Part shown: piece after piece, positions 1 to 64,000 of the stretch | Numbering within the stretch: the first letter of the stretch is position 1 | Layout of the letters: every line of letters starts with the position of its first letter | The notes under the pieces: model-generated | The model's input: the letters and a program-made list of their open reading frames with translations, nothing else | Databases searched by the model: none | What the model was told of the DNA's origin: nothing | Assembly (NCBI GenBank): GCA_031370005.1 | Contig: JANMPT010000021.1 | Location: forward strand, 101,043 to 165,042 | Length of the DNA stretch: 64,000 nucleotides | Direction of reading: 5' to 3' | DNA from: Bdellovibrionales bacterium | GTDB lineage: Bacteria > Bdellovibrionota > Bdellovibrionia > Bdellovibrionales > Bdellovibrionaceae | Translations under genes and position numbers: made by a program

Positions 1-453
1 AATACAGCGATTCCTTATTTCGCCAAAGTTATAGACATGAACATTGGTTCGTCAGAAATCACAACTTTCGCTGCGGTCAAAGCCTTCACCGAAAAGGACT
101 ATATTACCTCAACGGAGAATTTCTCGCACCTGCCAAAAGATCAGGTATATAATTACAATATGGGACCTTTGTATAGTGAGGCTTGGGCATTACAAGGAGA
201 AGCAGAAAAAGGGCTTCAGTTAATTACAGAATTATCCGCTAAGAAAAGAGACAATGTGGATATCATGTTGCAACAAGCCCACTTGATTGAGGTCTATAAA
301 CCCTCAGACGTCAAAACGGCTCAGCAAGTCTATGAACGAATTGCTAAGATTACGACGAAAGTAGACTTGAAGGACTGGATTAGTAAGAAGTTAACTCTAC
401 TTAAAGGGCAAGTACCAACTCAGGGAAAGGTGACCGCTTTAGAGAGTAACTAG
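1..453 (+). CDS. TPR-like protein, 5'-truncated; probable GltE/AglT-like gliding motility protein
   Basis: Frame is open from base 1 to TAG at 451-453. Helical TPR-like pattern. Lies directly upstream of gltF/gltG-like genes, matching the myxobacterial gltD-E-F-G order (positional inference). Confidence 0.5.
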   Translation, partial: NTAIPYFAKVIDMNIGSSEITTFAAVKAFTEKDYITSTENFSHLPKDQVYNYNMGPLYSEAWALQGEAEKGLQLITELSAKKRDNVDIMLQQAHLIEVYKPSDVKTAQQVYERIAKITTKVDLKDWISKKLTLLKGQVPTQGKVTALESN

Positions 454-535
454 AAATTAGTTTGAATATTTTAATTTGTATTGAACCAAATAAAGTCGCT
501 CTGCTGTAATTCCGAAGACTTGTGTGGAGGAGCAA

Positions 536-778
536 TTGAAAACATTAATCGTAGGATTAATTGTTGTCTTGGGATTTGTTACTAGTGCAGAGGCAAAGTC
601 AAAAATTACTCGCAAAGTCCAAGAGGTTAATTTTGGTGAAATGAACCTCAAAGGTACGATTCGAAATCCCGACGGAGCCTATCTTGTGCAAAAAAAAGGT
701 ATTAAGTTTTTACCTTTGTATGACATTCAAAAAGATATGGACGGCCGCATTCGTGAATCTAGCCTTTATTTAAGATAG
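536..778 (+). CDS. Small secreted GltF/CglF-like gliding motility protein
   Basis: GGAGG RBS at 526-530 then TTG at 536. Signal peptide MKTLIVGLIVVLGFVTSAEA. Core VNFGEMNLKGTIRNPDGAYL resembles the CglF family. Located just before a gltG-like gene. Confidence 0.65.
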   Translation: MKTLIVGLIVVLGFVTSAEAKSKITRKVQEVNFGEMNLKGTIRNPDGAYLVQKKGIKFLPLYDIQKDMDGRIRESSLYLR

Positions 779-815
779 TAAGAGATTACTTGAGATATGA
801 CTTTACGGGGTACGT

Positions 816-2279
816 ATGAACAACGCTTTAATTGTAAAACAACGTCTGAAAAATGGAACTACCAAGACTTGGAAGCTTCGTTCTACTCAGTCTATTTACA
901 CCTTTGGTGGTTCTAGACTCGCCGACGTAATCTCTATCTCCCCTACTTCTCAAGGTATGCATGGGACTTTTGAATGTCACGATGGCAAGTGGTGCTATAT
1001 TGACATGAACATGAATAACATCATGTTCGGTCAAGATTGCCGTATTCCTCTAGAAACTGAAAAAACACTTGAGATAGACGACTCAACTTTATACATAACC
1101 CCTGTACACAAAGAGGCTGATCTTTACCAAAGGCTCGAAAAGAATTCTCATGAAAACAACGGTCATAAAAAACCGTATCAACTCTTTCTTGTTAAGCTCC
1201 ATGATAAAGTGATTGAAACTCGCGTCTTGCCAATGGGCCAAAGTTTTATTCCAGAAATGGCTATCACAAAAAAAGTTATTCCAGCAAAAGACTCTAGCTC
1301 TTGGATTCAATACACTTTAGATCAATATCTTGTTCGCCAAAAAACAGTGTATCTTACATCTGAAGAAGCAATGACTCGCCTTACGGCAAGCCAGTTTGTC
1401 GATAAAGATACTAAAAAAGGTCTTTTAATTCTACTTATGGCCGCATTTATGATTGGCGGCCTCTCTTTGATGGCTCCAAAACAAGAACAAGTTGCTAATG
1501 TTGTTATTCCTCCACCAGCGCAAAAAGTAATTGTTAAACTCGATCATACAAAAAAAATCAAAGTCGCTGAAGCTGTTAAACCAGCCCCGTCCCAACTACC
1601 TCCACAAGCCCATAAAGAAATACAAAAAACAGTTAGTGGACCTGTTGGCTCTAGCAAAGTCGCAAATATGTTAAAAGCTGTTGCAGACCCACGGATTTCG
1701 CGTCTAATCGGAAAAGTTTCTGCACAAGCTGCCAAAAGTGGCAATGTAATCATCTCTAATGGCATTAAAGCCGGCTCAGGTGCCAGCGGTCGTTCACTTG
1801 CAGCAGTTGGTAACATAGATCGTTCTGGTCGTGATTATGGAACAGACTCCACAGCTCAAGGCGTAATGATTTCAACAGCTGGACGAGGCGGTGGTAAAAA
1901 CACGTCTGGCATAGGTGGCCTTGGTGCGGGTAACACTGGTAATGGTGGAGTGGGCTTGATCGAAGAAGAAAGTGAAGTTGTTGGTGGTTTAGATCGTGAA
2001 GTGATCGCTCAATATATCAAATCACAACTTGGTCAAATTTTATATTGCTATGAAAGACAACTCAGCGCCAATCCAGATCTCTTTGGTAAGGTCGCCGTCA
2101 AGTTTACGATTGCTGGGACCGGACAGGTTGAGACCCAAACTATTGGGGATACAACACTTAAAAATGCGACCGTTGAGGGATGCATTTTGAATAAAGTTGC
2201 AAAATGGAAGTTCCCAGCCCCGGCAGGAGGAACAAAAGTGCTCGTCACTTATCCATTCTTATTTAAGAGCACAAACTAA
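816..2279 (+). CDS. GltG/PglI-like protein (FHA-like N-terminus, one TM, Gly-rich linker, TonB-C/AgmX-type C-terminal domain)
   Basis: C-terminus IAQYIKSQLGQILYCYERQL..GKVAVKFTI..VEGCILNKVAKWKFPAP..VTYPF is typical of the AgmX/PglI TonB_C domain. TM segment GLLILLMAAFMIGGLSLM. Confidence 0.85.
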   Translation: MNNALIVKQRLKNGTTKTWKLRSTQSIYTFGGSRLADVISISPTSQGMHGTFECHDGKWCYIDMNMNNIMFGQDCRIPLETEKTLEIDDSTLYITPVHKEADLYQRLEKNSHENNGHKKPYQLFLVKLHDKVIETRVLPMGQSFIPEMAITKKVIPAKDSSSWIQYTLDQYLVRQKTVYLTSEEAMTRLTASQFVDKDTKKGLLILLMAAFMIGGLSLMAPKQEQVANVVIPPPAQKVIVKLDHTKKIKVAEAVKPAPSQLPPQAHKEIQKTVSGPVGSSKVANMLKAVADPRISRLIGKVSAQAAKSGNVIISNGIKAGSGASGRSLAAVGNIDRSGRDYGTDSTAQGVMISTAGRGGGKNTSGIGGLGAGNTGNGGVGLIEEESEVVGGLDREVIAQYIKSQLGQILYCYERQLSANPDLFGKVAVKFTIAGTGQVETQTIGDTTLKNATVEGCILNKVAKWKFPAPAGGTKVLVTYPFLFKSTN

Positions 2280-2297
2280 TACGGAGGCACAGAAATA

Positions 2298-3047
2298 ATG
2301 AAAACTCTCATACTCACGTTGATGCTTTTAGGGAGTTCCTTTGCACACGCACAAACACCCCCGCCGGCCACCGGTGGAAACGATAAGCTTGACATTAAAA
2401 AATTAGAACAAAAATATTGGTCCGCAAAAGACGATGATTTTGCTGTCGTTCAAAATAGACGCTATACAAAGGCAAAAAGATTTTTCTTAAGCGGTAATTT
2501 TGGAGTTCCATTCAATGATCCTTTTAGTTCTGGAAATATTTTTGGCGTAACTTTTGGTTACTTCTTCAATGAACGCTGGGGTTTTGATATAGACTATAAA
2601 ACCGCAAACCTACACGACAACGATGCGACATCCCAGTTCATCAACCAGTATGGAACATATCCAGACCATAATATTTTTAAGTCATCACAAATCATATCTG
2701 TAACTCTGGTCCCATTTTACGCAAAAATGAGTTTCATGGACACTTCTATTATCTATTTCGATATGGGCCTCTCTGTCGGCGCTGGAACTTTGGGATATTC
2801 CATTCAAAGAGGCGATGGCAACCAGGAAGAAACAACAGCAGTTGCAAAGCTGTCCGTATTTCAACAAATTTTCTTTTCTGAGCACTTTGCATTACGAGCT
2901 GATCTTTCCAATACCTGGTCAAATCAAAAGCGTATGAAATACTATCTTCCAGGAGATTCGTCACATGGATACACTGGGGTTCGAGATTTAGGAACAAAAA
3001 TGATCAATGATACATCACTGTTATTGGGTGTTACTTATTGGTTCTAA
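2298..3047 (+). CDS. Outer-membrane beta-barrel protein (GltA/GltB/GltH-like)
   Basis: Signal peptide, VVQNRRYTKAKRF motif, amphipathic strands, C-terminal Phe (GVTYWF), glt context. Confidence 0.8.
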   Translation: MKTLILTLMLLGSSFAHAQTPPPATGGNDKLDIKKLEQKYWSAKDDDFAVVQNRRYTKAKRFFLSGNFGVPFNDPFSSGNIFGVTFGYFFNERWGFDIDYKTANLHDNDATSQFINQYGTYPDHNIFKSSQIISVTLVPFYAKMSFMDTSIIYFDMGLSVGAGTLGYSIQRGDGNQEETTAVAKLSVFQQIFFSEHFALRADLSNTWSNQKRMKYYLPGDSSHGYTGVRDLGTKMINDTSLLLGVTYWF

Positions 3048-3078
3048 GTATTGATTCTAAGTAATATTAGGGAGACGT

Positions 3079-5154
3079 ATGAAAAAAAATAAAATGGTAC
3101 TTGCTTCACTTATTGTAAGTGTGTCTGCAGGGACTGCGCACGCACAAAAAGCAAAAACCTATATGAAAAGCAGTAACGTCCCTGCGTACAAGTTTGTTCA
3201 AAACAAAAAGAAAGTCACGGAAATTCCTCGTCTTAATATTGACTCTGAAAAAGAAGTTCAGGCTAATATTAAAGCTTTGCAAATAACAGAGGCCGGAAAA
3301 CTGAATTTAAACCCGATCGCAAAAAAGCAGTCTCCTCCTGTGTTGCAAGTCTCCATGGATTTAATGAAGCCTCTTCCTATTGCTGGTGTTAAATCAGTAA
3401 CAAGCAATAATGCTATCCAAAACATTCCTGATTTGAAAACCATCGACGAAGCTACTGAGCCTAACTTAGAAGTGGTAGAGACAAAGTCGCAACTCATTCC
3501 CCTTGAAAAAATGAAGCCGAATGACTATAAAATGCTTCAGGCTCTAATTTTTTTGGAATACCAAAAAAATTATGAATTGGCGCTTGGACTCTTCTCTGAA
3601 TTAATGGAAGACCCTGAGTACCGTACAGAGGCTTGGTATAACTATGCTCTGACAGCAAAAGGCCTTGGTATTAACTCTGAATTCCGAATGGGTATGATTA
3701 ATGTAACGACTGAAACAAAAAGCAAAGAATGGCAGGAAAAAGCAGTTCGTCAGCTGGTTGATAATATTAATATCTTAAAAGTATCTGATATTAAATATAT
3801 AGACCCTCTGATTACAAAGTATGAAATCGATACGACTCAAAACGAAGCCTATCAAATGTACCGAGCAAAATACTATTTGGAAGCTGGCCAACTGGATCAG
3901 GTTGAAGATGCCTTGCTTTTCATTAGTGAAAAATCAATCAACTATCCTGAAGCTACTATGATCAATGCACTTTCCTTGTACCGCCAAGGCAAAGTTGATG
4001 ATGCGATCATTACTTTAAACAAACTAATGGAGCTAACGGACGGAGATAAAAAAGGAAGCATTCATAACGTTGGGGCTTTAACTCTTGGTCGAATGTATTT
4101 TCAAAAAGGTGCCTATAAAGATTCTTTTCAAGCATATTTGAAGGTTGAAAAATCAAATCCTATGTGGTTACAGGCAATGACAGAACAGGCCTGGACACAA
4201 ATTATGGCTGAAGACTATGAAGGTGCCGCAGGAAATATGTTTTCACTTCATACAGATTTCTTTAAAAATGCATTTGCACCTGAATCCTACACTGTGCGCA
4301 CCGTGGGTTACCTGAACCTCTGCCAATATGGTGATGGTATTCAGGTTTTAAGTGAGATGAAAAAGAAGTTTGCACCATTAAAAGGGCGACTTGCTAGCTA
4401 TCAAGAGGCTAATGACAAAAACCCAATTCACTATTATGAAACAATTAAAGCCTGGATGAAAAATGTCGATCGCAAAGAAGTCGATGGATTGCCTCGTCCC
4501 TTTATAGTAGAAATGGCCCGCCACCCATCTTTTACAGTCCCTCAAACAGAAATAAATACTACTGAAGACGAAATTACACGTTTTAACAGGGTCACTTTAA
4601 CCTTGCTACAGCGAGAAAAAGCAGTAATGAAAAAAGCCAGCGAAGCTGGTAAAGAAATCAGTGAAATCCGAAAAAAACTTATCGACGACAAAAAATCGTC
4701 CTTACTTCAAGAGAGCTTAGCTAAAGCAGAGAAGCGCAAAATGAGTTTTAAAATTCAACAGTTTATTGCTCAAAAAGCACGTACATCTATCAAAAAACTT
4801 CGCGAAATGGGTGTCGCACGTATGGAGAAAGAAAAGAACGAGCTTCGTGAACAGGCAGGCACAGCCTTGAAAAACCGCATGACTCAACTTGCCGGCAACT
4901 TAAATCGTGTCCTTGAGCAAAATGAAGTCCTTGCTTATGAATTGTACTCCGGAGCTGGTGAACACATCCGTTACCAAATGGCCGGTGGTAATATCACTGA
5001 AAAAGAACGCCCGGAATTAAAGGTAGAAGCAGGAAAAAGCTTGAACTGGAAATTCCAAGGTGAAATCTGGGAGGATGAAGTAGGCCACTACCGATCATCA
5101 CTGAAAAATGTTTGTCCGCAAGAGGACAAGATTACTAGCTTAGATAATAATTAA
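3079..5154 (+). CDS. TPR protein, GltC-like
   Basis: Signal peptide and multiple TPRs. C-terminal WKFQGEIWEDEVGHYR resembles the GltC W-x-F-x-G-E-x-W-x-D-E motif. Confidence 0.75.
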   Translation: MKKNKMVLASLIVSVSAGTAHAQKAKTYMKSSNVPAYKFVQNKKKVTEIPRLNIDSEKEVQANIKALQITEAGKLNLNPIAKKQSPPVLQVSMDLMKPLPIAGVKSVTSNNAIQNIPDLKTIDEATEPNLEVVETKSQLIPLEKMKPNDYKMLQALIFLEYQKNYELALGLFSELMEDPEYRTEAWYNYALTAKGLGINSEFRMGMINVTTETKSKEWQEKAVRQLVDNINILKVSDIKYIDPLITKYEIDTTQNEAYQMYRAKYYLEAGQLDQVEDALLFISEKSINYPEATMINALSLYRQGKVDDAIITLNKLMELTDGDKKGSIHNVGALTLGRMYFQKGAYKDSFQAYLKVEKSNPMWLQAMTEQAWTQIMAEDYEGAAGNMFSLHTDFFKNAFAPESYTVRTVGYLNLCQYGDGIQVLSEMKKKFAPLKGRLASYQEANDKNPIHYYETIKAWMKNVDRKEVDGLPRPFIVEMARHPSFTVPQTEINTTEDEITRFNRVTLTLLQREKAVMKKASEAGKEISEIRKKLIDDKKSSLLQESLAKAEKRKMSFKIQQFIAQKARTSIKKLREMGVARMEKEKNELREQAGTALKNRMTQLAGNLNRVLEQNEVLAYELYSGAGEHIRYQMAGGNITEKERPELKVEAGKSLNWKFQGEIWEDEVGHYRSSLKNVCPQEDKITSLDNN

Positions 5155-5170
5155 TTATAAGGAGACGACC

Positions 5171-5839
5171 ATGAAGAACGTACAGAACTCTAAAAAAATG
5201 CTCGCGAGCTTCCTCATTGGTAGCTCTTTTCTAATTAGCTCAGTCGTGTTTGCTGAAACGACAGCAAAAGCAGGACTTGAGAAAATTAAAAATAATGTCA
5301 CCAACTCTAAAGCAAACCTGGGTGAATACCAAAAAAATCTTAAAACTGTAGTCAAAAATATCGGCGAAATTCAAAAAGCAAAATCACAGGTAGATGATCA
5401 GAGAAAAACTGTATTATCGCAATATGAAGAAAATAAAAAATCCATAACCAAGGTCGATTCTCAAGAGAAAGAGCTCCGCGCTTTGATGGCAGAAGAAAAA
5501 AATAAAAAAGCACTTGAAGAAAAGAAACTTCAAGAACTTCAGGCAGTAATGAGCAAGCTCCAAGACAACATCACAAAACGAGATGCAAATCTAACAGACT
5601 ACGAAACACAAATGAGTTCAATTCAAGAAGAAAAAAAAATATGGACTTCCCGAGGCGAACAAATCAGACAACAAGGTGCTCTTGTTGACCAACGCAATCG
5701 CTCTTTAGCAGGCTCTGAGAACGATTGGAAAAACAAGAAAAAAGGTTATGAGGCCGAGGTTGGTCGTTGGTTCAAAGAAGTTGACCGCCAGCAGAAACTT
5801 CAAGACAATTATACTTCACTAACAGAAGTGAGAGACTAA
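5171..5839 (+). CDS. Secreted coiled-coil protein
   Basis: GGAG RBS, signal peptide ending VFA, heptad-rich body. Confidence 0.75.
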   Translation: MKNVQNSKKMLASFLIGSSFLISSVVFAETTAKAGLEKIKNNVTNSKANLGEYQKNLKTVVKNIGEIQKAKSQVDDQRKTVLSQYEENKKSITKVDSQEKELRALMAEEKNKKALEEKKLQELQAVMSKLQDNITKRDANLTDYETQMSSIQEEKKIWTSRGEQIRQQGALVDQRNRSLAGSENDWKNKKKGYEAEVGRWFKEVDRQQKLQDNYTSLTEVRD

Positions 5840-5862
5840 TTCCAAGATCTAATTCAATTGGT

Positions 5863-5890
5863 AAAGAGCTCTCCTTCAGGGAGCTCTTTT
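5863..5890 (+). terminator. Intrinsic terminator-like hairpin ending the glt operon
   Basis: AAAGAGCTCTC-CTTCA-GGGAGCTCTTT(T): 11-bp stem with one GU pair, ending in a T run. Confidence 0.6.
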
Positions 5891-6391
5891 ATGTCTAAAG
5901 CACCGTTAAGCCTTTTTAAGACAAATTTATTTTTAAAAGCCTATGGTTTTTTTAAAATCCCCCTTCTTGCATATGTTAACCCAAAGTGCGTGGAGCTCTC
6001 CCCGACTCGCAGTGTGATTAAAATTAAGCTTAAACGCCGCAGTCAGAATCATCTCAAGGTCATGTACTTTGGGGCCCTGGGCATAGGAGCTGAACTCTCC
6101 ATTGCAATAACTGCGGTGGCTTCTATTTATGAAAGTGGCCAAAAAATTGATTTTATTTTTAAGGATTTTAAAGCAAATTTCTTAAAACGCTGTGATGGCG
6201 ATGTGTATTTTATTTGCGATGAGTCCGATAAAGTGCGCGCGCTCATTGAAAAATCAAAAACTACGAGCGAAAGACTTGAGGGCAGTTTTAAGGCCTATTC
6301 TACGGTGCCTTCCAAAAGCAAAACCGACAAAGTGGCCACCTACGAGCTGACCCTTTCTGTGAAAAATCGCTCTAAGGCAGTGACAGCTTAG
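5891..6391 (+). CDS. Hotdog-fold thioesterase-like protein (DUF4442/PaaI-like)
   Basis: NHLKVMYFGA motif and FKANFLKR strand. ATG at 5891 preferred over the track's TTG at 5858. Confidence 0.8.
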   Translation: MSKAPLSLFKTNLFLKAYGFFKIPLLAYVNPKCVELSPTRSVIKIKLKRRSQNHLKVMYFGALGIGAELSIAITAVASIYESGQKIDFIFKDFKANFLKRCDGDVYFICDESDKVRALIEKSKTTSERLEGSFKAYSTVPSKSKTDKVATYELTLSVKNRSKAVTA

Positions 6392-7367
6392 CTGCCTGAT
6401 ATTCAAAGATCAATTTGTGGTAAATTTCAGCTACTGATATAATATCATCAACCAATCCCACGGATTGCCCCGCGCTCCATACCGTCTTCCATGAAGGATT
6501 AGTTGCAGATTCTTCAAGAGCTCTCATTCCCATCAAGTGAATCAATGGCACTATATACTTCTTAGTCATGAGATTATTCTTAAGAATTTTAAGTAGCCAA
6601 GGAAGATCTGTACCCAACTTCTTAATATATTCTGTATTAATAACTGCAGCTGGAGTTCCTGATACCCTTGTTGTCATAACGATATCCTCAGGGGTGGCCT
6701 GAAGCACGGCCTTCTTATAAGCCATATCCACACTTGCTTCTTGTGAGGCAATAAAACGCGTCCCTACGCTGACTCCAGAAGCGCCTAGGGCTAAGCAGGC
6801 CGCAATCTGCCCGCCATGGGATATTCCCCCAGCCGCAACTATGGGAATATGCAATTGGGTTTTTAACCAGGGTATCAGAACCAAAGGAGAAATTGGCCCA
6901 GCATGGCCCCCCGCCCCTGCTCCTACTGCGACCACGCCATCGGCACCGAGGTCTTGAACCTTTTTAGCAAACTCAAGGTTAGTTACATCGCAAATTACTT
7001 TCGCTCCATTTTTATGCGCATCTTGAATGATAGATTTAGGATTTCCTAAAGAGGTAATAAACAACTCAACACCAGCATCCAAGGCAATTTTCAGATCGCC
7101 CACTTGTCGGCTATTACTTTTATTTACGATAATATTAACCCCGATGGGATTTTTTGTACGCTTTTTAATATTTATTAGAGCCTCTTTGTACTTTTCCGGC
7201 GGTCGATAATTCAAGGAAGGAAAGGTCCCGATCCCCCCCGCTTCACTGGCGGCAACAACAAGATCCTCGTTACTTACTAAAAACATTGGAGCCGCAATGA
7301 TGGGATTTTGCGTCCCCATGAGTTTAGAAAAATCTGTCTTAATCAAAAGGGGGTTGCCTTCAGCCAT
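6372..7367 (-). CDS. Nitronate monooxygenase / FabK-like flavin oxidoreductase
   Basis: PIIAAPM, GAGGHAG, AAGGI, GTRF and WSAGQ motifs. GGAGG RBS before ATG at 7367. Confidence 0.9.
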   Translation of the reverse strand: MAEGNPLLIKTDFSKLMGTQNPIIAAPMFLVSNEDLVVAASEAGGIGTFPSLNYRPPEKYKEALINIKKRTKNPIGVNIIVNKSNSRQVGDLKIALDAGVELFITSLGNPKSIIQDAHKNGAKVICDVTNLEFAKKVQDLGADGVVAVGAGAGGHAGPISPLVLIPWLKTQLHIPIVAAGGISHGGQIAACLALGASGVSVGTRFIASQEASVDMAYKKAVLQATPEDIVMTTRVSGTPAAVINTEYIKKLGTDLPWLLKILKNNLMTKKYIVPLIHLMGMRALEESATNPSWKTVWSAGQSVGLVDDIISVAEIYHKLIFEYQAAKLSLP

Positions 7368-7407
7368 AGAGCCTCCATAATAAATTATTCTAAAGGATTT
7401 TCTAAGC

Positions 7408-8208
7408 TTATTGAAGCTTTTTACACTGACGAGCATAACTGCGATCACAGACTAAGGAGTCATCACTTTGGCAGGACTCCGCCGCATCCGTTTGCCACAT
7501 CTCTGCGCTCAGACACTCGTCTGCAACTTTACCAACCTCTGCGGAGTCAATATAGGATTTCAATCGTTGGCCTTCAAAGGACTCTTCGGATAAATCTTCA
7601 GAATTATCTGCATTATTATCTTCAGGAAAATCCTCGCTTTGAACTTGATTCACATTTTGAATTTGAGAATCTATATTTTCCTCGCTTGCTACAGTCTCTG
7701 TGTTACTGAGAAGCCTTTGCATATCAGTAAAAACCTCAGTAAGATCTGATGAGAACTTAGCAAAGTCCACCCCATAGGTCTGCAAACCTTGGGTGTGCCG
7801 CTCTTCAAAAAGCTTCTCTGGATCTTTGCCATATTGAACAAGGTCCATCTCGTCTTTGGTCATTTGCAACACACTATTCACAAGTTCTTTTTTATTTTGA
7901 AAATCAAGAGGGGCTTTTTGAACTTGTTCAAAATAACGAGCTCCATCAAGTAAAATCAGCATTCGTTCGATAGAACCTTTTACTGAAACCCCCTGTTGCT
8001 TATTTGCTTGAATCTCTGGAAGAGCTGATTGGTAAAGATTATAGACTTCACTTTGGCTGAGCTCGTCGGATTGAGCAATTTTACTAAACCAATGAAGACC
8101 GCTGGGAAGGTCTTTTTCTAAAATTTGAAGGGCATATTGAGCCGGCGAGTCGGCTAATGCACCCCAAGAGATCAGCATCACAGTGAAGAAAAAAATCACT
8201 CGCTTCAT
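7408..8208 (-). CDS. Hypothetical secreted protein with acidic linker and Cys-rich C-terminus
   Basis: Signal peptide, D/E-rich middle, four C-terminal Cys. Confidence 0.7.
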   Translation of the reverse strand: MKRVIFFFTVMLISWGALADSPAQYALQILEKDLPSGLHWFSKIAQSDELSQSEVYNLYQSALPEIQANKQQGVSVKGSIERMLILLDGARYFEQVQKAPLDFQNKKELVNSVLQMTKDEMDLVQYGKDPEKLFEERHTQGLQTYGVDFAKFSSDLTEVFTDMQRLLSNTETVASEENIDSQIQNVNQVQSEDFPEDNNADNSEDLSEESFEGQRLKSYIDSAEVGKVADECLSAEMWQTDAAESCQSDDSLVCDRSYARQCKKLQ

Positions 8209-8375
8209 AGGATGTTTTATATCACTAGTTTTTACTCATCGCCCCTACGGAATAGAGTAAATGAAACATCTTCTGATCTGTCAAAATTATTGACGACTAT
8301 TTTCTTCTTTAAAATGGAGCAGAGGCGCTTTCTCATTTTGCCAAGTAAGCCCTTTTTTGTTAAAGTTTCACATAT

Positions 8376-9401
8376 ATGGCTGAAAAACCTCGCTTTTTGA
8401 TCATTCGTTTCTCAAGCTTTGGAGATGTGACTCAAAGCCTTAGTATTCCGTCTGCTATTCAAAAGTCCTATCCGAATGCGGAGATTCACTGGATCACTCG
8501 AAAAGACATGGCCCCATTACTTTATCATCACCCAGCAATTCATCGCGTTTGGGAGTATGATCGCAAAAAAGGTCTAGTTGACCTTTGGTCTTTACTGAAT
8601 GAAATGAGCAAATTTCGCTACACGCATATTTATGATGCACATAATAACTTGCGTTCACATATTGTGTATTGGAAACTTGGCCTCTTTCGTTCCTGTAAGT
8701 TCATTCGAAAATCACAACATCGTTTGAAACGATTTTTGCTTTTTAGACTTCGTGTAAACACCTACGAAATGCCCTTTTCAGGTCAGAGAGACTTACTTGA
8801 GCCCTTGATACCTTGGAGTATCTCAAAAACACTTCCACCTGCCCCTCAACTTTTTATTGATCCAAATGATATGACCAAAGCCGAGGCTCTTCTCGATGAC
8901 TGGAAAGATAAAAGCTATGTGGCAATAGCACCTTCTGCAGCTTATTTCCTAAAACGCTGGCCAGTGAATCATTTTAAACAACTCATACAAAGTCTGCCGG
9001 ATTTAAATTTCGTTTTATTAGGCGGAGCTGAAGATTATTTTATTGAAGAACTTCAAAAAGTTGCACCGCAGAGAATCCTAAATACTGCGGGCAGAGCCAC
9101 TTTAACTGTAAGCTCTGCACTTATAAAAAAATCACGTCTGCTAGTTAGTAATGACACAGGCCTTCTTCATGTTGGCGAGCAACTTGGCAAACCCGTAATT
9201 GCATTGATGGGACCAGCTCCATTTGGCTTCCCCTCCCGTCTAAGCACTAAGATTATGGAGATAAAACTATCCTGTCGGCCGTGCAGTAAGCATGGACAAG
9301 GGCCTTGCGTAAATAAAATCTATCAACAATGCCTCGTCGATATTACACCCGAACAAGTGGCTCGCGAAGTAGGTCACAAACTTGAGGTTATAATTGATTA
9401 A
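8376..9401 (+). CDS. GT9 family LPS heptosyltransferase (WaaC/WaaF-like)
   Basis: LIIRFSSFGD, KRWP, NDTGLLH and CRPC motifs. Confidence 0.92.
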   Translation: MAEKPRFLIIRFSSFGDVTQSLSIPSAIQKSYPNAEIHWITRKDMAPLLYHHPAIHRVWEYDRKKGLVDLWSLLNEMSKFRYTHIYDAHNNLRSHIVYWKLGLFRSCKFIRKSQHRLKRFLLFRLRVNTYEMPFSGQRDLLEPLIPWSISKTLPPAPQLFIDPNDMTKAEALLDDWKDKSYVAIAPSAAYFLKRWPVNHFKQLIQSLPDLNFVLLGGAEDYFIEELQKVAPQRILNTAGRATLTVSSALIKKSRLLVSNDTGLLHVGEQLGKPVIALMGPAPFGFPSRLSTKIMEIKLSCRPCSKHGQGPCVNKIYQQCLVDITPEQVAREVGHKLEVIID

Positions 9402-10668
9402 GTTTTTTTATATTTTTTTTCTTTATCCATTCGCCTATATAATTCTGCAGGCACTTCAAGTCTTCATGGGTAAAAAAAACAAGCAGTTAGTGACATATAA
9501 AAATAATAACTTTTTCGAAGTAAGAAATCAAAGCTCTCAGTGGATTAGTTTGAAACGCCCCTTTTGGATTCATGCTGCCAGTGGCGAGGTCGAGTACGCT
9601 AGACCCATCATTCGTGAACTAAAAAATACTTATCCAGAGATTCCCATCATAGTTACTTTCTCATCTCCTTCAGCAAAAAAAATTATCATGGGAATTGCCG
9701 ATATCGAGGCCTGGGGAATTCTTCCCTGGGACTTTGAAGAGTCTTGCCTTTCATTTTTAGAAAAATGGCAACCTCGCTGTTGCTTAATTGCCCGCACTGA
9801 TGTGTGGCCTGTAATGGCCTCCTGCTGTCATAAAAAGCAAATCCCGAGCCTTTTGTTTTCAGCCACTTTTGCAACAAATAGCTCTCGACTGAAGGGCCTT
9901 TCTGCAAAGGTTACTCGCTGGGCCCTAAACAATCTTTCTGAAATTCACTGCGTTTCTACTGAGGACGCCATTCAATTGGAGCAGCTCAAGTTACAAGTAC
10001 CCGTTCATGTTCATGGTGATAGCCGTTTTGATCAGGTCTTTTATCGCTTGCAGCACCCCAAATGTATTAAGAAAGAGCTTCGCCCCAGTCAAAATGATAA
10101 AATTTTAGTGGCAGGATCAACATGGCCTGAAGACGAAAAAGTACTTCTACCTGCCTATTCCAATATGAAAAATAATTGCAAACTGATCTTAGCTCCCCAT
10201 GAAATTCACGAATCCCATATGAAGCTCTTGGAAAATCAGTTAAAAATTTTAGACCTTAGTTTCTGTAAATACTCCGCAGCAACTTCTTGGACAACCGAAA
10301 ATGTTTTGATTATTGATCAGATCGGCATTCTTGCAGAGCTTTACACCTGGGGAACTTTCGCTTTTGTGGGTGGCTCTTTCCGTAAACAAGTCCACAGCGT
10401 TATGGAACCGCTTGCGGCAGGTCTTCCGGTCCTAGTGGGACCTTATCATCATAATAACCGCGAGGCCCTATTGTTTAAGGAAAAATCTGTCAATGGCCAA
10501 AGAGTGGTGACTGAAGTCATCGACGAAGAGGGCCTGGCCGCGCAACTTGCAATTTTTCTCAAGAAGCTAGCTCCTTCATTTTCTAAATCGCTTGTTTACG
10601 AACTTGAACAACATCTCCGCTCCAGCCACAGCGTACTAGAGTGGTGTACACGGAAAATTGATGAGTAA
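9394..10668 (+). CDS. waaA: 3-deoxy-D-manno-octulosonic acid (Kdo) transferase
   Basis: WIHAASGEVE, GDSRFD, AGSTWPEDE, ILAPHE and FVGGSF..HSVMEP motifs. Confidence 0.92.
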   Translation: MIKFFYIFFLYPFAYIILQALQVFMGKKNKQLVTYKNNNFFEVRNQSSQWISLKRPFWIHAASGEVEYARPIIRELKNTYPEIPIIVTFSSPSAKKIIMGIADIEAWGILPWDFEESCLSFLEKWQPRCCLIARTDVWPVMASCCHKKQIPSLLFSATFATNSSRLKGLSAKVTRWALNNLSEIHCVSTEDAIQLEQLKLQVPVHVHGDSRFDQVFYRLQHPKCIKKELRPSQNDKILVAGSTWPEDEKVLLPAYSNMKNNCKLILAPHEIHESHMKLLENQLKILDLSFCKYSAATSWTTENVLIIDQIGILAELYTWGTFAFVGGSFRKQVHSVMEPLAAGLPVLVGPYHHNNREALLFKEKSVNGQRVVTEVIDEEGLAAQLAIFLKKLAPSFSKSLVYELEQHLRSSHSVLEWCTRKIDE

Positions 10669-12154
10669 AACATCCAAGGAGCAAATTATAGCTGAACTGG
10701 ATGTTTTGACTAAACAAGGTCAAAAGCAGCATGTGCTTAAAGAACTCATAAAAATATTAAAGAACTCACCCCCAAAGCCCTTACTCCCTCAATTGGCTCG
10801 ATTGGCTAATCGTAACCATGCCTATGTGTTGGCACTTAGAATCCTGCATCCCCTGATTCGCGACGATCGAGAACAAATATCTGAAGCTAGCCCAGAGGTC
10901 TTGAATATTTATGCCACCTCTTTGATGTGGATAGGTGCACTTGAGGAATCCCATCAGTGTCTGCAAAGAATAAAATTATCCACGGAAGCACTGCTAACAG
11001 GCGCCTTTATTCATTTTGCACGATGGAACTATCATAATGCTATTCCGCTCCTAATAAAATATGTCAATTCGTCTCAAATCGACAATTATCAAAAGCTTGT
11101 GGGACAAATTAATTTGCTTGCCGCCTTCGTCGCAACTGGAAATCTAAAGCAAGCAAGGTCTATTTTAGAAACACTATTGAGTGTCTTCAGTGAAAACCCA
11201 AGTTACAAACTTCTGCTGGGTAATTGTCTGGAATTAAGAGCTCAAATTGAAATTCTCGAAAATTCCTACGACAAAGCACTCCTTTCTTTAACTGAAGCCG
11301 AAAGATCATTGGCAGACCAACCAGGGCGCTATCTCCTGTATGTCAACAAATGGCGCTCAATTGCACAACTTGGATTGTCACCACAAGATTCTGAGGCACA
11401 TAGTGCCTTAGCACAAGTTAAACAAGACGCTTTAAAACTGAGAAATTGGGAAACTCTCAGAGATTGCGATTTTCACCTGGCTAGACTGACACAAAATAAC
11501 ACGCTTTTGCAGCGGATTCTTTTAGGCACACCCTACCAGGGATATCATGACCGGATTCAATCCACTTTTGGAATCACGGTGACTGAGTCCCGAAACTTGG
11601 AATACTGTCCTGGTGATGTGCTTGCAAAGCCACGCCTAATCGGCTTGGATCTTGACAGTATTTCTGAAAACTCTTTATTGAATTCAACTTCTTGGCCATT
11701 ACTTCAGCTAATAACACGAGATATCTACCGGCCACCACGCATGGGAGTAGTTTTTTCAGAACTATATAAAAATGAGTATTTCAACCCTTTTACCTCACCC
11801 CAAAGAGTTCGAAATAGTGTTTTCCGATTTAATGAGTGGGCTAAAGACCATACAAATAGCTTTCACATCAAGATCAGCCAAGGTGACTTCCTTCTAATGG
11901 CCCCTATAGGCCTTAGCGTTTCATCCACACGACGTGAGCGCCCATTAGACAGTTGGCAAGCCGCACTCAAGTTTTTTAAGTTACAAAATAACTCGCGAAG
12001 CTTTACCAGTTCTGACTTGGCAAAAGTGCTGGGAATAACTCAACGAAGCGCTTTGAACATTCTCAAAAAAGCGTTGGCCTCACGAAAAGTACAAAAAATT
12101 AATCGCGGTAAAAATTGCCGCTATATTTTCTTTTCTGGAAGACGAACTGGCTAG
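10661..12154 (+). CDS. TPR-like protein with C-terminal winged helix-turn-helix
   Basis: Helical repeats. C-terminus FTSSDLAKVLGITQRSALNILKKAL..KVQKINRGKNCRY is a wHTH pattern. Confidence 0.7.
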   Translation: MSKTSKEQIIAELDVLTKQGQKQHVLKELIKILKNSPPKPLLPQLARLANRNHAYVLALRILHPLIRDDREQISEASPEVLNIYATSLMWIGALEESHQCLQRIKLSTEALLTGAFIHFARWNYHNAIPLLIKYVNSSQIDNYQKLVGQINLLAAFVATGNLKQARSILETLLSVFSENPSYKLLLGNCLELRAQIEILENSYDKALLSLTEAERSLADQPGRYLLYVNKWRSIAQLGLSPQDSEAHSALAQVKQDALKLRNWETLRDCDFHLARLTQNNTLLQRILLGTPYQGYHDRIQSTFGITVTESRNLEYCPGDVLAKPRLIGLDLDSISENSLLNSTSWPLLQLITRDIYRPPRMGVVFSELYKNEYFNPFTSPQRVRNSVFRFNEWAKDHTNSFHIKISQGDFLLMAPIGLSVSSTRRERPLDSWQAALKFFKLQNNSRSFTSSDLAKVLGITQRSALNILKKALASRKVQKINRGKNCRYIFFSGRRTG

Positions 12155-12155
12155 C

Positions 12156-14282
12156 TTATTTCAGATCAAATGAAAAGATTCTAAAAATACCATCTGATGC
12201 TGGTCCAGCCAGAATCACTCGATTCTTATCTGCTGATACATCAATTTTCCATGGCCCCTTATCAGTGGGATTTAGTTTAAGTGGAGGGCGCCCATCAATG
12301 GGCACAAAGACTACTTCCTTTGACGGCTGGTTGTTGCCATCATTAAGTGCTAAACCGAAACCAATATTTGTTGATTTTAAATCAGGAACAGAAGAGTGCA
12401 CACTAGGAAATTCATTGATTCTCAAGCACTCGCTTTCACTTTTAACATAATAAAATCGATAAAGTTTCAATAGACTATCATAAGTAAAGAGATAAATCCT
12501 TTGATCAGGCAAGGCGCCGACAAATAGTTTTTTGCCAAGCACTCCTTCACATAATACCCTTGTAGACTTCGTAGTTAAGTTTATTTGGTATAGTGATGGG
12601 CTCTGGGGATCCCCACCGAAACCATATAGCCATTGATTGTCTATCAAGACAATTTTTGAAGGAAATTGCATTGCAGAAAAATTATTTGAAGCACTATCGT
12701 AACCAAGCCGCGGATCGATCGAAACACTTAAAAGATCCCCTGTCTCTGTATTATAAGCCATTGGATTTTTGGATGATGAAACTGCATCCCCAAGCAGGAT
12801 CCATTTACGGTCATCAGAAATCCAAAGCAAAAACTTATTCTTCGCAATCTGTTTAACACTTCCATCGGAAAGAGATACTAAAACGGTATCAATGGTATCA
12901 TCACATGTAGAAGAAATTAAAACAGACTGTTCCGAATTGAAAGTCTCTAAAGAAAATCTTAAGTCCGTGCAGGAAGATAAAATATCGATTGGAAGATCCG
13001 TCATCGACCTTGTCGCTACATCATAGATTTTAAATTTTTTAAAATCTCCATTATTCAGTGGACCAATTATTACTTTGTTTGAATTAGCTAAAGTTTTATA
13101 GACAACCCTGCTAAGGGAACTAAAAATATCAATTAAATTATTAGATTGAATATCAAAATCATGCAAAATCATTAATTGCGAAGAGATATTGGTTTCTTCA
13201 TAAATCAAATGCTGATTCTGTGTCACTTCGGGTCTGTCTAACATATAATTGGGCGAAGTCGCTCCAGCCTGAAGGTTGGTAAGTCTGGTCACACGGGCTT
13301 GTTTTGAATTAAAAACATACCATGAACTAAAGGTCTCCGAAAATGCGCGAGCACTAAACACTCTCAAATTTTTATCGGCAATAGGAAAGTTTTCAAGTGA
13401 TGAATAGTTATCACCAAGAATTGCCTTAGTAAAATCAGTGACTGAGTTATCCAAGCCAATTTTATAGGTATGTGTAACAAAAGGCGCCAAGTCAACTGGG
13501 AAGAAAATTTCTCCACTTCCAAAAATATCAAAAGTCGACGTAGATAAATCCGACAATTGGCGTAGTGACCAATTAGAGGTATCCAGCGATCCCCCAATTA
13601 CACACGTAAGATTGTGGGACTTCATACCTGACAAACTAGTAGATTCGATACGTCCTGCGAATTTTTTATGAAGCATTGCAGGCTTCGACAAATCCACCTT
13701 AAATTTAATTTTGTCAGAAACATATTCAACTTCATTTGGCGATAATATGCGCCCAGTTGGAAAATCACTTTCAATGCTTTGTGGAAAATACACACGAGTT
13801 CGAACTTCATTTGTGTCTCTATCATAATGCGACACAATTTCAAAACTAGGACTTTCAAAATCATCTCGGCATAGGACTTCTGCAAGATTGCTAGGGATGC
13901 CCTGCGGTTTTATTTCGTAGCGTTTAAAAAGTGCGTCATTGACAGAAATAAATTCATTTTGAAAAGGGGAAATATTGATATCTGAGACCGAGATAGGCGT
14001 ACTCTGCTTGGAACACTGAGTGCTTTTATTTTCATAAATATAAGCTTGGCCATTTTTAATTTCTGCAACTTGATCTGGAGCAGGACTTCCCTCGCAAGTG
14101 TAGTTTGGAATAAACCGATAGTAGGCGCCATCAATCTTTCCCTCATAACCGCCGCCATTTCCAGAATTTTTTGATGAAATATTGAATTGCTCTGGGATTG
14201 AATAATTCAAGCCACAACCCTGGTAACCCAACAGCATAAAAGCCAGAGCTAAAAAATGAAACAAACGTTTGAATCTTCTCAT
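12156..14282 (-). CDS. Hypothetical lipoprotein with probable beta-propeller region
   Basis: Lipobox-like LLGYQGC followed by GNGGGYEGK. C-terminal beta-rich repeats (WISDDRKWILL, VSADKNRVIL). Confidence 0.7.
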   Translation of the reverse strand: MRRFKRLFHFLALAFMLLGYQGCGLNYSIPEQFNISSKNSGNGGGYEGKIDGAYYRFIPNYTCEGSPAPDQVAEIKNGQAYIYENKSTQCSKQSTPISVSDINISPFQNEFISVNDALFKRYEIKPQGIPSNLAEVLCRDDFESPSFEIVSHYDRDTNEVRTRVYFPQSIESDFPTGRILSPNEVEYVSDKIKFKVDLSKPAMLHKKFAGRIESTSLSGMKSHNLTCVIGGSLDTSNWSLRQLSDLSTSTFDIFGSGEIFFPVDLAPFVTHTYKIGLDNSVTDFTKAILGDNYSSLENFPIADKNLRVFSARAFSETFSSWYVFNSKQARVTRLTNLQAGATSPNYMLDRPEVTQNQHLIYEETNISSQLMILHDFDIQSNNLIDIFSSLSRVVYKTLANSNKVIIGPLNNGDFKKFKIYDVATRSMTDLPIDILSSCTDLRFSLETFNSEQSVLISSTCDDTIDTVLVSLSDGSVKQIAKNKFLLWISDDRKWILLGDAVSSSKNPMAYNTETGDLLSVSIDPRLGYDSASNNFSAMQFPSKIVLIDNQWLYGFGGDPQSPSLYQINLTTKSTRVLCEGVLGKKLFVGALPDQRIYLFTYDSLLKLYRFYYVKSESECLRINEFPSVHSSVPDLKSTNIGFGLALNDGNNQPSKEVVFVPIDGRPPLKLNPTDKGPWKIDVSADKNRVILAGPASDGIFRIFSFDLK

Positions 14283-14499
14283 TTATTTTATGATATCCCC
14301 ATCTCTCAATTATACCTGGGTCTTATAGAATCGAGTTGTTTTCCTTTAAAATTAAAAAACAATGTCTTACTTTGAGATACTTAAGCTAAGCCATTGAAAT
14401 GACCTGAGGTCTAACCTGTTTCCAGAATTTTTTGAAATTTCATAAGCGGGCTCCATTGTTTTATTCTAAATGCATCAACAAAACTTCGAGGAGGAATAA

Positions 14500-15204
14500 A
14501 TGGAAAAACAAATTTTTAATGATCGAAATAAAAATAAGCAGCCAGAACAGAGTAAAATAGAAAAGGTCGATATCGCCTACTCATCGGAACCTTGGTGGTA
14601 TGATATACGAGGATTTTTAATCCTTACTTTCTCATATCGCAGCACCTTGCCAGCGCAAATCCATTTATTTGGTACAGGCATTGGCCCTAAGCATCTTGAG
14701 GCTGCAATCGGCACTGGCACTCTTTTTGATTTGATTTTAAAATGGCGCAAGTGGAAAAAACTTCCAACTATTGACGTGCTAGGATTTGACTATGCCGAGC
14801 GCATGCTAGCTGGGGCAAGAAAACGTTTTGCAAAAGAAAAACAGATCAAATTATTACGAGCAGATGCCGCTCACCTTGATCTGACAAATAACTCCTTCGA
14901 TACAGTCAATATAGCCAATGCCATTCATTGCCTACCAGAGGTTGAATCCAGCCTCAGCGAAATGTATCGAGTTCTAAAGCCAGGAGGACTTTTGCTTGGA
15001 AACTGTCTGCTAGAACCAAAAGCAAATAGCTTTTGGGACCGCCTTTCCCGCAAAATTAATAACTGGGGAATGAAAAAAGGGATTCTCTATCGTCCGTATA
15101 TGGAGGACGAAATTATCGAATTACTACTCAAGGTAGGTTTTGAAATAAAATTTCGGCAAGTCAGCGGCAACTGTTTTAATTTTATCATGCAGAAACCATT
15201 TTGA
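14500..15204 (+). CDS. Class I SAM-dependent methyltransferase
   Basis: LEAAIGTG, GFDYAERML, ADAAHL..SFD and EMYRVLKPGG motifs; GAGGAGG RBS. Confidence 0.9.
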   Translation: MEKQIFNDRNKNKQPEQSKIEKVDIAYSSEPWWYDIRGFLILTFSYRSTLPAQIHLFGTGIGPKHLEAAIGTGTLFDLILKWRKWKKLPTIDVLGFDYAERMLAGARKRFAKEKQIKLLRADAAHLDLTNNSFDTVNIANAIHCLPEVESSLSEMYRVLKPGGLLLGNCLLEPKANSFWDRLSRKINNWGMKKGILYRPYMEDEIIELLLKVGFEIKFRQVSGNCFNFIMQKPF

Positions 15205-15211
15205 AAATTAA

Positions 15212-15254
15212 GTCACGAATGAACTGAATCTAAATTGTTCAGCTCACTCGTGAC
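15212..15254. terminator. Imperfect hairpin between convergent genes (possible bidirectional terminator)
   Basis: GTCACGA..CTGAA / TTCAG..TCGTGAC inverted arms between the stops at 15204 and 15262. Confidence 0.45.
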
Positions 15255-15261
15255 GAGCATA

Positions 15262-15855
15262 TTATGCTTGCGGATGATAGTCTTTACTTGAAGGTTTTGA
15301 CGGTTTCACTTTTTCTTCTGAGCTCGTTGCTATATCTTTAGCTCCTCCGTCTTTTAATATCTCTTTGGCACTTTTCTGCAAATTAGAATCATCTACATGT
15401 ACCGACAAGAGCATGCCGCCGTCTTTCATAAAGTCTTCATAGCGTTTGGCCTCATACTCAGGAATGCCAAAGCCGACCAATGCGCCTGTAATACCTCCAA
15501 CAGTTCCACCGATTCCTGCGCCGGCAATTGCAGCAACGATAGGGCCTGCTGCCACAAAGGGGCCTAAACCTGGAATCGCTAGAGAACCAATTCCGACTAG
15601 CCAACCAAATATACCGCCAATGGCAAGTCCACTTGTAGCTCCTACTGTAGCTCCTTCGGGAGCTTTCGTCGACTTTTCATGAGCGAAGTTTCTTGTGCTT
15701 TCCGGAGTCGGCATTAGCACTGAGATATCGGTGCTATTAAACCCATTGGTCTTAAGGTTCTCAACCGTGGTTTCTAACGCCGATCTACTGTCAAAAATGC
15801 CAAATACCGCCTTGTGATTATGACCTTTTTCATGTTCATTTTTTTCAAATACCAT
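15262..15855 (-). CDS. General stress / DUF3341-like Gly-rich membrane protein
   Basis: AVFGIF..L..NGF..DISVL, AIPGLGPFVAAGP, GIPEYEAKRYE; GGAGG RBS. Confidence 0.85.
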   Translation of the reverse strand: MVFEKNEHEKGHNHKAVFGIFDSRSALETTVENLKTNGFNSTDISVLMPTPESTRNFAHEKSTKAPEGATVGATSGLAIGGIFGWLVGIGSLAIPGLGPFVAAGPIVAAIAGAGIGGTVGGITGALVGFGIPEYEAKRYEDFMKDGGMLLSVHVDDSNLQKSAKEILKDGGAKDIATSSEEKVKPSKPSSKDYHPQA

Positions 15856-15919
15856 AGAATCCTCCTTGTGATCATCGCCTCTAATGCAATGATGATTTAA
15901 TTTCTAATGCTTACATTAT

Positions 15920-16105
15920 TCAATGACGATCTTTTTTTCGATTTTTGTCTTTTTTTGATTTGTTCATTGTTGTTGCGAAAGAAATTTCTTTGGCATTATT
16001 TTCAGAGTTTCCCTGCTCTATCTCACTTTTTGCAGTATGTTTCTCCATTCTTTTTTCATTGTTTGGCTGCTGTTCTCTTTTAGATTGTGTCTGTCTCATA
16101 ACCAC
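15920..16105 (-). CDS. Small charged hypothetical protein
   Basis: AGGAGG RBS-like sequence at the start. Low-complexity charged 61-aa ORF upstream of the stress gene. Confidence 0.45.
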   Translation of the reverse strand: MVMRQTQSKREQQPNNEKRMEKHTAKSEIEQGNSENNAKEISFATTMNKSKKDKNRKKDRH

Positions 16106-16393
16106 CTCCTTGGCAGTGCAAATATAAGATCAGTAATACTAAAAAAATACACTTCAGTTTTGCGGAAAAAACTTGGAACTTTTCTTCTTATCTGACAATG
16201 ACAAATTACCCGCCTATTCGTCACTGTCTCAAAACAAGGCATAGCACACTCTAACTGTTTGCCTAATCACAGGTGTTAAGCCAAAAACGTCACAACCTCT
16301 TTAAATCAAGCATAAAGTTCTAGTCCCTTTGCCTACTTAAGCCATTTTTTCGTAGCACGATCTTTGAACTTACTTGCTTTTGAGAAAGGTAAT

Positions 16394-17509
16394 ATGAAAA
16401 AAATAAAATTTACGCCATTTTTATTTATATTGTTCCTGGGGCTTCTTCACCTTTGTTGTGCCTCCTTATCTTTTGCGGGGCCAACCGATGCTTCATGGAA
16501 AATGGGGCTTGCTGGTATCGATGCCCAAGACACACAAGCCTCAAGTAAATTTGTGGGTTTCATGTTTGACGCGAAAATGAAATACTGGCTTCACCCAGAA
16601 CTTTTTATGAATCTCGATCCTAATATTAAATTTGAAAATGGCAGCTTCCAATCAATTGACGGCGAACGTAAAAATGAAAGCGGCCTCTACCTGAAAGAAG
16701 CCGGAATACATTGGCTCTTTACAAAGAACTCCTTCCTTTCTGGCGGAGCCCTCCATCAGGGGACAAATCACTCAGAGCTTTTGATAGGCGATCAAGCCTT
16801 TCCCGCTGTACGCGGTGAGCTAGAAATTGCAAATACTGGCAATCTTAAAACTCTTCTAGATATTGAACAAGCCATCCCAACTTCAAGCTCCTTAAGTACT
16901 AACACCACTGGCGTTGAATCCACACCAAGATTCTTAAGTGCCTCCATGGCTGTTAATTTCGAAAATAATAATTACTTTTGGAAAACCCGACTCGGAGTCT
17001 TTAGCTATGACAATTTGCCAAGTGCCGTGGCATACCAAAGTGCACTTCGTGGCAATACTGTTTTGTCACTCACAGAAAATGAGTCTTTATTTGTTTATCA
17101 GTACCAAGGGGTCGAAGTCATGACTTCCTTGCGCTTACCAATAACGCACGGTTGGGACTTGATGAGCTCTGCTTCTTACTTGCAAAACAGCAAGGCAAGC
17201 AGTGATCTCAATCAAGCATATGCCATTAGCGCTGGTTCTGAATTCTTTCTTGTTGGAAGAAAAAGTATTGATGTCAAACTCACAAGCTTTCGAATTGAAC
17301 CTGATGCCGCAATTGCATACTTTAATACGGGAAAATACTTCAATACGAATCGTATTGGCTACAATATAGAATCATTTGTTTATTTAAATAAATATAAGTT
17401 CAAAATCGGCTTGGGCTATACTGAGGCGGAAGTTATTTATCTAAACCCAGCTCAAAGTCGCGAAAAAAGTCTAATGCTCATGCTGGAGACCTTTTATGCC
17501 AATATCTAA
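16394..17509 (+). CDS. Putative outer-membrane beta-barrel (porin-like) protein
   Basis: ATG at 16394 with AAAGG RBS; signal peptide; alternating amphipathic strands throughout. Confidence 0.7.
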   Translation: MKKIKFTPFLFILFLGLLHLCCASLSFAGPTDASWKMGLAGIDAQDTQASSKFVGFMFDAKMKYWLHPELFMNLDPNIKFENGSFQSIDGERKNESGLYLKEAGIHWLFTKNSFLSGGALHQGTNHSELLIGDQAFPAVRGELEIANTGNLKTLLDIEQAIPTSSSLSTNTTGVESTPRFLSASMAVNFENNNYFWKTRLGVFSYDNLPSAVAYQSALRGNTVLSLTENESLFVYQYQGVEVMTSLRLPITHGWDLMSSASYLQNSKASSDLNQAYAISAGSEFFLVGRKSIDVKLTSFRIEPDAAIAYFNTGKYFNTNRIGYNIESFVYLNKYKFKIGLGYTEAEVIYLNPAQSREKSLMLMLETFYANI

Positions 17510-20500
17510 GCAGCTATTACTCATGTTGTTATGCATAAATTTACTGGGACTCACAGCTTGCAATATCCCAAATCCCAAATCAAGGGAAACAGAGGGTCAT
17601 TCAGTGGCCACTTTCTTCGTCACCGAGGCAAAGGGTGATGCTCTGGCTGCAAAACTAAATAAAGACTATTCAATTCCTCAAAGTAAAACCTTCAACTTCA
17701 CAGCTTGCATAAAAGACCATGCACAATCAAAGCCTCTCATTGGCCATCCCTTCCGCATCGGGCCAATCAATAAAGAAGTTAAGAGCGATGAAAAAGGCTG
17801 CTTAAATTGGAGTGAAGAGGTTTCTTTTAATTTCTTTTCAGAGCCTAAATATTTGGATTGGAAACGTCAAATCACTGCCACTGGACTACACAAAGGAACT
17901 CGCATTGTTCGCTTTGCTATCAATCCCTGGAGTGACAATGATAAATCTCCGGCAGTTGTGAATCTTGAAACTGTGACTCCTCCACAGCTGGTCAGTGACT
18001 TTGAAAAAATTCAGGAAACATTGCAAGGCTCCTCAGCGGGTGCCCATGTATCCAAAAATTCGTTATGGGTAAATGATATGCGAATTCAGAGTAATGAGCA
18101 AAAATTTACTCAAAATGGAGTTGTCCTGAATCTTGAATTGATGGCTATTCCCCAATTGCAAGTCTCAACTATTAACGGTGAAAAAATACTCCGTCCACTC
18201 ACACAAGGACGCTTTAAAGCAAAAATATATCTGATTCACACACTGGTTGAGGACAACAAAGAAGTCCATCGTATCTTGTCTCAATCTATTCCACAAACAG
18301 CAGCAATACATGGTGGAAATTTGTTTATAAAATCACTTATAAAACTCACCTCCATTCCAACTCGTGGCCAATTGGTATTGGGCCTTGATATCTCCGCAGA
18401 GGATAACAATGCAAATATTGGAAACTTCCAAGGCATTTACATGATGGGTGATTATGATCAACTCAAAAGCTCTGGTTTCTTGAGATTGATGAGCGTTGTA
18501 ACAGAGAGCAATGAATTTAAAATATCAAACTTTATCAATTCAAAACTTGAAGACAAGCTTTCAGAGAACTCCCTAAACAAAGACGCGTACGTGAAACCAC
18601 GCATTGAAATAGCACCTTTAGAATTTAAATATATCCGCGTAGGAAAAGAAACCACCTCAGAAAGAGAAATTATTTATAACGTCAAAGCATGTATTAAAAA
18701 TGGTCTCGAGCAAAAAACTACTCGAGGTTATACTTTTAATGTACAGGGTTTTCGTCAAAACGTTCGTCAAAACGATAGTGACGCAATAAAAACAACAAAA
18801 ATTACCACAGATAACTCATCATGTATTAACTGGGATGAGGCAATGACATTTAAGTACTACGAATGTCAAAAGTATATCAAAGGCTTTATCGAAATCGAAA
18901 ACAAGGATCTTGCACTGAAACAAAAAATCGAAGTCGCCATCAATCCATGGGAATCTTGGGGGACTTTTGCCCGTGACCTCAGATATGTCGATAGCCAGGA
19001 ACGTCTTCTTACAGACTGTAAAAAGGAAAATGTCCTGCCTTCAACTGTCTCCCTGAAAAACCTGAGCTACTCGACTCTTTCCTATAATTATGAAATCGAT
19101 AATCTCTTAAACTTGACCTTTAAAAAGAAACTCCGTCTTAAGCTCGACGCTACCGTGAGCCTCTTTAGCGATATGGCCAGAGGGCGTATGCAGAGTGCCC
19201 AGAAGCTCCGTCCAGGGATTTATTTGCTTAAATTGGCATTAATTAAAAATCGCGACTACTACAATCAAAATTCCTATGTCAGCTCAGTAGAAAAACTCGT
19301 AGCCACCTTGGATGGGGACATCAAAACCGATGTCGAGTTTAAAACATCTGATTTAAAAGCCATTGGGGACCGCAATACCTTATTAGTTGAGCTAGATCCT
19401 GTTAATGAGGACAAAATAACTGTAGATAAAGATGGTAACGTTTCTGTCAAAGAAAAAGTGAGCTCCCTAGATGAGATCATCAATCACAACACAGGCTTAT
19501 ATAACCGAACCTTTAGTACAGCAATAAATTTGAATACAGATAGAGACACTCAAGAGCTTACAGCAATGGAGACCACAGAAGCCAATCAGTACTTAGTCAA
19601 CGCGAATTTGCCAAAACTTGATGAGGCCCGCAAGTCATTAATCCGTGAGTATATTAAATACGGTGAAAGACTTGCTTTTCAAAACTTTCAAGCTCAAAAA
19701 GCTCAAGCAGATATGAAACTTTTTGCAAAAAATAATTCATTAAAACAAATTTCAGCGAGCGAAAATAGCGACTCCGTGGATATGCGCACTATCTTAGCAA
19801 CGTCCCAGACTCATGTCAGCGAAACACAAATGAAAAAGAATCTAATGCAACTTTCAACAAGCGGTAAAATCAACACAGAATTAAGCGAAGATCTTTGTTC
19901 CTATTGGTTCGAAAGCCTTATAGCTAAGGATCTCTGGGGCTCTTATGGTAAATTTGCACTTCTGATTTGTAGCGTAAATGGAAAACATCCCGAGCTTCTT
20001 TTTAATATCGAAAAGCGTCTTTTTATAAAAGAACTTGAAAGCTATAACTATTTAAAGGGCTATAATTCGGTGATCTCTGTTGGTAATAATATCACTTTAA
20101 CAAAATCACTTGCTCATTCAAATTATGTTACAAAATCTTTAAGCTTCAGCATGGGGCTCTTAAAAAAATTCGCAGATGTCTTCTCCATTGGGGTTTCGGG
20201 CAGCTATACAATTTCCCAATCTGATTCGAAGGCCGAAACAAGCGCTAACAGTATCTCTGTGAGCATGAACACCTCATTGCTGATGCAACAAAATATCTAT
20301 CAATTAAAGCTCAGACGTTACCAAGAATGCAGTATTGTCAGGATAAAACCGAAGCTTTTCATAAAAGGCGGTTTTTTTGCATCCGCACTTAATTCAAGGC
20401 TTTCTGAAAACGAAAAAGCTGAAGTGGTTTCCCGTGGTCTTATGATTTGCACGGGTACAGATAATATGACTCCCCTGCTACGAAATGAAAATTATTATTT

Positions 20501-20747
20501 ATTAGCCCAGGATACAGCCAATGCCCAAATGCAAGATAATGGTGATGCTAGAAATCGCAATTTTTTCATCGCCCTTCGTGGTGAAAAAGAATATCAACGC
20601 CTGATGTATTTCATGAAAGGCCGGATTAAAATGCCAGAAGCTGCCGATCACTCTGCTGATGAGAAAAATAATAGTTTTACAAATCTGGACAGGCTCCTTA
20701 GCTCAGGATCTGCAAATGTTCCAGGCAGCTATAACGACAGCCCGTAA
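17496..20747 (+). CDS. Large lipoprotein (1083 aa) of unknown function
   Basis: Lipobox LTAC. Overlaps the upstream barrel gene. Has an internally duplicated domain and a Ser/Thr-rich beta-hairpin-like segment. Confidence 0.8.
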   Translation: MPISKQLLLMLLCINLLGLTACNIPNPKSRETEGHSVATFFVTEAKGDALAAKLNKDYSIPQSKTFNFTACIKDHAQSKPLIGHPFRIGPINKEVKSDEKGCLNWSEEVSFNFFSEPKYLDWKRQITATGLHKGTRIVRFAINPWSDNDKSPAVVNLETVTPPQLVSDFEKIQETLQGSSAGAHVSKNSLWVNDMRIQSNEQKFTQNGVVLNLELMAIPQLQVSTINGEKILRPLTQGRFKAKIYLIHTLVEDNKEVHRILSQSIPQTAAIHGGNLFIKSLIKLTSIPTRGQLVLGLDISAEDNNANIGNFQGIYMMGDYDQLKSSGFLRLMSVVTESNEFKISNFINSKLEDKLSENSLNKDAYVKPRIEIAPLEFKYIRVGKETTSEREIIYNVKACIKNGLEQKTTRGYTFNVQGFRQNVRQNDSDAIKTTKITTDNSSCINWDEAMTFKYYECQKYIKGFIEIENKDLALKQKIEVAINPWESWGTFARDLRYVDSQERLLTDCKKENVLPSTVSLKNLSYSTLSYNYEIDNLLNLTFKKKLRLKLDATVSLFSDMARGRMQSAQKLRPGIYLLKLALIKNRDYYNQNSYVSSVEKLVATLDGDIKTDVEFKTSDLKAIGDRNTLLVELDPVNEDKITVDKDGNVSVKEKVSSLDEIINHNTGLYNRTFSTAINLNTDRDTQELTAMETTEANQYLVNANLPKLDEARKSLIREYIKYGERLAFQNFQAQKAQADMKLFAKNNSLKQISASENSDSVDMRTILATSQTHVSETQMKKNLMQLSTSGKINTELSEDLCSYWFESLIAKDLWGSYGKFALLICSVNGKHPELLFNIEKRLFIKELESYNYLKGYNSVISVGNNITLTKSLAHSNYVTKSLSFSMGLLKKFADVFSIGVSGSYTISQSDSKAETSANSISVSMNTSLLMQQNIYQLKLRRYQECSIVRIKPKLFIKGGFFASALNSRLSENEKAEVVSRGLMICTGTDNMTPLLRNENYYLLAQDTANAQMQDNGDARNRNFFIALRGEKEYQRLMYFMKGRIKMPEAADHSADEKNNSFTNLDRLLSSGSANVPGSYNDSP

Positions 20748-21481
20748 ACTTTTTTTAGGAAATCTAAACTGCGAATGCCAAACCACGAGTAAGATTCGCC
20801 GTCCACGACGGCCCCCTGCAAACCATCTCTGCGCAGGTCTCCTATTTTTTTATGAAAAGGGTATGGTTCTGATGAATATAAAATAAGAGCCTCTTGGAAA
20901 TCTTGAATTTTTATAACTGGATACTTCTCCTCCGGAAAGTTTATAACTTGTGCGCCCAACTGTTTGAGTACAGAACCAATATAAGTTTCGCGATTAATTG
21001 CCATCCAGGGCTTACTCCAAATCACATAAAGCACTGGTCGTCTTTGCCTTGGGCTTGGGCGCACCGGTGGAATCACCCACTCCATCAATGCAGGTATATT
21101 TTCTTCATTCCAAAACAAGGGACCGCGATCAATTATTGCCTGCATTTCCAACGACCATGCAATTAATCGTTGATTGCCCAACTCCGTACCGAGACGTTGC
21201 AATTCAAATTGCAAGCTCTCCAGAGAATACACATCTGTGGCCAAATAAGGGCATGGACATTCCTCTGCCATCTTTAAGGGGTTTTCCTCTTTATCCAGCA
21301 ATACCAAGTCAGGATTGAGGGCTTTGACTACCTCCCATTGAGACTCCTTGGTACCGCCCACCACAGGGATACATTTAACAAGTTCAGCGGGATGAACACA
21401 AAAACGCGTTCTTCCTACAACGGGAATTCCAGCTCGCAATAAAGTCTCCGTCCACGAGGGCACCATCGATACAATTCGCAT
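20729..21481 (-). CDS. Helical-backbone metal receptor (BtuF-like)
   Basis: RIVSMVPSWTE, VGRTRFCVHP, VGGTK, PDLVL..KEEN, SSEPYPF and VDGESYSWFG motifs. Confidence 0.88.
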   Translation of the reverse strand: MRIVSMVPSWTETLLRAGIPVVGRTRFCVHPAELVKCIPVVGGTKESQWEVVKALNPDLVLLDKEENPLKMAEECPCPYLATDVYSLESLQFELQRLGTELGNQRLIAWSLEMQAIIDRGPLFWNEENIPALMEWVIPPVRPSPRQRRPVLYVIWSKPWMAINRETYIGSVLKQLGAQVINFPEEKYPVIKIQDFQEALILYSSEPYPFHKKIGDLRRDGLQGAVVDGESYSWFGIRSLDFLKKVYGLSL

Positions 21482-21591
21482 CTTTTAATATCACCAATTA
21501 TTGCCAATTGAGTCAAGATTGCTGTATTGTCACTTGAGCCCTACCTTATCACTAAGTTAAAAATAGTTTTTTGTATTAAAGGAATTTACCT

Positions 21592-22884
21592 ATGAATGCT
21601 GCTGCTTTTTTGAAGAAGAAACCTGAACTCAGCCCTTACAAAAAAGGCGATGTTCTCGTACTTTTTGGCGAGCTCTTTCAACGAGGCTATGCCAACGGCT
21701 TAGTTGAAGAAGCCCATGACCGAGGAATGACCATTGTTCGCGCCACCGTTGGTCGACGGGAGGATGGAAAACTTCGGGCTTTAAATATTGAAGAAACAAA
21801 AAATATACCAAAACCATTTATCAATATACCCCTGGAGGCCGGTTTTGATTTTGAGCCTGACTCCGAAGGTCAAACCCCTATTGATCAACTCAAAGACGTC
21901 AAGCTCTCTGAGTGGGAAAATTTAAAGATTAACTTTGCCCCACTAGAGCTAAGTCGCCAAAGTGCTGTTGCACGCTTTCGTAAAAATGTTGATGCGTTTC
22001 TTCAAGAGCTTGAACACCACATCCCCACTGGAGCAAACGTCCTCTTTGCACATCTTATGGCTGGAGGCGTGCCTCGAACCAAAATCGTCATGCCACTAAT
22101 GAACCGCACCTGCAAAGGCAGCGGTGATCGTTATTTATCCTCTGAACAGCTTTGGAACTCGGATATCGGTAAGTTCTGCTCTATGAATTTTAAAGAAGTC
22201 ACGGCCGAGACACTTCGTCATTTACTTGAACTTTCAACGCCACTTCGCCAAAAGCTAGAATCTAAAGGCTCTCACATCTCCTACACGGCCTATGGATACC
22301 ATGGAACGGAGATTCTGATTGACGGTCAATATAAGTGGCAAACCTATACTCCTTATATCCAAGGATGGGCAAAGATAGAGCTTGAAAAGATTGCCACAGA
22401 TGCTCACAAAAAAGGCATTAATGTCTGCGTCTACAACTGCCCAGAGATCCTTACCAACTCAAGCTCAATTTTTCAGGGAGTTGAAGTGTCACTTTATCCT
22501 TTAACCAAAGCTATTGAGAAAGAGTGTAAAAATTCACCTACTAGTCAAGAACTCATTGCAGACTGTAAAGCCCTTCTAAAAGAGGATGTAAGTCTGAACG
22601 ATATTGAAAAAATCGCAAATACCTACTTTATCGAACCTGAAATTAAATCTCACTGTATTTTTGAAAGATGGCCCCAGCATAGCAACAAGCTACAACTTGA
22701 AACCATGCTGACTGCTTCAGACAAATTGATTTCACTTCATAAAGATGAGAAAAAGTTGATCACTTTTGTCCTCAGCGAGGCGGTCATTAAGTCCTGTGGA
22801 TATGTTATGCTACATGATTCGTGGAAACCCCGAAGCCCCGTGGCTTGGATCGGCCATGAACTTGTGGCAAACTGTATTTGCTAA
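21592..22884 (+). CDS. FabMG-family enoyl-ACP reductase
   Basis: KGDVLVLFGELFQRGYANGL, TVGRR, INIPLEAGFD, AHLMAGGVP, AYGYHGTE, WQTYTPY and YNCPEILTNSS recalled as FabMG family motifs. Confidence 0.7.
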   Translation: MNAAAFLKKKPELSPYKKGDVLVLFGELFQRGYANGLVEEAHDRGMTIVRATVGRREDGKLRALNIEETKNIPKPFINIPLEAGFDFEPDSEGQTPIDQLKDVKLSEWENLKINFAPLELSRQSAVARFRKNVDAFLQELEHHIPTGANVLFAHLMAGGVPRTKIVMPLMNRTCKGSGDRYLSSEQLWNSDIGKFCSMNFKEVTAETLRHLLELSTPLRQKLESKGSHISYTAYGYHGTEILIDGQYKWQTYTPYIQGWAKIELEKIATDAHKKGINVCVYNCPEILTNSSSIFQGVEVSLYPLTKAIEKECKNSPTSQELIADCKALLKEDVSLNDIEKIANTYFIEPEIKSHCIFERWPQHSNKLQLETMLTASDKLISLHKDEKKLITFVLSEAVIKSCGYVMLHDSWKPRSPVAWIGHELVANCIC

Positions 22885-23726
22885 TGGACTTAAGTACGGG
22901 GGCCGATTACAGTTATGCGGGCATTAACTTGCGGGGACTATCGCTCTCTGGCATACGCACTGCAATCTGTCTTCCCGATTTTTCACTCACTTTTGACGTC
23001 GCACAGGGCTATCCCTTTCTTCTAAATTTAAAGCAATTCTTTCTAAGCCACGGCCATCTAGATCACTCAGCAGGTGTTCCCTATATCATTTCGCAAAAGG
23101 CGATGAATCACCAAGCGGCCCCTAAATTTTATATGCCGAGCAGCTTGGTCGAACCTCTTGAGCGTATTATGAAAATCTGGCAACAAATCGAGGGTCACGA
23201 ATACAAATATGAGTTCATCCCACTGGAAGCTGACCTTGAAATTCCCGTTAAGGGAGCTCATTTTGTAAAAGTCTTTCCGACCAAACATCGCATTGATTCC
23301 TTTGGTTACACTCTTTTTGAAGCTTGCAAAAAGCTTGCACCAAAGTTCCATGGTCTTTCGCAGCAGGAGCTGCTAAAACTAAAAAAAGAAGGCCACTCGC
23401 TAAATGAAATCGTTAACAAACCCCTTGTAAGCTTTACAGGTGATACTCAGATAGAGTTTCTTCATAGCCGACCCTGGATTCGAAGATCAAAGATACTATT
23501 GCTAGAATCAACCTACTTAGATGACAAAAAATCCATTGAACACGCTCGGGCCTGGGGGCATACACATTTGCACGAAATCCTGCCTCATCTTGACGAAATT
23601 GAAAGTGAACGAATTGTCCTTATCCATACCTCAAGCCGCTACTCATGGGCGGAAGCACAAGACTTAATTCGCAAGCAAGTCCCAGAAAAACACCGTGAGC
23701 GCGTTGTCCTATTTCCAGGAAGATAG
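22884..23726 (+). CDS. MBL-fold hydrolase, short RNase Z-like
   Basis: SHGHLDH (HxHxDH), FTGDT, LESTY, GHTHL and IHTSSRY motifs; ATG overlaps the upstream stop. Confidence 0.85.
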   Translation: MDLSTGADYSYAGINLRGLSLSGIRTAICLPDFSLTFDVAQGYPFLLNLKQFFLSHGHLDHSAGVPYIISQKAMNHQAAPKFYMPSSLVEPLERIMKIWQQIEGHEYKYEFIPLEADLEIPVKGAHFVKVFPTKHRIDSFGYTLFEACKKLAPKFHGLSQQELLKLKKEGHSLNEIVNKPLVSFTGDTQIEFLHSRPWIRRSKILLLESTYLDDKKSIEHARAWGHTHLHEILPHLDEIESERIVLIHTSSRYSWAEAQDLIRKQVPEKHRERVVLFPGR

Positions 23727-23738
23727 TTTGAAAGTGTT

Positions 23739-24440
23739 TTATCGATCAAGCAAGTCGTCAGCATCCAACCAGATTTTTCGACTTTTAATTTTCTTAATTT
23801 TAAAATGCTGAAGCCAATCCGCAGGCTTCCGTTTGTTCCAATTGATTGCTAAGCGAGCTGCAAAATACAAGGCGCCCATATCTTGATTTGAAAAATCCTT
23901 TGGAGCGCGAATTGCTGTTAACATTTCAGGACCAAAATAACTCTGAGGCAACATACGTTCATTGCCTATAATCTCACCGATAATAATCACATCTTTAGTT
24001 TGTCCCATGACCGTGCGACTAAGGGGCAATCCGGACTCCCCGATGGCAGCTTGCCCCGTCGGCGCAATGACAAGCTTACCACTTTCCACTTCGTTACCCA
24101 GAGCTTCTATCAGTTCCTTATTCCGATCCGTAGCCTTTTTATTCCAAGAGAAAAAATAAAAAGCAATTTCTTGCGGCGGATTTTTTAGTTTTTCGACAAG
24201 CCCCTTCTCTGAATAGGCTCCTTTATCGTCATAGGGAGTCAGGTTGACTATCTCACAATTTTTGCAATTGCCCTTGAGCCGTTCAAAAGCTGGCTTTGCT
24301 TTATTCGTAAATGCCTCTTGATTTTCTGTTGAGAAATAGCCAATGACAACTTTAGATTCAGCCATGACCTTCACAGAAACAAGCAGAGCACTAGAAAATA
24401 AAGATAAGAAAACAATAAAACGCATAGCGATATTTTTCAT
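23739..24440 (-). CDS. Secreted hypothetical protein, possibly a degenerate subtilase-like fold
   Basis: Signal peptide. VIAPTG..VIIIGE..SYFGP..MGALYFAARLA echoes subtilase C-terminal motifs. Confidence 0.6.
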   Translation of the reverse strand: MKNIAMRFIVFLSLFSSALLVSVKVMAESKVVIGYFSTENQEAFTNKAKPAFERLKGNCKNCEIVNLTPYDDKGAYSEKGLVEKLKNPPQEIAFYFFSWNKKATDRNKELIEALGNEVESGKLVIAPTGQAAIGESGLPLSRTVMGQTKDVIIIGEIIGNERMLPQSYFGPEMLTAIRAPKDFSNQDMGALYFAARLAINWNKRKPADWLQHFKIKKIKSRKIWLDADDLLDR

Positions 24441-24501
24441 AAAAATATTATGAACTCGACTTTTTGAGGATGTCGACCAAAATATCATTCAACGTTGCAT
24501 C

Positions 24502-25662
24502 ATGACTAAAACTTGGGACCGAATTCTACTTTTTCACAGCGGAGATGAGTTTTTCACAGAACTTATCTCAAACATACGGCGGGCGCAGAAAAGCATCACG
24601 CTAGAGTACTATATTTTTGAAATCAACCAAGTTACAGAAATTCTTTTTTCAGAACTTCAACTGGCAGTGCTCCGTGGCTGCAAAGTTCAACTTTTAGTAG
24701 ATGGTGTAGGCTCATTTTTTTGGCTAGACTCAATCAGCAAACGCTGTCAATACGAAGGCATTCACTTCCGCGTCTACCACCCACTACCTGGTTTCCTACA
24801 GTGGTTCATGCTTCTGCCAAAAGCAATATTTTCAAAAACTCCCAAAATTTTTCGCCGCGCCAATCGCCGCAACCATCGCAAAACCGTAGTTATCGATGAA
24901 CAAATAGCCTTTCTTGGTAGCTTTAATATGTCAAAGGTACATTACTCAAATCTCGTTGGAGCAAACAACTCCTGGCGAGACTCTGGAGTCATGGTTCAAG
25001 GCGAAGCTATAGAAAGTTTGATCGCGGCCTATGACTTGGCATGGACCTTTGCGCGAAAAAAAGCTCTTCTACCCGCTCATGCCACCTATATACGCATAAG
25101 AATTCAGACGATTTTGAAATGGCAGAGCATTTTGAGGCTGAACGCCAATGATAAAATTCGCCGACATCTTTATAAAGACCTCTGTCGCCGCATTTTATAT
25201 GCGAACAATCATGTCTATATTGCCACTGCCTACTTTTTACCTAAGAGAGCTCTTGCGAAAGCCCTCGCAAAGGCCGCTCAGCGTGGCATTGACGTCCGCG
25301 TGATCATCCCCGGACCAAGCGATGCTCCCTTTGTAAAATGGGCCGCATATCAACTACCCTATAAGCTTCACGAAAAAGGCGTGAAAATATTCGAATATCA
25401 GCCTTGTGTTTTCCACGCAAAATATATGATCATCGACGACTGGTGCAGCATTGGGTCTCTCAACCTGAATCATCGCAGTCTTTTGCATGATCTCGAAGCA
25501 GAGGCGGTGTTAACGGATGCCGAAAGCCTCGACAATATCAACAAACAATATCAAAAGGATCTGAAAGAGTGCCGGGCTTTGGATCTATCTCGTTATGAGC
25601 AGATTTCATTTTGGCATAATTTAATTGCCAAAACTCTCTTCAGATTAAGATATTGGTTTTAA
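24502..25662 (+). CDS. clsB: Cardiolipin synthase B-like phospholipase D family protein
   Basis: Two HKD motifs (NHRKTVVID, FHAKYMIID), WRDSG and ATAYFLP; no N-terminal TM anchor. Confidence 0.8.
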   Translation: MTKTWDRILLFHSGDEFFTELISNIRRAQKSITLEYYIFEINQVTEILFSELQLAVLRGCKVQLLVDGVGSFFWLDSISKRCQYEGIHFRVYHPLPGFLQWFMLLPKAIFSKTPKIFRRANRRNHRKTVVIDEQIAFLGSFNMSKVHYSNLVGANNSWRDSGVMVQGEAIESLIAAYDLAWTFARKKALLPAHATYIRIRIQTILKWQSILRLNANDKIRRHLYKDLCRRILYANNHVYIATAYFLPKRALAKALAKAAQRGIDVRVIIPGPSDAPFVKWAAYQLPYKLHEKGVKIFEYQPCVFHAKYMIIDDWCSIGSLNLNHRSLLHDLEAEAVLTDAESLDNINKQYQKDLKECRALDLSRYEQISFWHNLIAKTLFRLRYWF

Positions 25663-25733
25663 ATTTTATTTCTTAATCCGCTAGTATTGCGAAGCACTTG
25701 CATCCTATCGAGAGTCGGAGTAATTTAATATTT

Positions 25734-27527
25734 ATGCAAACAAGCTTAATTAAATTTATTTTTTTGACAATCGCCGCTGGAACATTAGTGGCCGCAACAC
25801 CTGCTCAAAAAAAAACTGCAGATGAAGTTCCGCTTTTTTTTCAAGCAGATAAGAATAATATTCAAGTATTGCCTCAACGCTTTGAATATAATCTAGTCAA
25901 TGAAGATCATATTAAAATTGGCGATATCGTTATTGATTCTACAACTTTTGGTTTTCAGATTGCCCCTTCGATAAATTTTCCTGGAAAATATCGAGCACGC
26001 TTTATCTGGCCTGCTGGTCTTTTGAAGGACGGCTCTCTTTTTTTAAAGGATAATACTGGCAAAGCGATTTGGACAACAAACTTTACCCGTAAAAATATTC
26101 ACTTAGTAAACCCACAGCCTACTGAGCAAAATAAGGGCTTTCGAACCCAATTGGCTGAGCTTCTTGTGGATCAATTGAATCCGGCTCTGATTGAAGATAT
26201 GAAGTACTTTCCATTCATGAACTTATGTATTTCTCGCACCAATGAAGACACCCGTATTTATCTTTGTTCTAAAGAAGTTTACCTTACAAAAAAAGACAAC
26301 CGCCTAACAATTAGGGCCCGCTCACAAGGAAAAAGAACACCTCTTGTAGAGATTAACGGCAAAAATGTGGGCTACCAAGGGATCATCTTCTTAAATAGTG
26401 AAAATGAAAATATCGGCTTTCGCGCGATAACTCAATCTGGAGCCATTCTAGAGGTAGAAACCCGCATGAAACCGGTTGATTTCAAGGATGTAACTTTAAG
26501 TGATGATAAAAAAGAAATGCTTCTTATGGCCTCAGGCACAGAACCTGTGAATGAAGAAGCGGTAAAACGCATCTCGAATGATACATGGCAAATTAGCCTC
26601 GACGCCAGCCGCCCTATCCTCTACCTAAAAGGTGAGGGCAATATTCCGATGCGCCAGGAGTTTTATATAAAGGGTAATATTCCTTCAGATACGATGCGCC
26701 CTTTTTTGAAAAATGGTTCTTTTAATCGTATCTACAAATCCAAGATCAGTCTCGAGGGTACATTTGCTCCTGATACTACTGTAACCGCAAATAGCCCCAA
26801 CGAGAGTCTTGAAAAACTCAGCTCTAACAAATTCAACTGGCATTTGACTGAAATTCCTGCCGGGGAAAGTTCACGCCACTATCTTCGTATTAATCATGAT
26901 CAGGACACTTTCCTTGCCGCCTACGATATCTATCGTGACTTTCCTTTTGACATTGGGCTTTTGGGTTCTTATTGGCTAGTCTCAGGACAACTCTATGCTG
27001 ACATCTATGCGAACTGGTGGATTGAAGATTTTCTTGGCAGCGCTGCCGCTTGGTCTCGTCTACGTTGGGGAATAAACCTTAAGGAGTCCCTGCTGCTGAA
27101 TAAAAAAGAGGGCGAAGCCAATATTAATATCACTCATCTGGAACTTCTCTGGAGAGCAAATCCTGGCTTTCACTTCCAAGATAAAACTTGGGGACTGTCC
27201 CTGCCTTACGAAGTAATTCAAGCCTCGGGAGTGAATGTTAGCAGTTTCGGCTTAGGCATTTTCTATAGCGACAAAGCTCAAAAGCCTTATCATAAGTATC
27301 TTCACTGGTATGACCTAAAAATAAACTATATGTTGGGCAGCTCTGGTAGCGATGTTAATCTCAAAAATGCGTTTCTATTTGATGCCACAGCTTATTATAC
27401 TATAAACAAACGCATGAGTTGGAATTATGGAACTGGGATTCATCAGTACAGCTTCGATTCAAGCACTTCGACCATAAAATCAGCAATACAATTTAAAATT
27501 CTGGGTGGCGCAAGTTATCGCTTTTAA
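25734..27527 (+). CDS. Secreted beta-rich protein with C-terminal outer-membrane barrel
   Basis: Signal peptide; amphipathic C-terminal strands ending in GASYRF. Confidence 0.7.
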   Translation: MQTSLIKFIFLTIAAGTLVAATPAQKKTADEVPLFFQADKNNIQVLPQRFEYNLVNEDHIKIGDIVIDSTTFGFQIAPSINFPGKYRARFIWPAGLLKDGSLFLKDNTGKAIWTTNFTRKNIHLVNPQPTEQNKGFRTQLAELLVDQLNPALIEDMKYFPFMNLCISRTNEDTRIYLCSKEVYLTKKDNRLTIRARSQGKRTPLVEINGKNVGYQGIIFLNSENENIGFRAITQSGAILEVETRMKPVDFKDVTLSDDKKEMLLMASGTEPVNEEAVKRISNDTWQISLDASRPILYLKGEGNIPMRQEFYIKGNIPSDTMRPFLKNGSFNRIYKSKISLEGTFAPDTTVTANSPNESLEKLSSNKFNWHLTEIPAGESSRHYLRINHDQDTFLAAYDIYRDFPFDIGLLGSYWLVSGQLYADIYANWWIEDFLGSAAAWSRLRWGINLKESLLLNKKEGEANINITHLELLWRANPGFHFQDKTWGLSLPYEVIQASGVNVSSFGLGIFYSDKAQKPYHKYLHWYDLKINYMLGSSGSDVNLKNAFLFDATAYYTINKRMSWNYGTGIHQYSFDSSTSTIKSAIQFKILGGASYRF

Positions 27528-27561
27528 TAAAAAGAGATAAGCGGTCCTGAATAATACTGAG

Positions 27562-29496
27562 CTACTTTTTCTTAAAAAATCCGGAGACCATTTTCTTAAG
27601 ATCCATATTTAGGATGTCATCTTTATTGTTGCCAGCAGAAACCAGCTGATTAAGTTCACGACGAGCAACGATCATAGATGAATTCAACGCCAAGCACTTC
27701 TCAAAAGATTTGCGCGCGCCATTAATATCCCCCTTTGCCTTTTGGACTAGGCCTGTGACAAATGGGAAAAGCGCATCGTATTTTTCATCAGGTGGCACTT
27801 GCATGAGTTCAAACTCAACATCTTTAAGCTGCTGCATTTTCTTTTGTGGATCAAGGGCTCCAACCTTAGCCCATGCGTGATATAAATGAACTTGTCCGCT
27901 GTCTGGATTTAGCTCCACCACTTGGCCCATCAAGTTTGATGCTTTTGAGTACTGATTAAGCTGTAAAGCTTGCTTTGCCTCTTCAATCAAAAGATTGGCC
28001 TTAAGCTTTTTCTCAGCCTCAGATTTTAAATTACTTTGCTTATACTGCTGGCGCTGTCCCGTATCTAAAAAGGACGTACAAGCCTCAGTCGCACTGTTAC
28101 GAATTTGCGACCATAGCTTGAAGGCTTCACTTTTTTGATCCTTCGGCTGTTCACCGAGAACGAGCATGAATTCATCCACCATCCCGCTCACGGTGGCCGT
28201 AGCCTCTTGTCCTAGTCCAAAGTACTCCACCACCTGGAAGTGATTCTTCCCTTGAATATCAGTGAAGATTTTTTTAAGCGCTTTCAATTGTTCTTGAGGG
28301 CTTACTACAACTTGTGATTTTGAAAAGGCAATAAGACCTTTAGTTAAAAGAAAATGAACCGCTTTATGAACTGCGGCTTCGTGATAACCTGGGGTACCTA
28401 AAAGATCCATCAAGGTCACTCCACGATCCAGATGCTCTGCAAAACCATCAAGACTTTGAATTAAAGACATTTTCAGCGCCGAGTGATCCTCACGATAAGT
28501 GGGACTTTTGGTAATACGATAGCTTGCCCACATTAAATGCATGGATTTCAGCCAAGCAGAACTGAGCTTCGAAGCAATCCAATCATGCAAAAAATAAGAC
28601 AAAGAATCTGAATCAATGCTCGGTTCAATTAGCTCGACCTCCACAGAGGCAAAATTGATTCGAATCATTTGATCCACTATTGTCCTCGAAAGACGGATAT
28701 TCATTTGCTCTGTCAAAATTAAATCAAAGGCATGGGGGCTGAGCTTATTGGCATGAATCAGGCGTTGCCCGAGTCGGCGGGGGCTCTTATCGCTGAGGGC
28801 CTCTTGCACGTCTTCAGGTTGCGCGTAACCACTCTGAATGAGCATCTCACCAAGATAAGTTGTCTTATCTTCAATATCCACGCTGACAATTACACCATTT
28901 GAAAATGAAACCCCGGAAACTTTGCCATCTGTACCATAAATATTTAAATGACCTGAGCTTTTCGTTTCCACGAGTAAACTATAAACAAATGGTAGGTCAA
29001 AGCCACTAACCTCTTCGAGAGCCTCTATGAGTTTTCTTTTTTCACGGTTAGAAACCATGTTTCGGCCGAATATTTGATAAAGATTTTTACGCGGTGATGA
29101 GTCCTCTTTACGAGTCCCCTCGTCCACCTTCACAAGTTTGAGAGCCTCATTCAAATCAAACGGTTTTTTAAGAAACGCCACCGCTTGCGTCTTCTTTGTT
29201 GCATCCTGGATGAAGTCTGTATCAGTATAAATACCACTCATCAGAACGACTTTAAAACGCGTTTTAGCGGGTAACTCTTTCCGAATCTTAGTGACATAGT
29301 CGATGCCCATCATTTGCGGCAGTAAACAATCAGTAAAGAGTAAGTCGATTTTCTCGTTACCAATAATCTCAGATGCTTTCTCGGGTTCAGTTACTAAAAA
29401 AACCTGATGACCCGCACGTGTGAAAGCCTGCTTGAGAGCCTCCCCCAAGGTGACATCATCTTCTAATATTAAAACTTTAATTTTTGAATCATCCAC
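27562..29496 (-). CDS. Response regulator with receiver, DUF4388-like, degenerate J-like and TPR domains
   Basis: ILEDD/TDCLL/KKPF receiver. SGHLNI..LGEMLI..RLGQRLI central region. C-terminal TPRs. Confidence 0.85.
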   Translation of the reverse strand: MDDSKIKVLILEDDVTLGEALKQAFTRAGHQVFLVTEPEKASEIIGNEKIDLLFTDCLLPQMMGIDYVTKIRKELPAKTRFKVVLMSGIYTDTDFIQDATKKTQAVAFLKKPFDLNEALKLVKVDEGTRKEDSSPRKNLYQIFGRNMVSNREKRKLIEALEEVSGFDLPFVYSLLVETKSSGHLNIYGTDGKVSGVSFSNGVIVSVDIEDKTTYLGEMLIQSGYAQPEDVQEALSDKSPRRLGQRLIHANKLSPHAFDLILTEQMNIRLSRTIVDQMIRINFASVEVELIEPSIDSDSLSYFLHDWIASKLSSAWLKSMHLMWASYRITKSPTYREDHSALKMSLIQSLDGFAEHLDRGVTLMDLLGTPGYHEAAVHKAVHFLLTKGLIAFSKSQVVVSPQEQLKALKKIFTDIQGKNHFQVVEYFGLGQEATATVSGMVDEFMLVLGEQPKDQKSEAFKLWSQIRNSATEACTSFLDTGQRQQYKQSNLKSEAEKKLKANLLIEEAKQALQLNQYSKASNLMGQVVELNPDSGQVHLYHAWAKVGALDPQKKMQQLKDVEFELMQVPPDEKYDALFPFVTGLVQKAKGDINGARKSFEKCLALNSSMIVARRELNQLVSAGNNKDDILNMDLKKMVSGFFKKK

Positions 29497-29548
29497 TTGT
29501 CTTCCTTTTCGGCAGAAAACACAGGAAATTCAACAGGACCTAGACCCA

Positions 29549-30019
29549 CTATTTTTTAATAAACTTAAAATACTTCGATTCAATGACATCCATTTCCATG
29601 GCATTGCCACTATCATCCACCACTGACTGCGGTGGGCTGACCGTATTTTCAGTGAATTCCGTCCCAAGACGAAACAACACGCTCTTCTCAGACCCTGCCT
29701 CTTCATTGTAGTAAGGAACATAAAAAGACATTACTTTTGCATTCGCAGGTAAGAAACCATCTACCATATTGATTTGATCAACAATAACCTTAGGGCATTT
29801 GTTAAAAGTAATACTCGCGGCAGGGGCCGTACTCATCCATTTGATCCATTCACGTATACCGCAAGAATTGATACTCTTTAAGCCAGTCATCTCTAACTCG
29901 ATTTGTCCGGCACCTGCGAGACTCAACTGAGTAAAATCAGCATCCTCGTCAACGGAACCTGCCAAAACGACATTCAATTTTTCGCCGGATTTACTCATTT
30001 TCACATCAAATTTTGCCAT
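29549..30019 (-). CDS. STAS-like (anti-anti-sigma type) protein
   Basis: LAGSVDED..LKSINSCGIREW includes the conserved STAS serine. Confidence 0.75.
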   Translation of the reverse strand: MAKFDVKMSKSGEKLNVVLAGSVDEDADFTQLSLAGAGQIELEMTGLKSINSCGIREWIKWMSTAPAASITFNKCPKVIVDQINMVDGFLPANAKVMSFYVPYYNEEAGSEKSVLFRLGTEFTENTVSPPQSVVDDSGNAMEMDVIESKYFKFIKK

Positions 30020-30061
30020 GATGTTCTCCTCTTAAAAATCACTACTCAACAAAGTATAAAT

Positions 30062-31903
30062 TTAAACGTTCAGATCATTTTTGACCACAAAAAATGTTAT
30101 ATCATCGATAAGAGCCCCCCCCTGACGATGGTCCTGCATCATTTGCACAAGACGAGCTACTGACACATTTGCAGTAGGATAGTCCTTGTTCGCTGCAACA
30201 ATAGCTTTGATAAACTCACGCTCGCCCCAGCTCTCTTTAGCAATATTTTGAACATCTGGAATACCATCTGTATAAAAGAAAACCATATCTTCAGGCGCAA
30301 GATGAACCGTGGTTTGAATGTATTTTGTTTCTCGGCCCTGCCCTAGACGAGGGTTGTTCACTTCGTTCAGCGGGATCAAGTCTTTTTTCTTCAAAGGATC
30401 ACTACTTTTCTTAATAAGAAAAGGCGCTTCGTGAGATGCATTAGCATAGGTCAACTCAGCCGTATCTTGGTCATACGCCGCCAAGAAAAAAGTCATCATA
30501 ATGCGTCCCTTTGACACGTCATAAATTGAGCGATTTAATAGCTCGAGCGCTTGAGCTGGTGTAATATTCAATCGCTCGATAATTGTGGACGCTGATTTTG
30601 CCGCACTCGTGATCAAAGCCGCCGGAGCCCCATGCCCTGTGGCATCGCCAATCCATAAAAATATCTTGCGTCCCACCTGACAATAATGCCACCAATCACC
30701 GCCACACTCACTGGCGGGCTCATAGAAGCCTGCAATTGACAAGGAGCCGATCTTCGCTTCTGTTTCCGGAAATAAAGTCTCTTGCACTGTTTTAGCAGTT
30801 TGTAGTTCAGACTCCATTCGTGCTTTTTGAGCAGTTTCATCCAACAAACGAGAAACTTCTTCAGCCATCAAATTAAAGTTTTCAGCCAAAGCACCCACTT
30901 CATCTGAAGAAGTCACTTTTACACGAATATTAAAGTCCCCCTCTGAAACTTTTTTAGTAGCGTGAAATAATGCAGTCAATGCGCCCGTTAAGGAGCTTGA
31001 GGCCAGCAAACTAATAATTGCCGTTACAGCAAGAAGGATTCCAAAAAAGATAAGAGATTTTCGGATCAATATTTCAACTGCACCCAAAGCCTTCTTCTTT
31101 TCTACCGTTGATACGACCATCAAGTCACCGAAACCAGCACGGGAATACGAGACAAGCCAATCCACACTCTGCGAGTCTCTTACGGTCTCTGCCCCCTGCG
31201 CCACTTTAGTGTCTTTTCTCTCTAAAAACCTTAGTGGAAAACTCGCTTGTATTTGAGCGCCGGCTGTACCTTCAGGCCCAAATAAAATAGTGCCATCTTG
31301 TGAAATTAAGTAAAGTCTTTGTGAGGACTGAGCTCGAAACATCTCAGCTACTTCCGAAAGACGTGCGATCAATAGAAAAACCGTTGTCTGTCCCTCTTTT
31401 TCACCCTTTACTTTCTCAAATATAAACAACCGATCATCATGATAAGGCGACTTCACGATGCGCCCCGTCTGTTCTAGCTCAGCAAAGTACTGAGGCAGAG
31501 TCTTTTCTAAACCTAACAAGATTCCATCAACTGATCTTGCTGTCTTTTCTACAAAAGCAGCTTTCTCAAACTTCTTTGCGTTCAAATTAAATCGAAACGC
31601 GACCACGGCCTCTAGACTAAAGTCATTGGTAAAAATAAGATTTGTCTGAGCTGTGAACTCATTATTTGTTAAAAAATCTTGAAAAATCGGTTTTGTTTCA
31701 TTTAAAAGCGAATTCAATTGTGCTTTTATTTGTGAAGCCATGGCTCCAGAAACGTTGCTGGAAGAGTCAAAGACGTAGGCCACCTTATCACTTTCAAAAA
31801 TTTGAATAGCTAGAAACAGATAAATGGACAGCGTTAATAATGGAATTATCGTTAAGAGCAGTAAAATTTTATATCTTATTGATATGCCCGACTTTTTCAC
31901 CAT
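30062..31903 (-). CDS. Membrane Cache/HAMP SpoIIE (PP2C) phosphatase
   Basis: Two TMs; HAMP DEVGALAENFNLM; GGDWW, GDATGHG, YTDG and DDIT motifs. Confidence 0.92.
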   Translation of the reverse strand: MVKKSGISIRYKILLLLTIIPLLTLSIYLFLAIQIFESDKVAYVFDSSSNVSGAMASQIKAQLNSLLNETKPIFQDFLTNNEFTAQTNLIFTNDFSLEAVVAFRFNLNAKKFEKAAFVEKTARSVDGILLGLEKTLPQYFAELEQTGRIVKSPYHDDRLFIFEKVKGEKEGQTTVFLLIARLSEVAEMFRAQSSQRLYLISQDGTILFGPEGTAGAQIQASFPLRFLERKDTKVAQGAETVRDSQSVDWLVSYSRAGFGDLMVVSTVEKKKALGAVEILIRKSLIFFGILLAVTAIISLLASSSLTGALTALFHATKKVSEGDFNIRVKVTSSDEVGALAENFNLMAEEVSRLLDETAQKARMESELQTAKTVQETLFPETEAKIGSLSIAGFYEPASECGGDWWHYCQVGRKIFLWIGDATGHGAPAALITSAAKSASTIIERLNITPAQALELLNRSIYDVSKGRIMMTFFLAAYDQDTAELTYANASHEAPFLIKKSSDPLKKKDLIPLNEVNNPRLGQGRETKYIQTTVHLAPEDMVFFYTDGIPDVQNIAKESWGEREFIKAIVAANKDYPTANVSVARLVQMMQDHRQGGALIDDITFFVVKNDLNV

Positions 31904-32004
31904 TTGTAGTGTGCCTTAGCATTTGCCCACTGTGTAGGTCTAGGTTTTAGATCTTAGCCGTTGGTCCATAAATTTCTTTCCGCAAATAGCCGAAATGACT
32001 ATTG

Positions 32005-34146
32005 ATGAGTGTATTTAACAGGTTTTCAACAACGGATAGAATGATCTTAGGCGGATCCACAGCAATCCTCTTGTTGCTATCCTATTTACTGTATGATGAC
32101 TCACTCCTTTTTCCTTCTGAGTTTCATGATCAACCGCCCATCGGTATAATCTCTTCTTCTGACAAAGATGTGCGCAGAAAGAATACCAACAATTTTATTT
32201 GGCTTCCAGGGAATAAAAAAGATCAAATCTATAATCAAGATAGCATCTTCACTGGAGACGGCTCTCAAGCAGCCATTCAGTTAAATGATGGATCCTTAAT
32301 CCAAATTCAAGAAAACTCTCTGGTGAATTTGAATCTAAAAAATGGTCAGATGCAACTTGATTTGCGATTTGGCCAGTTCGTCGGAAATGGCAATTCCCCT
32401 CTTCACATTAAGACTGGCAATGATGAATACACAATCCAGGGAAAAGATGCGAAATTTGAAATCAATCGCTCACATTCAGGAGCCTTGGACGTTAAGCTTC
32501 TTTCTGGAAATGCAGAAATCAGCGGTAAATCTGGTAAACAACATTTAAAATCCAATGAATCACTCCAAATTTCAAAAAAAGGTGCTGAGAAAAATCTCAT
32601 CGAAGCAAAGATCCGTCTTTTGACGCAAAATAATATCTATCAATATCGAAGTGCCGACAAAGAGCCGATCTCTTTTGAGTGGGATGGCCGAGGTCCTCTG
32701 GCTCAATACCAAATTGAAATTGCAAAATCAGAGGATTTCAAAAAGATTCTTTCTCTGCGCTTAACTGCTGAACGAAAAATCGCCATAACAGATTCTCTCA
32801 AAGAAGGTTTCTATTTCTGGCATGTGAAAGGTTTAGACAGTCGTCAGAAAACTTTAACAACCTCAGTAAAACATAAATTCTATCTGAGCTACATGACTGC
32901 GCCGATAGTTACAACACCGGAAGATCAAGGCACTGTTAAAACCAAAGCTCTAAATACTTCTGATGGACTTCAAAACTCCACTCAAATTTCTTGGGAATCT
33001 GACACTCGTCCAGTAAGATTCCAATGGCAGCTTGGAAAAACAGCGGAGTTCACAGAAATTATCAGTGAAAAAAGTCTAAACGAAAAAACTGTAACAACCC
33101 CCAGCTTGCGACAGGGAACCTATTTTACTCGCGTCCGTGGTATTGACAAGGACAAGCATCCATCTCAATGGTCGAAAGTACACGCCTTTAACCTTGAAAT
33201 TCAATCAGAAGCTAAGCCTCCGGCTCCTCGCCTAGCAGAAAAGCACATTCGATTTCAAGCACCAAAGCTCGAAGGCAGGGCTCCGACAGCGGCGTCCTCG
33301 CCACAAATGGCTTGGTCCACAGTGAGTGCGGCAAAAACATATCATTGGGAGATTGCTAAGAATGTTCGCTTTACCGGCGCTCAGACGAACGACACCTCAA
33401 GCACTCAGGTCGCATGGACACAATATAAACCTGGAAAGTACTATTTCCGCGTATTTGCACGCACAGAGCTTGGGCAAAGTAGTGATGCTAGTGAGACTGG
33501 AGTCCTTGAGGTCTACGGAGATGCTCCGATCCTAAATCCTATCCCCTCAATACTTGTCAAAGATACAAATATTAACGCCGTGGCAACTCCAAAAAACGTC
33601 CGTGTGACCTGGTCTGCGATTCCAGATGCAAAATCTTACTTCGTCCAATTGGATAAAAGCGAAGACTTCTCAAGTCCAGATCAATTGGAAGTCAACACTA
33701 CAGAAAGTGCGGTAACACTTCCGCAGCCGGGAAAATACTTTGTTCGCGTAAAAGCTCTCAATGAATCTGCTGCGGACATGAGTGATTTCTCCAATATTCA
33801 AGATGCAAACTATATTTTCAGACGCACTTTGAAAGCTCCAGATTTGATAGAACCTTATGATAAAACCACGGTGTTCCTACAAAAAGACATGGAACCTCTT
33901 ATTTGGCTGGAATGGAGCTCCGTTCCTGAAACCTCAAAATATGCACTTGAGGTTTCAACGACACCCGACTTTTCTCGCTTAGTAATTTCTAAAACAACTA
34001 AGGATACCCGTTTCTTTATAAATGAAAAAATTCCTTATGGAAATATTTTCTGGCGAGTTAAAGCCATCGCTCAAGATGACGTTCTTAGCAGTGAGTGGTC
34101 ACCAAGACAGTTTATAATTTATCATCAAAGAAATGAGGGCTTCTAG
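32005..34146 (+). CDS. FecR-domain protein with tandem fibronectin-III-like repeats
   Basis: N-terminal TM; DSIFTGDGSQAAIQLNDGSLIQIQENS (FecR); repeated W..Y..I/L...DF and YFWRV/YFVRV FN3 motifs. Confidence 0.85.
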   Translation: MSVFNRFSTTDRMILGGSTAILLLLSYLLYDDSLLFPSEFHDQPPIGIISSSDKDVRRKNTNNFIWLPGNKKDQIYNQDSIFTGDGSQAAIQLNDGSLIQIQENSLVNLNLKNGQMQLDLRFGQFVGNGNSPLHIKTGNDEYTIQGKDAKFEINRSHSGALDVKLLSGNAEISGKSGKQHLKSNESLQISKKGAEKNLIEAKIRLLTQNNIYQYRSADKEPISFEWDGRGPLAQYQIEIAKSEDFKKILSLRLTAERKIAITDSLKEGFYFWHVKGLDSRQKTLTTSVKHKFYLSYMTAPIVTTPEDQGTVKTKALNTSDGLQNSTQISWESDTRPVRFQWQLGKTAEFTEIISEKSLNEKTVTTPSLRQGTYFTRVRGIDKDKHPSQWSKVHAFNLEIQSEAKPPAPRLAEKHIRFQAPKLEGRAPTAASSPQMAWSTVSAAKTYHWEIAKNVRFTGAQTNDTSSTQVAWTQYKPGKYYFRVFARTELGQSSDASETGVLEVYGDAPILNPIPSILVKDTNINAVATPKNVRVTWSAIPDAKSYFVQLDKSEDFSSPDQLEVNTTESAVTLPQPGKYFVRVKALNESAADMSDFSNIQDANYIFRRTLKAPDLIEPYDKTTVFLQKDMEPLIWLEWSSVPETSKYALEVSTTPDFSRLVISKTTKDTRFFINEKIPYGNIFWRVKAIAQDDVLSSEWSPRQFIIYHQRNEGF

Positions 34147-34147
34147 A

Positions 34148-36085
34148 ATGAAGACCCATTACTCACTCTTTGATACGCTCTTAGAACCCATTTTTATTCT
34201 CAATGTCGAAGGCAAGGTAGTTTATTGTAATGAACCCGCTGCTATCATCTGTGAATTTTCTGTTCGCAAAATCAGTCGCGGCATGCGTTTTAAAGATCTT
34301 TTTATTTTTAGTGATCTTATTGATGGCCTCGATGGCCTCGATAAGATCAAAGATCCAACACCTTATAAAGAAGTCAATTTTGAAACTCCAACTGGTGGTC
34401 AAAAAGGTAAAGTTCAGATAACAATTCAACCCATTCAAAATGAGCAGGATGAGCAACACTGGGTAATCTTCATGCGTGATGTGACGCTGGAAGAGCGTTT
34501 GCAAAAGAAATATCGCGCTGAATTAGAACAAAAAGAAGATGTAATTTTAGATTTAAAAAAAGCACAAGCAGAGCTTGAGCAATACTCAAAAAATCTAGAA
34601 AAAATGGTCGAGGAAAGAACTCGCCAAATCACAAAACTCAATCTGCAAATGAAAGCTCTTCTTGATAGCCTAAGCCAAGGTTTCTTTATCTTTAACGAGG
34701 TCGGTCACGTGCTTGATGTTTCCTCCAAAGCTTGCGAAAACACCATTGAAAGTCATCCGGCAGGTAAAAAAATATGGGATGTCTTGAAGTTGCGCGAAAA
34801 AAAAATCGATGGTTTCAAAAAATGGATGAGCACCCTCTTTTCTGAAATGCTCCCCTTTGAGGACTTAGCGCCCTTGGGGCCTGAGCTTTTTCCCCACAGC
34901 AAAGGGCGTCATATTTCCCTAGAGTACTTCCCGCTACGAGAAGAAGAAAATAAAATTAAAGGTATTGTTGTTGTTGCAACTGATATCACGTCTTTAGTAG
35001 AAGCTCGTAAACAGGCGGAAAATGAAAAACAGTATGCAAAACTTATCATTAATCTTATTCGCAGTAAAAATGAAATTGGTCGATTTATCCGCGAATCACA
35101 ACTCATACTGAATGAGCTCCGACAGATAATCAGTGTTTCGCAACCGCCATGGGATTCTGAAGCAATTTTTCGTTGCCTTCACACTCTCAAGGGTGGTGCC
35201 GGACTTTTCTCTGTACACAATATGTCAGAGACATGTCATTATGCTGAGACTCGGTTGACAGAATACAATGGGAACAAGACCCAAGCCAATGCGGACTTAC
35301 TCAAAAGCCAGTGCCAAGCTGTAGAGTTGCAATTTCATAAATTCCTATCGGAGACTAAAGATATTTTAGGTTCATCAATTCTGTCAAAGCAACGTTTGCT
35401 AGAAATTCCAGCTTCAGAAATTAATAACTTACTTGAGCAGCTAAGTGGCATTCCACAAGCAAAAATCATTGCAGAGAATACTTTTGGCTATCTGCTTTAT
35501 GAGCCTATCAAAAACTTCTTTGAACCATACAAAGAAGTCTCTTTCCGTTTAGCAGAGAAAGAAAATAAATCTCTTCGCAATGTGGAATTTAAAAATGATA
35601 TGATTCCGGTGGTGCCAGAAGTCTATGGCCCTCTCTTTGCTACTTTTATACATGCATTTAGAAACTCAATCGATCACGGAATCGAAACGCCAGAAATCCG
35701 TCACAAGCATGGCAAGCCTGAGGGCGGTGAAATATTAGTGAAGTTCGAACGACAAGACATCCCCGTGCCTACACTAAGAATTTCAGTCAGTGATGACGGT
35801 GGCGGTATCGATCCACAAAAAATACGCGCTCGACTTGCAAATATGGGAATTAAATCTGATCACGAATCTAATCACGAAGTCGTACAGCATATTTTTGACT
35901 CCCAATTTTCAACAAAAGAAAAAATAACCGAAACGTCGGGGCGCGGTGTCGGTATGGATGCAATTAGACATGAGGCATTAGCACTTGGCGGAAAGATTTG
36001 GGTCGAATCAAATCAAGGTAAGGGCAGTGTCTTGTATGTAGAGGTCCCCTATCTTACCAAGATCCCAGCTAAAAAAGCGGCATAG
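34148..36085 (+). CDS. PAS-PAS-Hpt-HATPase CheA-like histidine kinase
   Basis: PAS motifs; LHTLKG (Hpt); RNSIDHGIE, SDDGGGID and SGRGVGMD; no CheW domain. Confidence 0.9.
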   Translation: MKTHYSLFDTLLEPIFILNVEGKVVYCNEPAAIICEFSVRKISRGMRFKDLFIFSDLIDGLDGLDKIKDPTPYKEVNFETPTGGQKGKVQITIQPIQNEQDEQHWVIFMRDVTLEERLQKKYRAELEQKEDVILDLKKAQAELEQYSKNLEKMVEERTRQITKLNLQMKALLDSLSQGFFIFNEVGHVLDVSSKACENTIESHPAGKKIWDVLKLREKKIDGFKKWMSTLFSEMLPFEDLAPLGPELFPHSKGRHISLEYFPLREEENKIKGIVVVATDITSLVEARKQAENEKQYAKLIINLIRSKNEIGRFIRESQLILNELRQIISVSQPPWDSEAIFRCLHTLKGGAGLFSVHNMSETCHYAETRLTEYNGNKTQANADLLKSQCQAVELQFHKFLSETKDILGSSILSKQRLLEIPASEINNLLEQLSGIPQAKIIAENTFGYLLYEPIKNFFEPYKEVSFRLAEKENKSLRNVEFKNDMIPVVPEVYGPLFATFIHAFRNSIDHGIETPEIRHKHGKPEGGEILVKFERQDIPVPTLRISVSDDGGGIDPQKIRARLANMGIKSDHESNHEVVQHIFDSQFSTKEKITETSGRGVGMDAIRHEALALGGKIWVESNQGKGSVLYVEVPYLTKIPAKKAA

Positions 36086-36110
36086 AATTTTTCATATCTA
36101 TTTGCGTTAA

Positions 36111-36156
36111 ATGTTTACAAGTCTGTAAACATCTATTAGCTAACGTTAGCTAATAG
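36111..36156. promoter_or_regulatory. Two adjacent palindromic operator-like sites upstream of the XRE gene
   Basis: ATGTTTACA-AGTC-TGTAAACAT (36111-36132) and perfect 24-bp palindrome CTATTAGCTAACGTTAGCTAATAG (36133-36156). Confidence 0.7.
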
Positions 36157-36173
36157 TAGATGCAAAGGTGCTT

Positions 36174-36563
36174 ATGAGTCAGGATATCATCAATATCATT
36201 TCAGAAAGTTTCGCAAGTTTCTTAAGGCGAAGTCGTATTAACGCAAATAAAACTATGGGACAGCTTGCTAGGGAACTTGGTATTACTGTGGTTTACTACT
36301 CTGAAGTTGAAGCCGGGCGTAAGCCCGCTTTTCCCGATAAAAAGGTCGACTATGGGGTTTTAGCCTCTTCACTAAATACCACTGAAAATCAAATTAAAAA
36401 AATCGCTGGGATAGACCGCGAGAAAAGACAAATCCTTAAAGTATTTGATTGTGACCACGCCACTGCAGACTTAGCAGTGGCTTTTGGACGACGTCTTTCA
36501 AAAAATGATCTCTCAACAAAGCAGTTAGATAAAATTCGCAAAATTCTGAACGAGGGGGAGTAA
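36174..36563 (+). CDS. XRE-family HTH transcriptional regulator
   Basis: FASFLRRSR..TMGQLARELGITVVYYSEVEAGRK. Confidence 0.9.
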   Translation: MSQDIINIISESFASFLRRSRINANKTMGQLARELGITVVYYSEVEAGRKPAFPDKKVDYGVLASSLNTTENQIKKIAGIDREKRQILKVFDCDHATADLAVAFGRRLSKNDLSTKQLDKIRKILNEGE

Positions 36564-37141
36564 TGAACTTTGATTCCATTACTGTTCCGGTAGTAAAGGG
36601 GCTTTCCTGCACTCAAATTGAAAAGGAAGCCACAGACTTTTTGTTACTGCTCGCTCCAAAATGTCTACTCGCACCACAACCCACTCCTGTTCTTGATATC
36701 TTCGAAAATAAAATGGAACTTTTAGATTTCAACGTCCTCATTGGAGAAAATATCAAAGGCCTTGGTGGATTCACGGATGTCACCAATAAGTATATCGAGC
36801 TGCCAAACTCCACTTATAAAAAACTGGAAAAGGATGATCCACACGCTCGCTTCACCGCCGCTCATGAGTTTGGTCATGTTAAACTGCATAGTGCTTATCA
36901 AGGTCAGCTTCGTCCTGTGACATTTGCTCGGCGCTCACGTATTCGCGCCTTTGAGGACCCTGAGTGGCAAGCCAATAGCTTCTCTGCAGCCATCCTCATG
37001 CCTATACAAACTATGCGAATGCTCCATGAACAAGGAAAAATGACAGCAGCTCATGTTATGGAAATTTATAAAGTCTCATGGCCAGCAGCCAGCCGACGTA
37101 TCCTACGACTTAGCGAACTCCGATGGAAAAAATCACAATGA
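36563..37141 (+). CDS. ImmA/IrrE-family metallopeptidase
   Basis: ARFTAAHEFGH (HExxH), EWQANSFSAAILMP and YKVSWPAA; translationally coupled to the XRE gene. Confidence 0.92.
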   Translation: MNFDSITVPVVKGLSCTQIEKEATDFLLLLAPKCLLAPQPTPVLDIFENKMELLDFNVLIGENIKGLGGFTDVTNKYIELPNSTYKKLEKDDPHARFTAAHEFGHVKLHSAYQGQLRPVTFARRSRIRAFEDPEWQANSFSAAILMPIQTMRMLHEQGKMTAAHVMEIYKVSWPAASRRILRLSELRWKKSQ

Positions 37142-37425
37142 AAAAAACTAAGAAGAAAAATATTGGCCGGTATTTGGAAGCTGAAGACATGAGCTCAGCC
37201 CCAAAAAACAAAGCCCTGATAAGTCAATCTGAAAGTCAGCTTCTTCAGTTGCAAATTGAGCTCTCGGGATTGAGCGCTCTTTTTAAAAACATGGGCGACT
37301 GCGAATTTACCTCAGATGAACTCCATGGAATTGGCCTTTCACTAGAGGGAATTGCTGTACGAGTTTTAGCAAGCCTTTCAGGACTCTCTGGGGCACCAAC
37401 TCACGATTCAGATCTTAGGATTTAG
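37138..37425 (+). CDS. Small hypothetical protein
   Basis: ATGA overlap with the ImmA stop; helical ORF. Confidence 0.5.
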   Translation: MKKTKKKNIGRYLEAEDMSSAPKNKALISQSESQLLQLQIELSGLSALFKNMGDCEFTSDELHGIGLSLEGIAVRVLASLSGLSGAPTHDSDLRI

Positions 37426-37867
37426 GATTTGTGGGACGACCGGCTTTTTTTTTAAGACCAAGACTTTGCTCAATCTTATCCTTAGCCAACATGAGTTCCA
37501 AAGAAACAATAACTTCATCGACAGTGAAAACCTTCAAAACCTTTCGTAGGTTCTCATCTAGAACAGAGTATTTTTCTGAACCTGCAAAAACTTTTCGGAA
37601 CTTTGGGAGATGTTCTTGAATTTTCTCAGGATTGATCTTGAGGCCATAACAAATCAAAAGACCATGAGTAACTGCGCTACCCTTTCCATTGATGGCCGCT
37701 TGGTTTACCGTTGATAAAGATAAACCCGTTACTTGAGCAGCTCTTCGCATTTCTTCAACATTTGGCAAGTAGGACTTATGAAGCCCCACCAAAAAATCGC
37801 GGATCGAATTGTTCAATACTGTTTTTGCCAAGCAAATCCTTTCTATACGTTTCGTATAATTTAACAC
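37415..37867 (-). CDS. Hypothetical HTH-like protein
   Basis: MRRAAQVTGLSLSTVNQA is an HTH pattern; C-terminal KKKAGRP AT-hook-like tail. Start codon uncertain. Confidence 0.6.
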   Translation of the reverse strand: MLNYTKRIERICLAKTVLNNSIRDFLVGLHKSYLPNVEEMRRAAQVTGLSLSTVNQAAINGKGSAVTHGLLICYGLKINPEKIQEHLPKFRKVFAGSEKYSVLDENLRKVLKVFTVDEVIVSLELMLAKDKIEQSLGLKKKAGRPTNPKS

Positions 37868-37916
37868 AAAAATTCGCTTTTATATAACTATGTGAAATTA
37901 ATATATAATTCTTCCA

Positions 37917-37945
37917 TTGACTTACGTTACGTATAATATTATACT
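37917..37945 (+). promoter_or_regulatory. Sigma70-type promoter overlapped by a 14-bp palindrome
   Basis: TTGACT (37917-37922), 17-nt spacer, TATACT (37940-37945). Palindrome GTATAATATTATAC at 37931-37944. Confidence 0.65.
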
Positions 37946-37979
37946 CTTAGTGATTTATAAACTGCGGCAGGATAAGGCT

Positions 37980-38426
37980 ATGGAAGACAAGAAAATTAAA
38001 TCACCCCTCGGAGATATCCCGAATCCTTTCTCTGCTCCGGAAGGAGTCTTTACAAATATCGAAGAGGCTAAATTCGCTATCCGCGGGGTTCTTCGCGCGT
38101 ATTTTGGCAACATCACAGATGAGGAAGATGATTACCTTTTTTTTAAGGCTAGCACTGTGCGTTTTGAAGAAAATCCTTCTGTGGATCTTGAGCTCGATCA
38201 CCGTCGGCGAATTATTATTTTCATTGTAAAGTCCCCGACTGGGGCCGATATGGAGTCTTTGAAGCTACACATTCGCAATCAAATATCCATGCAGTTTGCA
38301 GTTCTAGCCTCTGATGCCCGCGGAAGAACTGCGATGTCGATATATCGTGCCTTGGACCCAAGAGCTCAGCAAGCTGTGATAGAATCTGAAAAACAGAAGG
38401 AAAAAAAAGATGTCCAACGTCGTTAG
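37980..38426 (+). CDS. Hypothetical protein
   Basis: ATG at 37980 with AAGG RBS, downstream of the promoter above. Confidence 0.65.
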   Translation: MEDKKIKSPLGDIPNPFSAPEGVFTNIEEAKFAIRGVLRAYFGNITDEEDDYLFFKASTVRFEENPSVDLELDHRRRIIIFIVKSPTGADMESLKLHIRNQISMQFAVLASDARGRTAMSIYRALDPRAQQAVIESEKQKEKKDVQRR

Positions 38427-38883
38427 TATTTCCTCATTTAATCCACAGTCATATTCCATCTGCCTACGTCAGCTCTATCGCAAACTAGATCGAACAAGCT
38501 TTAAATCTTCAGTGAGCCTAGAAGTGCGAAAGGATTTTTTCATAAAAACCCGAGGTGAATTTTTGTTAATTTCTAGGAAGAAAAAGAATATAGCAATTGA
38601 AGCATCCGCTCAATATTTAGGGGTCCATCTAGAACAGCTCGCGAACGTTGAAGCAGGAATGGAACCCATCAGCGGGCCTACATTCTTAACTCTTTGCGTT
38701 TACTATGAAACCCTCAACGACGCTTTTATACTAACTGATAAAATCGAAAATGCCTTAAATCCCAGACTCCGGGCGATCAGAGAAAAAAACATTAAAAATC
38801 CTAAACGGCTTAGCTTGCTTGATCCAATCCGACCACATGAGTATGGCACATTAGAGGTCAATAAGGGTGATTCAGTAGTTTAG
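38410..38883 (+). CDS. Degenerate XRE-like HTH protein
   Basis: SRKKKNIAIEASAQYLGVHLEQLANVEAG is an XRE-like HTH. Confidence 0.65.
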   Translation: MSNVVSISSFNPQSYSICLRQLYRKLDRTSFKSSVSLEVRKDFFIKTRGEFLLISRKKKNIAIEASAQYLGVHLEQLANVEAGMEPISGPTFLTLCVYYETLNDAFILTDKIENALNPRLRAIREKNIKNPKRLSLLDPIRPHEYGTLEVNKGDSVV

Positions 38884-38947
38884 AAGTTAAAGAAAAAAAG
38901 CGCAAACCTTGGCATATATTCTTGCGACAAGAGAATTTTATAGCCAA

Positions 38948-39652
38948 CTAGTTGGGGTGGACATAACGAACGTCCCCATCAAGATCTTTGAACTTATTAC
39001 CGCTTAAAATTTTTGGCGAAACCCGTCCTGATAATTCCATCAGATGCTTCGTATTTTCATCGTACCAAAGGTTCAAAGGGTCCACGAGTGCGGCAATTAA
39101 AAAGCTACTTGGCTTCATACGAAGCTGAATCCACTTTTGGGTTCCCTTTTGAACTTCACCCACTTTGAAAATCTTAAAACCGACAGTCTCAAGTCGAAAC
39201 CAAACTCCGAATCTTACTTCCATTCCTGAGCCATTAGTGATCTCATTCCAGTGATTGGCTACAAAAATATTAAAGTTTGCAGGTGTAAGCAGGGGTTTTC
39301 TTAGCCTCTCTTCCGAAGTTTTCTTTTTGCCGTCCTTCTCATAAACAAAAAGAATCTTATCACCTTGAACCTCGATGTGACCTTTTTCATGGGTTTGCAC
39401 TCGGTCTACATCAAATGAAATTAGCTCATCACCTCTAAAAACACCCTTTTCTTCAACAGCAAGCTCACCTTTCATATCCTTATAGACAGCGAGGGTTTTA
39501 GTTAGTCCCTCCGAAGTTTTAACATCAATGTCTAGATTATAGAGTTTTTTCCCAAAGTTCGTCTTTTGTTCAAAGACTTCCCCAACAATAGATTCCGCGA
39601 AAACCATCTGGTAAAAACCAAGAATAATAAAAAATAAGCTAAAAGTTCTCAC
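38948..39652 (-). CDS. Secreted beta-rich hypothetical protein
   Basis: GTG start overlapping the argS stop; signal peptide ending VFA. Confidence 0.75.
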   Translation of the reverse strand: MRTFSLFFIILGFYQMVFAESIVGEVFEQKTNFGKKLYNLDIDVKTSEGLTKTLAVYKDMKGELAVEEKGVFRGDELISFDVDRVQTHEKGHIEVQGDKILFVYEKDGKKKTSEERLRKPLLTPANFNIFVANHWNEITNGSGMEVRFGVWFRLETVGFKIFKVGEVQKGTQKWIQLRMKPSSFLIAALVDPLNLWYDENTKHLMELSGRVSPKILSGNKFKDLDGDVRYVHPN

Positions 39653-41364
39653 TACATCGCCTCCGGTGCTTCAATATTTAAAAGTTTGAGTCCTTGTATT
39701 AAAATCTTCTCGGTTGCCATCACTAAGGTGATGCGTGAAGCCTCCACCTCAGCGGCTTCACCGAGAATACGACACTTATGATAGAAATGACTAAAGCTAC
39801 CACAAAGTTCTAAAAGATATTGCGCAAGAATATTAGGCTTAAACTGTCTATAGGCACCGGTCAGAATATCCTCAAATTGTAAAAGCTCATAAACCAGTTT
39901 TCTTTCCTCCTCAGCAAGCAACTCGCTTGGAGCCTCTGAAGGAAGTGGTTTTCCATACTTTCTTAAAATACTCTTACAACGAACCACTGTGTACTGAACA
40001 TAGGGCCCCGTATCCCCTTCAACGCTAAGAATTCGATCCCAATCGAATTCGACGTTTTTTACTCGATCGTTTACCAAGTCATTAAAAATCACAGCTCCTA
40101 GCGCCACTTGCTTAGCTATCTCAGATTTATTTTCGAGATTCGGATTTTTTTCAGCAATAGTTTTTTCAACTAACTCAATGGCCTGCTCAATCACATCTTC
40201 AAAAAGTACTACCCGCCCCGAGCGAGTTGACATTTTACCTTCTTTAAACCGATAAAGCCCAAAGGAGATATGATGACACGTCTTAGCCCATTCAAAACCC
40301 ATCATCTCTAAAACCTTAAAGACTTGCCTAAAATGCAGGGTCTGATCTTGACCAACGACATAAAGCAACTCATCGCCTTTCATCACATCATGACGATAAA
40401 TGGCCGCAGCTAAGTCACGAGTTGCATAAATCGAGGCTCCATCACTTTTCTTGATAAGACACGGTGGCATGTTTTCCTTCTCATCAAAGAAAACAACTTG
40501 AGCCCCTTCGCTCTCTTTCAATAGACCTTTTTGTTTAAGCAACTGAACTACGCTGTCCATTTTATTGTTATAAAAAGACTCTCCCAAGACAGCGTCGTGC
40601 TTGATTTTCAAAACACCATTCAAAAGGCGATCATAATCCTTCAATGAATGGTCCACAATCATTTGCCAGATTTTCTTAATCTCTTGGTCGCCATCTTCGA
40701 GCTTCTTGAAATTAGCAGCAGCGGCCAATTCCAACTCAGGCTTCTTTTCCGCTTCTTCATGAAACCTTACATAGAGCCTTACAAGGTCGTCCATTGGAAC
40801 CTCAAACTTATACTCTTGCCCCCACTCTTGATAAGCCCAGGCTAGTTTTCCAAACTGACTTCCCCAGTCACCAAGGTGATTGACACCAACGGCTTTAAAC
40901 CCCTGTGACACCGCTAAATTGCGAATGGCTTGCCCTACCATTGCTGCTCTTAAATGCCCAACATGCATAGGTTTAGCCACATTGGGTGATGCAAAGTCGA
41001 TAATGACGGTTCTGTTTTTTCCGACTTCCGAAAAACCCACATTTGGTTTTTTTAAACTTTCAAAAAGAATTTCCTGAAGATATATATTCTTAAATGTAAA
41101 GTTAACAAACCCCCCAACAGCTTGCACTTTTTCCAAAAAAGAAATGTTACCATTTTGAATCTGTACTTGAATTTTCTGTACAATATCTCCAGCAAGCTGT
41201 GGCGGTGCAGTTCGCAGGTTTTTTGCTAAAGCAAAAACCGGGAATGAAATGTGTCCATGCTCAAATAACTTTGGTTTTTCAAGTGTTTTATGCAAATCCT
41301 CCGCCGGAAGCTGCGTCAAGGGTCCTAAAAAATTCGCAATTTTGGATTTGGCAATTTGAATCAT
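39652..41364 (-). CDS. argS: Arginine--tRNA ligase
   Basis: DFASPNVAKPMHVGHLR (HIGH-type), NHLGDWGSQFG, KMSTRSG and the DALR anticodon-binding domain. Confidence 0.98.
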   Translation of the reverse strand: MIQIAKSKIANFLGPLTQLPAEDLHKTLEKPKLFEHGHISFPVFALAKNLRTAPPQLAGDIVQKIQVQIQNGNISFLEKVQAVGGFVNFTFKNIYLQEILFESLKKPNVGFSEVGKNRTVIIDFASPNVAKPMHVGHLRAAMVGQAIRNLAVSQGFKAVGVNHLGDWGSQFGKLAWAYQEWGQEYKFEVPMDDLVRLYVRFHEEAEKKPELELAAAANFKKLEDGDQEIKKIWQMIVDHSLKDYDRLLNGVLKIKHDAVLGESFYNNKMDSVVQLLKQKGLLKESEGAQVVFFDEKENMPPCLIKKSDGASIYATRDLAAAIYRHDVMKGDELLYVVGQDQTLHFRQVFKVLEMMGFEWAKTCHHISFGLYRFKEGKMSTRSGRVVLFEDVIEQAIELVEKTIAEKNPNLENKSEIAKQVALGAVIFNDLVNDRVKNVEFDWDRILSVEGDTGPYVQYTVVRCKSILRKYGKPLPSEAPSELLAEEERKLVYELLQFEDILTGAYRQFKPNILAQYLLELCGSFSHFYHKCRILGEAAEVEASRITLVMATEKILIQGLKLLNIEAPEAM

Positions 41365-41446
41365 ACAAAAAACTACCAAAAATATGCGTCAATTCCAACG
41401 TAAATTCGGTGACATAAATAAATATTTTGAGTATCTATTGCCACCT

Positions 41447-41719
41447 ATGAATAAAGCACAACTTATCGAAAAAGTCGCAGAGCTCACTCATACGACACGT
41501 AACCAGTCTGAAGAAATTCTTGATGCAACCTTGAAGGTAATCCAAAAAGCTGTTTCCAAGGGAGATGAGGTGAAGCTCGTTGGCTTCGGAAGCTTTTCCA
41601 GAACCACACGACAACCTCGCTCAGGCAGAAACCCCAAGACCGGCGCCTCTGTGCAAATTCCTGGAGGCCGTGTCCCCCGCTTTAAACCGGGGAAGGAATT
41701 TAAAGATCAAGTGAAGTAA
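41447..41719 (+). CDS. hup: HU family DNA-binding protein
   Basis: MNKAQLIEKVA..VKLVGFGSF..GRNPKTG..FKPGKEFK. Confidence 0.95.
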   Translation: MNKAQLIEKVAELTHTTRNQSEEILDATLKVIQKAVSKGDEVKLVGFGSFSRTTRQPRSGRNPKTGASVQIPGGRVPRFKPGKEFKDQVK

Positions 41720-42122
41720 GCTCACCCAGAAATTCTGCACGGTCCTTAATCTGAGCCCAACCCGAAAGACCACTTCGCCAGACATAATCCTCAAAGCTTA
41801 CAAGCCCCAAAGTCAGCTTGGCATTTATCTCCTGCACAGAATAAGGTCCATCCTGACACACCTGTGAGCTCTCTTTATTAAAACTCAATAAAACCCATTC
41901 TTTTTCAGATGTATTCGAATTTTTGAAATAATTTTGCTGAAAGGCCGGAAATAATTCCTTTGAAAAATCTCGCCACTCTATAGCCATTAACCAAGTATCC
42001 TCCCCTTCCTTACAAATTAAATCAGAGGGGCCAATTTCACCTCGCATAATTTTTCTTTTTATCTCTTCAATGCCAAGCGGCCCCTGCGGTTTTATATTTT
42101 TATTAAAATACCAAGAACTCAC
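41700..42122 (-). CDS. Tandem GYF_2 (DUF4339) domain protein
   Basis: Two units: WY..QGPL..I..GEI...DLICKEG..W and W..QDGPYS..VWRSGLSGW. Confidence 0.8.
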   Translation of the reverse strand: MSSWYFNKNIKPQGPLGIEEIKRKIMRGEIGPSDLICKEGEDTWLMAIEWRDFSKELFPAFQQNYFKNSNTSEKEWVLLSFNKESSQVCQDGPYSVQEINAKLTLGLVSFEDYVWRSGLSGWAQIKDRAEFLGELTSLDL

Positions 42123-43762
42123 AGTTTCTCCTTTTTGCTCCGAAATGGTGCGGGCAAAGACTCCACAATTTCCATCATCTCATAATAGGCAATATTAAAA
42201 CTATCATTCATCAATGATTTTTTCAAAAAACCTGCCAGCGTAGATTTCGACAGAAAATCTTTTCGGTACGCTGAATAAATACGCTCCCCAATCATACCCC
42301 CCAAAAGAGTACTTGCCACTAAATAACTGCTACGTCTTTTAGGCCGAACAACTGTCCGAATTTGAGGACGATTGGAAATTACCATTAATTCGTGCATCTT
42401 CTGTGAAAGAGCCAATATCAAAGACTCCTTATCACTTCCAGAGATTCCTCGGGAGGCAAGTGTTGCACGGATATCCAGTACAGTATCTGTTTTTCGCTTA
42501 TGATTAATAATCTTTGAACCAAAATATGCCAAACCCTCAATCCAGATCTGCCTTAAGAAATCCTTCTGCATATCCAAAAAGCTCTCTGAACTCCCACTCC
42601 ATTTGGCATGAACATATTTCGCAGCCAATGTTGCTGCATGATTTACTGTTGGCCTTGCCAAATAGCCAATTCCAAGATCTGGAATATAGAATGTGTTCTC
42701 ATCTTCAATCAGGACTTCGATCCATTGAAGTTCTTTTGTATTAAAATGCTCCTGCAGCTTAGACCAGAACTGTTGATCTTGGGCCGTATATACTGAAAGG
42801 TCATCGCAGGACAAAGGTTTCCCAAGCTCTTCGGAAATAATCTTAACATAACTACTGATGTGATCTGTATAATCGACAGACTCTTCTTCTCCTTCTAAAC
42901 CACGATCATAGGTGTGTTCAAGATACATTAAATAGTTTTGCCACTTCACCCAAGGGGGGACATTCAAAAGGCAAAAGGTATCTTTGGCAAGTTCTACTAC
43001 ATCAACACTGCTCTCAAGTCCTTGTTTTAAAAGTTGAAAATAAATTTTTTCTGAGTTTTGAAAAAGCCGGAAGATTTTCTTACGAAACCCTGGCCCCTCA
43101 AGCTTGACTACTTCCTTAGGAATATGATTTGTCGATAAATGCAGATCCCCATAAACTGCAAAAATAATAGATTCAGGGTGCTTTTTTAAAATAAAATGCA
43201 GTTTCTGGGCTGCAAAGCTGTCTCGAGACCTCAAGCTTGCAGCCGTTCGCGTCTTAGCACAGCGATTAATGCCATAGACTGGAATCTTCCGACTCTGAGC
43301 CCAACGAATCAAAGCCCGAATATATTCCCAAGGAAAGCCCCACTTTTTTGACCACTCCACTGCTTTTAAAAAATCACGTTCAGAGATCTTCCCGGCCATG
43401 AACTTATCAAGAATAATCTGGTCTTCGGCCTCAAAGCACTCTAAGCATAAAACTAAAGGTCGAGTCGTTGAGAAATTCTTTAGAATGCGCCAATGTGTTT
43501 TTTGCGATTGAGAAAGCGCGTGAAAATCCCCCATAAGTACTAAGCGTGAAGCTTGCAATCGACGATATAGCTCATCTCGATTGGAACTTGACCAGGGCTT
43601 TTTAAACTCCTTGTCATATTCTTTGCGGTATTTTATGAGCTCAGTATCCTCGCCCCCTAAGCGAATTGAAACCTGAGCTTCCATTTGATGATAGAGCTCT
43701 TTACGGATGCGAATCCAGTTCTGAAAGTCCCGAGGTGAATCTGTCAATATCCTCTCCTGCAT
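42119..43762 (-). CDS. ChaN/EreA-like fold protein with C-terminal extension
   Basis: LVLMGDFH, LECFEAEDQ, WGFPWEY, IPVYGIN and YGDLHL motifs; no signal peptide. Confidence 0.75.
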   Translation of the reverse strand: MQERILTDSPRDFQNWIRIRKELYHQMEAQVSIRLGGEDTELIKYRKEYDKEFKKPWSSSNRDELYRRLQASRLVLMGDFHALSQSQKTHWRILKNFSTTRPLVLCLECFEAEDQIILDKFMAGKISERDFLKAVEWSKKWGFPWEYIRALIRWAQSRKIPVYGINRCAKTRTAASLRSRDSFAAQKLHFILKKHPESIIFAVYGDLHLSTNHIPKEVVKLEGPGFRKKIFRLFQNSEKIYFQLLKQGLESSVDVVELAKDTFCLLNVPPWVKWQNYLMYLEHTYDRGLEGEEESVDYTDHISSYVKIISEELGKPLSCDDLSVYTAQDQQFWSKLQEHFNTKELQWIEVLIEDENTFYIPDLGIGYLARPTVNHAATLAAKYVHAKWSGSSESFLDMQKDFLRQIWIEGLAYFGSKIINHKRKTDTVLDIRATLASRGISGSDKESLILALSQKMHELMVISNRPQIRTVVRPKRRSSYLVASTLLGGMIGERIYSAYRKDFLSKSTLAGFLKKSLMNDSFNIAYYEMMEIVESLPAPFRSKKEKL

Positions 43763-43825
43763 GAGTATTTATTTTTACATAAAAGCAATTGATTTCAAAC
43801 AGGATTATGGGTTCTAATCGAAAAC

Positions 43826-45025
43826 ATGAAGAATTCAGCTCAAAAAAAAATACTTATCTATTTTGCCCTAGCTTTCACAGTCCTTGCCATTGGTATACAT
43901 CTCTACCTTTACAAGCATCACATCGATCTCAAACTTGGTCTAAGCTCTGCCAATAGCATTTGCAACATTAGCGACACATTGAATTGTGACACCGCTGCCT
44001 CTAGTCCCTTTGCAGAACTATTCGGCATCCCGATGGCCTTACTTGGTGCTTTCACGAATGGTCTGCTCTTGATTTTACTTCTTTTAGGCCGCTTTAATTT
44101 GACGGTAAATTTGGAACGTACTGAGCGTTATAGCTTCTACCTCGCAAGTTTTATTTTTGCCGTCTCCGTATTTATGGCTGCGATCTCCTTGTTGGTTCTG
44201 AAAAGTGCTTGCCCCTTTTGCCTAGCCACCTATGCCCTCTCAATACTCACCTGGCTGAGCCTCTATTTGGCTTATCGACCAAAGCTCAGCTTACTTCCTG
44301 GAGATCTCAAGGATGCCTTTAGCACTGAAAAATGGATTCTCGGCAGTCTTATCGCCATTCCAGTACTTGGGCTGATTGTAAATAACATGACCTTAGACAG
44401 CTATGGCTACCAGGAAATAAAAAGAGTCAGTGAAACCAGCCTGAGCACTTGGCAGAGCTCTCCTCAACAGAACTTTGACCTGCAAAGTGGTCTTCAATTT
44501 CAAAGCCATCAGCAAGAACCTAAAATCGTGATTGTTGAGTTCGCTGATTTTCTTTGCTCTCACTGCAAAGCGGCTTACCCGGCCCTTCACAGCTTTACAA
44601 AACTACACCCCGACGTGAAGTTGATTTTCAAGAATTTTCCCCTGGATGGAGTTTGTAACTCAGCAGTAACCAACAAGGGCAATGGCAAGAGTTGCGAGCT
44701 GAGCTATGCCGCCCTTTGCGCAGAAAAGCTCGGTCAAAAAGGTTGGATAACCCACCATTATATCTTCGACAATCAAGAGATTATTTTTTCAAAACAAATG
44801 CCTGAAATTTTGGTTGATATCTGCAAGCTAACTAATACTGACTGCGAGCAAATGAAAAACTGTATGAACTCTGAGGAAATCCATGATGCTGTAAGAAAAA
44901 TGGCTGCCGAAGGGGAGAAAGCTCAAATTAACGGAACCCCAGCCATTTTCTTAAATGGCAGAAACCTCCCGGGCGGTCAACTTCTGCCAATTCTTGAGAA
45001 CACCTACCGAAGCATTACAAAATAA
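43826..45025 (+). CDS. VKOR-DsbA/thioredoxin fusion
   Basis: VKOR loop Cys pair (ICNISDTLNCD) and CPFC in a TM; C-terminal EFADFLCSHC and INGTPAIF. Confidence 0.92.
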   Translation: MKNSAQKKILIYFALAFTVLAIGIHLYLYKHHIDLKLGLSSANSICNISDTLNCDTAASSPFAELFGIPMALLGAFTNGLLLILLLLGRFNLTVNLERTERYSFYLASFIFAVSVFMAAISLLVLKSACPFCLATYALSILTWLSLYLAYRPKLSLLPGDLKDAFSTEKWILGSLIAIPVLGLIVNNMTLDSYGYQEIKRVSETSLSTWQSSPQQNFDLQSGLQFQSHQQEPKIVIVEFADFLCSHCKAAYPALHSFTKLHPDVKLIFKNFPLDGVCNSAVTNKGNGKSCELSYAALCAEKLGQKGWITHHYIFDNQEIIFSKQMPEILVDICKLTNTDCEQMKNCMNSEEIHDAVRKMAAEGEKAQINGTPAIFLNGRNLPGGQLLPILENTYRSITK

Positions 45026-45028
45026 AAC

Positions 45029-45433
45029 TTAAGCTTTTTTATTCCATGTTGAACACCATGCCGTACTTTTCACCAGCTGATTTGGGAAAATCTGACACTT
45101 TCCAACCTCTTCACCATTTTTAAGACTGTGCTTTGTATAAAAGTTGCAGTTGTGGCAGAACTGCTTTGCGAAGGGGACGCCGCCTCTATCGACTTTCAAT
45201 GCAGCATCTTTCACATCACTATGCTTAAAATGATAATTCACAGCGCCCGCAGCACCCTTACCTGGCTCAACCATCGTAAGACCCTCTGCTCCGCCGCCTG
45301 CTTCCGCAGAACGCCCTCGACGTCTTTCTTCAGCAAAAACATTTGAGCTAAATAATACAGGTGCAATTGCTGCAAGCCCCAACATTTGTCCTACATGTAC
45401 GAAAAAACGACGACGACTCGTATTTTGTTCCAC
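45029..45433 (-). CDS. Tat-exported high-potential iron-sulfur protein (HiPIP)
   Basis: SRRRFF Tat motif; CHNC..C(QIF)..WC Cys pattern; AAGGAG RBS before GTG at 45433. Confidence 0.9.
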   Translation of the reverse strand: MEQNTSRRRFFVHVGQMLGLAAIAPVLFSSNVFAEERRRGRSAEAGGGAEGLTMVEPGKGAAGAVNYHFKHSDVKDAALKVDRGGVPFAKQFCHNCNFYTKHSLKNGEEVGKCQIFPNQLVKSTAWCSTWNKKA

Positions 45434-45517
45434 TCTATACACTCCTTATGAATTACAGTTTGTTAATTTTTAAGGCTGCTCCAATTTAAATTGGTTTGCA
45501 AGTATGCAGACTAAAAA

Positions 45518-45913
45518 CTAAGACTTTTGCAAGCTGCGGCGATTCAACAAATGACCACTGATCAACAACAAACTTCCAACAATCGTTTTGATGTCATTCC
45601 CTCGAAGCTGATTGCGAGTGCTTGGATCAATTAAGGCAATACATAAAAGAAAAAGCCCAAGGCCGCCCAAAAGGATTACTATTTTGTTTTTATGTCGTTT
45701 ATAACCCGACCAAAAAGAATAAACCGCCACGGGAACAATAAAAATTGAAATAAATAAGTGCACCGGTGAATAGTGAATAGAATAAACCCATAGCGGTAAA
45801 CTTAAGGTGATAAAAGGTGTTATTAAACAGTGCAGCGTGCAGAGCGACGAAAGGAAGATTCCAGTGCGGTCCCATTTTTTAGTTTCGATGGTGCTTGCAG
45901 GCTCAATAGGCAT
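45518..45913 (-). CDS. MerC-domain membrane protein
   Basis: WDRTGIFLSSLCTLHCL motif, four TMs, GYKRH, C-terminal GHLLN. Confidence 0.85.
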   Translation of the reverse strand: MPIEPASTIETKKWDRTGIFLSSLCTLHCLITPFITLSLPLWVYSIHYSPVHLFISIFIVPVAVYSFWSGYKRHKNKIVILLGGLGLFLLCIALIDPSTRNQLRGNDIKTIVGSLLLISGHLLNRRSLQKS

Positions 45914-45933
45914 CTGACTTTTATTACTCTAAT

Positions 45934-45948
45934 TGCAAATGATTGTCA
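45934..45948. promoter_or_regulatory. Fur-family 7-1-7 box overlapping a TTGACA -35 of the merC-like gene
   Basis: TGCAAAT-G-ATTGTCA versus the Fur consensus TGATAAT-N-ATTATCA. The minus strand reads TTGACA at 45949-45944. Confidence 0.55.
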
Positions 45949-46074
45949 ATAAACTCTTGGTCTCTATTCTGCACGCCTTAGATGTTTTTTACCTCATCGA
46001 CAAAGGTCTATTTTCTCCAGTATTTCTGCCCGCTTTTGTAATAACTCCCGATAGATGCCATTGTAAAGGTTGTT

Positions 46075-46641
46075 ATGAAGCAAAGACGCCTTGTCGCTCT
46101 TTTGAGCTTTAAAATTTTAATTTTATTCATCTCAAAAGCATCAGCTGAAAGCCTTTGCAATCTTCTTCCAGACTTAGCAAAAAACCCTGCTTGGAGTACA
46201 AAATTAAATTCGCAGGATAGGATTGATTATATTCTAATAGATAAATCTAGACGAATGATGCATTTAATGGATCAAAGTGGCCTTTTGAAAACATACCGTA
46301 TTGCACTGGGAAAAAAACCAAATGGAGCTAAGACATGCTCTGGCGATAATAAAACGCCTGAAGGAATTTACCGAGTTGAATACAAAAATTCGCAAAGTGA
46401 CTATCATTTATCATTAAAAATTAGTTATCCAAATATCCAGGATATTCTAAGGGCTAAAAGGGCTGGCTGCGATGCCGGCGGTGACACTATGATTCATGGC
46501 CTACCAAATGATCTCTTGAAACGCCTTTTTATTCGTCACCCAAAAGATTGGACGAAAGGATGCGCAGCAGTTACAAATAAGCAAATTGAAGAAATATTCG
46601 CGATCGTTGAAACCGGAACACCTATTGAGTTATGCAAGTAA
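46075..46641 (+). CDS. L,D-transpeptidase family (YkuD) protein
   Basis: GDNKTPEGIY, ISYPN and IHG..WTKGC motifs. Confidence 0.92.
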   Translation: MKQRRLVALLSFKILILFISKASAESLCNLLPDLAKNPAWSTKLNSQDRIDYILIDKSRRMMHLMDQSGLLKTYRIALGKKPNGAKTCSGDNKTPEGIYRVEYKNSQSDYHLSLKISYPNIQDILRAKRAGCDAGGDTMIHGLPNDLLKRLFIRHPKDWTKGCAAVTNKQIEEIFAIVETGTPIELCK

Positions 46642-46646
46642 AAAAT

Positions 46647-49600
46647 TTAAAGATGCCCGCTATTTCCACCGAATCGACTAAAGAATTTCCCCGCTGCCAC
46701 TCGGAAATCATCGACAAATCCGTAGGCTGCGGGAACCACGATCAGTGTCAATAAGGTTGAGCTAATCAAGCCTCCAATAATAGCAATACCCATAGAGGTC
46801 CTCATCGCACTGGCCTCATTCAGACCAATCGCAATCGGAATCATCCCTGCGATCAAAGCTAAGGATGTCATTAGAATCGGGCGAAGACGGGTGCGACTTG
46901 CTTTTAGCAAAGCCTCATTGCGTTTTAATCCACTGGCTTCCATTTGCTTCGTGTAATCTACAAGTAAAATCGAGTTCTTCGCCACAACTCCTAATAGCAA
47001 TACAATCCCGATGAGCGAAAAAATATCAATGCTCTTACCGAAAACAAGTAGTGCCACCAGCGCTCCGCACATCGCCAGCGGCAACGCAAGCAAGATTGTA
47101 AATGGGGTCACGAAACTTTCATACAATGAAGATAGAACTAGGTATATAAATACAATACCAAGGAAGATTGCTAGCAACATACTTGAGATCAAATCCTGAA
47201 AATCCTCCGCCTGACCTTGAAAGCGATAATCAACTCCCGATGGCGGCCGCAGTTCTTCTTTTAAAATTTTATTCACTTCATTAGTAATAGCACCTAAGGA
47301 TCCATTAGGGCCAAGATTTGCAGAAATATTGATAAATCGATTTTTATTCTGACGATTGATTTGTGAATAGCCTAAGGTATTCTCAGCCGTCGCAATACGA
47401 TTCAGAGGGATCATATTATTGTTCAAATTAGGAACAAAGGTAGTGTTAAATTGGTCACGTAAATCACGATACTTCTCATCAAAACGTACGCGCACCTTAT
47501 ACTCAATTCCATTTTCGCGGAAAACCGCAGCCTCAGCGCCCTCCGTTCGGTCACGAAGTTCCGCTCCCGCCATCACTGTTGATACTCCCAAATGTTCTGA
47601 TTTTTTGCGATCAAAGACCACATGGAATTCAGGCTTCCCCGCCCTGAAATTTGTATCCACATCAATTAGTCCAGGGATTTTTTTCATACGTTCTTTTAAG
47701 ATATCAGCATACTTACTGAGGGATTCCAAATCTTCGCCAGTGATATTTAAATTAAATGGTTTTTGGCCGCTCCCGGCCGCATCAATATCACCGATCTCAA
47801 CCTTGGCTTTCGCTGCAAATGAGCTTAGCTCTTCGCGAAGGGCCGTTTTTGTTTGGGTCGTGGTGAGTTGACGTTTTTTCTTCTCAACCAAACGAACAAA
47901 TAGATTCGCCTTATTAGCCTCCCCATTGGTGGATCCAATAGTCGTCAACACCATATCAATAGTTGAATTTTTATTAAGGATAGCCTCAATACCTTTAGTA
48001 AAGTCCGCCGTTCCTTGTAAAGAAGTACCCACCGGCATTTCCACGGAGATTGAGAACTCCCCATTATCAGCAGCAGGCAAGAACGTTTTTGGAATATATG
48101 GTAAAGCCATCATGCTTATTAAAAAAATCCCAGCTGCAATTGCTAAAACTGACTTTGGATATTTCAAAGTCTTCACCATTAATCTTTCGTAAACAACCTC
48201 AAGACGAGTTTGGAATTTATCAAAGGCTTTAAGAATACCTGCAATAAATCCATTGCCTTTATTATGTTCTGTTGGCGATGCCATGTATGCAGATAACATG
48301 GGCGCCACTGTGAAAGCATCAAAGAGCGAAATCAGCATCGTAAAAACAATGGTCAAACCAAATTGTTTAAAAAATTGACCGATAATTCCCTGTAAGAACG
48401 AAATCGGACCAAATACAGCAATCACGACTAGGGTTGTAGCCACAACTGCCTGCGCCACTTCCTTAGTGCCCTCCAGAGCCGCTGTTCTTGGGTCTTTTCC
48501 CATTTCCATATGGCGAAAAATATTTTCCCGCACAACAATAGCATCATCTATCAACAGCCCTACGGCCAGAGACAAAGCCAATAAGGTCATCATATTAATA
48601 GAAAACCCCATGGCGTACATAACGACAAATCCACCTAAAAGCGAGTTTGGCAGGGCCATCCCTGTAATGAAAGTCGAACGCACTGACCCAAGAAAGAAAA
48701 AAACGACAATCACACAAAGTGCAATCCCTATCAAGATAGACTCTTTCACATCAGTCACGTTGAGACGAATGGGCCGTGACATATCTCGGACGACTTGAAC
48801 TTGGGCATCGAGCTTTTTATCCTCAAGATACTTGTTCACTTTTTCAAGACTTTTTTTCACAGCATCTGTGACTGCGATAGTATTTGAGCCTGACTGCTTA
48901 AAAACTTGCAACAAAAGTGCTGGAGTCCCTTTGATGCTTGCAATATTCTTTTGATCTTCCAGACCACGTTCTACACGGCCGACGTCACTCAAAAGAACTG
49001 CCCGATCAGAACCGATAAAATTCACATTAACATTTCTGATTTCCTCCAAAGAAGAAAACTCTCCATTTGTCCTCATTAAAAGTTCTTTTAATGGATTCTC
49101 TATTTTTCCAATTGGAACATCTTTAGAGGTTTCTTCGATACGTTTCGCGATTTGCAACATTGAAATCTGACGATCTTGAATTTTATTTTTATCCACTAGG
49201 ATTTGGATTTCGGTTTTGCGACCACCAACAATTGTGACTTGTCCTACATCGTTTAAGCGCTCAAACTGCGGTTTGATTAACTCGCTTGCAACATCATAGG
49301 CTTTTCCAGCTGGCAGATGAGAAGTAATTGCCAAAGTAATCACCGGTTGATCAGCAGGATCAAAACGTCGAATCACAGGCTCGTAGACATCATTGGGAAG
49401 ATTTCTACGGATATTTCCAATGCGATTTCTTATTTGTTGTTCTGCTTCTTTAATATCAGTACCAAGTTTAAATTCTAAAATGATGATTGCCGCAGAATCA
49501 AGATTGTTTGAAGTCATGTTTTTTAGGCCTGATAAGCTACCAAGTTCATCCTCAAGAGGTTTTGAAACTTGCTTTTCTAAGTCTATTGGCGAAGCCCCTG

Positions 49601-49754
49601 GATATGTTACCTGAACTGCCACAATAGGAAAGGTCACATCAGGAAAAAGATCAACTGGCATTTTGCCAAGGCTAATCACTCCTAAAATCAACATTAATGC
49701 CACAATACAAGTAATGAAAATTGGTCTTTTAATGGACAGTGCGGATAAGTTCAT
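46647..49754 (-). CDS. RND efflux transporter (AcrB-like)
   Basis: SIKRPIF, GLLIDDAIVVRENI, KNSILLVD and RLRPILMT motifs. Confidence 0.96.
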   Translation of the reverse strand: MNLSALSIKRPIFITCIVALMLILGVISLGKMPVDLFPDVTFPIVAVQVTYPGASPIDLEKQVSKPLEDELGSLSGLKNMTSNNLDSAAIIILEFKLGTDIKEAEQQIRNRIGNIRRNLPNDVYEPVIRRFDPADQPVITLAITSHLPAGKAYDVASELIKPQFERLNDVGQVTIVGGRKTEIQILVDKNKIQDRQISMLQIAKRIEETSKDVPIGKIENPLKELLMRTNGEFSSLEEIRNVNVNFIGSDRAVLLSDVGRVERGLEDQKNIASIKGTPALLLQVFKQSGSNTIAVTDAVKKSLEKVNKYLEDKKLDAQVQVVRDMSRPIRLNVTDVKESILIGIALCVIVVFFFLGSVRSTFITGMALPNSLLGGFVVMYAMGFSINMMTLLALSLAVGLLIDDAIVVRENIFRHMEMGKDPRTAALEGTKEVAQAVVATTLVVIAVFGPISFLQGIIGQFFKQFGLTIVFTMLISLFDAFTVAPMLSAYMASPTEHNKGNGFIAGILKAFDKFQTRLEVVYERLMVKTLKYPKSVLAIAAGIFLISMMALPYIPKTFLPAADNGEFSISVEMPVGTSLQGTADFTKGIEAILNKNSTIDMVLTTIGSTNGEANKANLFVRLVEKKKRQLTTTQTKTALREELSSFAAKAKVEIGDIDAAGSGQKPFNLNITGEDLESLSKYADILKERMKKIPGLIDVDTNFRAGKPEFHVVFDRKKSEHLGVSTVMAGAELRDRTEGAEAAVFRENGIEYKVRVRFDEKYRDLRDQFNTTFVPNLNNNMIPLNRIATAENTLGYSQINRQNKNRFINISANLGPNGSLGAITNEVNKILKEELRPPSGVDYRFQGQAEDFQDLISSMLLAIFLGIVFIYLVLSSLYESFVTPFTILLALPLAMCGALVALLVFGKSIDIFSLIGIVLLLGVVAKNSILLVDYTKQMEASGLKRNEALLKASRTRLRPILMTSLALIAGMIPIAIGLNEASAMRTSMGIAIIGGLISSTLLTLIVVPAAYGFVDDFRVAAGKFFSRFGGNSGHL

Positions 49755-49794
49755 AAAGGGCTCCACTGCTTACTATATTTATCTGTTGCATTAC

Positions 49795-51225
49795 TCACTC
49801 GCTCAGACGGACAAAAAGACGGCTTTGTGCTTCCATTTTTCGCGCTTCAGCGCGCAAACGATTCAATGTTAACTGCGACGTAGAAGCATCTTCTTCAGAG
49901 TTAATCACATCTGAGGTCACAGCACGCCCTCGACTCAACTTCAAAGTCTGCGCCTTTGCACGGGATACTTGCAATTGACTGATGCGCTCCGCAGTTTCGA
50001 TTCGCTTTAGTAACTCACCATAACGACGCTGCAACTCGGACCAAAAGCTATCGCTCTCAATCATTTTTCTTTCACTCTTTAGTTGCGCGGCGAGTGCTTC
50101 CTTACGAGATAAAGACTCTTGAGAAATCTTTGCGTTTGTATCAAACACATAAGTAAATTTAAGTCCCAATTGAACCGTTGGAATATCGAATTTGTTAATT
50201 TTATTAAGTGCCTCGGTAGTATTGGCCTGAACATTGGAGTTCGTGTTGTAAGCTCCCTGCAAAACCAAATCAGGCCTTAATGCATCTGCCACTTCTTTTG
50301 CCCCTAGGCTCTTGGTCCGTGCCTCAAGAGCAGCTAAGTATGCATCCAAACGCACAACCCGTCCGGAGTCCCCGCCTACCAAGGCTTGAATATTACGAGC
50401 CTTCTTAAAGTCAGAATTAAATGGTGGCAGTTTCTCATTTGAATCCATCTCCAACAAGACACGAATATTTTGTACTGCAGCAGCCACATCATCTCTTGCC
50501 GCAGCAAGTAGCAACTCCCGAGAGGCTGTCAAAGCCTGTGCATTGAGAAGATCTGCCCTGTCATTAATGCCATCATGATAACGACGCGTTAACCATGTTT
50601 CGATTTTTTTTGCTCTTTCCATGGACTCTTGACGTGTTTTTAGCTCGTCCAACTGATACAAATAGTTCCAATAAGACGTTTCGGCATCAATCAAAATCTG
50701 GCGCTGTTGCAAATTATAACTTTGCTTTTCAAGATCAGCTGCCGAAGCTTGACGTTGCTGACGTAGACGAGTTCCTGAACCAAAAACGTTTTTCCATAAA
50801 GACTGAGAAAGCGAAAGCCCTAAGCTCCCGGCGGCATAATTTGAAAGATAGGCAGGACTTCCAGCAGGAACATCTTTGATCTGTACTTCTTGGACATTCG
50901 CACTCAGAGAGGCCTGAGTACCGCTCATGAACTCCTTAGCCAAGCCAAAGCTGAGCTGGCGAGAAACTGTTTTAGTTCCAATGAGCTGCGGCTGTTTCGC
51001 ATCACTTAAATAACCACTTGCCAAAGTGAGCACCGGAGACAATCCGATATCTCCAGCTTCTTTGCGATCATCAGCAGCTCCTTGCGAAGTACTAAGCGCT
51101 TGGAAGTCTTTGTTTCTTTTTTGCACTTCCAATAAAAACTCATCAAGGGTCATCGCCAAGCTCCTGAGTTGGCAAAGCAGAAGCCCCAACAAAAGAACAT
51201 ATTTATATTTCGCTTTATGCTTCAT
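49795..51225 (-). CDS. TolC-family outer-membrane efflux protein
   Basis: Signal peptide, two OEP-like repeats (LSQSLWKN..G), directly upstream of the RND gene. Confidence 0.88.
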   Translation of the reverse strand: MKHKAKYKYVLLLGLLLCQLRSLAMTLDEFLLEVQKRNKDFQALSTSQGAADDRKEAGDIGLSPVLTLASGYLSDAKQPQLIGTKTVSRQLSFGLAKEFMSGTQASLSANVQEVQIKDVPAGSPAYLSNYAAGSLGLSLSQSLWKNVFGSGTRLRQQRQASAADLEKQSYNLQQRQILIDAETSYWNYLYQLDELKTRQESMERAKKIETWLTRRYHDGINDRADLLNAQALTASRELLLAAARDDVAAAVQNIRVLLEMDSNEKLPPFNSDFKKARNIQALVGGDSGRVVRLDAYLAALEARTKSLGAKEVADALRPDLVLQGAYNTNSNVQANTTEALNKINKFDIPTVQLGLKFTYVFDTNAKISQESLSRKEALAAQLKSERKMIESDSFWSELQRRYGELLKRIETAERISQLQVSRAKAQTLKLSRGRAVTSDVINSEEDASTSQLTLNRLRAEARKMEAQSRLFVRLSE

Positions 51226-51281
51226 CCTAAAAGTTTCCTTGAGCACATAGATAAAAAAGTCCGTTTTATTTTAAACGACAG

Positions 51282-51297
51282 AATAGATCTATCTATT
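51282..51297. promoter_or_regulatory. Inverted repeat upstream of tolC (possible repressor operator)
   Basis: AATAGAT-CT-ATCTATT. Confidence 0.4.
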
Positions 51298-51509
51298 GAA
51301 ATAAGATGACAAAGTAAAACAGACTAGGCCGATGACGCGATGTATATATTCAGACGACTTGAAATCTTTTCTATAATGCTGAAGACATCAGCACTCCTAA
51401 GCCTCTAAGCATTTACTAACATGCACTATAGACTTTTTGCTTGAATCTCGCCTTGAAATTGAGGTTAATGACCCCGTCGAAGTGTAGTTTTGGGCTCTAT
51501 AAAGAGGGG

Positions 51510-52421
51510 ATGAGTTCAATGAAAATCTGTTCGAAATGCAGATACAGTTCATCTTGGGTCACAAAGGTAGCCATTTCTTTAGTATTCACTCTAGCTACGA
51601 CGACCTTGGGGGCGAAGGCCTTTGCCCAAAGCAATACCCAGCCCTTTGATTCCAATAGGGCCGAATACTATACCATCGATGAGACCCAAACAAGTCTCGT
51701 TAGTTATCCAGTTAGCCCAGATATATCTCCAGTTAATAATTTTTCTTTCTTAAGTATAACGGCCTATGCTCGCTCCTTAGCGCTGAATCTTTTACGTTGG
51801 ACTTTGCACGCCGAGGCACCAAAGCAACCCTATATTAAATATGATCGCAAGTTTCATTTTGGTCGTTGGATTAATGACCCTAAGGACGACACTTGCTACA
51901 ATACCCGTGCAAAAGTTCTTATCCGAGACTCCGAAGCCCTTGTTTCTTTCAAAGAGAAAAACCACTGCTTAGTGGAAAAGGGCGACTGGGCGGATCCTTA
52001 TGCCGGAACCACCATCCTAGAATCCCATGATATTCAAATTGACCACATGGTTCCACTTAAAAACGCTTATCTTTCGGGGGCTTGGGAGTGGAACTTCCAG
52101 ACCCGTTGTGTCTATGCAAATTTTATGGGTAATAAATTTCATCTCATAGCCGCCAGCGGACACGAAAATATGAGTAAAGGCGACAAGGCTCCGGATAGGT
52201 ATATGCCGCCAAACGAGTCTTACCGCTGCCAATATTTAGAAAACTGGCTTAAAATTAAGTTGATTTGGAGATTAAAAATGACTCCATCGGAAGTTGAAGC
52301 TATCCGCGATGGCATAAAAAATAATGCTTGTGATTCACGTAAGTTCTCTTTATCAGCAGCAGAGTTAAAGCTTCAAAGAAAGCTTATCTATGACAACAGC
52401 GACCTCTGCCCCGCCCGTTAG
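51510..52421 (+). CDS. Secreted HNH-type (DUF1524-like) nuclease
   Basis: CYNTRAKVLIRD, WADPY, IQIDHMVPL and NMSKGDK motifs; signal peptide ending AFA. Confidence 0.85.
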   Translation: MSSMKICSKCRYSSSWVTKVAISLVFTLATTTLGAKAFAQSNTQPFDSNRAEYYTIDETQTSLVSYPVSPDISPVNNFSFLSITAYARSLALNLLRWTLHAEAPKQPYIKYDRKFHFGRWINDPKDDTCYNTRAKVLIRDSEALVSFKEKNHCLVEKGDWADPYAGTTILESHDIQIDHMVPLKNAYLSGAWEWNFQTRCVYANFMGNKFHLIAASGHENMSKGDKAPDRYMPPNESYRCQYLENWLKIKLIWRLKMTPSEVEAIRDGIKNNACDSRKFSLSAAELKLQRKLIYDNSDLCPAR

Positions 52422-52484
52422 GTTCCTTTTGAAAACACTCGTGGCTATATAAATAACTCTGCAATAGAAATCTATTTTCTGTGT

Positions 52485-53321
52485 TCAAGTCTGGGCGCTA
52501 GAAATCTGGCCTATATTTTGACAATACTGAAGAAATCTTGCTCTTGAGTTTTCGTACTCATTACACATCTTAGTATGAAGTTTTTTCGCTCTTTCACTGT
52601 CCATGTTTTCTTCGTGCTCCATTAAAACACAGAACTTTTCGAAACGAAGAGCTCCAAGCTGCGCGGCACTTGATTTTAGCATATGTGCCTTCTTGCGAAG
52701 AAGATCAACCCTACCGTCTTGAATAAGGTCCCTCATTTTATAAAGCTCCTCTTGAGTATTTTCGGAGTAAATTTGAAGAAGCGATCTTAACAAAGTCTGA
52801 TGGTGATCGTCAAAAATACGGATCTTTTCAAGAGCAGAAGTGTCTAGAACTGGTAATTCTTCAAAAATGCGCCCAGACCACTCTTGTATTTTTGACTTCA
52901 ATTGATCATAGGTTACTGGCTTTACAACATAGTCACTTATTCCCACACGTCGACATATTTCAGCATCACTCTCATTAAAAGAGTCACCCGTAAAAACTAT
53001 AAGTGGGATACTTGCAAAGCGCTCTGTGCTTTTGCGAATATTCACAGTAGCCTCAGCCCCGCCCATTATATTCATATGGTAATTCATTAATACCAAATCA
53101 AAGTATTCATTTTGAAGTGCATCCAAGACCTCTTGGCCATTGTTAACAATTCTAAATTGAATCTTCATTCTTATTAGCATTTCTTGAAGTGGCCTATGAT
53201 CTATTAAATTTTCTTCAGCAATCAGAATCTTAAAAAAAGACAAATCAATACTTTCAACGTTCTGTTGACCAGCCACATCCGACTCCTTGGAACTTACTAG
53301 GTAAATATCTTTACGGTTCAT
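52485..53321 (-). CDS. Degenerate receiver + Hpt protein
   Basis: Receiver has DLVLMNYHM (Asn at the phospho-Asp site); Hpt AHMLKSSA. Confidence 0.85.
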   Translation of the reverse strand: MNRKDIYLVSSKESDVAGQQNVESIDLSFFKILIAEENLIDHRPLQEMLIRMKIQFRIVNNGQEVLDALQNEYFDLVLMNYHMNIMGGAEATVNIRKSTERFASIPLIVFTGDSFNESDAEICRRVGISDYVVKPVTYDQLKSKIQEWSGRIFEELPVLDTSALEKIRIFDDHHQTLLRSLLQIYSENTQEELYKMRDLIQDGRVDLLRKKAHMLKSSAAQLGALRFEKFCVLMEHEENMDSERAKKLHTKMCNEYENSRARFLQYCQNIGQISSAQT

Positions 53322-53523
53322 TTGTAGGTATATATAGGTTCTTATTTATATATTACAAGCTGTATTTTAAAAGCATTAAGCGTGTTTGGACAAAATAGTA
53401 TCAATTTAATCAAAAGCCCGTTTAAACATAGCAAAGTGTGAACTATTTACGCGCTATTCTTTTTTAAAGATGAGTAAAAATCTAAATTTGACAGTAAAAA
53501 CACATTTGTGTTGTATGCAGAGA

Positions 53524-54234
53524 ATGGAAAATAAAAAAATTCTCTTCATCGAAGATACACCGGAATGTCAGCTCATTCTGCAAAACATCCTCAAGGACTA
53601 TAAAACCACTACCTGCGTATCTCTCGAAGAGGCCTCTCGAAGCTTAAAGCAAGGCCCATATGCCGCAATCATTCTCGACATTGAGCTCCCTGATGGAGAT
53701 GGTCTCCGCTTCCTGGCAGAAATCCCTGAGGCACAAAAAAAACAAACCGCAATTTTCGTCATTAGCGGAAAAACAGCTTTGGCCAATAAAGCTATGGCTT
53801 TCACTTATGGTGCCGATGATTTTATCTCAAAACCCTTTGATCCAATCGAGTTAAAGCTGCGAATTGACGCAAAAATCCGCAAGATCACAGAGCAACACAA
53901 ACAAGCCGAAAGTTATAAAATTGAGGACCTCACGATCAATGTGGCCGAGCAGCGTTTGTATTTAGAGAATAAAAATCCAGAAGTCACAAACGAGTCCGGT
54001 CCTATCAATTTTACCTCCCTGGAATTTCGTATTTTTGCTTTTCTTTCAAAAAATAAAAATATGGTTATAAGCCGCAGTGAAATCATCAGTCATATTTGGG
54101 GCGGCAAGGTTTATATTACCGATCGCACCGTGGATGCTCACGTTGCTCATATTCGAAAAAAAATACAAGCATCCCGTGTAAAAATTGAAACCGTCTTCGG
54201 CACTGGGTACAAACTTATCGCCCTTACCACTTAG
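53524..54234 (+). CDS. OmpR-family response regulator
   Basis: IEDT, LDIELPDGDG, GADDFISKPF, wHTH RTVDAHVAHIRKK..GTGY. Confidence 0.93.
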   Translation: MENKKILFIEDTPECQLILQNILKDYKTTTCVSLEEASRSLKQGPYAAIILDIELPDGDGLRFLAEIPEAQKKQTAIFVISGKTALANKAMAFTYGADDFISKPFDPIELKLRIDAKIRKITEQHKQAESYKIEDLTINVAEQRLYLENKNPEVTNESGPINFTSLEFRIFAFLSKNKNMVISRSEIISHIWGGKVYITDRTVDAHVAHIRKKIQASRVKIETVFGTGYKLIALTT

Positions 54235-54338
54235 ATTTATTTAGCCCATTGAAAACTAGACGTCGAGTGACGATTTCTGCATTAGAACGTAATACCTTCT
54301 CATAACCCCCGTCGGATACTAAAGAAAAGGGGGTTCCA

Positions 54339-54878
54339 ATGAAAGAAAATTCGACAGTTAAATCGGACGTCTCGAAACGCCTGTCTTATCATAGAGACCC
54401 GGCCAACAATCTTATTGGCACATCACAGATTAGCTCCGAGTTTAATGAATATTTACAGTATTTTTTGGAATTACAAAAAATACGAGCAAGCAAAAGAGTT
54501 TTGATTGTGGAGGATGATCCAATCTCCTTGCTTGGGCTAAGACACATTGTGAAAAATTTCAACCCTGATATCAAATGTTTTTTAGCAACCAACATAGATG
54601 AGGCAATTGACGTCCTCGAAAAAGAGAAGTGTGATCTTTTAATCGCAGACTATTATCTTTCACCTTCTGAAACAGGTTTGGAATTGTGGGAAGTCGTTCG
54701 TGAGAAGTTCCCTTCTGTGGATGTAGTAATAACTTCTGGAATCGGTAATGAGAAATATCATGAGATAGTGCAAAACTTTGAATACCCCCCTCCTTTTTTT
54801 GAAAAGCCTTTCTCATTAGAAAAATTCAATAGTTATTTGAAGGAAATCTTCGGTGGAGTACACAATGGAAAGCCCTAG
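54339..54878 (+). CDS. Single-domain receiver protein with N-terminal extension
   Basis: VLIVEDD, IADYYL, TSG and EKPF motifs. Confidence 0.88.
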   Translation: MKENSTVKSDVSKRLSYHRDPANNLIGTSQISSEFNEYLQYFLELQKIRASKRVLIVEDDPISLLGLRHIVKNFNPDIKCFLATNIDEAIDVLEKEKCDLLIADYYLSPSETGLELWEVVREKFPSVDVVITSGIGNEKYHEIVQNFEYPPPFFEKPFSLEKFNSYLKEIFGGVHNGKP

Positions 54879-55194
54879 TTTGCCAAACAAGAATATGACA
54901 TTAATTTACCAAAATATTAATCCAAATCTGGAATTAAAACTCTTTATCAGCGGACAGTTGACCTTCCTTTTGGAAAAATGTCCGAATAACAGCAACTTGA
55001 CCGCCAAGATAGTGGATCTTGAAGACCGCTATTTAGTACAGCTCAATCTAGCCAGTGAAAGAAATTTACTTTTCTCTTCTGGAGAAGATGAGGTTATTGC
55101 AGCTGCACTGGATAGTGCAATTACCGATCTGAATATTCAAATGAAATATCGAGATAAAAATGAAAAGTATGAAATGTCTATTGATTTTTTTTAA
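54865..55194 (+). CDS. HPF/RaiA (ribosome hibernation factor)-fold protein, divergent
   Basis: LIYQNI..ELKLFI..L / AKIV..YLVQLNL..LFSSGEDEVIAAALDSAITDLNIQM fits the beta-alpha-beta-beta-beta-alpha HPF pattern. Confidence 0.6.
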   Translation: MESPSLPNKNMTLIYQNINPNLELKLFISGQLTFLLEKCPNNSNLTAKIVDLEDRYLVQLNLASERNLLFSSGEDEVIAAALDSAITDLNIQMKYRDKNEKYEMSIDFF

Positions 55195-55213
55195 ACACAC
55201 GGAGGAGTTTTAG

Positions 55214-56020
55214 ATGAGTAATATGGAAACTAATCAACACGACGGCAAGGAACTTGTGAGTGGGTTTCGCGACTATGGATACAGAACTACAGAAAAGGCC
55301 CTTGACAGTCACCTACAGGCTTTTGTTCCGAATATATTGGTTGTCGAGGATTCACAGGAGTACCAAGCGATAATACGCGGCTCGCTGGAAAGAGACCTTC
55401 ATTTGACTTTTGCATCAAGTATAAAAGCAGCTAAAGAGACTCTTGCAAACCGCGAAGTACACTTAATTCTTCTAGATGTGATGTTGCCTGACGGAAGTGG
55501 TTTTGATTATTGCAATGATATTCAAACAAATCCTGCCACCGCCCGCATTCCAGTAATTTTTTTAACAGGTAAAACTGGCGTCACTGATAAAATCTTAGGA
55601 CTTAGCCTGGGGGCTGACGATTATATTACCAAACCTTTTATTCCGCTTGAATTAAAGGCGCGAATCGAGTCAAAACTAAAGAAATCATTGCTTCATGATC
55701 ACAATGAGTTGCAACTACAGCGAGGCCACCTGCGGTTTGACACTCTCACCTATTCAGTCTATGCGATCAGTAACGATAAACATGAATTAATTAATATGAC
55801 CCCCATCGAATATCGCATTCTTTTACATCTGGCACAAAAGCCGGGCCTTATCTTCACACGAAACCAACTTATTGAGTCTATTTGGGGAAGTAATATCCAC
55901 ATAAATGAAAGGTCAATTGATAAACATATATACACAATTCGGAAGAAACTTGGTCCAAATGGCGCTTATATTAAAACACTACCAGGCCTAGGATATCAAT
56001 TTAACATCGATATGGAGTAA
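55214..56020 (+). CDS. OmpR-family response regulator
   Basis: VVEDS, LDVMLPDGSG, GADDYITKPF, RSIDKHIYTIRKK..GLGY. Confidence 0.93.
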   Translation: MSNMETNQHDGKELVSGFRDYGYRTTEKALDSHLQAFVPNILVVEDSQEYQAIIRGSLERDLHLTFASSIKAAKETLANREVHLILLDVMLPDGSGFDYCNDIQTNPATARIPVIFLTGKTGVTDKILGLSLGADDYITKPFIPLELKARIESKLKKSLLHDHNELQLQRGHLRFDTLTYSVYAISNDKHELINMTPIEYRILLHLAQKPGLIFTRNQLIESIWGSNIHINERSIDKHIYTIRKKLGPNGAYIKTLPGLGYQFNIDME

Positions 56021-56023
56021 GTT

Positions 56024-56446
56024 ATGCAAACAGAACTTTTTTTTAAAGATATACAGCGATCTGATTACGCAGTGGATTTTATTAATAAAAAAGTGTCAAT
56101 ATTGGCCGAGAAACTCATTCATCCTAATGAGGACCTGCATGTAACAGTTCGAGTAGAGAAAGATCGACAAAGAACCGCCAATCGGCATCCGATATTTCAC
56201 TGCGAAGTAACACTCAAATCGGGAATAAGCACCAAGATCTATAAAACTATTCGCCAAGATCGCAATCTTTTTCGAGCGATAACTTCAAGCTTTGATGCTC
56301 TTAAAATTATTCTGGGAAAAGTCCATAATCACCTACGGAACGACCGCCGTCGTCGCCGTATCCCAGAATTTATAACAGAGTTTCCAGAAATAAACATCGG
56401 AACACAGTCAGTGTCCGATGTTGAGGTACTTCCCGTAACTTTGTGA
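56024..56446 (+). CDS. HPF/RaiA family ribosome-associated protein
   Basis: MQTELFFKDIQRSDYAVDFINKKV..VTVRVEK..FHCEVTL..DRNLFRAITSSFDALK with a basic RRRRR tail. Confidence 0.75.
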   Translation: MQTELFFKDIQRSDYAVDFINKKVSILAEKLIHPNEDLHVTVRVEKDRQRTANRHPIFHCEVTLKSGISTKIYKTIRQDRNLFRAITSSFDALKIILGKVHNHLRNDRRRRRIPEFITEFPEINIGTQSVSDVEVLPVTL

Positions 56447-56761
56447 AATACGGGAATAATCAGTTGCCAATCGCTCAGAGAGCTCTTTGAGCTCTTCTTT
56501 GCTAAGCTTCGAACCTTCACGTTCAATAGTCTCACAAACGTTAGACATGGGCTTAATGCCCATGCTCAAGCAACCTGATTTAATATCATGGGCAACAAAA
56601 CGAACACTCTCAAAATTACCCTCGTTAATCGCGTTTTTTAATTTCGTTATCTTTGCAGGATAGTCATTGATAAAAATTTGAACAACCTCACGGGCCACCT
56701 CCGGCCCATAGTTACTTTCGATAGACTTAATACTTTGGATTGCATCAAATGTGGTTTCCAT
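56408..56761 (-). CDS. Stand-alone Hpt phosphotransfer protein
   Basis: AHDIKSGCLSMG motif in a four-helix pattern. Confidence 0.9.
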   Translation of the reverse strand: METTFDAIQSIKSIESNYGPEVAREVVQIFINDYPAKITKLKNAINEGNFESVRFVAHDIKSGCLSMGIKPMSNVCETIEREGSKLSKEELKELSERLATDYSRISQSYGKYLNIGH

Positions 56762-56785
56762 AAATAAATCCCCTTTTTATGTCAT

Positions 56786-57487
56786 TTAGTGCTGCTGTTC
56801 AGCCAAAAACTGGTACCCCAAGCCTGGCACAGTACGAATATAAGATGAACATATTCCTAGTTTTTTTCGAATAGAAGAAATATGCCTATCCACTGAGCGG
56901 TCCTCAATATAAACCGAGTCCCCCCAAACACTGTCGATCAATTGTTCGCGGCTAAGGACATACCCAGGCGAACGCGCCAACTTAAGCAAAAGCTTGAATT
57001 CGATCGGTGTCATATTCAGTTTTTGATTTCCCTTTTCCTCATTTAAATAAATAGAGTAGGTGGAAAGCTCAAATTTCAAACTCCCCCGTTGGAAGTATGT
57101 TTCTTCCTTTGCATAATAGAGGAATTTTTTTAATTTTGACTCAACACGAGCTCTGAGCTCTAAGACATCAAAAGGTTTCGTTACATAGTCTTCCGCTCCA
57201 AGCGCCAGGCCCAAAACCTTATCACCTACCCCGATTTTCCCTGTCAGAAAAATCACTGGTATTTTCTGAGTTACATCTTGGCTTTGCAAGGTTGTACAGA
57301 AATCAAACCCACTTCCATCTGGAAGACTCACGTCCAACAGGATAAGGTGGACTTCATTTTTAGATAATATTTCCTCCCCCTCTTTCAATGTCGTTGCTAA
57401 CAACAAAGAGCACGTTTGGCTCAATGCTGTTTTTAAGAATGGATGAATTTCTCTTGAATCGTCGATTGCTAATACTGTTGGCATCAT
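56786..57487 (-). CDS. OmpR-family response regulator
   Basis: AIDDS, LDVSLPDGSG, GAEDYVTKPF, RSVDRHISSIRKK. Close paralog of 55214-56020. Confidence 0.93.
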   Translation of the reverse strand: MMPTVLAIDDSREIHPFLKTALSQTCSLLLATTLKEGEEILSKNEVHLILLDVSLPDGSGFDFCTTLQSQDVTQKIPVIFLTGKIGVGDKVLGLALGAEDYVTKPFDVLELRARVESKLKKFLYYAKEETYFQRGSLKFELSTYSIYLNEEKGNQKLNMTPIEFKLLLKLARSPGYVLSREQLIDSVWGDSVYIEDRSVDRHISSIRKKLGICSSYIRTVPGLGYQFLAEQQH

Positions 57488-57544
57488 AGTATTCCCTTAC
57501 TCCTTGTTGTTGGTTCTCTTTGCATTTTATAAACTTAAATAATA

Positions 57545-58288
57545 TTAAGAATTCTTTTCTTTGATCTTCATTAGACTATCTAAAAACAGATCTGTGGTTC
57601 GGCGTATAGTTTCATAGGCGCTGGTTTTTTGAAGATAACCGATTTTCCTAAGGGTTTTACTCTTCGGAAAAACTATCTGGGATCGCGGGCTCGCAGAATA
57701 AATCAAAACTGGCACTTTTTTGTTTTGTATCCCAGTTGCACTGAGATCCGCAGTCTCATCTAACATCTTGATCGTTTGCAAGCCATTCATTGACGGCATA
57801 TTCCAATCAAGAACAATAAGATCATAGGAGCGCTCAAAAATCTCATCCACAGCATCCTGGCCATTTTCCACAACATGGGTCTCGCAGCCCCTTTGTGAGA
57901 GGCATGCTTCAATTAATTTTACAGAAATCGGGTCATCATCTACAATAAGCACCTTAAATGGAGCCTTGGATTTAGTTGTATTCAAGGAGCGCGTGCCCCT
58001 CCAAGATTTAATCTGCTCCGACATCTGCATAGCTGCCACATTCACACTTTCTCCTAAGGTTCTCTCTTCGCCGTAAGCTAAAAATTGACCTGTGACGTGC
58101 CGAACCAGAATCTCCACCCCAAAGCGAGAACCAAGGTCCTTCACCTTTGCTTGAATGAAGGCATTATCTGGAGACATATCTACAACCTTTCCAAGCTTGG
58201 TTCTTATCATAAATTCGACCTTTGGATTTGCATCTGCCCCCTCAAAGAGAACGTCCATCTGATTTCCGGTGGGCTTTACAATTTCCAT
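57545..58288 (-). CDS. HPF-like N-terminal domain fused to a receiver domain
   Basis: N-terminus VLFEGADANPKVEFMIRTKLGKV..FGVEILV..FLAYGEERTLGESVNVAAMQMSEQIKSW; C-terminus VLIVDDD..LDWNMP. Confidence 0.75.
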   Translation of the reverse strand: MEIVKPTGNQMDVLFEGADANPKVEFMIRTKLGKVVDMSPDNAFIQAKVKDLGSRFGVEILVRHVTGQFLAYGEERTLGESVNVAAMQMSEQIKSWRGTRSLNTTKSKAPFKVLIVDDDPISVKLIEACLSQRGCETHVVENGQDAVDEIFERSYDLIVLDWNMPSMNGLQTIKMLDETADLSATGIQNKKVPVLIYSASPRSQIVFPKSKTLRKIGYLQKTSAYETIRRTTDLFLDSLMKIKEKNS

Positions 58289-58506
58289 ATTTACCTCCGA
58301 ATAAGTTGTTGTAAGTCAGATATTATTATTCCGTAAAGCCGTCGAAGTGGTGTGAAGTTCACTTGAAGAAATATCAACATCAGGCCTGTTTTTTAAGAAT
58401 AAAGCTTTGCGTGCTTTAGATGAAAGCTTCACAATTTTGATTTTTTCATCACAAATCATTTTCAAAATTGTTTTTTTCCAAAATATCCTTATTATGTAGA
58501 TTGATT

Positions 58507-60798
58507 ATGTTTCAATATCTAAAAAAAAATGCCACTATTACTACTCCCTTTGCCCTAAAGCTTCCCTATATCTTTTTGATGGCCTTCGTTGTTATATTCA
58601 TTGGGGGAAGCGCTCTTCTTTACTTTAAAACACGTCCAGATAGCCGCATGGTGGGAATCGGGACTAGCGATAATCTTAGCGATCCCTACTATGTTGTTTC
58701 TCAGCATCTCAATGAATTTCATCGATTTATGGCAGGAATTGGTCTGTACAACCGTCAACGGATTGACAAAAATGAGTTTCTTCGCCGTTTCAAAGTGCTT
58801 CAAGAGGACAGCCTGAAATATGAAAATGATGCCGCTCTCTATCAAGAAGTAAATACCATACCAGGCGCCGCTAAGAACTTCAGGGATCTCAATGCCACGT
58901 TAAAGGAGTTTACCCCTATAATTGGAAAAATTTACCCAAAAGATCAGCAAAATCTAGATCTTATCTATGATTCTCTATCGCCTTTTGAAAGTCGTCTTCA
59001 GAAAACAGCGGTCTCAATCAACGAAAATAATATTCACTTCCATACAGCTCTTTTTCAAAAACAGGTTCAATCCCATCAACTCTTGGGTTGGACTTTATTT
59101 GCAATTGCAATATGTAGCATTCTCTTGTCTTTGCTTGCACATGGAAATATCAAAAACGTCGTTCTTCTCTTAGAAACTTCCAAGCACAAGAGCACTCGTC
59201 TGAAAGAGGCCATCAATCAAACTCAGCGAGCCAATCGAGCAAAGTCCGAGTTCCTCGCAACGATGAGCCACGAAATCCGTACACCGCTGAATGCCATTGT
59301 GGGTTTTACCTCTTTGCTGTTAGATACAAAGTTATCCTATGATCAAAAGGACTACATTCAATCCATACGAACTTCGAGTAGTACGCTGCTTTCTCTTATT
59401 AATGACATCCTGGACGTTTCAAAGATTGAGGCAGGTAAGCTCGTTTTAGAATCCATCGAGTTTGATCTGCGCTCAGTCTATACTGATATTGCCAACATCG
59501 TGGGCGACACTGTGGCGCAAAAAAAACTCGAACTTGTTAGTTTTATTGATCCAAAGATACCAAGGCTGATAAAGGGAGACCCTGGCCGTTTAAAACAAAT
59601 CATTTTGAACCTTCTTAATAATGCTATAAAGTTTACCCCCAGCGGAAGCATCGCCCTGAAGGTCTCCCTCCTAAATCTTACTGAAAAACATCTTTCATTG
59701 AAATTTGAAGTAAAAGACACCGGAATTGGGATTGAGCCCCGCCTAATGAATCATCTCTTTAATCCCTTCGCGCAAGCGGACTCCTCAACAACTCGACGTT
59801 ATGGTGGGTCAGGACTTGGTCTTTCAATTTGCAAACAACTAGCTGAATCCATGGGCGGAGAGGTGGGCGTCAGTAGCACTCCTGGCAAGGGCTCCACTTT
59901 TTGGTTCCGTGTGGAACTGGAGGCTGTGCATACTCAGCCCATAGAAAATCCACTCCCTGAATCCTTCTTTAAGAAAGACATCTTAATCCTTACTAAAAAT
60001 TCTATTTTGCAAGAATATCTTGAGTTGCAACTTAGAGAAATTGAGCTCAATCCGCATACTCCGCCCTTAAGTCGCGACATGAGTAACGTAACCGCCACTG
60101 CAAACACTATTGCAATTATCCTAGATCAAGGAAACCTGCCGTTTGAAATAGAGGAGCAAACTAAAGTTCTCAATAATATTTCTAGAAATTTTGAAATCCC
60201 GATTATATACCTTGTTGAGCGAACGCATAACCTAGCACATCTCTCTCCAATTCAAAGAATCAACTATATGAAAAAACCAATATCCCAACAAAATCTTTAC
60301 AAATGTCTCTTAGAGGTTTTGCATATTACGAACGTTCGCTGGGATGAGCCAGAAAAAAACCCGATAACAGAAAAGCCGACATTTGCTGTCTTAAATCCAA
60401 AAGTTCTTCTTGTTGAAGACAATCCTATTAATCAAAAAATTGCTTTTTTGATGTTGGAAAAAGTTGGTTGTAGCGTGGACGTGGCCGCTAATGGAATTGA
60501 AGCCCTAAAAGCACTCCAGCAGTTCACCTATGATTTAATCTTTATGGATTGCCAGATGCCAGAAATGGATGGCTACGAAGCCACCCGGCGCATTCGTAAG
60601 TTGCCAAAACCAATTTCAGATATTCCAATCATTGCACTGACCGCAAATGCTTTTAAGGAAGACCAGGTCAAGTGTTTGGAGTCTGGCATGAATGACTTTG
60701 TGACAAAACCAGTGGATTCCAGCACCTTGGAATTAAAGCTTAGTCGACACATCAAAGCCCCTTTGGCTCCAGGAGCATCAAAACAAGCTTCTGGATAA
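58507..60798 (+). CDS. Membrane hybrid sensor histidine kinase
   Basis: Two TMs; MSHEIRTPLN H-box; NNAIKFT, DTGIGI and GGSGLGL; degenerate receiver followed by an intact receiver (VEDN..MDCQMP). Confidence 0.96.
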   Translation: MFQYLKKNATITTPFALKLPYIFLMAFVVIFIGGSALLYFKTRPDSRMVGIGTSDNLSDPYYVVSQHLNEFHRFMAGIGLYNRQRIDKNEFLRRFKVLQEDSLKYENDAALYQEVNTIPGAAKNFRDLNATLKEFTPIIGKIYPKDQQNLDLIYDSLSPFESRLQKTAVSINENNIHFHTALFQKQVQSHQLLGWTLFAIAICSILLSLLAHGNIKNVVLLLETSKHKSTRLKEAINQTQRANRAKSEFLATMSHEIRTPLNAIVGFTSLLLDTKLSYDQKDYIQSIRTSSSTLLSLINDILDVSKIEAGKLVLESIEFDLRSVYTDIANIVGDTVAQKKLELVSFIDPKIPRLIKGDPGRLKQIILNLLNNAIKFTPSGSIALKVSLLNLTEKHLSLKFEVKDTGIGIEPRLMNHLFNPFAQADSSTTRRYGGSGLGLSICKQLAESMGGEVGVSSTPGKGSTFWFRVELEAVHTQPIENPLPESFFKKDILILTKNSILQEYLELQLREIELNPHTPPLSRDMSNVTATANTIAIILDQGNLPFEIEEQTKVLNNISRNFEIPIIYLVERTHNLAHLSPIQRINYMKKPISQQNLYKCLLEVLHITNVRWDEPEKNPITEKPTFAVLNPKVLLVEDNPINQKIAFLMLEKVGCSVDVAANGIEALKALQQFTYDLIFMDCQMPEMDGYEATRRIRKLPKPISDIPIIALTANAFKEDQVKCLESGMNDFVTKPVDSSTLELKLSRHIKAPLAPGASKQASG

Positions 60799-60826
60799 TC
60801 TGCCTGACTTTGGCCTTATCAAAATT

Positions 60827-61642
60827 TTAATTAATATCCACAACCCGAAACTCATGTGCTGGGATTGGCTCTAAGATCTTTCGTGCCAGAGTCGTGAAGT
60901 GATCTGAGGAGTCCGTAGTCAGGATCTGAATATTTTGAACCCCGTCACTGGGACCTGTCTGAAAGTGAGAGCGCTCTATATCTTGAGCAATTAAGTCCGC
61001 GATAGCTTCACCGGAATCAACAAGCTCAATGTCATTACCAGTGACCTTGCGAATGGCTTCTTTTAAAATTGGATAGTGTGTACAGCCAAGAATTAAAGTG
61101 TCGACTCCCGTCTTTACGATGGGATTTACGTAGCGATAGGCTACAAGATTGGTAATTGGATCATGATTCCAGCCCTCCTCAGCCAAAGGGACGAATAAGG
61201 GACAAAACTGACTGAAAACTTCTATTTTATCATCAAGACGAATGAGCTCCAGAGCATAGGCTGCGCTTTTAATAGTAGCGCGGGTTCCAAGAACTCCGAT
61301 TTTTTTATTTTTCGTTAAACTCAAAGCCTTGAAACTTCCTGGATGAATCACATTATAAACTGCGATGCCTTCAAACTCAGACTCAGAAAATTGCGAAGAG
61401 GCTGAGTTGCAGGCAATAACGACTGCCTTAACGCCTTGTTTTAAAAGATACTGTATATTTTGCTCAGAGTAGCGACGAATGGTCTGTGGGGATTTTGAGC
61501 CGTATGGCAAACGAGCCGTATCCCCCAGGTAAAGAAAACTCTCTTGGGGAAATCTCTCGGCAAGGACCTTTAAAACGGTCAGCCCTCCAATGCCAGAGTC
61601 GAAAACTCCTATGGGACGGGAGTCACTCTCTGAACCAATCAA
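60827..61642 (-). CDS. murI: Glutamate racemase
   Basis: IGVFDSGIGGLTV, PYGSK, IACNSAS and LGCTHYP motifs. Confidence 0.97.
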   Translation of the reverse strand: MIGSESDSRPIGVFDSGIGGLTVLKVLAERFPQESFLYLGDTARLPYGSKSPQTIRRYSEQNIQYLLKQGVKAVVIACNSASSQFSESEFEGIAVYNVIHPGSFKALSLTKNKKIGVLGTRATIKSAAYALELIRLDDKIEVFSQFCPLFVPLAEEGWNHDPITNLVAYRYVNPIVKTGVDTLILGCTHYPILKEAIRKVTGNDIELVDSGEAIADLIAQDIERSHFQTGPSDGVQNIQILTTDSSDHFTTLARKILEPIPAHEFRVVDIN

Positions 61643-62691
61643 GATATCACTCCATGAGCTCGGCTCTCTGCTCTGCCGTTGCTTGACATTTCCATGAAAA
61701 AAGCTTTCTCATGAATTTCAGCCACACTTGTAGCATTAATATAACTCATCCCGCTTCGAATGCCGCCGGTAATTTCCAAGATCACGTCCTTGGCTCGTCC
61801 CTTGATATTTACCATAGTGGATTCTCCTTCTGGAGCCATGCCCTCTGGCACGCCTCCGCGCCATGAAACCTGTGCCGATTTTGAAGCCATTCCTCGGTAT
61901 TGCTTCCTTCCGTGTTTCATTTCTCCTGGAGTTTCAAAAGTGCCAGCGAGCATGCTACCAAGCATCACAGTGCTTGCTCCTGCTGCGAATGCCTTGACTA
62001 CATCACCAGAGGTTTTAATGCCACCATCTGCGATGATAGGCACACCATAGCTATTTGCCACCTCAGCACATAGAGCAATAGCAGTTAACTGAGGCACCCC
62101 AGCCCCTGTAATGATTCTTGTCGTACACATAGAACCCGGCCCAATGCCAACTTTAATTGCGTCCGCCCCCGCCTCAATTAGATCTTTCACAGCATCCGGC
62201 ATCGCCACATTCCCAGCGATGATTTCAATTTGCGGATAAGCATCTTTGAGCCACTTCATGGTCTCCATCATTTGGATCGAATGTCCATGGGCAATATCGA
62301 TGGTGATGACATTCACTCCGGCCTCTACTAATGCTTTTGCCCGAGATTTTGCTTCATCCCCCACGCCGATAGACGCAGAAATAATTTTTGCCCCGGCATC
62401 TTTCACTTTAAAAACCATCTCAACATGCTCTTCAATACTCGCAAAACGGTGAAGAATTCCGAGACCACCAAGATTGTTCATGGCAATAGCCATCTCGTAT
62501 CCTGTAACTGTATCCATATTGGCACTCAAAATCGGGGTCTCAATGCTGAGATTTCTTGTTAACTTTGAAGTTAAAGATGGATCGCGGCGAGAGCGCACAT
62601 CTGAGCGTTTTGGCATAATCAGGACGTCGTCAAAGGTCAAACCACGGCCTCGGTTTTTAATATCCAACCAATTAAATATGAGCTGATGCAT
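61639..62691 (-). CDS. IMP dehydrogenase/GMP reductase family protein without CBS domains (possibly GMP reductase)
   Basis: [33 protein letters not shown] and ADGGI motifs; GGAGG RBS before ATG at 62691. Confidence 0.9.
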
Positions 62692-63364
62692 TAGATACCT
62701 CCCGTTGATTTTGATTTTCAAAAATCTCCATTAACAACTGGGTCGAAAAAATAAATAGATAAACATCTAACAAAGTCAAACCCAATGCTGCTATGGGTGT
62801 GCGCCATACCAAGCGATACTCGTCGAAAAAAACTGTCAGTATAGATGGGAAAATAAAATGAAAAATTAAAAGAATTATAACAATTTTAAATAATTTTATA
62901 CGCACCAGATGGGTAGAGGCAACCAAAGCGTCCTCATCTCCGCGCTCATAGGCCTTCGACATTGTTACTACGAAAGGTATCATCGTGTACTCGAGGTACT
63001 TCCAAAGCCCTGGTAAAATAAATAACAAGGACCACATTAAGGTTTTTCCCCAGGAGCGAAGGATCTCAATGCTCATTTGGTTTACATGCTGCAGAATATA
63101 TTGCAAAAGACCGCTTTCGCTGGTTTCGGCATTTTGCCCACCATAAATCACTACAAGAACGCCCAGAATTGGAAAGCTAATACCAATTACAAGTGAGACA
63201 AATCCATAAAGCCAAATCAAAGAATTTGCCCCATTCGGACTCTGCATAGCAGCTTCAGTATTGATAGTAAGAACCTGATCCAGACTAGTATAGATCAGAG
63301 TCAGGACAAAGAGCGGAAGTCCAATGCGTTTTAAGATTAGGAAGTTACGAATAAAGAAATTCAC
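62672..63364 (-). CDS. Hypothetical multi-TM membrane protein
   Basis: Several TMs; SLLFILPG motif typical of DUF975-like proteins. Confidence 0.75.
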   Translation of the reverse strand: MNFFIRNFLILKRIGLPLFVLTLIYTSLDQVLTINTEAAMQSPNGANSLIWLYGFVSLVIGISFPILGVLVVIYGGQNAETSESGLLQYILQHVNQMSIEILRSWGKTLMWSLLFILPGLWKYLEYTMIPFVVTMSKAYERGDEDALVASTHLVRIKLFKIVIILLIFHFIFPSILTVFFDEYRLVWRTPIAALGLTLLDVYLFIFSTQLLMEIFENQNQREVSNASAHI

Positions 63365-63498
63365 GACGTAACATAGAATCGCGACGGACCGTCAGAGTCA
63401 AAAGGATTTCTCAGAGTGTCATGATTGTGACGCAAAAAAAAAGCAAATGGATGACAGGTGATCTAAAAAATGATTTTCTTTGCTTTCACTTCAAAAAT

Positions 63499-63537
63499 GC
63501 CTCGGTGGCGAAACTGGTAGACGCACAGGACTTAAAA
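63499..63537 (+). pseudogene. Isolated 5' half of tRNA-Leu(UAA), duplicate of the downstream 5' exon
   Basis: GCCTCGGTGGCGAAACTGGTAGACGCACAGGACTT matches 63645-63679 at 34 of 35 nt. It is followed by AAAA, then no 3' anticodon stem or T arm. Confidence 0.85.
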
Positions 63538-63644
63538 GGGGATGTGAGTTTTGAAGGTTAATGATTTTAGGAGGTTGAGAGGAAATTGATAGACGGACCC
63601 GAATTTCGGTAGATCTGTCGCTCAGTATCCGCAAAGAAGAATAT

Positions 63645-63999
63645 GCCTCGGTGGCGAAATTGGTAGACGCACAGGACTTGCGAATGGACATGAAAATGTC
63701 TTTGCTGTGAGTGCCCCGCTGGAAATGGCGGGAGTAGAACCCTTCAAAGTCGGTGAACCCTCTCTGTCGTAAAGACAGGTGGCAACGCCGAGCCAAGCTC
63801 AAGGTGAAAATCTTGAGAAGGTGTAGAGACTGGATGGAGGGCATCTAAAGTTGATCGAAACGATCAACCATGATGAAGGCACAGTCCAGACCACAAACCA
63901 GATCGGTCAAACGATCAGGGCGGCGAAAGTCGAAGTGGTAAGAAAATCCTGGGATTCGGTTAAACGGTCGTGCCAGTTCGATTCTGGCCCGAGGCACCA
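63645..63999 (+). tRNA. tRNA-Leu(UAA) interrupted by a group I intron; exons 63645-63679 and 63943-63999
   Basis: Joined exons give acceptor GCCTCGG/CCGAGGC-A-CCA, anticodon arm CAGGA-CTTAAAA-TCCTG, a long variable arm and T arm GCCAG-TTCGATT-CTGGC. Confidence 0.95.
63680..63942 (+). ncRNA. Self-splicing group I intron (IC3, Azoarcus-like), 263 nt, no homing endonuclease ORF
   Basis: P1 ACUU/GAGU with a U.G pair at the 5' splice site; P3 CCCTTC/GGAGGG; GGCAACGCCGAGCCAAG; GAAGGTGTAGAGACTG; P7 GACTG (63828-63832)/CAGTC (63882-63886); GGC-GAAA-GTC P9; terminal G at 63942. Confidence 0.93.
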
Positions 64000-64000
64000 T

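What the first reader, a model, noticed from the sequence alone, without database searches (positions are those of the whole stretch)
63499..63999. Duplicated tRNA 5' exon with its own P1-like guide pairing upstream of an intron-split tRNA-Leu: possible alternative-exon, decoy or intron-mobility system
Seen: a copy of the 35-nt 5' exon (63499-63533) lies 146 bp upstream of the real exon and differs only at C63514 vs T63660. It continues CTT|AAAA, the exact spliced junction. It then carries TGTGAGT (63543-63549), identical to the intron's guide region TGTGAGT (63706-63712). So it can form its own P1-like helix, GGACUU/GAGUUU, with a U.G pair at the equivalent splice position. Inference, three models: (a) a second usable 5' splice site, so one intron core can join either exon to the one 3' exon, giving tRNAs that differ at one D-loop base; (b) a ligated-exon mimic acting as reverse-splicing target or decoy; (c) a scar of intron replacement or of integration at the anticodon loop. 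I do not know of this architecture being described. The pairings are short and could be relics.
Basis: partly seen in the sequence, partly recalled or inferred. Interest (0 to 1): 0.8.

Follow-up and report, generated by a model that had tools for sequence, protein, structure and literature searches.

The report
Island scar with intron-bearing replacement tRNA
The extra tRNA half is the bacterium's own broken leucine tRNA gene, cut by a mobile DNA element that brought a complete spare copy containing a self-splicing intron; the cut-and-replace trick is known from phages, but here it also looks like a route by which such introns move between bacteria.

Summary
The sequence is as described, but the upstream copy is not a second exon. 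It is the host's original tRNA-Leu(UAA) 5' half: 5 of 6 congeners have an intact, intronless gene at that position. It was cut at the anticodon loop by a tyrosine-integrase element whose left end is the 107-bp spacer and which carries a complete replacement tRNA with a group I intron. The same spacer-tRNA cassette occurs in distant hosts, once with its integrase. No family integrase was found in this assembly, so the element is probably a relic. The P1-like pairing is at about 5% chance level and is lost in 2 of 4 family members; in G410 the orphan half has decayed. Cut-and-replace is known (tRNA-dependent lysogeny; pelagiphages), as is this intron class; this scan has noted the combination in other genomes. 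New here: one Bdellovibrionales integrase family showing intact, relic and collapsed stages that leave the intron at the host locus, and a by-eye tally in which all 6 replacement lineages with a target-like sequence carry an intron. Shielding by the intron is plausible, but three loci argue against it.

The parts
63394..63498 (+). Host DNA upstream of the tRNA-Leu(UAA) locus (probable promoter region)
   Evidence: 75-80% identical over 82-127 nt to the DNA just upstream of the intact gene in G001-G005; the simple promoter scan found no consensus site
63499..63537 (+). Orphan 5' half of the host's own tRNA-Leu(UAA) gene, ending at the last base of the anticodon loop = left junction (attL)
   Evidence: Occupies the place of the intact gene in 5 of 6 congeners; first 35 bases identical to G005's gene, including the D-loop variant at 63514
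63538..63644 (+). 107-bp left end of the integrative element (arm region and leader of the replacement tRNA)
   Evidence: 90% identical in G634 and 78% in G410; same family in L081, L106, L114; no match in the 6 congeners
63546..63553 (.). Probably a DNA site, not an RNA guide
   Evidence: Pairs locally; altered in L106 and L114; a similar complement occurs in G154, L083 and the intronless G436 element
63587..63620 (.). Two direct copies (63587-63593, 63607-63613) of the tRNA D-loop heptamer (63515-63521) and an inverted-type motif (63614-63620): putative integrase arm-type sites; each direct copy has one change relative to L081, L106 and L114
   Evidence: Same motifs at the same offsets in intron-bearing and intronless elements and at CAA and GAG loci; explains repeat family D1. 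Binding is inferred
63645..63679 (+). 5' exon of the element-borne replacement tRNA-Leu(UAA)
63680..63942 (+). 263-nt ORF-less group I intron after the first anticodon base (class Leu.3Ug of Williams 2020); U63679 pairs with G63709; last base is G
   Evidence: 92-95% identical to introns of L081, L114 and the native locus of G439; compensatory change at 63718/63729 in L081 (by eye)
63943..63999 (+). 3' exon with encoded CCA; the contig ends one base later
   Evidence: Exons joined in silico give a normal 92-nt tRNA-Leu(UAA); contig C49 ends at window 64000
60827..63364 (-). Conserved host neighbours: membrane protein (62672-63364), IMP-dehydrogenase-like gene and glutamate-racemase-like gene (labels recalled from the sequences, not from a call)
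   Evidence: ORFs; homologues next to the same tRNA locus in relatives

Best explanation
A tyrosine-integrase element recombined into the host's tRNA-Leu(UAA) gene at the anticodon loop and did not rebuild it. The host 5' half stayed behind its promoter as the left junction (63499-63537). The element's left end (107 bp, with repeats of the D-loop motif) is followed by the element's own complete tRNA-Leu(UAA), which replaces the broken gene and contains a self-splicing group I intron. The integrase and cargo lay further right; here they are unassembled, displaced or lost, while the replacement tRNA must be kept. The orphan half is a neutral scar that decays or is deleted by recombination with the 35-bp copy, which leaves the intron-split gene at the native locus. 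Shown: layout, synteny, cassette shared by distant hosts, complete elements in relatives. Inferred: crossover position, arm-site function, splicing, expression, order of stages.
For: Congeners G001-G005 have the intact intronless gene at the upstream position. All 4 other genomes with an orphan half among 401 phylum genomes, and G006, have a complete tRNA-Leu(UAA) within 0.15-1.5 kb and an adjacent integrase; two of three such integrases tested pass Pfam PF00589. G436 shows a whole 30.4-kb element, with the host 3' half at the far junction pairing with the host 5' half; G154 likewise. L106 has the window's spacer family, a full tRNA and a family integrase 1.3 kb on. Integrase-first search: 29 of 384 order genomes; 14 of 30 loci show orphan half plus complete tRNA, at Leu(UAA), Leu(CAA), Leu(GAG) and Cys. 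Intron 95% and 93% identical to L081 and G439, whose neighbouring host gene is only 66% and 69% identical in DNA. Decayed orphan in G410; collapsed form in G006:C36 against G474.
Against: No family integrase and no matching right junction were found in this assembly, nor in G634 or G410; the contig ends at the tRNA, so the element's body is not seen. The window's 3' exon is 93% like G005's host gene and 96% like a displaced 3' half on contig C84, so it could be host-derived. An intact intronless tRNA-Leu(UAA) sits on the 1.9-kb contig C40, so dependence on the intron-split copy is not certain. No RNA run was listed.
Confidence: 0.87

Rival explanations
1. Minimal 5'-fragment element: only spacer, 5' exon and intron came in, and the 3' exon is the host's own, as with phages whose attachment site holds the first half of tRNA-Leu.
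For: 3' exon close to G005's and C84's; the variable arm differs from L081 although spacer, 5' exon and intron are about 90% alike; many viral contigs carry such a 5' half; very short versions exist in other phyla (L095 with a 6-bp spacer, L100).
Against: In L081, L106 and L114 the 3' exon's acceptor strand matches the element's 5' exon, not the orphan half, and L106 continues into element genes. A host-like 3' exon is also expected after recombination between the element's and the host's 3' halves.
Confidence: 0.07
2. Functional alternative 5' exon or reverse-splicing decoy, kept by selection.
For: Local helix with U63533-G63546 in the window and L081; no terminator-like site on the + strand between the copies, so one transcript may hold both.
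Against: About 5% chance level; lost in L106 and L114; orphan decayed in G410 and in the older layer of L114; probability 0.05 in the precursor fold; the window and L081 share the pairing by descent.
Confidence: 0.03
3. Local tandem duplication or assembly artefact.
For: Metagenome-type assembly; contig ends at the locus.
Against: The spacer is foreign to congeners and shared with distant hosts; an independent contig spans both junctions.
Confidence: 0.02

Closest known systems
tRNA-dependent lysogeny (mycobacteriophage Fionnbharth and others; Guerrero-Bustamante and Hatfull 2024, PMC10865867; seen: abstract, sections 6 and 11, passages)
   Same: Tyrosine integrase, target inside a tRNA gene, gene not rebuilt at either junction, same-isotype tRNA carried by the element, repeats flanking the core.
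   Different: Not shown to be a phage; shared block about 23 bp (D-loop to loop end) rather than about 10 bp; replacement sits about 110 bp inside the left end; it often has a group I intron (the word 'intron' occurs only in that paper's references).
Pelagiphages HTVC119P, HTVC200P, HTVC025P, HTVC019P (bioRxiv 10.1101/410191; seen: passages)
   Same: Split the host tRNA gene in the middle, including tRNA-Leu(TAA), and are presumed to use the phage's own tRNA instead.
   Different: T7-like phages of SAR11; no intron mentioned in the passages seen.
T7-like cyanophage attachment sites and Islander 5'-fragment islands (PMC8776855, passages; PMC4383910, parts 1-2 of 3)
   Same: A 39-bp first half of tRNA-Leu is left as an orphan at one junction; 159 of 3919 Islander islands have a 5' fragment.
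   Different: There the element's 5' half rebuilds the gene on the host's 3' half; here complete elements keep only an internal fragment at the right junction, which Islander's internal-fragment filter rejects.
Leu.3Ug bacterial tRNA group I introns (Williams 2020, bioRxiv 10.1101/2020.01.27.920355; whole text held, not Table 1 or supplements)
   Same: Same site, U before the intron, G at its end, ORF-less size range.
   Different: The text read gives no link to integrative elements; its survey covers anticodon-loop sites only.

Membership tests
tRNA-dependent (cut-and-replace) integrative element | Host tRNA gene split at the attachment site and not rebuilt | tested here: met
   Orphan half at the syntenic place; right junctions with internal fragment plus host 3' half in G154, G147, G436; right junction of the window's own element not found
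tRNA-dependent (cut-and-replace) integrative element | Element carries a complete tRNA of the same isotype | tested here: met
   63645-63999; acceptor stems self-matched in L081, L106, L114
tRNA-dependent (cut-and-replace) integrative element | Tyrosine integrase on the element | tested here: inconclusive
   Present in L106 (same spacer family) and other relatives; not found in G000, G634, G410
tRNA-dependent (cut-and-replace) integrative element | Host survival depends on the element's tRNA | not testable with these tools
   An intronless copy on short contig C40 may be from another organism (upstream DNA resembles L292 and L035 of genus g3, by eye)
tRNA-dependent lysogeny (phage) | Temperate phage with virion genes | tested here: inconclusive
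   No phage-like gene set noticed in the ORF lists of G006, G154, G286, G436 (not scanned against PHROGs); spacer motif absent from viral contigs; one viral contig, L188, has the site, integrase and tRNA
Standard 3'-fragment tRNA island (Islander majority) | Gene rebuilt at the left junction, 3' fragment displaced | tested here: not met
   Left junction is a bare 5' half; C84's two displaced 3' halves probably belong to other islands
Leu.3Ug group I intron | Insertion after the first anticodon base, U-G pair before the 5' splice site, terminal G | tested here: met
Leu.3Ug group I intron | Group I catalytic core | tested here: met
   Rfam RF00028 full-length model match, 34.4 bits, E 4.3e-6, under the gathering score; Williams used 18-20 bits
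Leu.3Ug group I intron | Self-splicing activity | not testable with these tools
   No RNA holder listed
Alternative-exon or decoy system | Conserved second exon and conserved P1-like pairing | tested here: not met

The most novel reading that the evidence does not exclude
A Bdellovibrionales family of cut-and-replace integrative elements uses ORF-less group I introns as self-protection: a replacement tRNA that still resembles the integrase's target survives only if an intron splits the site (anticodon loop, or the D-loop motif in G057). Because the host becomes dependent on the replacement, the element decays around it and the two 5' halves recombine, fixing the intron in the chromosome. This would be a general vehicle for the patchy horizontal spread of bacterial tRNA introns that have no homing endonuclease.
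Probability: 0.4. Interest if true: 0.8.

Novelty: new variant of a known kind. Interest (0 to 1): 0.56.

Why it matters
How ORF-less group I introns spread among bacterial tRNA genes is an open question (my recollection of the literature; the older papers were not available to read). This family offers a concrete, testable vehicle with its stages visible in genomes, and a simple experiment on whether an intron shields a tRNA gene from an integrase. Such elements escape tRNA-fragment island finders, and their tRNAs are missed by intron-blind annotation (one search found no tRNA in the window). The vehicle part (about 0.65) is better supported than the shielding part (about 0.45).

Tried and rejected
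Linking the contig end to another contig by overlap or by downstream synteny failed; the DNA after this tRNA differs among relatives. No RNA holder listed: no evidence on expression. Promoter scan: 0 sites. Spacer motif in viral contigs: 0. 8 weak spacer hits (E above 1e-4) were not examined. 10 of 21 metagenome loci were intact tRNAs with extra A's in the loop and were dropped; 3 more showed no tRNA in the DNA held. Rows L130-L159 of the viral table were cut from view and not re-read. The mismatch count printed for G410 was one base out of register and is void. The orphan-half pattern was built to stop at the loop end, so it cannot show that junctions end there; the three CAA loci found through the integrase do. 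The mismatch tally was not computed by script, and the spliced product of the G057 gene was not tested. Ten literature searches found no paper joining cut-and-replace integration with intron-split replacement tRNAs; the library lacks most subscription papers, and bioRxiv supplements could not be seen.

Full report
Observation. The complete gene is 63645-63999 with a 263-nt intron at 63680-63942; Rfam's group I model matches it weakly but over its full length (34.4 bits, E 4.3e-6), and the joined exons make a normal tRNA-Leu(UAA). The contig ends at 64000. A contig from another sample spans 63508-63679 with 2 other letters. Titles of records with the same locus point to Bdellovibrionales.

Which copy is the original. 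Of 6 congeners, 5 (G001-G005) have an intact, intronless tRNA-Leu(UAA) behind DNA that is 75-80% like the window's DNA upstream of 63499. The upstream copy therefore is the host's own 5' half, and everything from 63538 on is foreign to these relatives. The sixth congener, G006, has an orphan half at the same place, then a 402-aa tyrosine integrase (PF00589), then a complete, different intron-split tRNA-Leu(UAA), and the host 3' half about 18 kb later.

A family of elements. A pattern for orphan halves hit 5 of 401 phylum genomes; the 4 besides ours all have a complete tRNA-Leu(UAA) and a related integrase nearby. Among 18 loci from the species collection, 12 had a complete second gene called, 7 with and 5 without an intron; 4 were cut by contig ends and 2 had none in 3 kb. 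G436 shows a whole element of 30.4 kb: orphan half, 110 bp, intronless tRNA with an altered anticodon stem, integrase, cargo, then an internal tRNA fragment (D-loop to loop end) fused to the host 3' half. A search by integrase alone found the family in 29 of 384 order genomes; of 30 loci fetched, 24 have a tRNA in the flank and 14 show orphan half plus complete gene, at Leu(UAA), Leu(CAA), Leu(GAG) and Cys. Five of these 14 are, or nearly are, sequences the profile was built from.

The window's own cassette. The 107-bp spacer recurs in L081 (spacer, 5' exon and intron about 90% alike, in a host whose neighbouring gene is 66% alike in DNA), L106, L114 and G410. L106 continues into element genes and a family integrase. 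No family integrase was found in G000, G634 or G410. In G410 the orphan half differs from the intact exon at 8 of 39 positions (by eye). The spacer holds two direct copies of the D-loop heptamer and an inverted motif at the same offsets as in intronless elements; the window has one change in each direct copy. I read these as arm-type sites (inference, by analogy with PMC10865867), and the window's element as a relic.

The P1-like pairing. It folds locally, but at about the 5% level in shuffles. Of 19 junctions folded, only the window and its close relative L081 pair the whole exon end with a U-G at the splice-equivalent position; L106 and L114 have lost it, three others have U-G only in short or broken helices, and intronless G436 pairs more strongly in another register. 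The guide and the spacer motif are both complementary to the same exon end, probably for separate reasons (RNA guide; inverted DNA site).

Movement of the intron. In a family sample, 123 of 136 genomes matched the 5' half; introns followed it in G000, G006 (twice) and G320, all at element loci, and in G036 and G439 at native loci, that is in 2 of the 120 genomes without an orphan (introns with A as sixth base would be missed). Three separate intron clades each have an element-borne and a host-side member: window/L081/L114 with G439 (93%), G286 with G036 (94%), G320 with the far junction of G006 (91%) (identity over aligned columns). At Leu(CAA), G474 has orphan, spacer, intron-split gene and integrase; G006:C36 has the same intron, downstream DNA and a 75% identical integrase but no orphan or spacer. 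This fits deletion between the two 5' halves. Direction is not proven; elements may also capture host genes.

Does the intron shield the replacement? I compared by eye the 16 bases before the loop plus the loop, orphan against replacement, for 15 lineages tied to this integrase family. With 0-1 mismatch: the 107-bp family, G320, G631, G286, G474, G057; 6 of 6 have an intron. With 2 or more: G006/G154/L108 have one; G147/G436, L188, G444, G490, G007, G563, G281, G538 do not (1 of 9). Fisher's test by hand gives 0.0014, with a threshold chosen after seeing the data and related lineages. I left out four lineages from other phyla with no family integrase (L087, L095, L092/L102, L088 group); L092/L102 are target-identical and intronless, and counting all four gives about 0.017. 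In G057 the intron sits in the D-loop and splits the repeated heptamer (Rfam 43.8 bits; U-G pair at the junction). Against shielding: the far junction of G006 has a whole intron before the host 3' half, that of G286 an intron-like remnant (by eye), and in L114 an older replacement gene of the window's own family was cut by a newer element. Fionnbharth's secondary sites keep only the three leftmost core bases (PMC10865867), which would lie wholly before such an intron. Shielding may be partial or integrase-specific.

Comparison and verdict. It works like tRNA-dependent lysogeny (PMC10865867) and like pelagiphages that split tRNA-Leu(TAA) (10.1101/410191); the intron is a Leu.3Ug member (10.1101/2020.01.27.920355). 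Ten searches found no paper on the combination. I reached the reading before consulting earlier notes; notes then showed that this scan had reported the same combination, and the shielding idea, in other genomes, and they led me to two of the papers. They are unchecked and are not counted as support. Verdict: real; a new variant of a known kind; the exotic RNA models are not supported.

Noticed in passing
L294:1121-1419 (G057): Element-borne tRNA-Leu(CAA) with a group I intron in the D-loop, after exon base 20, not in the anticodon loop; Rfam 43.8 bits, U-G pair at the 5' junction. Williams 2020 surveyed anticodon-loop sites only; I found no paper on D-loop group I introns. Spliced product not tested.
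   Followed up: partly
L004 (G000:C67:110972-111317): The same genome has a second intron-split tRNA, Leu(CAA), with C before the intron; its intron is 96% like the one next to a family integrase in G006:C36, so it may be the end stage of the same process.
   Followed up: partly
L002 (G000:C84): Two displaced 3' halves of tRNA-Leu(UAA) 1.28 kb apart, with a small toxin-antitoxin-like gene pair (label recalled) between them: stacked islands at the same tRNA.
   Followed up: partly
L005 (G000:C40:26-117): Intact intronless tRNA-Leu(UAA) at the start of a 1.9-kb contig; its upstream DNA resembles the native locus of genus g3, so the contig may be mis-binned. Many short contigs of this assembly have 55-70% G+C against about 43% for the long ones.
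   Followed up: partly
G000:C99:80553-80801: C-terminal fragment of an integrase like this family, 6.4 kb beyond tRNA-Leu(GAG), beside a heavy-metal-efflux-like cluster (label recalled): probably another decayed island.
   Followed up: partly
L100, L116, L088, L091, L096: Tandem 56-58-bp units, each a tRNA-Leu 5' half plus 17-20 bp, stacked one to two times before a complete gene: repeated insertion of a tiny unit, or tandem duplication.
   Followed up: no
L095 and L087 (Nitrospinota records): Orphan half followed after only 6 bp or 121 bp by an intron-split tRNA-Leu(UAA), with no family integrase in the DNA held.
   Followed up: no
L036:2404-2643, L083, L052, L050, L106: A small ORF (57-79 aa) lies just before the integrase or after the tRNA in five elements and aligns across them; candidate directionality factor or regulator. 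Not found in G000.
   Followed up: partly
L038:3723-5585, L081:1-819: Large serine-recombinase islands sit directly at the 3' end of the same tRNA in several relatives.
   Followed up: no
window 52485-60798: Dense cluster of response regulators, Hpt proteins and a hybrid histidine kinase (labels recalled from the ORFs).
   Followed up: no
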